Assembly (NCBI GenBank): GCA_934246625.1 | Contig: CAKQHZ010000001.1 | Location: 330,001-362,000 of the forward strand | Length of the DNA stretch: 32,000 nucleotides | From: an uncultured Alphaproteobacteria bacterium | Lineage (GTDB): Bacteria; Pseudomonadota; Alphaproteobacteria; Rs-D84; CACZYB01 | Direction of reading: 5' to 3' | In this document: positions 1 to 32,000 of the stretch, one piece after another | How the letters are laid out: every line of letters starts with the position of its first letter | Numbering within the stretch: position 1 is the first letter of the stretch | The notes under the pieces: model-generated | The model's input: the letters and a program-made list of their open reading frames with translations, nothing else | What the model was told of the DNA's origin: nothing | Databases searched by the model: none | Position numbers and translations under genes: made by a program

Positions 1-2
1 AT

Positions 3-2102
3 TATGCACACCAACATAATAAAAAGGTTTATGTCGCAATCAATACCGTTATTCAAAATAATGAAATTCCTGAATTGTTGGAAAAACTTGCCCTTGTAAA
101 AGATGCAAAAGTTGATGCTCTTATAATTCAAGATTTCGGTGTTGTGGACCTTATCAAACAATATTTCCCAGAATTAGAAATGCACGCAAGCACTCAAATG
201 GCTGTGCACAATTTAGATGGGGCAATCGCACTTAAAAATCTTGGGTTTTCAAGATGTGTTCTTGCCAGAGAATTATCATTAAATGAAATTGAAAATATTA
301 CAAAAAATTGTGGTATAGAAACCGAAGTATTTATCCATGGAGCTCTTTGTTATTCATACAGCGGACTTTGTATGTATTCTTCTTTTGTAAAGGGAGAATC
401 TGCAAATCGTGGTAAATGCACCTATCCATGCAGAAAACTTTATGACGGCGACCACCCTTATGCAATGAAGGATTTATGCCTTGGCAATGATGTAAAAAAA
501 CTTTGTGATATTGGGGTTGCATCTCTTAAAATAGAAGGTCGAAAAAAAACTCCGTTATATGTATCTGCAACAACCGATTATTACCGAAAAATACTTGATG
601 AAAAAGATACAAAAGGTTTAATTGAAAATATAAAGCGAATCTTTGCACGACCATTTACAGAACTTCATTTTAATGGGAAAAACAAAGATGTTATTGATAG
701 AGATTTTTCGGGTCCTCGTGGACTTTTTATTGGAAAAATTTCAAATGTAAAGCGAAATTCTATTGTATTTAAAACTTTGTATCCTATATCAAAACACGAT
801 GGACTTTTAATTCCTGTGATGGGTAATGATAAACCTTTTGGATTTGCACTTGATAATATGAAAATCGCTGGAAAATATACCTTTATTGCAAACAAGGGTG
901 ATGTTGTGGAGGTCAAACTTCCTGATAATGCTCCAGATGTAAAGGTCGGAATGGAAGTATTTTGTGCATCTTCTATGGAAGTAAAGGGAAGTTATCCTTA
1001 TCAAATACCAGCTCTTGCTTCACTTTGCAAAAAGGAAAAAATTGACATTGCTGTAAAGCTAACAAATTCAAAAATTTCTGCATCTGCAGTAATTGATAAT
1101 AACAATATTATTGAGGAAATTGATGGTAGTTTTGATAAGGCTCAAAATTTAGAAAAGATGAAGGAAAGTTGCATTAACGCATTTTCAAAAATGGGTGATA
1201 CATCTTTTGAACTTGGTAATTTTGAATATGAAAATAACGGAGTATTTGCACCTATTTCAATTCTTAATAACCTAAGACGAAATTTGATGGAAAAGGTTGA
1301 AAATAAAAAATCAGAAAGAAAACTTTATATTCCAGAAGTTAAAAAATTTGTGGAAGGTGAAGTTGCAAAACCAAAAGCAATTATTAAAATTGATAATGAA
1401 AAATATTTGGATAAATTTGATTTGAATGACTTTGGCAATCTTTATGAAGTAATTATTGATATTGATGCGGACTTTTCCAATTTAAACCCAAATACTCCAA
1501 AAGATAAAATTAGAATTGCAATTCCAACTATTATTCGAAATGGTGCTATGCCACGAATAAAAGAAAAAATAAAGGACCTTTTATCAAAGGGATATAAGAA
1601 ATTTCAAATTGCAAATATTTCTGGATTAAATTTGATAAACGAATTTGGAATTGTTGATTTTACAACGGAATATCAACTTTATACACTTAACAATTTTGCA
1701 ATAGATTTTTGGAAGAATTGTGGAGCAAAACGAATCACTTTAAGTGTAGAAGACAGCAAAGAAAATATGAATTCTATACTTAAACATTTTGCACCAATAT
1801 GTGATGTAATTTGTTATCAAGATACTCCTTTATTCATTGCGGATAATTGTACTGGCGATTGTAAAAATTGTGGAAAAAAGGCAAATACTATTGTAAAACA
1901 TTGCCGAAATTTTGTTTTAACAGAAAAGCCATTTTGTTGTAATGGTAAAATTTCAGAACTTTTAAAACCATTTGCATACAGATACGATTTTTGTTTCAAA
2001 AAATACGATGCAATGGAAGTTGTAAAAATGTTTAGAAATCTTTTGGCTGGTAAAACACCAAATTCATTTACTATTGCAAATTTTGATAGAGGCTTTAAGT
2101 AA
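3..2102 (+). CDS. U32-family protein (peptidase U32 / Fe-S hydroxylase type), 5' end cut by window edge
   Basis: The frame is open from base 3, with no stop between 3 and 75. Upstream residues YAHQHNKKVYVAINTV fit the U32 N-terminal core, so the track's start at 75 is an artefact. A four-Cys motif C-x6-C-x15-C-x3-C (CYSYSGLC...CTYPC) lies at 348-431. There is an extra C-terminal Cys cluster (CTGDCKNCGKK...HC...CC). Confidence 0.8.
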   Translation, partial: YAHQHNKKVYVAINTVIQNNEIPELLEKLALVKDAKVDALIIQDFGVVDLIKQYFPELEMHASTQMAVHNLDGAIALKNLGFSRCVLARELSLNEIENITKNCGIETEVFIHGALCYSYSGLCMYSSFVKGESANRGKCTYPCRKLYDGDHPYAMKDLCLGNDVKKLCDIGVASLKIEGRKKTPLYVSATTDYYRKILDEKDTKGLIENIKRIFARPFTELHFNGKNKDVIDRDFSGPRGLFIGKISNVKRNSIVFKTLYPISKHDGLLIPVMGNDKPFGFALDNMKIAGKYTFIANKGDVVEVKLPDNAPDVKVGMEVFCASSMEVKGSYPYQIPALASLCKKEKIDIAVKLTNSKISASAVIDNNNIIEEIDGSFDKAQNLEKMKESCINAFSKMGDTSFELGNFEYENNGVFAPISILNNLRRNLMEKVENKKSERKLYIPEVKKFVEGEVAKPKAIIKIDNEKYLDKFDLNDFGNLYEVIIDIDADFSNLNPNTPKDKIRIAIPTIIRNGAMPRIKEKIKDLLSKGYKKFQIANISGLNLINEFGIVDFTTEYQLYTLNNFAIDFWKNCGAKRITLSVEDSKENMNSILKHFAPICDVICYQDTPLFIADNCTGDCKNCGKKANTIVKHCRNFVLTEKPFCCNGKISELLKPFAYRYDFCFKKYDAMEVVKMFRNLLAGKTPNSFTIANFDRGFK

Positions 2103-2103
2103 T

Positions 2104-2125
2104 AAAAAAGCCCTCTTTCGAGGGC
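2104..2125 (-). terminator. Rho-independent terminator downstream of fabG
   Basis: Hairpin GCCCTC-TTTC-GAGGGC (2110-2125). The A-run 2104-2109 on + gives a T-run after the stem on the minus strand. There is no T-run on the + side. Confidence 0.6.
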
Positions 2126-2136
2126 GGTAAAATAAA

Positions 2137-2874
2137 TTAAACTCTTAACATTCCACCATTTACATGGATTGTTTGACCAGTGATATAAGATGCTTCATCA
2201 CTTGCCAAAAAGACTGCTGAATTTGCAATATCCTTTGGTGTGCCGAATCTTTTTACTGGAATTTGTTCCATCATTTTATTTTTAATATCTTCTGGAAGAA
2301 CATCTGTCATTGGAGTTGAAATAAACCCAGGGGCAATACAATTTACTGTGATACCACGGCTTGCAACTTCGGTTGCAAGAGCTTTACTCATACCTGTAAG
2401 ACCTGCCTTTGTTGCACAATAGTTTGCTTGACCTGCATTTCCCATCCAACCAACAATAGATGTAATGTTGATAATTCTTCCGAAACGGTTTTTCATCATT
2501 GGTGTCAAAACTTCACGTGCAAGTTTAAAGCAAGCTGTTAAGTTCACATCAATCACAGATTGCCAATCTTCGTCCTTCATACGCATCATCAAAGTATCAC
2601 GTGTAAGACCTGCATTGTTGATAAGTATATCAATTTTACCAGTAATTTTCAAAGCATCTGCTACTAATGCCTTGATTTTTTCAGAATCTGATAAATCTGC
2701 TGGTATAGCATAAGCTCTGTCGCCAAGTTTTTCCTTTAATGTATTAAGGACATCTTCTTTACGACCTGTTAAAATAACGGTTGCCCCTTGGTTATAAAGT
2801 TCGGTTGCAATAGATTCACCAATACCACCTGTTGCTCCTGTGATAAGAGCTGTTTTTCCTGTTAAATCAAACAT
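2137..2874 (-). CDS. fabG: 3-oxoacyl-[ACP] reductase
   Basis: 245 aa classical SDR with TGATGGIG cofactor motif, NNAG, and YxxxK (YCATK). It ends in the HVNGGM typical of FabG and sits directly downstream of fabD. Confidence 0.9.
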   Translation of the reverse strand: MFDLTGKTALITGATGGIGESIATELYNQGATVILTGRKEDVLNTLKEKLGDRAYAIPADLSDSEKIKALVADALKITGKIDILINNAGLTRDTLMMRMKDEDWQSVIDVNLTACFKLAREVLTPMMKNRFGRIINITSIVGWMGNAGQANYCATKAGLTGMSKALATEVASRGITVNCIAPGFISTPMTDVLPEDIKNKMMEQIPVKRFGTPKDIANSAVFLASDEASYITGQTIHVNGGMLRV

Positions 2875-2887
2875 AATAGCTTTCTCC

Positions 2888-3829
2888 TTATAATGTTTTT
2901 AAAAATTCTGTTATTGCTTCGGTTGAACCGATTGCTTGTGATGTTGCCTTGTCTGTGCATCTTTTGATAAGTCCAGAAAGAACATTGCCAGCACCAATTT
3001 CAACAAAGCTGTCAACACCCTTTGATACCATAAAGTCTACACATTCACGGAAACGAACACCATTTACCATTTGTTCTGATAAATGAAGTTTTATATCAGC
3101 AGATTCCATATCAATATTTGCTGTGCGGTTTGAAACAAATGGAACGACTGGAGTTTTTAACATTGTTTCAGAAAGAACATGACCTATTGTTATTCTTGCA
3201 GATTCCATCAATGGACAATGTGCAGGAATTGAAACAGGCAATACAACACATTTTTTTGCACCCATTTCCTTTGCAATTACAGATGCACGTTCAATTGCGT
3301 CCTTATGTCCACTTACAACAATTTGTCCTGGGCAGTTATCATTTGCAACGGAAACTTTTGATGTTTCAGTTGATGCCTTTTCACATGCTTCAAATACATG
3401 TTCAGAATCCAAACCAATGATTGCCATCATTGCACCAAGTCCAGCAGGAACCGCTTCTGCCATTGACTTTGCACGGATTTGTAAAAGTCTTGCTCCTGTT
3501 GAAAGAGGTATTGCACCACTTGCAACCAAAGCAGAATATTCACCCAAAGAATGACCACAAACAAAATTACATAAATCTTGAATTTTTTTGCCACTTTGTG
3601 ATTCAATCACCTTTAGGGTCGCAATACTCATAGTCATAAGTGCAACTTGTGTATTTTCTGTTTTGTTTAATGCTTCGGCATCATCACCAAAAATTATATT
3701 TGTAAGTTTATATGAGAGGGCTTCATCAACTTCTTCAAAAACTTCCTTTGCTTCGATAAAGTTTTCATATAAGTCTTGACCCATTTTTAATTTTTGAGAG
3801 CCTTGTCCTGGAAATAAAAAAGCACGCAT
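2888..3829 (-). CDS. fabD: malonyl-CoA:ACP transacylase
   Basis: 313 aa with N-terminal FPGQGSQ and the active-site GHSLGEYSAL motif. It shows fabD-fabG synteny. Confidence 0.92.
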   Translation of the reverse strand: MRAFLFPGQGSQKLKMGQDLYENFIEAKEVFEEVDEALSYKLTNIIFGDDAEALNKTENTQVALMTMSIATLKVIESQSGKKIQDLCNFVCGHSLGEYSALVASGAIPLSTGARLLQIRAKSMAEAVPAGLGAMMAIIGLDSEHVFEACEKASTETSKVSVANDNCPGQIVVSGHKDAIERASVIAKEMGAKKCVVLPVSIPAHCPLMESARITIGHVLSETMLKTPVVPFVSNRTANIDMESADIKLHLSEQMVNGVRFRECVDFMVSKGVDSFVEIGAGNVLSGLIKRCTDKATSQAIGSTEAITEFLKTL

Positions 3830-3856
3830 TGTTTTTTCCTTTCGTTTTATATTAAA

Positions 3857-5122
3857 TTATAAATATTCTTTGCCATTCATATATGGACGAAGTTTTTCTG
3901 GAATTCGAACCTTTCCATCAGCTGTTTGATGATTTTCCAAAAATGGTGCAAGAATTCGAGGAGTTGCAATACCCGTGTTATTCAAAGTATAGCAATATTT
4001 TACCTTGTTTGTGCCATTTTCACGATAACGAATATTTGCACGTCTTGCTTGCCAATCTGTTAAATTTGAACAGCTGTGTGTTTCACGATATTTGTTTTGT
4101 GATGGAGTCCATGCTTCCAAATCATTCATTTTATATTTACCTAAACCCATATCACCAGTGCAACAATCAATTACCTGGTATGGAAGTTCCAAATCCTGTA
4201 AAACTTCTTCGGCTGTTGAAAGAAGGATTTCATACCATTTCTTACTTTCTGCTAAATCTGCTTTACAAATAACATATTGTTCAACCTTCATAAATTGGTG
4301 AAGACGGATAAGTCCGCGAACATCTTTTCCTGCGGAACCAGCTTCTCGTCTGAAACATGGTGAATAACCAGCATAAAGAATTGGAAGTTGAGATTCGTCA
4401 AGAATTTCATCTTTGTGAAGTGAAGTTAACACAATTTCAGCTGTGCCTGATAAATACATATTATCCTTTTCAAGATAGTATACATCTTCACGACCATCTG
4501 GGAAATGACCTGTGCCAAACAAGGCATCTTCGTTCACCATAGATGGAACTGTTATCATTGTGAAACCCTTTGCAGTTAATTTATCCATCATATACATGTG
4601 AAGTGCGATTTCCAAACGAGATGCAGCACCCTTTAATGAATAAGAACGTGAACCACAAACCTTTGCAACACGTTTGAAATCAGCCCAATTATTCATTTCA
4701 AGTAAATCATAGTGATCACGTGGTTCAAAATCAAATTTACGTGGTGTGCCAACTTTACGAATTACAACATTTTCACTGTCATCACGGCCAACAGGAACTT
4801 CGTCAGCAGGGATATTTGGCATACGCCATAACATATCTTCGTATTGTGGTTTTTTTGTTGAAAGTTCACTTTCATAAATGCTTATTTTATCAGAAAGTTC
4901 ACGTGAATTTTCAATAGCTTGTTTTTTTGCATCATCTTTAAGAGATGGAATTTGTGAAGTAATTGCGTTTTTTGCTTCTCTTAAATCTTGAAGTTTTTTA
5001 TTGATTTCAGAAATTTCTTCATCAAGTTTAAGCATTACATCAAGGTCAATATTAACATTTTTGTTTTTAATTGCCTTTTTTACAATATCTGGGTTTTCTC
5101 TTATAAATTTTATATCTAACAT
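3857..5122 (-). CDS. serS: seryl-tRNA synthetase
   Basis: 421 aa. MLDIKFIRENP start with an N-terminal coiled-coil arm. Class II core motifs are present (FRRE, GLIRLHQF, ...TLNNTGIATPR). Confidence 0.95.
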   Translation of the reverse strand: MLDIKFIRENPDIVKKAIKNKNVNIDLDVMLKLDEEISEINKKLQDLREAKNAITSQIPSLKDDAKKQAIENSRELSDKISIYESELSTKKPQYEDMLWRMPNIPADEVPVGRDDSENVVIRKVGTPRKFDFEPRDHYDLLEMNNWADFKRVAKVCGSRSYSLKGAASRLEIALHMYMMDKLTAKGFTMITVPSMVNEDALFGTGHFPDGREDVYYLEKDNMYLSGTAEIVLTSLHKDEILDESQLPILYAGYSPCFRREAGSAGKDVRGLIRLHQFMKVEQYVICKADLAESKKWYEILLSTAEEVLQDLELPYQVIDCCTGDMGLGKYKMNDLEAWTPSQNKYRETHSCSNLTDWQARRANIRYRENGTNKVKYCYTLNNTGIATPRILAPFLENHQTADGKVRIPEKLRPYMNGKEYL

Positions 5123-5182
5123 CTTTTTTACCTTTGTTGTTTAATTCTTGTAAATTATATAAAAATTATTATAAATAATCAA

Positions 5183-6628
5183 TTATGAATTTATTTCAGA
5201 TGGGTCCAACAAATTTCCGTTTACTTCCTCTGGTTCTTCTTCTAATAAATTACCATTGACTTCAACTTCGGGTTCATCTGGAACATTATGATTGATACCA
5301 AGCAAAGATTGCGAGAATAAATCAGATTGTGAATATTTCTTTTCTTGAGATTTTGCTGTAAAAGTATCAATACGATTTCCGATATTTTCATCTTGGAGTT
5401 GGTATTTTTCGGTCTTTTCCTTTAGTTTTCGTTCCTTTCGTTTTGCCTCACGTTTTTCTGCTTCTTCTATCATTTTTCTTAAACGTTTTTTGTATGCAAA
5501 AACTTTTTTTCCTTCCATAAAACGGACAATATCGTCCCAAAGTTCGATTGTGTCAGGTGTGATAAATGAAACGGCATATCCTTTTTTCCCAGCACGACCA
5601 GTTCTTCCAATACGATGGACATAGTTTTCTGGAACCTCTGGCAAATCATAATTGATAACATTATCAATATGTGAAATATCAAGTCCACGAGCAGCGACAT
5701 CGGTTGCAATCAATGCCTTTATTTTACCTGTTTTAAAATCCTCTATCGCCTTATCACGACGTTCTTGTTTATATCCACCATGGATAGATACAACAGAAAA
5801 GAATTTTGAAAGTTTTTTCTCCATCAACTCAACTGCCTTTTGAGTTCTTACAAAAATAATGCAAGTGCCTTCTCTTTGTTTTAAAAGTTTGCACATAAAG
5901 TCAAATTTCTTTTCCTTATATATTTTAACGACTTCCTGTTCAATATCAGAAGACACAGAATTTGGTTTTCCAATATTTATTTTTTCAGGCTTTCTTAAAT
6001 ATCTTTTTGCAAGTGAGATAATTTCATTTGGAAAAGTTGCAGAAAACATCAATGTTTGACGTTTATATGGAGTTGTAAATCGCAAAATAGATTTAATTTG
6101 GTCAGCAAATCCCATATCCAACATTTTATCAGTTTCATCAAGAACGACATATTTAGTTTTATAAAGTTTTAAAGTTTTTCTTTTTAAATGGTCGTTAAGT
6201 CGTCCTGGGGTTCCAATAATAAATCTTGGTCCAGTTTTTAATATTTCAATTTGTGGTTCAATTTCTGTGCCACCGATAAGTAAGGCTGTTTTTTCATTTG
6301 TTCCTTCAAGCATTTGACGAAAAACTTCATCAATTTGTTCAGCAAGTTCACGAGTAGGAGCAATCACCAAAGCATATCGATTTTTAAATTGTAATAATTT
6401 TTCAATTATAGGTATTGCAAAGGCACCTGTTTTTCCACTTCCTGTTTGTGCAGATGCAAGAACATCTTTTCCCCTTAAAATAAATGGAATTGTTTGTTTT
6501 TGCACAGGTGTTGGGTGTAAATAACCTATACGTTTTATTATCTTACACATACGAAATGACAATCCCAATGCAAGGAATGAATTTGGTTTTATTATTCCGA
6601 CGATTTTGTAAAATAATTTTTTCATCAT
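5183..6628 (-). CDS. DEAD-box ATP-dependent RNA helicase (RhlE-like) with acidic/basic C-terminal tail
   Basis: Q-motif (PTPVQKQ), Walker A AQTGSGKT, DETD in place of DEAD, SAT, and HRIGRTGRAG. The K/E-rich tail ends in a short EVNGNLL duplication. Confidence 0.9.
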   Translation of the reverse strand: MMKKLFYKIVGIIKPNSFLALGLSFRMCKIIKRIGYLHPTPVQKQTIPFILRGKDVLASAQTGSGKTGAFAIPIIEKLLQFKNRYALVIAPTRELAEQIDEVFRQMLEGTNEKTALLIGGTEIEPQIEILKTGPRFIIGTPGRLNDHLKRKTLKLYKTKYVVLDETDKMLDMGFADQIKSILRFTTPYKRQTLMFSATFPNEIISLAKRYLRKPEKINIGKPNSVSSDIEQEVVKIYKEKKFDFMCKLLKQREGTCIIFVRTQKAVELMEKKLSKFFSVVSIHGGYKQERRDKAIEDFKTGKIKALIATDVAARGLDISHIDNVINYDLPEVPENYVHRIGRTGRAGKKGYAVSFITPDTIELWDDIVRFMEGKKVFAYKKRLRKMIEEAEKREAKRKERKLKEKTEKYQLQDENIGNRIDTFTAKSQEKKYSQSDLFSQSLLGINHNVPDEPEVEVNGNLLEEEPEEVNGNLLDPSEINS

Positions 6629-6638
6629 TTAGAATTCC

Positions 6639-7898
6639 CTAATTATTCATTGTCATAAAAAATTCTTTGTTTGATTCTGTATGCTTTATTTTTTCAAGCA
6701 AGAAATCCATTGCATCGCTTGCACCCATGGAAACTAAGATACGGCGAAGAACCCACATCTTTTGCAATGTTTCTGTATCAACAAGCAATTCTTCCTTACG
6801 TGTGCCAGATTTTGTGACATCAATCGCTGGGAATGTTCTTTTATCAGAAAGTTTTCTATCAAGAACGATTTCAGAATTACCTGTGCCCTTGAATTCTTCA
6901 AAAATAACTTCGTCCATACGAGAACCTGTATCAACAAGAGCAGTTGCAATAATTGTTAAACTTCCACCCTCTTCCACATTTCGTGCGGCACCTAAAACAC
7001 GTTTTGGACGTTGAAGAGCATTAGCATCAACACCACCTGTTAAAACCTTTCCACTGCTTGGCACAACAGCATTATATGCACGACCAAGTCGAGTAATAGA
7101 ATCAAGTAAAATTACAACGTCGTGTTTATATTCAACTAAACGTTTTGCCTTTTCCATTACCATTTCAACAACTTGGACATGGCGAGTTGCAGGTTCATCA
7201 AAAGTTGAACTTATTACTTCGCCTTGGATTGAACGTTTCATATCGGTAACTTCCTCTGGACGTTCATCAATAAGCAAAACTATTAAATAAATTTCTGGGT
7301 GATTTGTTGTAATTGCATGTGCAATATTTTGAAGCATTACTGTTTTACCAGTTTTTGGTGGAGCAACAATCAAACTTCTTTGTCCCTTGCCTTGAGGAGC
7401 TACCAAATCAATAATTCGAGTTGTAAAATCTGGTTTCTTTGGATTTACAACTGGCATTTCAAAATTTAATTTTGTTTGTGGATAAAGTGGTGTTAAATCA
7501 TCAAAGTGAACACGATGTTTTGATTTTTTTGGATCTTCAAAATTGATTGTTTTTACATTATCAAGTGCAAAGTATTTTTCATTGCTTTTTGGTGCACGTA
7601 AATCCCCCTCTACTGTATCACCATTTTTAAGACTGTTCTTTTTTATCAATGCAGGTGATACATATATATCATCAGGACCAGCAAGGTAATTAGAATCTTT
7701 TGAACGAAGGAAGCCATATCCATCAGGCATAATTTCCAATACGCCCTCACCAACCAAAGTTTCCTTTAATGAAATCTTTTTTAAAATGTTAAAACGAAGA
7801 TTTTGTGTATCATAAGCAGTTGGGTTTTCGATACCTTCCTTTTCAGCTAAATCAATAAGATATGCTGGAGTTTTTTCTCTTAATTCTTTTATGTGCAT
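6639..7898 (-). CDS. rho: transcription termination factor Rho
   Basis: 419 aa with an N-terminal Rho_N ([12 protein letters not shown]), an RNA-binding CSD-like region ([14 protein letters not shown]), and P-loop APPKTGKT. It is 10 nt upstream of the helicase gene. Confidence 0.95.
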
Positions 7899-8130
7899 TT
7901 AAAATTACCTTCCTTTAGGATTTTTTGAATTTTAATTGATTTTATTGAGATAAATAAAAGACAAAATTCTTTTATTGTTTCGAATCTTATAATAAAAAAT
8001 GAAAACTGTCAATTACATTTTGTATTTAAAAATCAAAGAAGTTAAACCTATGGATTTTTTATAAAATGATATTGATTTTATATAAAAAAATAGTATATTC
8101 ATAAAGGTTTTAACTAAATAAAGGTATAAA

Positions 8131-9114
8131 ATGAGTCCAGAAAATTTAGAATTTGTTATACTTGCTGCTGGTAAATCTACACGAAACTATCCTCACTCAA
8201 AGGGGATTCCACATAAATCATTGGTTCCATTTGGTTCAAGAAAAATTATCGACTTTATTATGAGTCAAATAATACTTGCGGGTGGAAAACATATTACTAT
8301 TGTTGTGGCTGATGATGCTGCGATTGAAGCATTTCACAACTGTTTCGTTCGTGAACCAGAAATTGAAAGCAAATTTGAAGCAAAGGGTAATTTAACAGGT
8401 CTTGAACTTCTTCAAAGTTTATATGTGCCTGATGATGTCGATATTAAATATTTTATTCAATCAAAACCTCGTGGAACTGGTCATGCTGTTGGACTTGTTT
8501 ATAATACAATCAAAGACACAGGTCGAAATATTGTTATGATTTGGCCAGATGATATTGTTTTGGCTGATAAATATGCAGAAAATCCAGAAGACAGAATCCC
8601 TGTATATAAACGTGCTGTTGATACATATATTAAAAATGGTGGCTATGGAAATCTTGGTATGACACGACCAGTTGAAGATCCTTCTCGTTGGGGTATCATT
8701 GATAATGGATACTTTAAGGAAAAGCCAAAAGAATCAGTTTCAAATCAGGCTGCATTTGGTTTGTTTATTTTTGATAAAGAAGTTTGTAAAAAACTTTATG
8801 ATTCAGCAATGAAAATGAATGAAGGTAAGGCCGTTGAAGGTATTGTCGGTGGCGAACTTGCCTTTGCTGATGCGTTAAACAAAACAATAGATGAAAATCC
8901 TGAAAAAATGAAAATTCAAACTCTTTCAATAAAACCTACTGATGTATATCTTGATTGTGGTAGTATTGAAGGATATGAAAAAGCCTTGCTATATACACTT
9001 TTAACCGAATCTAAATTTAAAGCTCAAAATGTTAAATTTATTGATTCCATACTTGCTAAAATTAAGAAAGACCTAAACAGAGAGGAAAAGGAAAAAAATG
9101 TTAACTTCAAATGA
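8131..9114 (+). CDS. divergent GalU-like sugar-1-phosphate nucleotidyltransferase, paralog 1
   Basis: The N-terminal LAAGKSTRNYPHSKGIPHKSL aligns with the GalU signature AGLGTRxLPATKAIPKEML. KPRGTGHA, WPDDIV and FKEKP are also GalU-like (GLGHA, LxDD, VEKP). Confidence 0.75.
   Translation: MSPENLEFVILAAGKSTRNYPHSKGIPHKSLVPFGSRKIIDFIMSQIILAGGKHITIVVADDAAIEAFHNCFVREPEIESKFEAKGNLTGLELLQSLYVPDDVDIKYFIQSKPRGTGHAVGLVYNTIKDTGRNIVMIWPDDIVLADKYAENPEDRIPVYKRAVDTYIKNGGYGNLGMTRPVEDPSRWGIIDNGYFKEKPKESVSNQAAFGLFIFDKEVCKKLYDSAMKMNEGKAVEGIVGGELAFADALNKTIDENPEKMKIQTLSIKPTDVYLDCGSIEGYEKALLYTLLTESKFKAQNVKFIDSILAKIKKDLNREEKEKNVNFK
8164..8219 (+). repeat. near-identical nucleotide tract shared by the two GalU-like genes (partner 9134-9189)
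   Basis: 56 nt with a single mismatch by eye: GCTGCTGGTAAATCTACACGAAA[C/T]TATCCTCACTCAAAGGGGATTCCACATAAATC. The rest of the two genes is far more diverged. Confidence 0.8.
8398..8438 (+). repeat. identical nucleotide tract shared by the two GalU-like genes (partner 9368-9408)
   Basis: 41 nt identical by eye: GGTCTTGAACTTCTTCAAAGTTTATATGTGCCTGATGATGT, encoding GLELLQSLYVPDDV. Confidence 0.8.
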
Positions 9115-10063
9115 TTTAGAATTTATTATTTTAGCTGCTGGTAAATCTACACGAAATTATCCTCACTCAAAGGGGATTCCACATAAATCTTTGATACCAC
9201 TTGGTTCAAGAAAAGTTATCGACCATATTATTCGTGAACTTATTTCTTCTGGTGCAAAGCATATTACTATTGTATGTAGTGATGAAAAGGCAAAGGAAGC
9301 ATTCGAACTTTGTTTTACAAAGGAACAAAAAATTGAAGATAAGTTCAAAAAGAATGGAAACATTATTGGTCTTGAACTTCTTCAAAGTTTATATGTGCCT
9401 GATGATGTGGAAATTAAGTATGTTATTCAAAAGGAACCTAAAGGACTTGGCCATGCAATAGGACTTGCAAACAAAGTGGCAAATGGTCGCCATCTTGTTG
9501 TGCGTGTGCCTGATGATATTGTGTTGCCAAATCATTGCTCTCCTGATAGCGAGTTAAGAAAACCTGCTGTAAGAAGATGTATTGAAAAATATCTTGCCGA
9601 TGGTGTGGGTGGTAATATGTTTATTACTCGCCATGTAAAGGACCCTTCACGTTGGGGCATTATTGAAGATGGTATATTCAAAGAAAAACCAAAAGAATCA
9701 AAATCTGATGAAGCATTCCATACTTTGGCAATACTTGATAAAAAAGTCGGTAAGCGTTTAGAAGAAGTTGCTGAAAAAATTGATACTGTTGGCACTGAAG
9801 AATATGACCTTTGGGCAAAGGAAGGTAAAGAAATTCATTTTGATAAATATCTTAATGAAGAAGTTCAAAAGGACCCTAAAAATATGGCAATAAGAACTTT
9901 CCCTATTGCAAAAACAGATACTTATCTTGATTGTGGAACTTTGCAAGGTTATGAAGAGGCTTTGCTTTACACTCTTTTAAAAGAATCTGTATTTAAGGAA
10001 AGAAATAAGGAAATTGCTCAAATACTCCTTATCGATTGCCTTTTGGAAGATGAAAATAAGTAA
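9098..10063 (+). CDS. divergent GalU-like sugar-1-phosphate nucleotidyltransferase, paralog 2
   Basis: It carries the same motifs as paralog 1 (LAAGKSTRNYPHSKGIPHKSL, KGLGHA, VPDDIV, FKEKP). It overlaps paralog 1 by 17 nt, and an RBS (GAGGAAAAGG) lies upstream of its ATG. Confidence 0.75.
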   Translation: MLTSNDLEFIILAAGKSTRNYPHSKGIPHKSLIPLGSRKVIDHIIRELISSGAKHITIVCSDEKAKEAFELCFTKEQKIEDKFKKNGNIIGLELLQSLYVPDDVEIKYVIQKEPKGLGHAIGLANKVANGRHLVVRVPDDIVLPNHCSPDSELRKPAVRRCIEKYLADGVGGNMFITRHVKDPSRWGIIEDGIFKEKPKESKSDEAFHTLAILDKKVGKRLEEVAEKIDTVGTEEYDLWAKEGKEIHFDKYLNEEVQKDPKNMAIRTFPIAKTDTYLDCGTLQGYEEALLYTLLKESVFKERNKEIAQILLIDCLLEDENK

Positions 10064-10078
10064 TTATGGAATAGTTGT

Positions 10079-10675
10079 ATGCAAAAATCTGACGATATTC
10101 AAAATTTGATAAAAGCATTGTCTAAGATTCAGGGATTTGGAAACAGATCTGCTGTGCGTGCAACTATTAACCTTATATCAAACAAGGAAGAAAAACTTGA
10201 ACCATTGATTGATGCACTAACAAATGTTGCAAACAATATCAAAACTTGCCCTTGTTGTGGAAATTTTGATACGGTTTCTCCTTGTTCTATTTGCCAAGAT
10301 GTAAAGCGTGATGGAAAAACTTTATGTATTGTATCCGATATATCTTCTTTATGGGCAATGGAACGTGGAAATATTTTTAATGGAAAATATCATATCACTG
10401 GTGGAATTTTATCTGCAATAAATGGTATTGAACCAGACGATTTGAATCTTTCAAATTTGAAAAAACGAATCGAAGACGAAGGGATTGTTGAAGTTATTCT
10501 TGCTCTTCCTGCAACCATTGATGCAAAGATTACATCTCACTATATTATCAATCTTTTAAAAGACACAAATGTAAAGATTACCGAGCTTGCACACGGAGTT
10601 CCATTGGGTGGAGAACTTGACTATTTAGATGAGGGAACTATCGGTGAAGCAATCAAGCAAAGAAAACTTATATAA
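10079..10675 (+). CDS. recR: recombination protein RecR
   Basis: 198 aa with an HhH region (GFGNRSAVRA), a C4 zinc finger CPCCGNFDTVSPCSIC, and a Toprim-like core. Confidence 0.93.
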   Translation: MQKSDDIQNLIKALSKIQGFGNRSAVRATINLISNKEEKLEPLIDALTNVANNIKTCPCCGNFDTVSPCSICQDVKRDGKTLCIVSDISSLWAMERGNIFNGKYHITGGILSAINGIEPDDLNLSNLKKRIEDEGIVEVILALPATIDAKITSHYIINLLKDTNVKITELAHGVPLGGELDYLDEGTIGEAIKQRKLI

Positions 10676-10683
10676 ATAAATTA

Positions 10684-10712
10684 TTTACAAATCTATAAAT
10701 TGATGTTAAATT
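10684..10712 (+). promoter_or_regulatory. possible sigma70-type promoter for the structured leader
   Basis: TTTACA (10684-10689), 17-nt spacer, TAAATT (10707-10712). AT-rich background makes chance matches likely. Confidence 0.25.
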
Positions 10713-10746
10713 ATTTCTAGCATTGTGAGAACTGTGCTAGGGATTA

Positions 10747-10895
10747 GAACCCCTTTCATCAATAGTTGGAAAGCTATATCTTTCCTGTCGTTTCCCCTTT
10801 GGGGAGGACGGCATTATAAGGCTATGCACGAAAGTGCCGTGCCATTTTGATGATGGTGTTCTAAACTCCCCATTAAAAATAAAAGGGAGAAAAAA
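10747..10895 (+). promoter_or_regulatory. GC-rich structured 5' leader (four-way junction plus anti-SD/SD platform), unassigned class
   Basis: By-eye fold. P1: 10747-10750 and 10756-10762 pair with 10847-10853 and 10858-10861. P2: GGAAAG 10768-10773 / CTTTCC 10780-10785. P3: 10786-10797 / 10801-10810 (UCCCC-UUU-GGGGA). P4: 10820-10843 with GCAC-GAAA-GUGC. CUCCCC 10866-10871 is complementary to both GGGGAG 10801-10806 and the SD GGGAG 10885-10889. Confidence 0.5.
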
Positions 10896-11312
10896 ATGAA
10901 CAACAAATCAAAAGTCTTTTTAATATCTACAATTCTTTGTGGAGTATTATCTTTAAAAGCAAATTCTTCTACATTAAATGATATTTTATCAAAATATTGT
11001 GTGCCAACTGTTGGCAACTGCGATAAAAAAGCAACCTATAACACCTCTGGCAATTATTGTGATTGTGGAAATAAAGACAAATTTTACAACTTATCAACTC
11101 GAATTTGTGAAAATTGTATCTTTGGTTCCTTTGCAAGTGATAATTACAAAACTTGTGAACCTATAAGATGCCCAACAGGGTATGTCGCCACACTTATAAT
11201 TGATGGGAAATGTCCTTATGGGTATAGGTTAACTCAAATCTATACACCAAATACCTTTTGGAATGGAACTGAACTTAAAACATATAATTTTTCAAAAAAA
11301 ACATTTAACTAA
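10896..11312 (+). CDS. small secreted cysteine-rich protein (signal peptide, CxxC-type repeat)
   Basis: 138 aa. N-terminal signal-like MNNKSKVFLISTILCGVLSLKANS. Nine Cys in the mature part, including a CENCIFGSFASDNYKTCEP...CPTGY pattern. Strong SD GGGAGA lies 6 nt upstream. Confidence 0.7.
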   Translation: MNNKSKVFLISTILCGVLSLKANSSTLNDILSKYCVPTVGNCDKKATYNTSGNYCDCGNKDKFYNLSTRICENCIFGSFASDNYKTCEPIRCPTGYVATLIIDGKCPYGYRLTQIYTPNTFWNGTELKTYNFSKKTFN

Positions 11313-11321
11313 ATAAAGTTT

Positions 11322-11423
11322 GGGGTTGAAGTTTTTTCGTCCATGGTCTTCACTTCAACCTCTCCCGAATTGCTGTTTTATGAGGGAAGACAGCAAAGTA
11401 TAACCCCCTCAAAGGAGAAAAAT
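11322..11423 (+). promoter_or_regulatory. structured intergenic leader/attenuator upstream of second Cys-rich gene
   Basis: 11-bp stem 11322-11332 / 11352-11362 with a 19-nt loop. Hairpin TTGCTGT 11370-11376 / ACAGCAA 11390-11396 presents GAGGGA (11382-11387) in its loop. C-tracts UCUCCC 11361-11366 and CCCCCUC 11404-11410 are complementary to that G-tract; UCUCC is also complementary to the SD GGAGA (11414-11418). Confidence 0.4.
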
Positions 11424-12254
11424 ATGAAGATAATGAATAAACTTAATATTGCAATACTTGGGATTAGTGGAGTGATTTCCAATCCTGTTTTTGCACAAAA
11501 ATTTTATCAATGCTTACCAATAAAATGTTCTGATGGTCAATATTTAGATGGAAGTAATTGTAAAAGTTGCCCAAAGGGATTTGAATGCAAAAATAATCAA
11601 AAAACCGCTTGTAGAAGTGGATTTTATGCAAACAAAGAAGGTATGGCAAATTGCAAATCTTGTAATGGTTTTTCATCAAATGCAAATGCCCAATATTGTT
11701 TTGGTAAAAAAGAATTTGCCCTTGGAACTTATACACTTACAATTCCTGCTGGCAAATGGAAAGCAACTATTCGTGGGGGCTATCCATGGTATGTGGATAT
11801 GTTAGGTAATTATGGACATAAAGTTAGTTCTGGATTTGGTGCAACGTTAGTAAAATACTTTACCTTAGAACAAGAAGAACAAATCAAAATTATCGTTGGT
11901 AAAAAAACTTGTGGAGGTGGCGGAAAATATTCTTCAAATGGTGAAGATTCAAGTATAGAACTTTTAACAAAATCAGGTGGTGGAGTTTCTGGTATTACAA
12001 GGGTAAATAAACTTATCGCTGGTGGTGGAAAAGTTAACCCTAAAGAAGAGGATTTATCAAAACTTAATGGTCAATGCGAATATTCTGGATTATCACTTAA
12101 TTCCTCAATAGGGGAAAAATGTTATCATGAAGTTTCAAATTCAAATGAAGTTTTTGATGAAATAATAAAACAAAAGTTAGGTTATAGCACTAGGTTAGGC
12201 GATGGTGGCTGTGGTGTGTTTGATGGAAAAGTCGTTTTGGAACTTATAAACTAA
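11424..12254 (+). CDS. secreted protein: ephrin-receptor/TNFR-like CxxC repeats plus glycine-rich (ALK GlyR-like) domain
   Basis: I prefer the ATG at 11424 (SD AAAGGAG upstream) because it yields the signal peptide MKIMNKLNIAILGISGVISNPVFAQ. The track's start at 11343 would translate the structured leader. Repeats: CKSCPKGFEC...CRSGFYANKEGMANCKSC. C-terminal region: GATLVKYFTLEQEEQIKIIVGKK..GGGG..LIAGGGK..GGCGVFDGKVVLELI. Confidence 0.75.
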   Translation: MKIMNKLNIAILGISGVISNPVFAQKFYQCLPIKCSDGQYLDGSNCKSCPKGFECKNNQKTACRSGFYANKEGMANCKSCNGFSSNANAQYCFGKKEFALGTYTLTIPAGKWKATIRGGYPWYVDMLGNYGHKVSSGFGATLVKYFTLEQEEQIKIIVGKKTCGGGGKYSSNGEDSSIELLTKSGGGVSGITRVNKLIAGGGKVNPKEEDLSKLNGQCEYSGLSLNSSIGEKCYHEVSNSNEVFDEIIKQKLGYSTRLGDGGCGVFDGKVVLELIN

Positions 12255-12259
12255 TAATT

Positions 12260-12287
12260 AAAAACCCCTCTTTCGAGGGGCTTTTTT

Positions 12288-12289
<2 letters not shown>
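12260..12289. terminator. bidirectional Rho-independent terminator (Cys-rich gene / mreB)
   Basis: CCCCTC-TTTC-GAGGGG (12265-12280), flanked by an A-run upstream and T8 downstream. It lies between convergent genes. Confidence 0.75.
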
Positions 12290-13361
<1,072 letters not shown>

Positions 13362-13427
13362 TTATATATTAAAATAATCCTTTGAAAACTACAAGGAAAA
13401 AATATCATAATATGAAAGATTTTTACA

Positions 13428-14702
13428 CTATTTATATATTATTAAGTCCGCATTGCTTAAAATTATAAATTTATCCTCTATGACTATAGGGGTTGTGTCA
13501 ATTATAGATGTAAGTTTTTGGGTTCCTAACTTTTTACCATTATATGGACTTAACTTTATAATTTCGCCATTTGAAAATGTAAGGATAAGTTGGTTATTGA
13601 TAAGCAATGGGTCAAATGGTATTGCCTTTTTATCTTCTGGTTCAACCTTTTTAGACCAAATTATTTTTCCTGTTTTAACATTTATTGCATTAACAATATT
13701 GTCATTTGAAATATCAAACATAAACTTGTTTGACAATGCAGGTGTTGTTATTCCACCAATGGAAAGTTCCCAGTTAAGGACGCCTGTGTCAATATCAAAT
13801 GCCTTCATAATATTATTATAACTTTTTACAACAACAACTTCACCATCAGTAATTGGATTTGCAACTATATCTGAAATATTATTGATATTTTTTGTATTTA
13901 TTTTTGTTAATGCTTCAAGCCAAATTGGGGTATTCATATCACGCATTAGCATATGGACTTCACCATTTGGAAATGCAACAACAATATTGTTATCAATACA
14001 CATTGGTAAAGACCCCTTTACAAAGGAATTTGCTTCTTCCATTGTTTTATGTGTGAAAACTTTGTCGCCAGTTTTTGCATCAATTACAAAAAATTCGCCC
14101 ATATCATTTGAAAAGTAAAGTTTATCACCACAAATTTGAAGACCTGATTTCAAAGTGGTGTTGAAATAGTTGCTGTAAATAATTTCACCATTTTTAATAT
14201 TCATTGCAACAAGTTGTGCTGTATTTGTGATTGCATAAAGTCTTTCATTATCAAGAGCCAATGCTCCATAACGAAGGTATTCATTATTTGTAAGACGAGG
14301 ACTTTGCCATAAAGTTTTTCCTGTTAAAAGAGATGTTGCTTGAACCTTTAATTTTCCATCAATGGTAAATACAGTTGTGGAATTTGCAACTGGAGTATAA
14401 AGAATTTGTGCATTACTTGTTTTTACACCAATATCATTTCGTGCAAACTTTGTGAACTTTTTTTTGCCCGCAATATGACCGATTGTATTATAGGAATTTC
14501 CAGAAGATGAAGTCCAAGATTTATTTAAGACTGGACGTTTCAAAATGATTTTATCATCTGAAAATTCGTCTTCTTGCTCCTCCTTATCAAAAATAGAAAC
14601 TCGTTCACCACTAAGTGGAACCTTTGTTGTTTCACAGCCTGTAAATACAAAGGCAAGGATTAGAATATAAAAAATATTTCTTAAACGGTTAAAGTTAAAC
14701 AT
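13428..14702 (-). CDS. bamB: outer-membrane assembly lipoprotein BamB-like (PQQ-type beta-propeller)
   Basis: Lipobox LAFVFTGC at the N-terminus. Repetitive beta-propeller-like blades (..A.N..TG...W...). It sits directly downstream of a YfgM-like gene, as in yfgM-bamB synteny. Confidence 0.7.
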   Translation of the reverse strand: MFNFNRLRNIFYILILAFVFTGCETTKVPLSGERVSIFDKEEQEDEFSDDKIILKRPVLNKSWTSSSGNSYNTIGHIAGKKKFTKFARNDIGVKTSNAQILYTPVANSTTVFTIDGKLKVQATSLLTGKTLWQSPRLTNNEYLRYGALALDNERLYAITNTAQLVAMNIKNGEIIYSNYFNTTLKSGLQICGDKLYFSNDMGEFFVIDAKTGDKVFTHKTMEEANSFVKGSLPMCIDNNIVVAFPNGEVHMLMRDMNTPIWLEALTKINTKNINNISDIVANPITDGEVVVVKSYNNIMKAFDIDTGVLNWELSIGGITTPALSNKFMFDISNDNIVNAINVKTGKIIWSKKVEPEDKKAIPFDPLLINNQLILTFSNGEIIKLSPYNGKKLGTQKLTSIIDTTPIVIEDKFIILSNADLIIYK

Positions 14703-14724
14703 AATCTAATCCCTCCTTTTATAA

Positions 14725-15435
14725 TTATTTTGCTGTAAGACTTTTGATATAATTAAGCATATTTAAACTTTGTGATTTTATTCCCACAGGGGCATTTTCA
14801 TTTTCAACAATTCTTTCAAATGTTGTTTTTGCCAAATTTGGGTTATTTCCAGAAATGTAAATTGTTCCCAATATGTATTGAGCAGAAAAATAGAAAGGTT
14901 GTCTTGCAGATATTTGTGAAAGAAGTTTAATTATTTCTGATTTGTCTTCTGCTGAAACATCTGGTTTGGAATAATTGATTGTTGAAAGTTTCAAAATTGC
15001 TAAATCCTTAAATGAAGAATCTGTTGCAGATGAAATAATTGTTTTAAGTGTATTTATCGCATCTGAAATTTTGTTGGTTTCAACTTGCATAGAATAAATG
15101 TTAAAATATGCAATATCACGATAGCCATATTTTGCTTTGCTTGCAAAATCTTTAAGTTCAAGAATACGTCCTTCCATAGAAATAGATGGATTTGACATAA
15201 TGTGTTCAAAAACTTCGGCTTGTTTAAGTGATGTTTCACGTTTGTTGTTTTCATAAGTTGTATGACCTATTGTAATTGCAAGTATAATTACAATAGCAGT
15301 AATAATATAATACTTATATTTATTCCAAATTATTGCAGCCTTTTCAGCACGAACTTCTTCATCAACTTCACGAATAAATGCACGTTGTTGCATTTCAATA
15401 TATTGATCTTTTAATGATTTTTCATTTTTTTGCAT
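14725..15435 (-). CDS. YfgM-like single-pass membrane TPR protein
   Basis: 236 aa. An N-terminal cytoplasmic stretch is followed by a TM helix (YYIITAIVIILAITIGH) and a helical-repeat periplasmic part. It lies upstream of bamB. Confidence 0.55.
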   Translation of the reverse strand: MQKNEKSLKDQYIEMQQRAFIREVDEEVRAEKAAIIWNKYKYYIITAIVIILAITIGHTTYENNKRETSLKQAEVFEHIMSNPSISMEGRILELKDFASKAKYGYRDIAYFNIYSMQVETNKISDAINTLKTIISSATDSSFKDLAILKLSTINYSKPDVSAEDKSEIIKLLSQISARQPFYFSAQYILGTIYISGNNPNLAKTTFERIVENENAPVGIKSQSLNMLNYIKSLTAK

Positions 15436-15454
15436 TGTATCCTCCTTGGAAATT

Positions 15455-16189
15455 TTATTCTTTGTCTTGATATAATGAATTGATTACTTTCTTTTGAAGT
15501 TGGATAAGTTCTACTATACCAGTTCTTGCAAATGAAAGAAGTTTTAAAAATTCATTTTCGGTAAATGGAACCTTTTCTGCAGTTCCTTGAATTTCAACAA
15601 TTCCACCGCTTCCTGTCATAACAAAATTTGAATCGGTATCAGCATTGCTGTCTTCTTCAAAATCCAAATCCATCATAGGTTGTCCGTTCACAATACCGCA
15701 TGAAATAGCAGCAACATAATCATTTATTGGAAGTTCATCAAGTTTATATCTGTATTTTAATTTTTGCATTGCTTGATAAAGGGCGATAAAGCCTCCTGTG
15801 ATAGAAGCTGTTCTTGTGCCACCATCTGCTTGAAGCACATCACAATCAACAATTATTTGACGTTCACCCATTTTATCCAAATCAACAACTGAACGAAGAG
15901 AACGACCTATCAATCTTTGAATTTCAAGTGAACGACCACTTTGACGACCCTTATTAACTTCTCTTTCAATACGTGTTTGGCAAGATGCTGGAAGCATTGC
16001 ATATTCTGCGGTTACCCAACCTGTGCCAGAGTGTTTTAAAAACACAGGAACCTTATTTTCAATTGTTGCAGTGCAAAGAACACGTGTATCACCAAATGAT
16101 ACAAGACAAGAACCATCAGCATACTTATTTACACCTGCAAGAAGTTCTATTTTTCTTAAAGATTCATTTTTTCTTGAAAGAGCTCTCAT
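15455..16189 (-). CDS. rph: ribonuclease PH
   Basis: 244 aa with ADGSCLVSFGDTRVLC, GRSLEIQRLIGRSLR and CDVLQADGGTRTASITG. Confidence 0.93.
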   Translation of the reverse strand: MRALSRKNESLRKIELLAGVNKYADGSCLVSFGDTRVLCTATIENKVPVFLKHSGTGWVTAEYAMLPASCQTRIEREVNKGRQSGRSLEIQRLIGRSLRSVVDLDKMGERQIIVDCDVLQADGGTRTASITGGFIALYQAMQKLKYRYKLDELPINDYVAAISCGIVNGQPMMDLDFEEDSNADTDSNFVMTGSGGIVEIQGTAEKVPFTENEFLKLLSFARTGIVELIQLQKKVINSLYQDKE

Positions 16190-16260
16190 TTTTTATCCTT
16201 GAATTATAATTTATTTTAGGTATTATATATTTATATATAATTTTTTTTTAAAAGGCAAGT

Positions 16261-16512
16261 ATGAAACAAAATCTTATGAATTCTTTGATGATTTTATCAG
16301 AAGCGGTCGATGAATTAAACCGCGTTTTTTCTTTGTATCAAAATGTGAAAAGAGAAGAATCTAATATAAAATCTGATGACTTTCATGCAATTCAAATGCA
16401 AATGCAATCTGAAATTGATAAGTTAAAACAAAACCTTATGTTTGAACAAGATAAAATTGTTCGTGCAAAGGACGAAATTAGAGCTTTATCAACTGAGCTT
16501 AGAAATTTATAA
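16261..16512 (+). CDS. small coiled-coil protein, ZauP/ZapB-like (ZapA-associated)
   Basis: 83 aa, heptad-rich. It sits immediately upstream of zapA, as the DUF4164/ZauP genes do in alphaproteobacteria. The call is positional and compositional only. Confidence 0.4.
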   Translation: MKQNLMNSLMILSEAVDELNRVFSLYQNVKREESNIKSDDFHAIQMQMQSEIDKLKQNLMFEQDKIVRAKDEIRALSTELRNL

Positions 16513-16536
16513 TATATAAAGGAGAGAATTAAATAA

Positions 16537-16887
16537 ATGACTACACTTAATTTTACAATAAATAATAAAAATTATTCTGTGGATTGTGGTGCTGGTCAAG
16601 AAAATCAAATCCTTTCTATTGTAAATATGATTGATGAAAAAGCAAAAACTCTTGCTAAAATGTTTGGTGAAGTTGACAGCGAAACTCTTCTTTTGATGGT
16701 TTGCATTCTTGTTTTTGGCGAATTTGAAAAGGCAAAAGCAAAACTTGCTAACCTTGAAGGCGATATTAAAAAACTTAATGAAAACAATGTCGATATGGAA
16801 AAAATCAATTCCTTTATTATTGATATGGCAAAAAAAATCAAGACATTGTCTTCTTCAATTCAAAATGAAACTACTTCTAATATATAA
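16537..16887 (+). CDS. zapA: cell division protein ZapA
   Basis: 116 aa. The N-terminal beta domain (LNFTINNKNYSVDCGAGQE...) followed by a coiled coil is typical ZapA architecture. SD GGAGAG lies upstream. Confidence 0.7.
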   Translation: MTTLNFTINNKNYSVDCGAGQENQILSIVNMIDEKAKTLAKMFGEVDSETLLLMVCILVFGEFEKAKAKLANLEGDIKKLNENNVDMEKINSFIIDMAKKIKTLSSSIQNETTSNI

Positions 16888-16912
16888 GTAAATTTTTAGG
16901 GAGCAAAAAATT

Positions 16913-17980
16913 ATGGCTAAAAAAGAAAATAGTCTTAAAAATAAAAAAACAACAAATGATGAAAAAAGCAAAAGCAATAATCACAATTCTTCTTTTTCTG
17001 TGTTTCAGGTTATAATTTTTGCTTTTCTTTTTGTGCTTATGATTTGGATAATCGGTTTTCTTTCTTTGGAAATTGATAGTCAAAAACAAGAAATTAAAAA
17101 AATTCACAGCGAAATAGATTTACGAAAAAAGGATAGTGAAGAAATTTTCAAATACTATGTCGATAAAATTCGTGATTTCCAAAAAATTGATATAAAGGAC
17201 CAAGTGCAATCTTTTGGTAAAGACATAAAAGATGGCTTACAAGAAGTTCGCGAGCTTATGTTTGATAAGGAAGATTTGGCAAAAGTTAATGCAAAAATTT
17301 CTGCTTTGGAAGAATATAACAATACATATCGTGGAACAAATCTTGTATTCCTTACATCTGTGGGACTTCTTCGTGATGTAATAAACAGAGGTCAAAGTTT
17401 TGAAGTTGAACTTAATACATTAGAAATCGTTGGTGGAAGACAAAAGTTGGTTATCAATGCCATAGAAACTTTGAAACCTTTATCAAAAACAGGTGTTAAA
17501 ACTTTCTCTCAACTTAAAACTCAATTTGATGAAATGGCTGGCGATGTTGTGTTTATTTCAAATAATCCTATTAGCGAAAATCCAACATATAAACAAAGAT
17601 TTTGGCACAGAATTAAGTCCTTGTTCAAAATAAGAAAAATTGATTTGACTGATACTAGTGAAAGTGCTGACTTGATTGTTGCAAGAACAGAAAATTATTT
17701 AAAAGATAACAAACTTGATGAAGCAGTTAAGGAAATTGAAAAGTTAAAGGAAATTGCACCAGCGGGATTTGAATATATCAAATCTTGGTATCTTGATGCA
17801 AAAAATAAAATTGATGTTGATAATATTATGAGTGAGGTTTCTTCTTTTGCAATAGAACGTGCCCTAAATGATATTTATCAAGGCCACCCAAAACTTAAAA
17901 AACAAGAAAAGGCAATCAAAACACTTACAAAAAGTGCAGAAACAATAACTTCATCAAAAGATGTTGAAATAAAGGAATAA
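16913..17980 (+). CDS. Mic60 (mitofilin)/HemX-like membrane-anchored coiled-coil protein
   Basis: It has an N-terminal K-rich tail, one TM (VIIFAFLFVLMIWIIGFLSL) and a long coiled coil. The C-terminal block ADLIVARTENYLKDNKLDEAVKEIEKLKE...WYLDAKNKIDVDNI resembles the mitofilin-domain pattern. A HemY_N gene follows it. Confidence 0.55.
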   Translation: MAKKENSLKNKKTTNDEKSKSNNHNSSFSVFQVIIFAFLFVLMIWIIGFLSLEIDSQKQEIKKIHSEIDLRKKDSEEIFKYYVDKIRDFQKIDIKDQVQSFGKDIKDGLQEVRELMFDKEDLAKVNAKISALEEYNNTYRGTNLVFLTSVGLLRDVINRGQSFEVELNTLEIVGGRQKLVINAIETLKPLSKTGVKTFSQLKTQFDEMAGDVVFISNNPISENPTYKQRFWHRIKSLFKIRKIDLTDTSESADLIVARTENYLKDNKLDEAVKEIEKLKEIAPAGFEYIKSWYLDAKNKIDVDNIMSEVSSFAIERALNDIYQGHPKLKKQEKAIKTLTKSAETITSSKDVEIKE

Positions 17981-17982
17981 AA

Positions 17983-18273
17983 ATGTTAAAACAAACGTTA
18001 AAATTATTTTTTATCTTACTTGGCTTTTCTGTAATTGCCGTATGGATTTCAAATAATTATGGAACTGTGGATATTTTTTGGTTAGGATATTCAATACATA
18101 CATCTGTTCCAGTATTGCTTTTTGTAATGTGGATTTTGTTTGTGCTTGTTGATAAAATTATGTGGTTTTTAAGTTTTATTACAAAACCTTTACGTAAAAG
18201 AAAAGATAAAAAAACAACAAAAAAAGATGTTATGAAGGTTGAGTATTCAAATTCGAATACCACTTCAAAATAA
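17983..18273 (+). CDS. HemY N-terminal-domain-only membrane protein (no TPR part)
   Basis: 96 aa. The pattern TM1, GTVDIFWLGYSIHTSVPVLLFV, TM2, basic tail parallels E. coli HemY residues 1-90 (GYVLIQTDNYNIETSVTGLAII..). The stop lies 5 nt before tRNA-Ser. Confidence 0.6.
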   Translation: MLKQTLKLFFILLGFSVIAVWISNNYGTVDIFWLGYSIHTSVPVLLFVMWILFVLVDKIMWFLSFITKPLRKRKDKKTTKKDVMKVEYSNSNTTSK

Positions 18274-18278
18274 AAATT

Positions 18279-18366
18279 GGAAAGATGGCAGAGTGGTCGA
18301 TTGCACACGCTTGGAAAGCGTGCATACCGCAAGGTATCGGGGGTTCGAATCCCCCTCTTTCCGCCA
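18279..18366 (+). tRNA. tRNA-Ser (anticodon GGA), CCA encoded
   Basis: Acceptor GGAAAGA/TCTTTCC. Anticodon stem CACGC/GCGTG with loop TTGGAAA. Long variable arm ATACC-GCAA-GGTAT. T-arm GGGGG-TTCGAAT-CCCCC. G73 then CCA. Confidence 0.93.
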
Positions 18367-18378
18367 AAAGATATATTC

Positions 18379-19413
18379 TTATTCTTCAGATTTAATTTGT
18401 CGGTCGATACCAAGGTGTTTGTATGCCTTATCTTGAACTATACGACCACGTGGAGTGCGTTGTAAAAATCCAATTTGCAAAAGATATGGCTCTATTACAT
18501 CTTCGATTGTATCAACCTCCTCAGATAAAAGTGCAGATATTGTTTCAATTCCAACTGGACCACCGCCATAATTATCAATCAAAAGTTTTAAATATCGGCG
18601 GTCAAGATTATCAAGCCCGAAATCATCAACTGAAAGTTTTTGAAGCGAGATTTTTGCCTCTGGCTCATCAATAATTTTTTTATTATCAACGACTGCAAAA
18701 TCACGAACTCTTTTCAAAAGTCTATTTGCAATACGCGGAGTTCCACGAGAACGCTTTGCAATAGCTCTTGCACCATCATCTGATAAAGATATATCCAAAA
18801 TATGCCCTACTCGCTTTACAATATCAGCCAAATCATCTTCAGTATAAAATTCAAATGCAAGTGGAATACCAAATCTTTCCCTTAATGGAGTAGAAAGCAA
18901 TCCTGTCCTTGTTGTAGCACCAATCAATGTAAATGGTGGTATATCAATTCTTACTGTTCGGGCAGCAGGTCCTTCTCCTATAATTAAATCAAGTTTAAAA
19001 TCCTCCATTGCGGAATATAAAACTTCCTCAACCGAAGGTGAAAGTCTGTGGATTTCATCAATAAAAAGAACATCATTTGGTTGCAAATTTGTAAGGATTG
19101 CCGCCAAATCACCAACCTTTGAAATCATAGGTGCAGATGTTGCACGAAATCCAACTCCAAGCTCTATTGCAATTATGTTTGCAAGTGTTGTTTTACCAAG
19201 CCCAGGTGGACCATAAAGAAGACAATGGTCAAGTGCAATTTTCCTGTTTTTCGCAGATTGTATAAAAACCTTAAGATTTTCCTTTAACCCACGTTGTCCA
19301 ACAAAATCATCAAGACAAAGCGGTCTTACACTTTCGATTTTAGAGGTAATATCTTCGATATTTTCCTTTGCATCAATTATTCTTTTTTCTGTATCCATTA
19401 TGACTCCTATCAA
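18379..19413 (-). CDS. ruvB: Holliday junction branch migration ATPase RuvB
   Basis: 344 aa with [11 protein letters not shown], Walker [10 protein letters not shown], Walker [10 protein letters not shown], and a winged-helix C-terminus. Confidence 0.95.
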
Positions 19414-19490
19414 ATGTAAAGTATAATAGAGTTTATGAAATATTACAAGTAAGAAAAGATATAAAAAAAGGAGCCTTAAGCCCCTTTTCC

Positions 19491-20237
19491 TTATTGGTCA
19501 TTTGCAATTAAGTTTTGCATAATTCGCATTGTATCTTCTGGACCCTTTACTGAAAATATTGTTCCACCAAGGTTGACAATTTTGTGTGCAATAGCATTAT
19601 CGTTTCCAGTTCTGTAAATCCTATCACCAAAATATGAAATATCATAATCCTTATAATAATCTGCGACTTGAGCTTTATCACAACCTTTTTTTACAATATC
19701 AACTGAAATTTGACCACCCAAAGTCATATTGTATTCTGGATATTTTTCCTCAAGATATTTAATAATCCATTGTCTTTGACCATTGCGTTTGTCCCATTCT
19801 ACATATTCTTCTCTATCTTCGTGTGAAGGTTCACCAATTTCTGGACGACCAAGCATTGTAAAGTTAATTGCACAATTATTGTTTATTTCGTGATGACGTG
19901 GAAATGATTTATGGAACTTCACAGGACAATTTTCAATGATATGATCTAAAACGTCCTTGAACATATTAAAGTCTATTGTATTATGAGAGTTATAAACTTC
20001 TTTACCTTTTTTATAAAGGGCATTTCCCATACAACACCAAAAATCAACATTATCACTTTCAAGAAGTTCTGTTGGCATTTGTTCCATCATATCTTTATAA
20101 GGAGAGCCTGTTACAACAGCAAAATGGAAATGTTTTGAAAATTCAATTAAAGTTTCAGCCATTTCACCAACTATTTTCTTTCTTGCAACTGTTAATGTTC
20201 CATCATTATCTGATAAAAAAACTTTGTTATTATTCAT
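19491..20237 (-). CDS. eukaryotic-type phosphomannomutase (PMM family HAD phosphatase-like mutase)
   Basis: 248 aa. [17 protein letters not shown] parallels human PMM2 [29 protein letters not shown] parallels VVGGSDFEKVQEQ. C-terminal [15 protein letters not shown]...GPEDT parallels FFGDKTMPGGNDHEI...APEDT. Confidence 0.75.
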
Positions 20238-20420
20238 ATAAAACCTCTTTGTTAAAATTAAAAATGTGGGTATTATATCCTAGTTGAAAAAAATATCTAG
20301 TAAAAATTTCAATTATATTATATAAATCTAACCCCTTAATATTTCGGGAAAAAATCAATGATTTTATAAAATATTTTGCTTTTAAAGTATAGATAAAACT
20401 TCTTCTTTTACTATTGAAAG

Positions 20421-20452
20421 AAAAAAATAAAAAACCGCCCCCAACGGGACGG
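20421..20452 (-). terminator. Rho-independent terminator of the lipoprotein gene
   Basis: The minus strand reads CCGTCCC-GTTG-GGGGCGG (7 bp including one G-U), followed by TTTTTTATTTTTTT. The stem is good only on the minus strand. Confidence 0.7.
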
Positions 20453-20491
20453 ATTTTATGACTCAGAATAATGGGAGGTGTATAGACAGGA

Positions 20492-20824
20492 TTACTTTTC
20501 AACTAAAATTAAATTAGGAACAGTTTTTTGAATTTCTTGTTTATTTGTGTATCTATATACTCCATCTTGTATCCAACATGTTGTTGATGTAGATGTAATT
20601 TTTTGTTTGTCATAATAATCTATATCTTTTGGGCTAGTTAAATGCACAAGTTGATTAAAATAACAATCTGATTTATACCAAGGACATTCATAAGCTAATG
20701 CTCCACCTTCTAATCCTTGAAGGACTTCAAATGATTGAGTGTTAAAACATTCTTTTCCTTCTTTGGTAATACTAGCACAACTAAACAAATTTGATACAAA
20801 TAATAGTAATAATATTTTTTTCAT
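20492..20824 (-). CDS. small hypothetical lipoprotein
   Basis: 110 aa. Signal plus lipobox MKKILLLLFVSNLFSC. Four further Cys. SD AAGGAGA upstream and its own terminator downstream. Confidence 0.6.
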   Translation of the reverse strand: MKKILLLLFVSNLFSCASITKEGKECFNTQSFEVLQGLEGGALAYECPWYKSDCYFNQLVHLTSPKDIDYYDKQKITSTSTTCWIQDGVYRYTNKQEIQKTVPNLILVEK

Positions 20825-20983
20825 TTTAATATCTCCTTTTTAACATTTTTATTTTAGCATTTTTTGTTTTTATTTTTCAATAAATTCTTAAATTTAAAAT
20901 ATGGATAGAGGATTTACACTATGGGAAAAGGGTGTTTTTATGATATAGCCTCACGGACTAGCTTAAGTATTTGAATTTGCAAT

Positions 20984-21005
20984 AAAAAACCGCCCTTACG
21001 GACGG
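20984..21005 (-). terminator. Rho-independent terminator downstream of tRNA-Asn
   Basis: The minus strand reads CCGTCC-GTAA-GGGCGG (one G-U, GNRA loop), followed by TTTTTTATT. Its flanks are near-identical to the terminator at 20421-20452. Confidence 0.65.
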
Positions 21006-21016
21006 ATTTTGATTTA

Positions 21017-21091
21017 TGGCTCCGGCGGATGGATTCGAACCAACGACCAATTGATTAACAGTCAACTGCGCTACCACTGCGCTACGCCGGA
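21017..21091 (-). tRNA. tRNA-Asn (anticodon GUU), CCA encoded
   Basis: Reverse complement: TCCGGCG-TA-GCGC-AGTGGTA-GCGC-A-GTTGA-CTGTTAA-TCAAT-TGGTC-GTTGG-TTCGAAT-CCATC-CGCCGGA-G-CCA. There is one U-U mismatch in the T-stem. Confidence 0.88.
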
Positions 21092-21228
21092 ATAAATATG
21101 AATAAATTTATATACTATATCCAAAAAAAAATCAACAACTTTTTTATAAAAATCTTTTTATTTTAAGAACTCCTTGATTTTAAGCCATTATTTTGATAGC
21201 ATAATTATCAAAAATTAAGGATTTTGCT

Positions 21229-22497
21229 ATGAATAATGTAAAAATCGAAAAACTTCAAAATGGGTTAACTGTAATTACTGATTATGTGCCAACTGTGGAA
21301 ACCGTGCTTGTGGGTCTTATGGCTTCGGTTGGTTCTGTTAATGAAAGCGAAGAGTTAAATGGTGTTTCCCATTTTCTTGAACATATGGCATTTAAGGGAA
21401 CTGTGTCCCGCTCATATACCGATATTGCCGAAATGATTGAAGATATTGGTGGCGATATAAATGCTTATACATCAAAGGACCATACCTTTTATTACACAAA
21501 AGTTTTAAAAGAGTATTTGGAAAATGGTATTGATATTTTATCAGATATAATTCAAAACTCGGTTTTTGATGAGGAAGAAACTAATAAGGAAAAACATGTT
21601 ATTTTACAGGAACTTTATAATTCCTTGGATACTCCTGATGACATTATTTATGATTACTTTACAGAAACAGCATATTCAAATCAATCATTGGGAAGACCTA
21701 TACTTGGAAGCGAAGAAAGTATAAAATCTATTACCCCTGAAAAATTAAGAAATTATATAAAGGCAAATTATTGTGCCGATAAATTATTCCTTATTGTATC
21801 CGGAAATATGGAACATCAAAAGGTTGTCGAACTTGCAAATAAATATTTTACAAAGTTGGTGCCAGCGGGAAATTGCCCTACTCCACATTCAAAATATGTA
21901 GGTGGTTTTTTCAAAAAACAAAAGCAATTAGAACAAACTCAATTTATGCTTGGGTTTGAAAGTTCTCCACTTCTTAACCGAAAGGATATTTTCGCGGAAA
22001 ATGTTTTAAATAATGTGCTTGGGGGCGGTATGTCTTCTCGACTTTTTCAAGAGGTTCGCGAAAAACAAAACCTTGTATATGGTATATATTCAAGTATGAA
22101 CAATTATGATGATACTGGTTGTTTATATATTTGCACTTCTACCGATGAAGAAAAAATCAATAAGGTAATTGATGCAACCACATCAGAAATTTTAAAAATT
22201 TGCAAAGATGGTATTACAAAAAAGGAATTAGACCGTGCAAAAATTTCATACAAAGCAGGTCTTCTTATGGGACTTGAAAGCACATCTGTAAGAATGCGTA
22301 TGCTTGGTCGCCAAATGCAACATTTTAATAAGATTATTCCAAATGAAGAATCTGTGGCTCTTATAGAATCTATTACTTTGGACGATATAGTAAATGTTGC
22401 AAACAAAGTCTTTTCAACAAAGCCAACCGTTACATACTTTGGTAATGTTGCCAATGTTTATGATATGGATACTGTTGAAAGCAAGTTGTCAAAATAA
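21229..22497 (+). CDS. M16-family zinc peptidase (mitochondrial-processing-peptidase-like)
   Basis: 422 aa with the inverted zinc motif HFLEHMAFKG. It has the N-terminal M16 and C-terminal M16_C architecture. Confidence 0.9.
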   Translation: MNNVKIEKLQNGLTVITDYVPTVETVLVGLMASVGSVNESEELNGVSHFLEHMAFKGTVSRSYTDIAEMIEDIGGDINAYTSKDHTFYYTKVLKEYLENGIDILSDIIQNSVFDEEETNKEKHVILQELYNSLDTPDDIIYDYFTETAYSNQSLGRPILGSEESIKSITPEKLRNYIKANYCADKLFLIVSGNMEHQKVVELANKYFTKLVPAGNCPTPHSKYVGGFFKKQKQLEQTQFMLGFESSPLLNRKDIFAENVLNNVLGGGMSSRLFQEVREKQNLVYGIYSSMNNYDDTGCLYICTSTDEEKINKVIDATTSEILKICKDGITKKELDRAKISYKAGLLMGLESTSVRMRMLGRQMQHFNKIIPNEESVALIESITLDDIVNVANKVFSTKPTVTYFGNVANVYDMDTVESKLSK

Positions 22498-22551
22498 TTG
22501 CCTTTTTGTTTAATTTATGTTATGATTTCACTTTAGAAAAAGGAGAATAGA

Positions 22552-23190
22552 ATGAATAACGTAAACAAAGATGATGATTTTCAATTTTTACCACCAGAAG
22601 ATATAAATTTTGATGAGTTTGATAATATTGATAACCTTGAATTTCATATTGATGAAAATGTGAACGATATGCAAAAATCTGATATTAACGAATTTGAAAT
22701 TCCACCTTTGGCAAATGAAGATGCAGATGAGTTTATTGATATTCCAGATGTTATTTCTATTCCCCCACTTGAAACAAATGAAAATAATAATTCTGTTGAA
22801 ATGATGGATAATAATTTTGAATTACCTTCATTTAATATTCCTGAGGAACTTTCAGAAGAATTTAATGCAAACACAGAAGAAAATGTGCCTGCAAATGAAC
22901 CAAATATTCCCGATGCACAAAGTTTGGTTGCAAATGCTGTGCGTGAAAAAATGGCTGTGATGCAAAATGAAAATGATGATTTTGAAACAGAAGGTTTTAT
23001 TGATATGACTCCACCTGAGTTTGATGAAATGGAAACAATGGAAAATACCCCATCAAGCAAAGAAGCAACGTCTCAAAGTTCAAGAAAAGATGATATGTAT
23101 GAAAAGGCAATCGAACGATTAAAAGAATTATCAAAAATCGAATCGGAAAAAATGTTGAACCTTGTCGGAAATAACAATAAAACTTTGTAA
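22552..23190 (+). CDS. highly acidic, probably disordered protein with repeated hydrophobic-PP motifs
   Basis: 212 aa, D/E/N-rich. Motifs FEIPPL, ISIPPL, FELPSF and MTPPEF recur. There is a short helical K/E C-terminus. SD AAAGGAGAA upstream and a terminator downstream. I recognise no family. Confidence 0.6.
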   Translation: MNNVNKDDDFQFLPPEDINFDEFDNIDNLEFHIDENVNDMQKSDINEFEIPPLANEDADEFIDIPDVISIPPLETNENNNSVEMMDNNFELPSFNIPEELSEEFNANTEENVPANEPNIPDAQSLVANAVREKMAVMQNENDDFETEGFIDMTPPEFDEMETMENTPSSKEATSQSSRKDDMYEKAIERLKELSKIESEKMLNLVGNNNKTL

Positions 23191-23221
23191 AAAAAATACC
23201 CCTCATTTGAGGGGATTTTTT
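23191..23221. terminator. bidirectional Rho-independent terminator
   Basis: CCCCTC-ATTT-GAGGGG (23199-23214) with an A-run upstream and a T-run downstream. It lies between convergent genes. Confidence 0.75.
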
Positions 23222-23231
23222 AATCTCTTTA

Positions 23232-23873
23232 TTATTCTTCTGGTGGAAAACCTATATCTTGAATTCCAATGACTTCCATATTATCAGAAAGTTGTAAAGC
23301 CTCCTTGAAATAGTCGCTATCAACACTTCCTTTGAATACAGTATTAAGTCCGTTCACAGCACTGAATAAATAAATATTTTGTGCAATAAAGCCCATATCT
23401 GTATAAGCCCATTGTGCATCTTGCTTTAATGTATCAGCCACAAATACTATACTCATAGGAGCATTAAAACCTGTTTTATCAGTCATATTAAGTGGTGTGA
23501 TACGTTTTAAAATATTTTCCTTTGGCATATATAAAAATGCGCCATTTGGAAGAATTGCATATAGTTCAATTTCCTGTTTGTTCATAGCAGACGGAGCCGT
23601 TCTTTTACCATCAGGTGAGTTAATGCCATCTGCGGACCACAAAATATTTGTAATTAAATCTTCGTTTAGTGGAGTTGTTGCAAATTTACGATTTGACCTT
23701 CTTTTTTGAAGTGCCTCCATCAAACTTGAATAATTACCAGATGTTGGTTTATCAAGCTGGATATCCCCTTCTTGAAGTTTATAAACACTTTTGGATTTTA
23801 AATATTTCCCTGTTATAAAACCAATTAAAACAAAGATAAAGAGTAATATAAGAATTTTTATTTTTGTATTCAT
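23232..23873 (-). CDS. membrane-anchored/secreted nitroreductase-family protein
   Basis: 213 aa. N-terminal hydrophobic anchor (ILILLFIFVLIGFITG). The nitroreductase signature LMEALQKRRSNRKF is followed by ILWSADG. Confidence 0.7.
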   Translation of the reverse strand: MNTKIKILILLFIFVLIGFITGKYLKSKSVYKLQEGDIQLDKPTSGNYSSLMEALQKRRSNRKFATTPLNEDLITNILWSADGINSPDGKRTAPSAMNKQEIELYAILPNGAFLYMPKENILKRITPLNMTDKTGFNAPMSIVFVADTLKQDAQWAYTDMGFIAQNIYLFSAVNGLNTVFKGSVDSDYFKEALQLSDNMEVIGIQDIGFPPEE

Positions 23874-23953
23874 TGCGACCTCCTATTTATTAAATAAAAA
23901 TATAATACAACGAATAAAAAAGATTCTCAATTAAAATGAAGTGGATAAAAAAC

Positions 23954-24532
23954 CTATCGTGAAAGAAGTTTTTCAATTTCAATAAAACTTGAAACAGGTG
24001 TGATTTGCTTTTTATCAATTTTATGTTGATGTTTATTTCCCTTATTTATTATAGGAGAAAGCAAAGAATAATATTTATACCATAATGCTTTTTGCCCAAG
24101 TTGAACTGCTTGATTACAATTATTTAAGTCATCATCAATAATAATTGTATTTTTTGGATATGTCTTATATAAATCCATTTTATTAAATGTTCGTGACATA
24201 TTGAAAACACGACTTATAGAAGAACCAAAAAATTTTTCAATATTTTCATTCCTTGCAAGAAAACGATGAACATTTCCACCGTATGTGCTTATCACATCAA
24301 TTTTATAATTTTTACTTAAACGCTTCACTGTTTCAACTGCATTTTTAACAGGAGGTATATTAGAAAAATTTTCAAAATCATCAGAAAATTCATCCAAAAG
24401 ATATGAACATCTGCGACCCAATAATTTCTTAATATCAAAATTTGGAACATTCATAAAAAACCATTTTATAAAGTATGGTAAAGTGTCTAACAATACTCCA
24501 TCAGCATCAAAAATTATATGATCTTCTTGCAT
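23954..24532 (-). CDS. HAD-superfamily hydrolase (possibly 5'-nucleotidase-like)
   Basis: 192 aa. HAD motif I is IIFDADGVLLDT, with a late IIIDDD motif. The subfamily assignment is uncertain. Confidence 0.6.
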   Translation of the reverse strand: MQEDHIIFDADGVLLDTLPYFIKWFFMNVPNFDIKKLLGRRCSYLLDEFSDDFENFSNIPPVKNAVETVKRLSKNYKIDVISTYGGNVHRFLARNENIEKFFGSSISRVFNMSRTFNKMDLYKTYPKNTIIIDDDLNNCNQAVQLGQKALWYKYYSLLSPIINKGNKHQHKIDKKQITPVSSFIEIEKLLSR

Positions 24533-24566
24533 TATACGAATCCTTTATTAAATTTATGACAAAATA

Positions 24567-25712
24567 TTATAACCAATCCTTTATTTTGTCAAAGAAATTT
24601 TTATCAGCACCATTTTTTATTCTGTCTTCTTCAAAAGCACGAAGCAATTCTTCCTGATGAGCAGTCAATTTTGTTGGTGTTTCAACGTTTATATTAAGAT
24701 ACATATCTCCACGGATAGGTGAATTTATACCTGTCATACCCTTTCCACGAAGACGAAGTTTTTCACCACTTTGGATACCCCTTGGAATTTTGACTTCGGC
24801 CTTTGTGCCATCAATGGTTGGAACTTCGATTGTGCCCCCAAGTCCAGCAAGTCCAAATGAGATTGGAACATTGATATAAAGGCTTTTGTTATCACGAGTA
24901 AAGATTTTGTTTGGTTTTACAGAAATATATACATATAAATCGCCTGATTCACTTCCTGCAAGACCAGCTTCACCTTCACCCTTTACACGAAGACGTGTTC
25001 CATTATCAACACCAGCTGGGATTTTTATTTCAAGTTTTTTGTTTTCGGCACTTACACCTGTGCCATTACATTCACGACATGGGTTTGTAATAATATAGCC
25101 AAGTCCACCACATTCAGGACAAACTTGTTGACTCATAAAGAAACCTTGACGAACATTTATAACACCACTTCCATGGCATTTTGAACAAACTTCACGTTTG
25201 TCGCCACCCATACCATTACATTTTTTGCATTTACCATTACGTCTGAAAGAAATTTCAGTGGTAAGTCCTGTAAAGGCTTGCTCAAGAGTAATTGACATAT
25301 CATATCTTAAATCTTGACCCTTATGTGATTGTGGGCCACGTGAAGAACCACCACCCATAAAGTCAGAAAATATATCTGAAAATATGTCGGAAAAGCCACC
25401 AAAACCTTGACCGCCTGCACCACCGCCAAAATTAAAATCGAATCCGCCAAAGCCTTGACCACCACGACTTCCTCCACCCATACCATTTTCAAATGCAGAA
25501 TGTCCGAATTGGTCGTAGGCAGCCTTTTTTTGTGGGTCCTTTAAAACTTCGTATGCTTCGTTAATTTCCTTGAATTTTTCTTCGGCTGATTTATCACCTT
25601 GATTGCGGTCAGGGTGATACTTCATTGCCATCTTTCTGTATGCCTTTTTTATTTCATCATCGCTTGCACCCTTTTGGATGCCAAGAAGTTCGTAATAATC
25701 TTGTTTTGCCAT
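24567..25712 (-). CDS. dnaJ: molecular chaperone DnaJ
   Basis: 381 aa with a J-domain (DYYELLGI...HPD), a G/F-rich linker, and four CxxCxGxG zinc-finger repeats. Confidence 0.95.
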
Positions 25713-25832
25713 AATATGACCTTTTGTATTTAAACTAGTTTAATATTGATATTAAAATATATAGTAATCTTGTCCTTAAAAATCAAGTATTAAGCATAGC
25801 AGAATTGAAAAATTTTATTATGAAAGTTGAAA

Positions 25833-25909
25833 TGGTGGGTGTAAGTGGGCTCGAACCACCGACCTCTACGATGTCAACGTAACGCTCTAGCCAACTGAGC
25901 TATACACCC
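25833..25909 (-). tRNA. tRNA-Val (anticodon GAC), CCA encoded
   Basis: Reverse complement: GGGTGTA-TA-GCTC-AGTTGGCTA-GAGC-G-TTACG-TTGACAT-CGTAG-AGGTC-GGTGG-TTCGAGC-CCACT-TACACCC-A-CCA. Confidence 0.93.
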
Positions 25910-26077
25910 GAAGTTATTTATTTTTATTATATAATAATTTTATTTGCAACTATTTATTTTAAAAATTATTACCAACTAAACTATATCTGTTATGAATACT
26001 AGGAAAGCCCCTTTATTGCCTTTTTTTAAAATATCTTCTGGAAATTTTATCATAAGTTTTTCCATTTAAAACTCTTA

Positions 26078-26569
26078 CTATTTTTGTAATTGTTCAAGTT
26101 TTGATTTCCAAAAATCTGGTATACGTTGAGGTTTTCCAACAACAACACCATTACCCAATGGGCAACCATCACTTTCAGATTTTATTTGAACACCCACAAA
26201 AACTATTTTTGTTTTAACCTCGACTAAAAGTTCATCGTTTCGCATAATATTTTGTTTCATTACGACATAGGCTTTGCCAAGCTCTTCCACACTTGTTTCT
26301 ATTACCAAATCTTCACCGAAATGTGCAGATTTATAATATTCTGCATTTGCGGTTCTTACAACAAAATCACCAAGTAATTTTATGTCATTATAGCTTTTTA
26401 AATCATCGTGTGCCATCACATCAAATAATGCGACACGAGCTTCCTCAGCAATGCGGAAATAATTTGCATAATACATAATTCCACCTGCATCAGTATGATT
26501 ATAATATACACGCACAGGGAAATAATGTTTGCCATTTTCGATTTTACCTAAACAAGGTTTTATATCCAT
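26078..26569 (-). CDS. ybgC: hotdog-fold acyl-CoA thioesterase (YbgC/4HBT family) with C-terminal extension
   Basis: 163 aa. VRVYYNHTDAGGIMYYANYFRIAEEARV is the typical 4HBT/YbgC N-terminal motif. It lies 10 nt downstream of pepF. Confidence 0.65.
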   Translation of the reverse strand: MDIKPCLGKIENGKHYFPVRVYYNHTDAGGIMYYANYFRIAEEARVALFDVMAHDDLKSYNDIKLLGDFVVRTANAEYYKSAHFGEDLVIETSVEELGKAYVVMKQNIMRNDELLVEVKTKIVFVGVQIKSESDGCPLGNGVVVGKPQRIPDFWKSKLEQLQK

Positions 26570-26578
26570 TTTAAACTC

Positions 26579-28384
26579 CTATATTTTTAATTCTTTCATA
26601 AGACTTTCTGCTTCATCAAGCCATTTTTTAATACTTATATTTATACCCTTTTCCCAGAAATCAGACTTTCGTGGGTCAAGTCCGAATGGTTTCATAAGCT
26701 CGACTGCATTTTTGGTTGAACCTGATTTAAGCATTTCAATATAAAGTTTTTCAAAATCCTTTTTGTTTTCATTTTTAATTGCAAAAAGACTTTGTGTAAA
26801 AAGTTCACCAAATGAGTAAGCATATACATAAAATGGTCGCATAAAATGTCCGACATAACACCAAAGATTTTCCATATTTTCATATTTAAAAATCTCACCA
26901 TCTTTACCATACATTTGTTTTGTAACATCAAGCCAGATTTTATTAAAATCTTCGGTTGAAAGTTTGCCTTCCTTTCGTTTTGTATGTGAAAGTTGTTCAA
27001 ATTCAGAAAATGAAATTTGACGATTAACACTGTTAATCCAATCATTTGCCTTTGATAAAAGAAGGGCAAGTTTTTCCTTTTTATTTTTAATGGTTGAAAG
27101 AAGATATTCAAAGGTCAACATTTCACCAAAAATACTTGCCGTTTCAGCATAGGCCATAGGAGCTTGGGCTTGAAGCACACCTTGGGTTTCGCCAGCAAGT
27201 TGTCCGTGAACAGAATGTCCCAATTCGTGTGCCAAAGTCATAACATCACGAACACTTCCCATATAGTTAAGGAAAGTCCATGTATAAACTTTGCCACCAT
27301 CGGCAATAACTGTGTAATTATAAGCACCACTTGTTTTTCCCTTATATACAGGTGCATCAATACGATTGTTTTTAAAAGAATCCTTTATTAAATTTGCAAG
27401 GGTTGGACTGAAATTGTTATAGCTGTTTAAAACTATATCCACACATTTATCCCATGGAATATAACTTTTACTTTCAAATGGAATTGGGGCATTTCTGTCT
27501 GACCATAAAAGGACTTTCTTTTTTAATAATTTTTTAAGGATATTATAATATCGCTTTCCCTGAATTGAACCATATTTAATAACTGCATTATGTAAAGCCT
27601 CAACCGTTTTATCATCAAGGTTGTTATCAATGTTTCGAGAATCTAAAATATGTTTAAATCCACGTTCTTCATCAAATAAATTCTTTTCACCCATTACAAC
27701 ATTTAGGGCGCGAGTCCTTAGATTTTCATAACCTGAGGTTGCAAGAACTTTGTTAATTTCGGTTAAGGACTTTTGTCTTAACTTTGATTTATGTGAAGTA
27801 TTTGAAATATGCAAAATTTCAGAAAGGTTATAAGTTTTTCTTCCAAGTTTAAAGGAAAGTTTTGTTTCCTCCTCGTCTAACATATCATCCCATTCATTAG
27901 AGGTAAATGGAGAAAGTTTTGATACAATTGTTTCAACTTTTTCATCAAGAAAATGTTTTGCATTTGCTCTGATTTTATCAAAATATGGTTTATGTTTTTT
28001 TAAAAGGTCAGATGATGTTAATTGCTTATCATAATCTTGTTTTGAAAGTTTTGTTAACTCTATATCAAAAAAGGAAAGAGTTGATAGGTATTTTGAAAGG
28101 TCCTCTGATGCCTTTGACATTTGTTTTTTGATTTGTTGATTATCGGCATCACGACTGCTCATTAAATAAAAATATGCAAAAATTTTTGATGTAATCTCAT
28201 CAATTTCTATTAAAGTTTGCATTGCTTCGTTTAATTTTGTATTTAACTTTCCCTTATAATTTTTTAACATTTTTTGGGAAAGTTTTTTAACGGTTTCAAT
28301 ATCTGATGCAATTTTTTTATCGTGTATTGATTTATAAAAAGGACTTAAATCCCAACGAACACTTTCTAAACTATTATTTTTCAT
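26579..28384 (-). CDS. pepF: oligoendopeptidase F (M3B)
   Basis: HELGHSVH zinc motif and M3B length. I prefer the ATG at 28384 (GGAGG SD at 28389-28393 on the minus strand; MKNNSLESVRWDL) over the track's start at 28435. Confidence 0.88.
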   Translation of the reverse strand: MKNNSLESVRWDLSPFYKSIHDKKIASDIETVKKLSQKMLKNYKGKLNTKLNEAMQTLIEIDEITSKIFAYFYLMSSRDADNQQIKKQMSKASEDLSKYLSTLSFFDIELTKLSKQDYDKQLTSSDLLKKHKPYFDKIRANAKHFLDEKVETIVSKLSPFTSNEWDDMLDEEETKLSFKLGRKTYNLSEILHISNTSHKSKLRQKSLTEINKVLATSGYENLRTRALNVVMGEKNLFDEERGFKHILDSRNIDNNLDDKTVEALHNAVIKYGSIQGKRYYNILKKLLKKKVLLWSDRNAPIPFESKSYIPWDKCVDIVLNSYNNFSPTLANLIKDSFKNNRIDAPVYKGKTSGAYNYTVIADGGKVYTWTFLNYMGSVRDVMTLAHELGHSVHGQLAGETQGVLQAQAPMAYAETASIFGEMLTFEYLLSTIKNKKEKLALLLSKANDWINSVNRQISFSEFEQLSHTKRKEGKLSTEDFNKIWLDVTKQMYGKDGEIFKYENMENLWCYVGHFMRPFYVYAYSFGELFTQSLFAIKNENKKDFEKLYIEMLKSGSTKNAVELMKPFGLDPRKSDFWEKGINISIKKWLDEAESLMKELKI

Positions 28385-28509
28385 AATGCCTCCATATTTT
28401 TTATTTATTATAGGATATAAATTGGCAAAAGGCAAAAGTAAAATCGTGAAATTCTTTCTTTACTTTATAATATTTACTTTGTAGAATAATTTAAGTTTTT
28501 TAAACAACG

Positions 28510-29319
28510 ATGGAAAGTAGTATGGGAAAATATTTAGACAGAGTCCAAAATGATAAGATTCAAATAAGACTTGTAAAAAATAAAGAAGAACTTGTTGCTG
28601 CACAAAAGCTAAGATACAAAATATTTTTTGAAGAATGTGGTGCAACATCTTCTAATCCTCAAGTTGAAATTGAAAAACGCGATTTTGATGAATTTGATGA
28701 TTTTTGCGACCATTTAATTGCTATTGATAAAAATGCTGGTGATAATCCAGAAGATTACATCATTGGAACATACCGATTGATGCGTAAAGATGGTGCAAAA
28801 AAATGTGGTAAATGGTATTCACAAACCGAATTTGAAGTTGAAAAGTTCAATGATTATGAAGGTGAAGTTTTGGAACTTGGTCGTTCTTGTGTTGCACAAA
28901 ATCACAGAACAAAACTTGTTATGCAAATGTTGTGGAATGGACTTGCCGCTTATATGTTTGATTATGATATAAAGTTAATGTTTGGTTGTGGAAGTTTCCA
29001 TGGAACTGATTTGAATGAGTATAAACAAGCTCTTTCATATTTGCACTATAACTTTATGACTTCTGGAAAACTTGATATTTCTGCAAAGGGTGAAAATAAA
29101 CGTGCGATGGATTTGCTCCCTAAAGAAGAAGTTGATGATAAAAAAGCATTGCTTGAAATTCCAACTATGATAAAGGGTTATCTTCGTGCAGGTGCAAAAA
29201 TTGGAAATTCTGTATGGATTGATTGGGATTTTAATTGCTTTGATGTTTGTATCATTTTTGAAATGAAAGATTTAAGGGCAAAATATCTTAAACATTACGA
29301 AAATGAAATAAAAAAATAA
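28510..29319 (+). CDS. OlsB-type GNAT N-acyl amino acid (lyso-ornithine-lipid-like) synthase
   Basis: IRLVKNKEELVAAQKLRYKIFFEE...RDFDEFDDFCDHLIAID...IGTYRLM...LELGRSCV...MFGCGSF matches the OlsB/hemolysin-like acyltransferase pattern. The start may be the ATG at 28522, which has GGAAAG upstream. Confidence 0.75.
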   Translation: MESSMGKYLDRVQNDKIQIRLVKNKEELVAAQKLRYKIFFEECGATSSNPQVEIEKRDFDEFDDFCDHLIAIDKNAGDNPEDYIIGTYRLMRKDGAKKCGKWYSQTEFEVEKFNDYEGEVLELGRSCVAQNHRTKLVMQMLWNGLAAYMFDYDIKLMFGCGSFHGTDLNEYKQALSYLHYNFMTSGKLDISAKGENKRAMDLLPKEEVDDKKALLEIPTMIKGYLRAGAKIGNSVWIDWDFNCFDVCIIFEMKDLRAKYLKHYENEIKK

Positions 29320-29320
29320 C

Positions 29321-29351
29321 AAAAAAGGAGGCTTTGACACCTCCTTTTTTT
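29321..29351. terminator. bidirectional Rho-independent terminator
   Basis: Stem GGAGG (29327-29331) / CCTCC (29340-29344) with an 8-nt loop. A6 upstream and T7 downstream. It lies between convergent genes. Confidence 0.75.
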
Positions 29352-29374
29352 ACTAACAAACAAACGAGAAGTTT

Positions 29375-29956
29375 TTATAAATTGCTTTCTACAAAATCCC
29401 AATTTATTAAGTGCTTTAAAAAATTGTCTATGTATTCGGCTCTTTTATTTTGATAATCTAAATAGTAAGCGTGTTCCCATAAATCAAGCGTTAAAAGTGG
29501 TGTTTGATTATGGGCGATTGGATTATCTGCATTTGAAGTTTTGGTGATTTTTATTTCACCTGCTTCCTTTACAAGCCAAACCCAACCTGAACCAAAAACA
29601 CTGTTCGCAACTGTTCTAAATTGTTCAATAAAATTTTCTTTACTTTTAAAGGTAAACAAAAGCTGGTATGGGAACGATGATTTGCTATCATTCGCAAGAC
29701 ATTTAAAGAAAAAATTATGATTATATACTTGAGCAGAATTGTTAAAAATGCTTTTGGTATCTTTTGAATTACTTGATTCAATTATAATTTTCTTAAGTGT
29801 ATAATTTTCAAATGATGTATTTTTTATAAGGTTATTCAAATTTGAAATATATCCTGCGAAATGCTTATCATAATGAAAATTCATTGTATTTTCAGATATA
29901 TAAGGTATTAAGTTATCCTTTTCATAACTTAATGGGTAGTCATTTAATTCAAACAT
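29375..29956 (-). CDS. Fe/Mn-type superoxide dismutase
   Basis: 193 aa with FHYDKHFAGY and DLWEHAYYLDYQNKR metal-ligand motifs. Metal specificity cannot be called by eye. Confidence 0.92.
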   Translation of the reverse strand: MFELNDYPLSYEKDNLIPYISENTMNFHYDKHFAGYISNLNNLIKNTSFENYTLKKIIIESSNSKDTKSIFNNSAQVYNHNFFFKCLANDSKSSFPYQLLFTFKSKENFIEQFRTVANSVFGSGWVWLVKEAGEIKITKTSNADNPIAHNQTPLLTLDLWEHAYYLDYQNKRAEYIDNFLKHLINWDFVESNL

Positions 29957-30034
29957 TTTATCTCCTTTGTGTTGAATAAAATTTAATATACTTTATTCTT
30001 TTTTGCAATAAGAACAAAAACCCAATATTATTTG

Positions 30035-30062
30035 TTGACAAATTTATTTTTTCTGCTATATC
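30035..30062 (+). promoter_or_regulatory. possible sigma70 promoter for the small CxxC protein gene
   Basis: Perfect -35 TTGACA (30035-30040), 16-nt spacer, TATATC (30057-30062). It lies about 30 nt upstream of the ATG. Confidence 0.3.
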
Positions 30063-30090
30063 TCTATTATATTATAAAAAGGGGTAAAAT

Positions 30091-30384
30091 ATGAAAAAAC
30101 AAAAAAATATAAAAGATGATTTATTAGTTAACTTATGTAATGGTTGTTCAAAAAAAGATGGTTTTTGCAAATGTTTTAATGGTAATATTTTTAATATTTA
30201 CATAAAAGATATTTATGCAAAAAAAGAAATTAAAAAAATTATTGTTGAAGGGGTTATCGATGGATTACAAACCTCTGAAATTATTAAAAAAATCAATAAC
30301 TTTACAAAAGATTCAATCAAAATAAAGCAAAATAAAATTACAAGAGCATTTAATATAAGTTATCAATTTTCTCGCTCTAAATAA
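30091..30384 (+). CDS. small lysine-rich hypothetical protein with N-terminal Cys cluster
   Basis: 97 aa. AAGGGG SD lies 7 nt upstream. CNGCSKKDGFCKC cluster, then a helical K-rich C-terminal half. The 3' end overlaps the miaB 3' end by 8 nt (convergent). It could be a compositional ORF. Confidence 0.45.
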   Translation: MKKQKNIKDDLLVNLCNGCSKKDGFCKCFNGNIFNIYIKDIYAKKEIKKIIVEGVIDGLQTSEIIKKINNFTKDSIKIKQNKITRAFNISYQFSRSK

Positions 30385-31750
30385 TTTCTCCTTTTAAGTT
30401 GGCATAATTACCTGATGTAATTTTTACATTTTGAATTGTGCCAATTAAATTTTTATCGGCTTTGACTATTACCGGTTGAAGATATTCGTTTTTACCAATA
30501 ATATATTGCTCATCAACCTTTGATATATCCGTAAATAAAACCTGCATAACTTTACCAACACAAGATTTATTAAAAGCATCTTGTTGCTTTCTTAATTCTT
30601 GTTGAAGAAGACGAAGTCGTTCTGCCTTTACCTTATTATCAATTTGTCCGTCCATTGTTGCCGCAGGTGTATGGGGACGAGGTGAGTATTTGAAAGCATA
30701 GCATTGTATAAACTTTACTTTTTTCACCATATCCAAAGTTTGCTGAAAATCCTCCTCTGTTTCAGTTGGAAAACCAACAATAAAATCAGATGAAATTTGA
30801 ATTTCTGGATTTGCTGTTTTTAATTTTTCAATTATTTCAAGATATTTTTCACGAGTATATTTACGATTCATTTTATGCAAAATTTCATTGCTTCCAGATT
30901 GAATTGGTAAATAAACAAGTGGCATAAGTTTTTTTTCTGATTTGTGAAGTTCAATCATATCGTTTGTAATTTTTGATGGATATGATGTTGTATAACGAAT
31001 CCTTTGTATATTTGGAAGTTTGGCAACTTTTGCAATTAAATCACCAAGTGTTGATGGTTTACCATTTTCATCAACACCATTAAAGCTGTCGACATTTTGA
31101 CCCAATAAATTTATTTCAACAACACCCAAATCATTAAGATGTTTTGCTTCGTTCATAATATCTGCTATGGCTCGAGATACTTCACGACCACGTGTATTTG
31201 GCACAACACAATAAGTGCAGAAGTTATCACAACCTTCTTGGACTTGGATAAATGCAACCTTATCAGATTTTTCAAGTGGTGGAAGGCAATCAAATTTTTC
31301 AAGACCTGATAATTCTGTATTTATTAAATGAAGTGGTTTTTTCTTTTTACCCTTTGGTGGAATTTGATTTCTATCTTCAATTACCTGATGTAAAAAATCT
31401 GGTAATAGGTGATATTTTTGTGAAGAAAGAACAATAGATACAAAAGGTGCACGTTTGAAAATGTTTTCACCTTCGGCCTTTGCAACACAACCAAGTATTG
31501 CAAAAATAGGCAAAGTTTTTTTATTTTTTTCGTAAAGTTTTCTAAGTCTTCCTATTTCTGAAAAAATTTTTGCACTTGCCTTTTCTCTTATATAACAAGT
31601 ATTGAAAATGATAATATCAGCATTAGTTTCACAATCAGATGAACAAAAACCCTGTTCGATTAAATGATGTGTAATACGAACAGAATCATAGGCATTCATT
31701 TGACAACCAAATGATTTTAAGTGAAATATATGTTGACCATTTTCGTTCAT
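30377..31750 (-). CDS. miaB: tRNA (i6A37) methylthiotransferase MiaB
   Basis: 457 aa. UPF0004 N-terminal domain (FGCQMN), radical-SAM CDNFCTYC, and a TRAM C-terminal domain. Confidence 0.93.
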   Translation of the reverse strand: MNENGQHIFHLKSFGCQMNAYDSVRITHHLIEQGFCSSDCETNADIIIFNTCYIREKASAKIFSEIGRLRKLYEKNKKTLPIFAILGCVAKAEGENIFKRAPFVSIVLSSQKYHLLPDFLHQVIEDRNQIPPKGKKKKPLHLINTELSGLEKFDCLPPLEKSDKVAFIQVQEGCDNFCTYCVVPNTRGREVSRAIADIMNEAKHLNDLGVVEINLLGQNVDSFNGVDENGKPSTLGDLIAKVAKLPNIQRIRYTTSYPSKITNDMIELHKSEKKLMPLVYLPIQSGSNEILHKMNRKYTREKYLEIIEKLKTANPEIQISSDFIVGFPTETEEDFQQTLDMVKKVKFIQCYAFKYSPRPHTPAATMDGQIDNKVKAERLRLLQQELRKQQDAFNKSCVGKVMQVLFTDISKVDEQYIIGKNEYLQPVIVKADKNLIGTIQNVKITSGNYANLKGEII

Positions 31751-31800
31751 TTTCGTTTTACCTTTGCTTTTTATTTTTTCATATCACTAAAATATTATTA

Positions 31801-31822
31801 AGGGGAATTAACTTTCCCCTTT
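31801..31822 (-). terminator. hairpin downstream of gatB (weak terminator candidate)
   Basis: AAGGGGA (31801-31807) / TCCCCTT (31816-31822) with an 8-nt loop. The trailing U-run on the minus strand is interrupted (AATAATATTTT). Confidence 0.3.
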
Positions 31823-31826
31823 TAAC

Positions 31827-32000
31827 TAACCTAATTTTTGTTTTAAAATTTGGTTCACGATTTGTGGGTTTGCTTGACCTTTCATTGCCTTTAAGGTTTG
31901 ACCAACGAACCAACCGAAAAGTTGAACCTTTCCACCCTTATAAGCATTTACATTGTCAGGTGATGATGCAATAATTTCATCAATCACTTTTTCAATGGCT
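31827..32000 (-). CDS. gatB: Asp/Glu-tRNA amidotransferase subunit B, C-terminal fragment (continues beyond window)
   Basis: Minus-strand translation reads ...AIEKVIDEIIASSPDNVNAYKGGKVQLFGWFVGQTLKAMKGQANPQIVNQILKQKLG*. This matches the GatB/YqeY C-terminal domain. The stop codon is at 31827-31829. Confidence 0.85.

Follow-up and report, generated by a model that had tools for sequence, protein, structure and literature searches.

The 220-nt gap between recR and the next open reading frame (ORF) in a 32,000-nt stretch of DNA from an uncultured alphaproteobacterium (hereafter, the window) contains an element that, judging from its conservation and predicted fold, is a real, conserved, and previously undescribed cis-regulatory leader RNA of uncultured gut Alphaproteobacteria. 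By its modeled pairings, the leader looks like a candidate on/off switch for the ribosome-binding site of a gene for a cysteine-rich (Cys-rich) protein, and its identity as a riboswitch is plausible. The region had been picked out by eye in an original prediction as a GC-rich four-way junction with alternative pairings around the Shine-Dalgarno sequence; that observation is confirmed here, while its interpretation as a translational switch holds in part and needs a different switching model.

The boundaries of the gap are as first described, with the recR stop at 10675 and the ATG of the next ORF at 10896, and the core of the element, a four-way junction of about 135 nt, occupies window positions 10738 to 10874 on the + strand. 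All helix and motif coordinates given in the original prediction match the sequence, although P1 is longer than drawn, pairing 10744 to 10762 with 10847 to 10864 rather than 10747 to 10762 with 10847 to 10861. The GC content of the element, measured in 100-nt windows, is 0.45 to 0.47, compared to 0.32 for the window mean and 0.24 for the adjacent spacer, which places it in the top 1% of all 100-nt windows, along with the three tRNAs and a small number of coding stretches. The earlier statement that only tRNAs and terminators look similarly GC-rich thus holds among non-coding DNA, in which the element has tRNA-like GC, but not for coding DNA, since those few stretches are equally high. The features of the locus, all on the + strand, are as follows.

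10684 to 10712, +: sigma-70-like promoter found by promoter scan, with -35 TTTACA (10684 to 10689), a 17-nt spacer, and a TG-extended -10 TAAATT
10719 to 10738, +: P0, 5'-terminal leader hairpin (AGCAUUGUgagaACUGUGCU), predicted at the same position in 8/8 variants
10740 to 10743, +: 5' GGGA, potential partner of UCCC 10867 to 10870 as an extension of P1; invariant in 8/8
10744 to 10762, +: P1 5' strand in the minimum free energy (MFE) fold, made up of P1a UUAGAAC, P1b CC, and P1c UCAUCAA
10768 to 10785, +: P2 hairpin GGAAAG-CUAUAU-CUUUCC; 6/6 pairs changed on both sides
10786 to 10813, +: P3 hairpin UGUCGUUUCCCC-UUU-GGGGA(G)GACGGCA; its 3' side GGGGAG (10801 to 10806) is invariant
10814 to 10819, +: J3/4 strand UUAUAA, which with the P4-opening GGC gives the block AUAAGGC, invariant in 8/8 variants
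10820 to 10843, +: P4 hairpin GGC-UAU-GCAC-GAAA-GUGC-CGU-GCC, with an internal loop and a GAAA tetraloop (10830 to 10833)
10847 to 10864, +: P1 3' strand UUGAUGA-U-GG-U-GUUCUAA; block GUGAUGGU/GAUGG invariant in all variants
10866 to 10871, +: anti-Shine-Dalgarno CUCCCC, invariant in 8/8, able to pair with the Shine-Dalgarno or with the 5' GGGA
10885 to 10898, +: Shine-Dalgarno GGGAG (10885 to 10889), 6-nt spacer, and ATG at 10896, read from the sequence
10896 to 11312, +: ORF for a Cys-rich protein of 138 amino acids (aa) with a signal-peptide-like N terminus and many cysteines

Fold, covariation, and strand of the junction

When positions 10720 to 10895 of the + strand were folded with ViennaRNA RNAfold, the MFE structure, at -61.6 kcal/mol, was the four-way junction that had been drawn by eye, followed by a hairpin in which CUCCC pairs with GGGAG. 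The comparison with shuffled sequence that had been proposed as a check came out clearly in favor of structure: 200 dinucleotide shuffles gave -40.6 ± 4.1 kcal/mol, none was as stable as the native sequence (z = -5.1), and the reverse strand folded less well (-53.5 kcal/mol, z = -4.3). A divergent copy of the element from another locus, L101, reached a z score of -6.2. P4 is predicted in all variants, with the inner stem replaced in L101 by UAACU/AGUUA around a larger loop that still contains GCGAAA. P0 is likewise predicted in all 8 variants, with stems that are nearly unrelated in sequence between lineages, for example AUACUGC/GCAGUAU in L007, GUUCUAU/AUAGAAC in L097, GAUUCCGC/GCGGGAUU in L090, and AUACUUG/CAAGUAU in L101.

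Conservation and covariation in relatives, also proposed as a check, were both found. In an alignment of 8 sequences (A6), which is fitted to the covariance model and represents about 5 independent lineages, standard pairs fill 97.7% of the pair cells, and both-side changes occur at 16 of the 44 pairs. Sliding the 3' partner by 1 to 3 columns as a control lowered pairing to 44 to 52%, with 0 to 5 both-side-changed pairs, and the observed covariation score was reached by 0/500 column shuffles. The covarying helices are P1a, P1c, P2, and the lower half of P3. P1a carries both-side changes at 3 pairs in L101 (CACAAA/UUUGUG) and P1c at 3 pairs among the variants; the P2 stem reads GGAAAU/AUUUCC in L007 and AGUAG/CUACU in L101; and P3 has both-side changes at 4/12 pairs, its lower stem being GAGCUA/UAGCUC in L101, while pairs of its upper stem are kept through C-to-U changes that give G-U wobbles valid only on the + strand. 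P4 is invariant except for one G-C to G-U change and therefore receives no support from covariation; the evidence for it, for P1b, and for the P1 extension comes from thermodynamics and conservation.

Between genomes the element is 80 to 85% identical, compared to 76 to 83% for recR, and the four-fold-like third codon positions of recR in the same genomes are only 35 to 57% identical, i.e., near saturation. The difference between the element and these third positions points to strong purifying selection. Unpaired blocks are invariant even in L101, namely, AUAAGGC, the CGU side of the P4 loop, GCNCGAAA, and GAUGG.

The transcribed strand is the + strand, which scores 142 to 174 bits with the model, versus 19 to 22 bits for the reverse strand, and several conserved G-U pairs would be A-C if the opposite strand were transcribed. 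A coding role was rejected for two minus-strand ORFs that lie over the element (67 aa and 66 aa), since their similarity is confined to the conserved RNA block read as its reverse complement.

As for tertiary structure, a conceivable contact, and only a hint, is docking of the P4 tetraloop GAAA in P1, at its invariant CC/GG internal-loop region. A 3-bp pseudoknot between J1/2 and L2 can be formed in 8/8 sequences (UAG:CUA, with UAC:GUA in L007 and AAU:AUU in L101); with shuffle frequencies of 0.05 to 0.7 it is not significant alone, and it is retained as a possible tertiary contact that is only a hint.

Relatives, downstream genes, and transcript context

The RecR protein of the window is found, with identical sequence, in many human-gut assemblies and metagenome-assembled genomes labeled Alphaproteobacteria bacterium, and six loci of the same species have an identical intergenic region. 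A covariance model (R1) was built from the window and run on loci fetched for RecR relatives. It recovered six more full-length versions, each distinct, downstream of recR (L007, L090, L091, L093, L095, and L097), in genomes whose RecR is 90 to 93% identical, together with an element fragment that ends at a contig end (L096). A search with the downstream protein, followed by inspection of the loci of its homologs, added L101, a divergent copy (45 bits, E = 2e-9), which brings the distinct versions in related metagenome-assembled genomes to seven, or 8 with that of the window. A second weak R1 match in L095 (4038 to 4172, - strand) was rejected as an unrelated GC-rich palindrome.

The L101 copy has no recR nearby; it adjoins a divergently transcribed glycosyltransferase gene and lies directly upstream of a gene for a Cys-rich homolog with 60% identity to the protein of the window. 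It nonetheless retains the -35 TTTACA, the 17-nt spacer, the -10 element, P0, the junction, CCUCCCC, GGGAG, and ATGAAC. The presence of the element before a Cys-rich homolog at a locus without recR indicates that it belongs to the Cys-rich gene and not to recR. Wherever the contig is long enough (the window, L007, L095, L097, and L101), a Cys-rich homolog is found downstream of the element, and the linkage to this gene family thus recurs in two genomic contexts, after recR and beside the glycosyltransferase gene of L101, over a small breadth of lineages.

The arrangement of the genes themselves takes two forms. In the window, L097, and L101, the ATG of the element opens the Cys-rich gene directly, whereas in L007, L090, L091, and L095 its Shine-Dalgarno and ATG open an ORF of 33 to 34 codons, which is followed by a second hairpin-plus-Shine-Dalgarno module and then by the Cys-rich gene. 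No Pfam family reaches threshold for the 138-aa protein of the window, which has only 5 homolog clusters among 5.8 billion proteins; its AlphaFold2 model, with a mean pLDDT of 45, is too poor for use. Neighboring cluster genes carry ephrin-receptor-like/TNFR-like cysteine repeats, as in a 178-aa protein of L007 (E = 5e-16).

The known range of the element is narrow: genomes with a RecR at least 90% identical, plus L101. Even with filters off, no element was detected downstream of recR in relatives at 74 to 87% RecR identity (L008, L009, L010, and L087 to L089). R1 found none downstream of recR in 80 other alphaproteobacterial genomes, and the count of more distant Alphaproteobacteria without it there is 76. 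A looser signature, GGGGAG-N4-GC-N3-ATAAGGC-N3-10-GCNCGAAA, fits all loci with this leader, here called type A. Scans of JGI metagenomes with two sequence patterns returned 0 matches each, and viral contigs also gave 0 matches. Such a range is unusual for a riboswitch class, although not disqualifying. In sister lineages, the orthologous Cys-rich genes are preceded by an unrelated structured leader of about 280 nt (type B, for example at 3143 to 3428 of L087); no significant local alignment between type A and type B leaders was obtained, and only the 8-mer UUGGGGAG is common to both.

All type A loci, as well as the type B loci L087 and L089, keep the -35 TTTACA and the 17-nt spacing, while the AT-rich spacer around the promoter diverges. 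From the promoter match at 10684 to 10712, we infer a transcription start at about 10719 to 10720, the first base of P0. A start downstream of 10862, which would have left the junction outside the mRNA, had been named as a risk; the predicted conserved promoter lies upstream of the junction, and the promoter scan found no promoter-like site between the junction and the ORF. No hairpin is followed by a conserved U-tract, and no intrinsic terminator lies between the junction and the ORF: the only matches that look like terminators are the P2 and P4 hairpins, the U run behind P4 is reduced to UU in L101 and to UUU in others, and the Shine-Dalgarno hairpin is followed by A's. An intrinsic terminator or transcription attenuator was rejected for want of a GC-rich hairpin with a conserved U-tract. 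Taken together, the lack of a promoter past the junction and of a conserved U-tract suggests that the junction most likely lies inside the mRNA leader. As in leaders of the riboswitch type, a conserved structured domain is found between the predicted promoter and the Shine-Dalgarno/ATG.

Alternative pairings of the ribosome-binding site and rival explanations

The complementarities on which the original switching model was built, i.e., those of CUCCCC with GGGGAG and with GGGAG and that of ACGGCA with UGCCGU, do exist, and the proposed ability of CUCCCC to sequester the ribosome-binding site is reflected in the MFE structure of the full leader, where CUCCC is paired with GGGAG at 10885 to 10889. 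Switching by destruction of P3 and P4 fared less well, as the pairing of the P3 GGGGAG with CUCCCC costs 7.8 kcal/mol over the MFE and that of ACGGCA with UGCCGU 5.4 kcal/mol. The original prediction had missed a competitor, GGGA at 10740 to 10743 with UCCC at 10867 to 10870, which lies at +1.3 kcal/mol in the window leader with the junction intact; CUCCCC (10866 to 10871) thus has three potential partners, the Shine-Dalgarno, the 5' GGGA, and the GGGGAG of P3.

The leader is bistable in silico. When the Shine-Dalgarno was forced open, the best structure was the P1-extended junction in 7/7 recR-linked variants; it lies 0.4 to 2.1 kcal/mol above the minimum in these seven, and differences of 1 to 2 kcal/mol fall inside the error of the nearest-neighbor model. 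The P1-extended form is itself the MFE structure for the isolated core (window and L007) and for the L101 leader cut at the start codon. The layout of CUCCCC, the 5' GGGA, and the Shine-Dalgarno/ATG is kept in all variants, with ATGAAC at the start codon in 7 of the 8. As GGGA:UCCC and CUCCC:GGGAG are both invariant, these two helices lie beyond the reach of covariation.

A mechanism can be proposed from these pairings. Transcription would start at about 10719 from the TTTACA-17-TAAATT promoter, and the leader RNA would fold into the 5' hairpin P0 and the four-way junction P1 to P4. In the off state, the CUCCCC tail would pair with the Shine-Dalgarno GGGAG and block the 30S subunit; in the on state, the same tail would pair with the 5' GGGA and stack as an extension of P1, leaving the Shine-Dalgarno free. 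The tail sits immediately 3' of P1, and its two pairings would be mutually exclusive. With so little energy separating the two states, translation would be turned on by any factor that stabilizes the junction and P1, for example, a small molecule, a metal ion, or a protein bound to the RNA. An on-switch is the most economical model by these calculations; we infer from it that the leader switches, that it does so in this direction, and that an effector exists. On balance, we think it probable that the element is the sensor-plus-gate of a 5' leader that controls translation initiation of the Cys-rich gene or operon. Within that explanation, a true small-molecule riboswitch is an unlikely form of the sensor, a probability that is lowered by the narrow known range and by the unrelated leader in the sister lineages.

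Several other explanations were weighed against a leader switch. The element could be a constitutive structured leader, in which the hairpin and junction protect the transcript from 5'-end-dependent decay and partial occlusion of the Shine-Dalgarno fixes translation at a low level, with no sensing. This would suit the P0 hairpin at the predicted 5' end of all variants, the lack of a ligand-related gene context, the narrow, lineage-specific family, and the use by relatives of a different, type B leader before the orthologous gene, which suggests rapid turnover. A simple stabilizer, however, would need the hairpin alone, and such a leader does not explain why about 60% of the 135 nt, including the unpaired AUAAGGC, CGU, GAAA, and GAUGG, is invariant despite saturated synonymous sites, or why the three-partner arrangement of GGGA, CUCCCC, and GGGAG is kept even in L101; we consider it unlikely. 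Still less probable, in our estimate, is an independent or processed small RNA, a stable junction that acts in trans or sequesters a protein and shares its transcript with the ORF. The conserved predicted promoter of its own, the conservation of the junction before either the Cys-rich gene or the 33- to 34-codon ORF, and the several GGA/GGGA motifs in the element, which resemble the sites of GGA-binding regulators, would all fit, but neither an intrinsic terminator nor a conserved U-tract follows the junction, and at every locus, including L101, the junction forms one conserved unit with the anti-Shine-Dalgarno, the Shine-Dalgarno, and the start codon.

Temperature control, which the original prediction had offered beside control by a ligand, is not favored and seems very unlikely. 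An RNA thermometer would have the weak CUCCC:GGGAG hairpin melt at host temperature and release the Shine-Dalgarno, and indeed that hairpin has just 5 bp around a large A/U loop and the organisms are host associated. Yet between 25 and 42°C the predicted mean unpaired probability of the Shine-Dalgarno shifts little (window, 0.09 to 0.18; L090, 0.29 to 0.40); a sequence-invariant four-way junction would not be needed, and no ROSE, fourU, or cspA-type family of Rfam matches. Largely refuted, and hardly credible, is a repeated or mobile palindrome of the REP or MITE kind, or a terminator or 3' untranslated region (UTR) of recR. Both strands do fold well (z = -5.1 for + and -4.3 for -), assemblies break in or just after the locus in L096, L099, L100, L101, and L102, and L101 presents a second genomic context. 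Against a repeat stand the occurrence of the element just once in the 32-kb window and once at each locus, the fixed orientation and distance to the downstream start codon, flanks in which no terminal repeats were seen by eye, strand-specific scoring and G-U pairs, and the empty search of viral contigs; against a recR terminator or 3' UTR stand the promoter between recR and the element, the copy in L101 without recR nearby, and the lack of a U-tract after P0 or the junction.

Known RNA families and significance of the leader

The element had not been matched by eye to any known motif, and comparison with the 4,227 covariance models of Rfam 15, which include SRP, 6S, tmRNA, yybP-ykoY, NiCo, cobalamin, c-di-GMP-I/II, ROSE, and ribosomal-protein leaders, agrees with this. 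At gathering score, no relevant family was found in the window or in 8 loci, and the window passes for only three tRNAs; sensitive local scans of the window, L090/L091/L097, L101, and L103 gave nothing relevant or recurrent. The best overlapping weak match, JA03, stayed at 24.8 bits, where its gathering score is 44, and covers mostly AT-rich flanks, and the weak matches differ between variants, none recurring across the window, L090/L091/L097, and L101. A tRNA-like or tmRNA identity was rejected, since ARAGORN finds only the three tRNAs. The gene for SRP RNA, ffs, often neighbors dnaX-recR; SRP RNA was rejected as well, with no model match and no helix-8 motif.

In its proposed logic, the leader resembles the add adenine riboswitch of Vibrio vulnificus, a translational on-switch with a three-way purine aptamer, a known ligand, and a wide distribution. 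Both have a junction closed by P1 and a 3' flank that competes for pairing of the Shine-Dalgarno region, and in both, stabilization on the P1 side would free the ribosome-binding site between states close in energy. The element differs in its four-way junction and narrow known range, is a candidate switch only, and has no covariance-model similarity to any Rfam riboswitch. With the yybP-ykoY Mn2+, NiCo/czcD, and cobalamin riboswitches it shares four helices at one junction, a 5' leader location, and conserved internal-loop and junction nucleotides. The GGGGAGU run of the element superficially recalls the conserved GGGGAGUAG of yybP-ykoY; in the element, however, GGGGAG forms the 3' side of an ordinary hairpin, and the regulated genes are not transporters. 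None of these three families was matched even at E ≤ 10 in a 400-nt search. Other conserved blocks of those families, for example, the B12 box and GAGAC / UUGACA, are not evident by eye.

The c-di-GMP-I (GEMM) riboswitch is likewise linked to secreted or surface proteins of unassigned function and contains a GNRA tetraloop capable of docking into a receptor in a helix, but it places two hairpins on a three-way junction, in contrast to the closed four-way junction of the element, and its covariance model gave no match. The ROSE and fourU thermometers of Alphaproteobacteria and enterics likewise end a leader of several hairpins, on its 3' side, with a short one that contains the Shine-Dalgarno; they lack a closed, sequence-invariant junction, however, and the predicted temperature sensitivity of the element is small. 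As a motif supported by covariation in uncultured gut bacteria, the element resembles the microbiome orphan RNAs of Fremin and Bhatt (2021). Of the 408 supplementary files of that study (PMC8040213), 200 were searched, and the core strings of the element are absent from these; an earlier listing among the orphan RNAs is possible.

If the on-switch model is right, the element would define a new cis-regulatory RNA family with a clean on-switch architecture in a gut group without a cultured model. The Cys-rich secreted proteins, accompanied in the same clusters by ephrin-receptor/TNFR-like repeats, are plausible host-interaction factors, and the identity of the effector would reveal what these bacteria sense before exporting them; the set of known riboswitches could thereby gain a new ligand or a new aptamer fold. 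A bolder reading, which we hold to be rather improbable, takes the type A junction as the aptamer of a new riboswitch class and type B as a second, distinct class for the same signal; if true, two independent RNA solutions would have arisen for one secreted, eukaryote-like Cys-rich family. With an unrelated type B leader in the sister lineages, the locus offers a natural experiment in regulatory-RNA turnover.

A second leader type upstream of orthologous Cys-rich genes

Orthologs of the same Cys-rich gene that follows the type A element, the four-way-junction leader RNA, were found to be preceded by a second conserved leader, designated type B, which is about 270-290 nt long and unrelated to type A. 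It was located at five loci of related genomes:

Type B leaders
L087 3143-3428
L088 3143-3400
L089 1343-1634
L010 4648-4925
L103 2716-3003

Both leader types share a layout of promoter and 5' hairpin, and the sole sequence common to them is UUGGGGAG. The type B leaders contain a long-range closing helix (GUAUCAG/CUGAUAU), a hairpin CCCC..GGUUGGGGAG, a conserved block (CAUACAAYAGG), and, inside the leader, a terminator-like hairpin followed by U7. Their consensus fold in RNAalifold comprises 55 pairs, with compensatory changes in 14 of these. No match to the type B leaders was obtained in Rfam or with R2, a covariance model for type A.

GC-rich elements of other kinds were encountered at two loci. 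In a relative with 82% identity, a different GC-rich stretch (GGGGGGGUUGUGUGG...CUCCCCCACUCC...) lies 3' of recR (L008 4620-4860); it had no match in Rfam at the gathering score and none with model R2. The two Cys-rich genes of L095 are separated by a long palindromic hairpin (4038-4172) that is GC-rich, with GGCCAUCCCCC...GGGGGAUGGCC within an AU-rich stem, and its fold on the - strand has a z-score of -3.9. This hairpin was rejected as a type A copy; it matched R1, the covariance model built from the window element, weakly (26 bits), but its architecture is unrelated.

Small open reading frames and inter-cistronic hairpins

At four loci, the ATGAAC of the type A element is the start of an open reading frame (ORF) of 33-34 codons, e.g., MNIQNKKTKHSNKTTQQQSKIGSYFWGGAFVTCK, which the window, L097, and L101 lack:

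ORFs of 33-34 codons
L090 2176-2280
L091 2227-2328
L095 3326-3430
L007 4809-4910

These ORFs diverge in sequence yet keep their length, and a C-terminal hydrophobic patch, F-W-G/S-G-x-F, is common to them, shortened to G-F-F in L007. The ORF could encode a real small protein or a leader peptide, or it could be a rearrangement remnant.

In the window, the 138-aa gene is separated from the Cys-rich gene that follows it by a hairpin module, and similar hairpins occur 5' of genes at three other loci:

Inter-cistronic module and similar hairpins
Window 11320-11426, inter-cistronic module
L007 about 4933-4975, similar hairpin
L090 about 2330-2375, similar hairpin
L095 about 3469-3512, similar hairpin

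The window hairpin consists of stem GGGGUUGAAGU, loop UUUUUCGUCCAUGGUCUUC, and stem ACUUCAACCUC, with UCCC at its end, followed by a Shine-Dalgarno sequence (AAAGGAG) and an ATG at 11424; the loop UUCAURGUCUU is conserved in the similar hairpins. The module appears to be either another anti-Shine-Dalgarno device, besides the one in the type A leader, or a binding site.

Contig ends and further genes of the cluster

In several independent assemblies, contigs stop within or just past the leader and Cys-rich gene cluster, i.e., in junction stem P4 (L096), in the 5' hairpin P0 (L099 and L100), or 60-140 nt 3' of the Cys-rich gene (L101 and L102). This pattern of contig ends suggests a repeat, for example with several copies of the leader or hairpin in one genome, or structural variation between strains at the loci concerned.

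The cluster continues 3' of the 138-aa gene with more genes for secreted Cys-rich proteins, carrying ephrin-receptor-like/TNFR-like CxxCxxGxY repeats:

Genes for further secreted Cys-rich proteins
Window 11424-12254
L007 5717-6253
L103 3546-4073

The Pfam family Ephrin_rec_like was matched with an E value of 5e-16 in L007 and weakly in the window. These CxxCxxGxY repeats are eukaryote-like and occur here in a gut alphaproteobacterium.

What the first reader, a model, noticed from the sequence alone, without database searches (positions are those of the whole stretch)
10896..12254. Pair of secreted, eukaryote-like cysteine-rich proteins (CxxC ephrin-receptor/TNFR-like repeats plus ALK-type glycine-rich domain)
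Both ORFs have clear Sec signal peptides and dense Cys spacing of the C-x2-C-P-x-G-[FY] type: CKSCPKGFEC, CRSGFYANKEGMANCKSC, CENCIFGSFASDNYKTC, RCPTGY. This is typical of ephrin-receptor-like/GCC2_GCC3/TNFR Cys-rich modules that are mostly eukaryotic.

The second protein continues into a block GATLVKYFTLEQEEQIKIIVGKK...GGGG...LIAGGGK...GGCGVFDGKVVLELI. It parallels, motif for motif, the glycine-rich (GlyR, TNF-like) extracellular region of ALK/LTK as I recall it: [24 protein letters not shown]...GGGGG...IIAAGGGG...GHGEVNIK.

In an otherwise housekeeping, reduced-looking genome this is the only accessory-type locus. It may be a host-interaction or adhesin/effector module.
Basis: partly seen in the sequence, partly recalled or inferred. 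Interest (0 to 1): 0.68.

Follow-up and report, generated by a model that had tools for sequence, protein, structure and literature searches.

The report
Swappable secreted cysteine-rich recognition protein pair
A gut alphaproteobacterium carries a two-gene cassette for exported, disulfide-rich proteins, one of which joins ephrin-receptor-like repeats to a binding head of the type found in the human ALK receptor and in phage tail fibres; that head varies or is replaced outright between strains, which points to a variable recognition or adhesion factor whose target is unknown.

Summary
Gene A (10896-11312) and gene B (true start 11424, not 11343; ends 12254) encode Cys-rich proteins with signal-peptide-like N-termini.

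The window proteins pass no Pfam cut-off themselves. Syntenic relatives of B pass Ephrin_rec_like and Gly_rich_2. An AlphaFold model of B (pLDDT 71) has ALK/LTK ligand-binding domains as its 20 best PDB matches, plus 53 phage and giant-virus glycine-rich proteins.

"Eukaryote-like" is only half right. The head's nearest sequence relatives are in the bacterial and phage family Gly_rich_2, and composition is native. Gene A has no detectable family.

New findings:
- A+B is a cassette that recurs at many genomic sites in related gut metagenome bacteria.
- B keeps its leader but carries at least seven unrelated heads.
- In another strain of the same species, window 11514-12259 is cleanly replaced.
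- The head's loops show dN/dS about 2, against 0.24 in the scaffold.
- A covarying structured RNA leader precedes A.

Best reading: a strain-variable exported recognition or adhesin module. The target is unknown. Novelty: a new variant of known kinds.

The parts
10782..10876 (+). Structured 5' leader RNA upstream of gene A. A long-range helix (about 10801-10808 with about 10866-10873) encloses two hairpins. Alternative pairings link S1 10787-10797, S2 10798-10812, S3 10862-10874 and the Shine-Dalgarno GGGAG at 10884-10888.
   Evidence: MFE -63 kcal/mol, z=-6.2. No Rfam family. On 9 loci, 82.6% of cells are paired against 72.3% in shuffles (0/500), and 19 of 29 pairs have compensatory changes. 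The covariance model scores the window copy at 51 bits, E=4e-11, and finds 16 copies, 15 of them directly upstream of genes for exported proteins. The three alternative pairings each beat all 200 shuffles.
10896..11312 (+). Gene A: 138-aa exported Cys-rich protein. The inferred signal peptide is residues 1-22 (10896-10961). The mature part has 9 Cys. It is the conserved partner of the cassette.
   Evidence: ORF. Homologues at 50-99% identity lie directly upstream of a B-type gene wherever that flank is held. dN/dS 0.13. No Pfam, NCBIfam or PDB sequence family.
11322..11362 (+). Intergenic hairpin between A and B: 11-bp stem GGGGTTGAAGT / ACTTCAACCTC with a 19-nt loop and no T-run.
   Evidence: Read from the sequence. 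Not reported as a terminator. Its role is untested.
11424..11495 (+). Gene B signal peptide (residues 1-24, MKIMNKLNIAILGISGVISNPVFA). It is the conserved leader of the whole B family and the 5' anchor of the head swaps.
11496..11699 (+). Gene B Cys-rich stalk (residues 25-92, 9 Cys): QKFYQC motif plus CxxC ephrin-receptor-like/TNFR-like modules.
   Evidence: Below threshold in the window protein. Above the Pfam cut-off in relatives. Family profile against Mst1, E=1.6e-8.
11700..12254 (+). Gene B head (residues 93-276 plus stop): TNF-like beta-sandwich with reduced glycine-rich loops, of the Gly_rich_2 / ALK-LTK GRD fold.
   Evidence: Relatives pass PF21722. AF2 model pLDDT 71.3, pTM 0.70. Foldseek top 20 PDB matches are ALK/LTK. 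53 viral glycine-rich or tail proteins at E<=1e-3.
11784..11837 (+). Hypervariable loop 1 of the head (PWYVDMLGNYGHKVSSGF). It occupies the position of the first poly-Gly run in canonical relatives.
   Evidence: 76-79% DNA identity with indels against a 98-100% background. Alignment A3. Loops pooled give dN/dS 2.05.
11913..11936 (+). Hypervariable loop 2 (GGGGKYSS).
12123..12209 (+). Hypervariable loop 3 (YHEVSNSNEVFDEIIKQKLGYSTRLGDGG). It is the only divergence hotspot in B against the closest strain.
11514..12259 (+). Replaceable segment: everything in B after codon 30 (...FYQCLP) up to the terminator. Another strain carries an unrelated 616-nt sequence here.
   Evidence: L017 against the window: flanks 98.6% and 99.6% identical, no similarity in between. 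A second example at the rpsD locus.
12265..12289 (+). Intrinsic terminator (CCCCTCTTTCGAGGGG followed by a T-run). It is bidirectional and shared with convergent mreB.

Best explanation
The locus is a two-gene cassette for Sec-exported, disulfide-rich proteins in an uncultured low-GC gut alphaproteobacterium.

A is a small conserved subunit. B is modular. It has a conserved signal peptide and QxFYQC motif, then a short stalk of ephrin-receptor-like CxxC modules, then a C-terminal head. In this strain the head is a TNF-like beta-sandwich with reduced glycine-rich loops. This is the fold that forms the ligand-binding domain of ALK/LTK and the receptor-binding tip of some phage tail fibres.

I infer that B is an extracytoplasmic recognition or adhesion module (secreted or surface-associated) whose specificity lies in the head's loops. 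Selection for novelty keeps it variable in two ways: amino-acid change in three loops, and wholesale replacement of the head by recombination between the conserved leader and the downstream flank. The source of that selection could be host immunity, phages or changing targets.

A, which stays conserved while heads change, would be a common partner (anchor, adaptor or folding helper). A structured 5' leader with mutually exclusive pairings that can hide or free the ribosome-binding site probably controls expression.

Shown: gene reality, domain and fold assignments, cassette recurrence, head swapping, loop hypervariability, RNA covariation.
Inferred: export, the A-B interaction, the binding function and its target, and the switching of the leader.
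For: Domain identity:
- Relatives P0058 and P0059 match the B-family profile across the whole protein (E about 1e-26) and sit in the same recR-adjacent locus.
- They pass Ephrin_rec_like (E=1.6e-26 and 1e-11) and Gly_rich_2 (E=6e-9 and 2e-11). P0004 passes Gly_rich_2.
- Foldseek puts ALK/LTK at PDB ranks 1-20 and finds 53 viral glycine-rich or minor-tail proteins.
[quoted passage not shown] The fold resembles C. elegans ALK (PMC9608196).

Cassette:
- An A-type gene lies directly upstream of a B-type gene at 9 or more unrelated genomic sites.

Variability:
- At least seven head classes follow one leader with no profile-profile similarity.
- Heads are cleanly replaced at two loci.
- Loops give dN/dS 2.05 against 0.24 for the scaffold.
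- Between close strains (window vs L004), B's dN is about 20 times that of its neighbours. Against the more distant syntenic relative L015, A and B are 38-41% identical while neighbours are 75-87%.

Export:
- Signal-peptide features, high Cys content, and a DsbA-like gene beside one cassette.

Leader:
-.
Against: - No experiment or direct prediction shows secretion, an A-B complex or any ligand.
- The window B itself passes no Pfam threshold.
- The AF2 model is of moderate quality, with loops below pLDDT 50, and TM-scores to ALK are only 0.25-0.34.
- The glycine runs that build the polyglycine lattice in ALK and phage proteins are largely lost here (16.8% Gly, three short runs), so the head may work differently.
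- In a Gram-negative cell a Sec signal only reaches the periplasm, and no dedicated outer-membrane route was identified.
- dN/dS above 1 rests on 45 codons of one strain pair with indels.
- Recombination could inflate the apparent substitution rates.
Confidence: 0.55

Rival explanations
1. B proteins are Sec-exported polymorphic toxins or bacteriocins. A conserved N-terminal export/delivery part carries interchangeable C-terminal killing domains, as in polymorphic toxin systems.
For: The design of a conserved N-terminus with unrelated, swappable C-termini at fixed loci is the hallmark of polymorphic toxins. The cassette is multi-copy, and assemblies break at it.
Against: The swapped segment ends at B's stop codon and carries no co-varying immunity gene; the terminator and mreB follow directly. 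The only linked gene, A, is conserved while heads change, and it is itself exported. The head in this window has a binding-domain fold, not a known toxin fold. There were no PADLOC or toxin Pfam hits among the searches that were run.
Confidence: 0.12
2. A and B stay in the periplasm or cell envelope and serve a housekeeping or stress role, such as envelope structure or a decoy or shield against phages or host factors, rather than binding external targets.
For: Only a Sec signal is evident, with no lipobox, autotransporter or sorting signal seen (sequence reading). Cassettes often sit beside cell-wall genes: mreB here, and mreC/PBP2/rodA or MltA elsewhere. The same leader RNA also precedes a small lipoprotein gene.
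Against: Genomic neighbours differ from site to site, so the context is not consistent. Strong diversification and head replacement are not expected for an internal housekeeping protein.
Confidence: 0.15
3. The genes were recently acquired from a eukaryote (host or gut protist). They mimic Eph/ALK-type receptor ectodomains and sequester host ligands such as ALKAL or ephrins.
For: Ephrin_rec_like is regarded as a domain of eukaryotic origin with rare bacterial cases ascribed to transfer (PMC6993872). Solved structural neighbours are ALK/LTK. The strand motif GATLVKYFTLEQEEQIKIIVGKKTC parallels ALK [28 protein letters not shown].
Against: GC of A and B (0.30 and 0.33) equals that of the genome (0.32). 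The family is spread through a bacterial clade at conserved loci. The head matches Gly_rich_2, not ALK_LTK_GRD; the best case in a relative is 12.8 bits against a cut-off of 24.5. The same fold is abundant in phages. No eukaryotic protein appeared among the 25 hits in 1.84 billion representatives.
Confidence: 0.07
4. The head is a decaying remnant of a prophage tail-fibre gene and the pair has no current function.
For: There is similarity to phage minor tail and fibre proteins. One cassette lies next to an Mtd_N gene, with phage capsid genes a few kb downstream on the same contig. The window allele has lost most of its glycine runs.
Against: The reading frames are intact in all strains. The scaffold shows dN/dS 0.24 and A shows 0.13. 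The signal peptides are incompatible with cytoplasmic virion assembly. Regulation and cassette structure are conserved.
Confidence: 0.04

Closest known systems
ALK/LTK extracellular ligand-binding region (TNF-like + glycine-rich 'TG'/GRD domain; Pfam PF12810; PDB 7NX1, 7LS0, 7N00, 7LRZ)
   Same: Best solved structural neighbours: Foldseek ranks 1-20, probability 0.96-1.0. Shared strand motif G-x-x-[LV]-x-x-x-F-x-L-E-x-x-[DE]-x-[IL]-x-I-[IL]-V-G followed by Cys. Short GGG(G) runs in the same order.
   Different: No transmembrane or kinase part. Bacterial and Sec-exported. No significant sequence match to PF12810. Far fewer glycines. E-values only 3e-3 to 3e-2 and TM 0.25-0.34. Nothing suggests a cytokine ligand.
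Pfam Gly_rich_2 (PF21722) and phage receptor-binding proteins with a TNF-like + glycine-rich tip (cyanophage Pam3 gp24; mycobacteriophage minor tail proteins; Salmonella phage S16 gp38 for the glycine-rich part)
   Same: Relatives of B pass PF21722. There are 53 viral structural matches and weak PHROG minor-tail hits. The scaffold is conserved while loops are hypervariable, as described for Pam3 gp24 (PMC9608196).
   Different: Not part of a virion. B carries a signal peptide and a Cys-rich stalk instead of a fibre shaft. No trimerisation helix or chaperone gene. The glycine stem is reduced.
Ephrin_rec_like / GCC2_GCC3 / TNFR-type cysteine repeats (PF07699, PF23091, PF00020), e.g. Chlamydomonas mastigoneme Mst1, Eph receptors, Giardia VSP-style CxxC coats
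   Same: C-x2-C-P-x-G-[TSF]-[YF] modules. Family members pass PF07699. Profile hit to Mst1 at E=1.6e-8.
   Different: Only 1-2 degenerate modules in the window protein, below the Pfam cut-off. Bacterial. Fused to a Gly_rich_2 head or to other unrelated heads.
Polymorphic loci with a conserved N-terminus and replaceable C-terminus (polymorphic toxins of the CDI/Rhs/MafB type; variable pilins and surface antigens)
   Same: Sharp boundary after a conserved N-terminal segment. Unrelated C-terminal modules at one locus. Multi-copy in the genome.
   Different: Small Sec-signal proteins. No immunity gene inside the swapped segment. An invariant upstream partner gene. No silent-cassette donor was seen in the held sequence.

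Membership tests
Pfam Ephrin_rec_like (PF07699) | HMM score at or above the gathering cut-off (23.1 bits) in the window proteins themselves | tested here: not met
   B scores 12.7 bits, E=0.11. A has no hit.
Pfam Ephrin_rec_like (PF07699) | Homologues of B pass the cut-off, and the aligned region is the same Cys-rich segment | tested here: met
   P0058 92.3 bits, P0059 44.9 bits. P0064 36.7 bits, P0023 26.8 bits. Alignment A3 places the window CxxC modules on theirs. Profile against Mst1, E=1.6e-8.
Pfam Gly_rich_2 (PF21722) | HMM score at or above the gathering cut-off (24.3 bits) in window B itself | tested here: not met
   No PF21722 hit even at E<=10. The 82%-identical P0002 reaches 15.5 bits.
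Pfam Gly_rich_2 (PF21722) | Full-length homologues pass the cut-off over the aligned head domain | tested here: met
   P0004 25.3 bits. P0058 36.6 bits and P0059 44.8 bits. Homology to the B profile at E about 1e-26 over positions 33-240. Syntenic locus.
ALK/LTK glycine-rich domain (PF12810 ALK_LTK_GRD) | Sequence match to the Pfam model or to ALK/LTK chains | tested here: not met
   No hit for B or its profile. The best case is a relative's long-Gly head, L003 B2, at 12.8 bits against a cut-off of 24.5.
ALK/LTK glycine-rich domain (PF12810 ALK_LTK_GRD) | Same fold (TNF-like sandwich bearing glycine-rich loops) | tested here: met
   Foldseek on the pLDDT-71 model gives ALK/LTK as all top 20 PDB matches at probability 0.96-1.0. 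The earlier pLDDT-53 model gave the same top hits. TM-scores are low (0.25-0.34).
ALK/LTK glycine-rich domain (PF12810 ALK_LTK_GRD) | Lattice of polyglycine-II helices built from long Gly runs | tested here: inconclusive
   The window head has 16.8% Gly and only three runs of 3-4 Gly. Paralogue heads in L003 have 27-30% Gly and runs up to 7. The loops are modelled below pLDDT 50, and coordinates could not be inspected.
Sec (type I signal peptidase) exported protein | N-region with K/R, hydrophobic core, small residues at -1/-3, no lipobox | tested here: met
   Heuristic only. The A-x-A|Q site is conserved across the B family. SignalP was not available.
Diversity-generating retroelement target | A template repeat matching the variable region, plus a reverse transcriptase nearby | tested here: not met
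   No repeat of the variable segments in the window. The variation includes indels and is not adenine-specific. No RT is annotated in the window.
Polymorphic toxin-immunity system | The variable C-terminal domain is swapped together with a cognate immunity gene | tested here: not met
   The replaced segment is 11514-12259 only. The terminator and mreB follow at 99.6% identity.
Known RNA families (Rfam 15) | Leader reaches a family's gathering score | tested here: not met
   Only three tRNAs in the window at gathering score. The best sub-threshold hit is JA03 at 24.8 bits against 44.

The most novel reading that the evidence does not exclude
The A-B cassette is a previously undescribed head-swapping recognition system of uncultured gut alphaproteobacteria. 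A conserved exported partner (A) works with a modular subunit (B) that uses a eukaryote-type ephrin-receptor-like stalk to present interchangeable heads, including the ALK/phage-tail-fibre fold, to host, protist or microbial targets. The system is diversified by loop hypermutation-like selection and by recombination at the signal-peptide boundary. It is switched by a new riboswitch-like leader RNA shared with other exported-protein genes.
Probability: 0.25. Interest if true: 0.8.

Novelty: new variant of a known kind. Interest (0 to 1): 0.62.

Why it matters
It gives the ALK/LTK ligand-binding fold a cellular bacterial context outside phage virions, fused to a repeat type usually treated as eukaryotic. 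That bears on where the unusual ALK ectodomain came from.

It also exposes a strain-variable, multi-copy family of exported proteins in an uncultured gut alphaproteobacterial lineage about which almost nothing functional is known. Natural head swaps and positively selected loops point to the likely specificity-determining parts. These proteins are therefore candidate colonisation, immune-evasion or inter-microbial recognition factors.

The associated covarying leader RNA is a candidate new cis-regulator of envelope and exported proteins.

Tried and rejected
- Direct Pfam and NCBIfam scans of the two window proteins gave nothing above cut-off.
- Sequence searches of the PDB with B and with the profiles A1 and A3 found no ALK. 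The A-family profile found nothing.
- PHROGs gave only weak minor-tail hits, for P0059.
- The first AF2 model, from 6 sequences, was poor at pLDDT 52.6. It was improved by adding P0058 and P0059.
- The DGR idea was prompted by an Mtd_N neighbour in L008. It was rejected because there is no template repeat and the variation is rich in indels.
- The idea that all B heads are divergent glycine-rich domains was rejected: hhalign probabilities were 2% or less between classes.
- The genome-contig scan returned only one MAG, labelled 'uncultured Bacteroidales', which is probably a submitter label. The metagenome-contig scan with A returned one locus. The phylogenetic breadth is therefore poorly sampled.
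- Literature searches for Gly_rich_2/PF21722 found nothing. The RF32 search gave no lifestyle information.
- I could not obtain ALK sequences or model coordinates. No residue-level superposition or HH comparison with PF12810 was possible.
Full report
**What is there**

The window is about 32% GC and otherwise housekeeping. It carries serS, fabD/G, rho, a DEAD helicase, two GalU-like genes, recR, mreB, a bamB-like gene, rph, zapA, ruvB, dnaJ, olsB, sodB and miaB, plus a Mic60/mitofilin homologue (16913-17980) followed in related contigs by a HemY_N gene. The Mic60/HemY pair and OlsB point to an alphaproteobacterium.

Near-identical contigs come from public metagenome assemblies, and related cassettes occur in human gut (Hadza) samples. 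Assignment to a particular order, such as RF32, is my inference only.

Two + strand genes lie between recR and convergent mreB:
- Gene A, 10896-11312, 138 aa.
- Gene B, mechanically 11343-12254. The true start is almost certainly ATG 11424 (276 aa). It has an AAAGGAG site 8 nt upstream, gene callers on four other assemblies use it, and the leader is conserved.

A canonical bidirectional terminator follows at 12265-12289.

**Checking the observation**

Cys content is 7.2% in A and 4.7% in B (9 Cys in residues 25-92), against 1.35% in the other 28 ORFs.

Both N-termini look like type I signal peptides, with basic residues, a hydrophobic core and LKA|N or VFA|Q cleavage sites. No predictor was available, so export is inferred.

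Both are real genes. A is 99-100% conserved in sister strains with dN/dS 0.13. The scaffold of B has dN/dS 0.24.

**Domain identity**

Alone, the window proteins pass no Pfam or NCBIfam threshold. B scores 12.7 bits on Ephrin_rec_like against a cut-off of 23.1, and A has no hit.

Searches of 5.8 billion and 1.84 billion proteins found very few relatives:
- Five full-length homologues at 46-97% identity.
- Two more distant ones, P0058 and P0059, matching the whole B profile at E about 1e-26.

P0058 and P0059 lie in the same rho-galU-galU-recR locus of a relative whose RecR is 82% identical. They pass Ephrin_rec_like (E=1.6e-26 and 1e-11) and Gly_rich_2 PF21722 (E=6e-9 and 2e-11). P0004 also passes Gly_rich_2. 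The family profile hits the Ephrin_rec_like repeats of Chlamydomonas mastigoneme Mst1 at E=1.6e-8.

Neither B nor its profile matches ALK or PF12810 by sequence. A long-glycine head in a related cassette reaches only 12.8 bits against 24.5.

The fold evidence is stronger:
- An AlphaFold2 model of mature B built on 8 sequences has pLDDT 71.3 and pTM 0.70, with loops below 50.
- Its 20 best PDB matches are all ALK or LTK GRD/TG domains (probability 0.96-1.0, E=3e-3 to 3e-2, TM 0.25-0.34).
- The earlier, poorer model gave the same answer.
- In the viral library, 53 proteins match at E<=1e-3. They are "glycine-rich domain-containing" phage proteins, mycobacteriophage minor tail proteins and giant-virus proteins.

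It parallels GATLVKYFTLEQEEQIKIIVGKKTC in B.

Cyanophage Pam3 tail fibre gp24 has this TNF-like plus glycine-rich architecture. It resembles C. elegans ALK, and its authors propose that a hypervariable distal tip on a conserved glycine stem recognises the host receptor (PMC9608196).

The domain calls are therefore right. The head is a fold shared by bacteria, phages and eukaryotes, not specifically a eukaryotic one. The stalk repeats are the part usually treated as eukaryotic (PMC6993872).

The GC of A and B equals that of the genome, and the locus is ancestral in the clade. I see no sign of recent transfer.

The window allele is reduced. It has 16.8% Gly and three short runs, where relatives have 21-30% and runs up to 7. 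Non-glycine variable loops sit where relatives have GGAGGGG-type runs.

Gene A has one C-x2-C-x2-G-S-[FY] module and no detectable family.

**What the surroundings and relatives add**

*1. A and B form a cassette.* An A homologue at 38-99% identity lies directly upstream of a B-type gene beside many different neighbours:
- DsbA and rpsD (L001).
- An Mtd_N gene, with phage capsid genes a few kb downstream (L008).
- MltA and gyrB (L013).
- RNase E/G (L014).
- priA (L002).
- Twice in tandem in L003.
- In the recR loci L004, L005, L006, L015 and L017.

Several contigs break exactly at A or B, as expected for multi-copy repeats.

*2. B is modular.* A profile search found about 50 proteins of 175-250 aa that share only the signal peptide, the A-x-A|Q-x-F-Y-Q-C motif and the CxxC modules. 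Their C-terminal parts fall into at least seven classes with no profile-profile similarity (hhalign probability 2% or less).

*3. Heads are exchanged at fixed loci.* In L017, another strain of the same species, window 9379-11513 and 12260-13900 are 98.6% and 99.6% identical. In between, window 11514-12259 is replaced by 616 unrelated bases encoding a different head. That segment is everything after codon 30...FYQCLP, up to the terminator. The same happens next to rpsD in L001 against L007.

*4. Within the glycine-rich allele, divergence is local.* Against L004 the background is 98-100% identical. Three loop segments (11784-11837, 11913-11936, 12123-12209) fall to 75-80% with indels. Pooled dN/dS is 2.05 in these 45 codons and 0.24 in the other 221.

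There is no template repeat, and the changes are not adenine-specific, so this is not a diversity-generating retroelement.

Against the distant syntenic relative L015, A and B are 38-41% identical while neighbours are 75-87%.

**How it most likely works**

*Shown:* two exported-looking Cys-rich proteins; the stalk and head identities; a conserved partner; swappable and locally hypervariable heads.

*Inferred:* after Sec export and disulfide formation, B presents a binding head on a rigid Cys-rich stalk. Its specificity lies in the variable loops, which correspond to the glycine loops and tip of phage fibres and of ALK. A is the common partner. Diversifying or frequency-dependent selection keeps many heads in circulation.

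I put about 0.55 on this "variable exported recognition/adhesion module".

The polymorphic-toxin rival (0.12) fits the architecture. It lacks an immunity gene inside the swapped segment, and the only linked gene does not co-vary.

A purely periplasmic or envelope role (0.15) cannot be excluded, because only a Sec signal is visible.

Recent eukaryotic acquisition or receptor mimicry (0.07) and prophage debris (0.04) are disfavoured. The evidence against them is native composition, clade-wide synteny, the Gly_rich_2 rather than ALK sequence affinity, purifying selection on the scaffold, and the signal peptides.

**A regulatory RNA found on the way**

The 220-nt gap before A is GC-richer and folds strongly (window 10715-10880, -63 kcal/mol, z=-6.2). 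It is identical in sister strains and matches no Rfam family.

Upstream regions of A genes from other lineages share a long-range helix (TTGGGGAG with CTCCCC) enclosing two hairpins. On nine loci:
- My hand-drawn structure has 82.6% of cells paired, against 72.3% in shuffles (0/500) and 41-48% when slid.
- 19 of 29 pairs have compensatory changes.

A covariance model finds 16 strong copies (47-112 bits) in 148 kb. Fifteen are in sense orientation just upstream of a gene for an exported protein: the A genes, another 143-aa CxxC protein and a 46-aa lipoprotein. The sixteenth follows recR in L015 with no intact A behind it.

Four segments (S1, S2, S3 and the Shine-Dalgarno) can pair in three mutually exclusive ways. 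Each pairing is better than all 200 shuffles. This suggests a translational switch. The signal it responds to is unknown.

**Novelty and verdict**

The individual domains are known, and Pfam already records Gly_rich_2 in bacteria and phages. I did not find any of the following described:
- The bacterial, Sec-exported Ephrin_rec_like plus TNF-like/glycine-rich architecture.
- Its conserved partner gene.
- The multi-copy cassette with head swapping at the signal-peptide boundary.
- The positively selected loops.
- The associated leader RNA.

I rate it a new variant of known kinds, with interest 0.62. It is too eukaryote-centred for the head, unproven for gene A, and untested for the host-interaction role.

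Noticed in passing
window 10782-10876 (wider 10715-10895), + strand: Covarying structured RNA leader upstream of gene A, absent from Rfam. It has mutually exclusive pairings that could hide or free the ribosome-binding site. Copies also precede other exported-protein genes in relatives (L008 15754-15858 -, L015 8559-8664 -, L015 3101-3213 +).
   Followed up: yes
window 11514-12259 versus L017 2136-2751: Clean allelic replacement of the whole mature part of B between strains whose flanks are 98.6-99.6% identical. A second case occurs at the rpsD locus (L001 8097-8742 versus L007 185-751).
   Followed up: yes
L003 3779-7384: Two A-B cassettes in tandem. Their B heads carry long canonical glycine runs (27-30% Gly), and one gives a weak full-length match to Pfam ALK_LTK_GRD (E=0.12). 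A 471-aa Cys-containing ORF lies upstream (1973-3388). The MAG is labelled 'uncultured Bacteroidales', which looks doubtful.
   Followed up: partly
L008 7684-8814 (-) and 16167-20597: A gene with the Mtd_N domain (the N-terminal domain of the Bordetella phage tropism determinant) lies next to an A-B cassette, and phage capsid and nozzle genes lie a few kb downstream on the same contig. No DGR components were seen in the held sequence.
   Followed up: partly
L007 3446-10754: A secretin, TcpQ, PilO, T2SSE and T2SSF gene cluster lies about 2.7 kb from a B gene. It could be an outer-membrane export route, or it could be coincidence.
   Followed up: no
window 8131-9114 and 9098-10063: Tandem, overlapping paralogous GalU-like nucleotidyltransferase genes at 76-81% DNA identity over about 335 nt (repeat families D1 and D2). 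They are conserved in relatives.
   Followed up: no
window about 18167-18316, next to tRNA-Ser(GGA) 18279-18366: Apart from the hotspots inside gene B, this is the only divergence hotspot against sister strains L004 and L005: about 57% identity with about 60 gap columns, against 98-99% elsewhere. It may be an indel or an integration scar at the tRNA.
   Followed up: no
window 16913-17980: A Mic60/mitofilin-family gene. In related contigs it is followed by a HemY_N gene. This is an alphaproteobacterial marker and was used here for lineage inference.
   Followed up: partly
window 11322-11362: An 11-bp hairpin with a 19-nt loop between A and B, with no T-run. It could be a processing or attenuation site.
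   Followed up: no
L015 3214-4000 and 5408-5607: The sequence upstream of both B genes in this relative is duplicated (translations share ...CGCDPK...KKEKRKM). The leader RNA copy after recR is followed by about 790 nt with no intact A gene, which suggests rearrangement or decay at the slot.
   Followed up: partly
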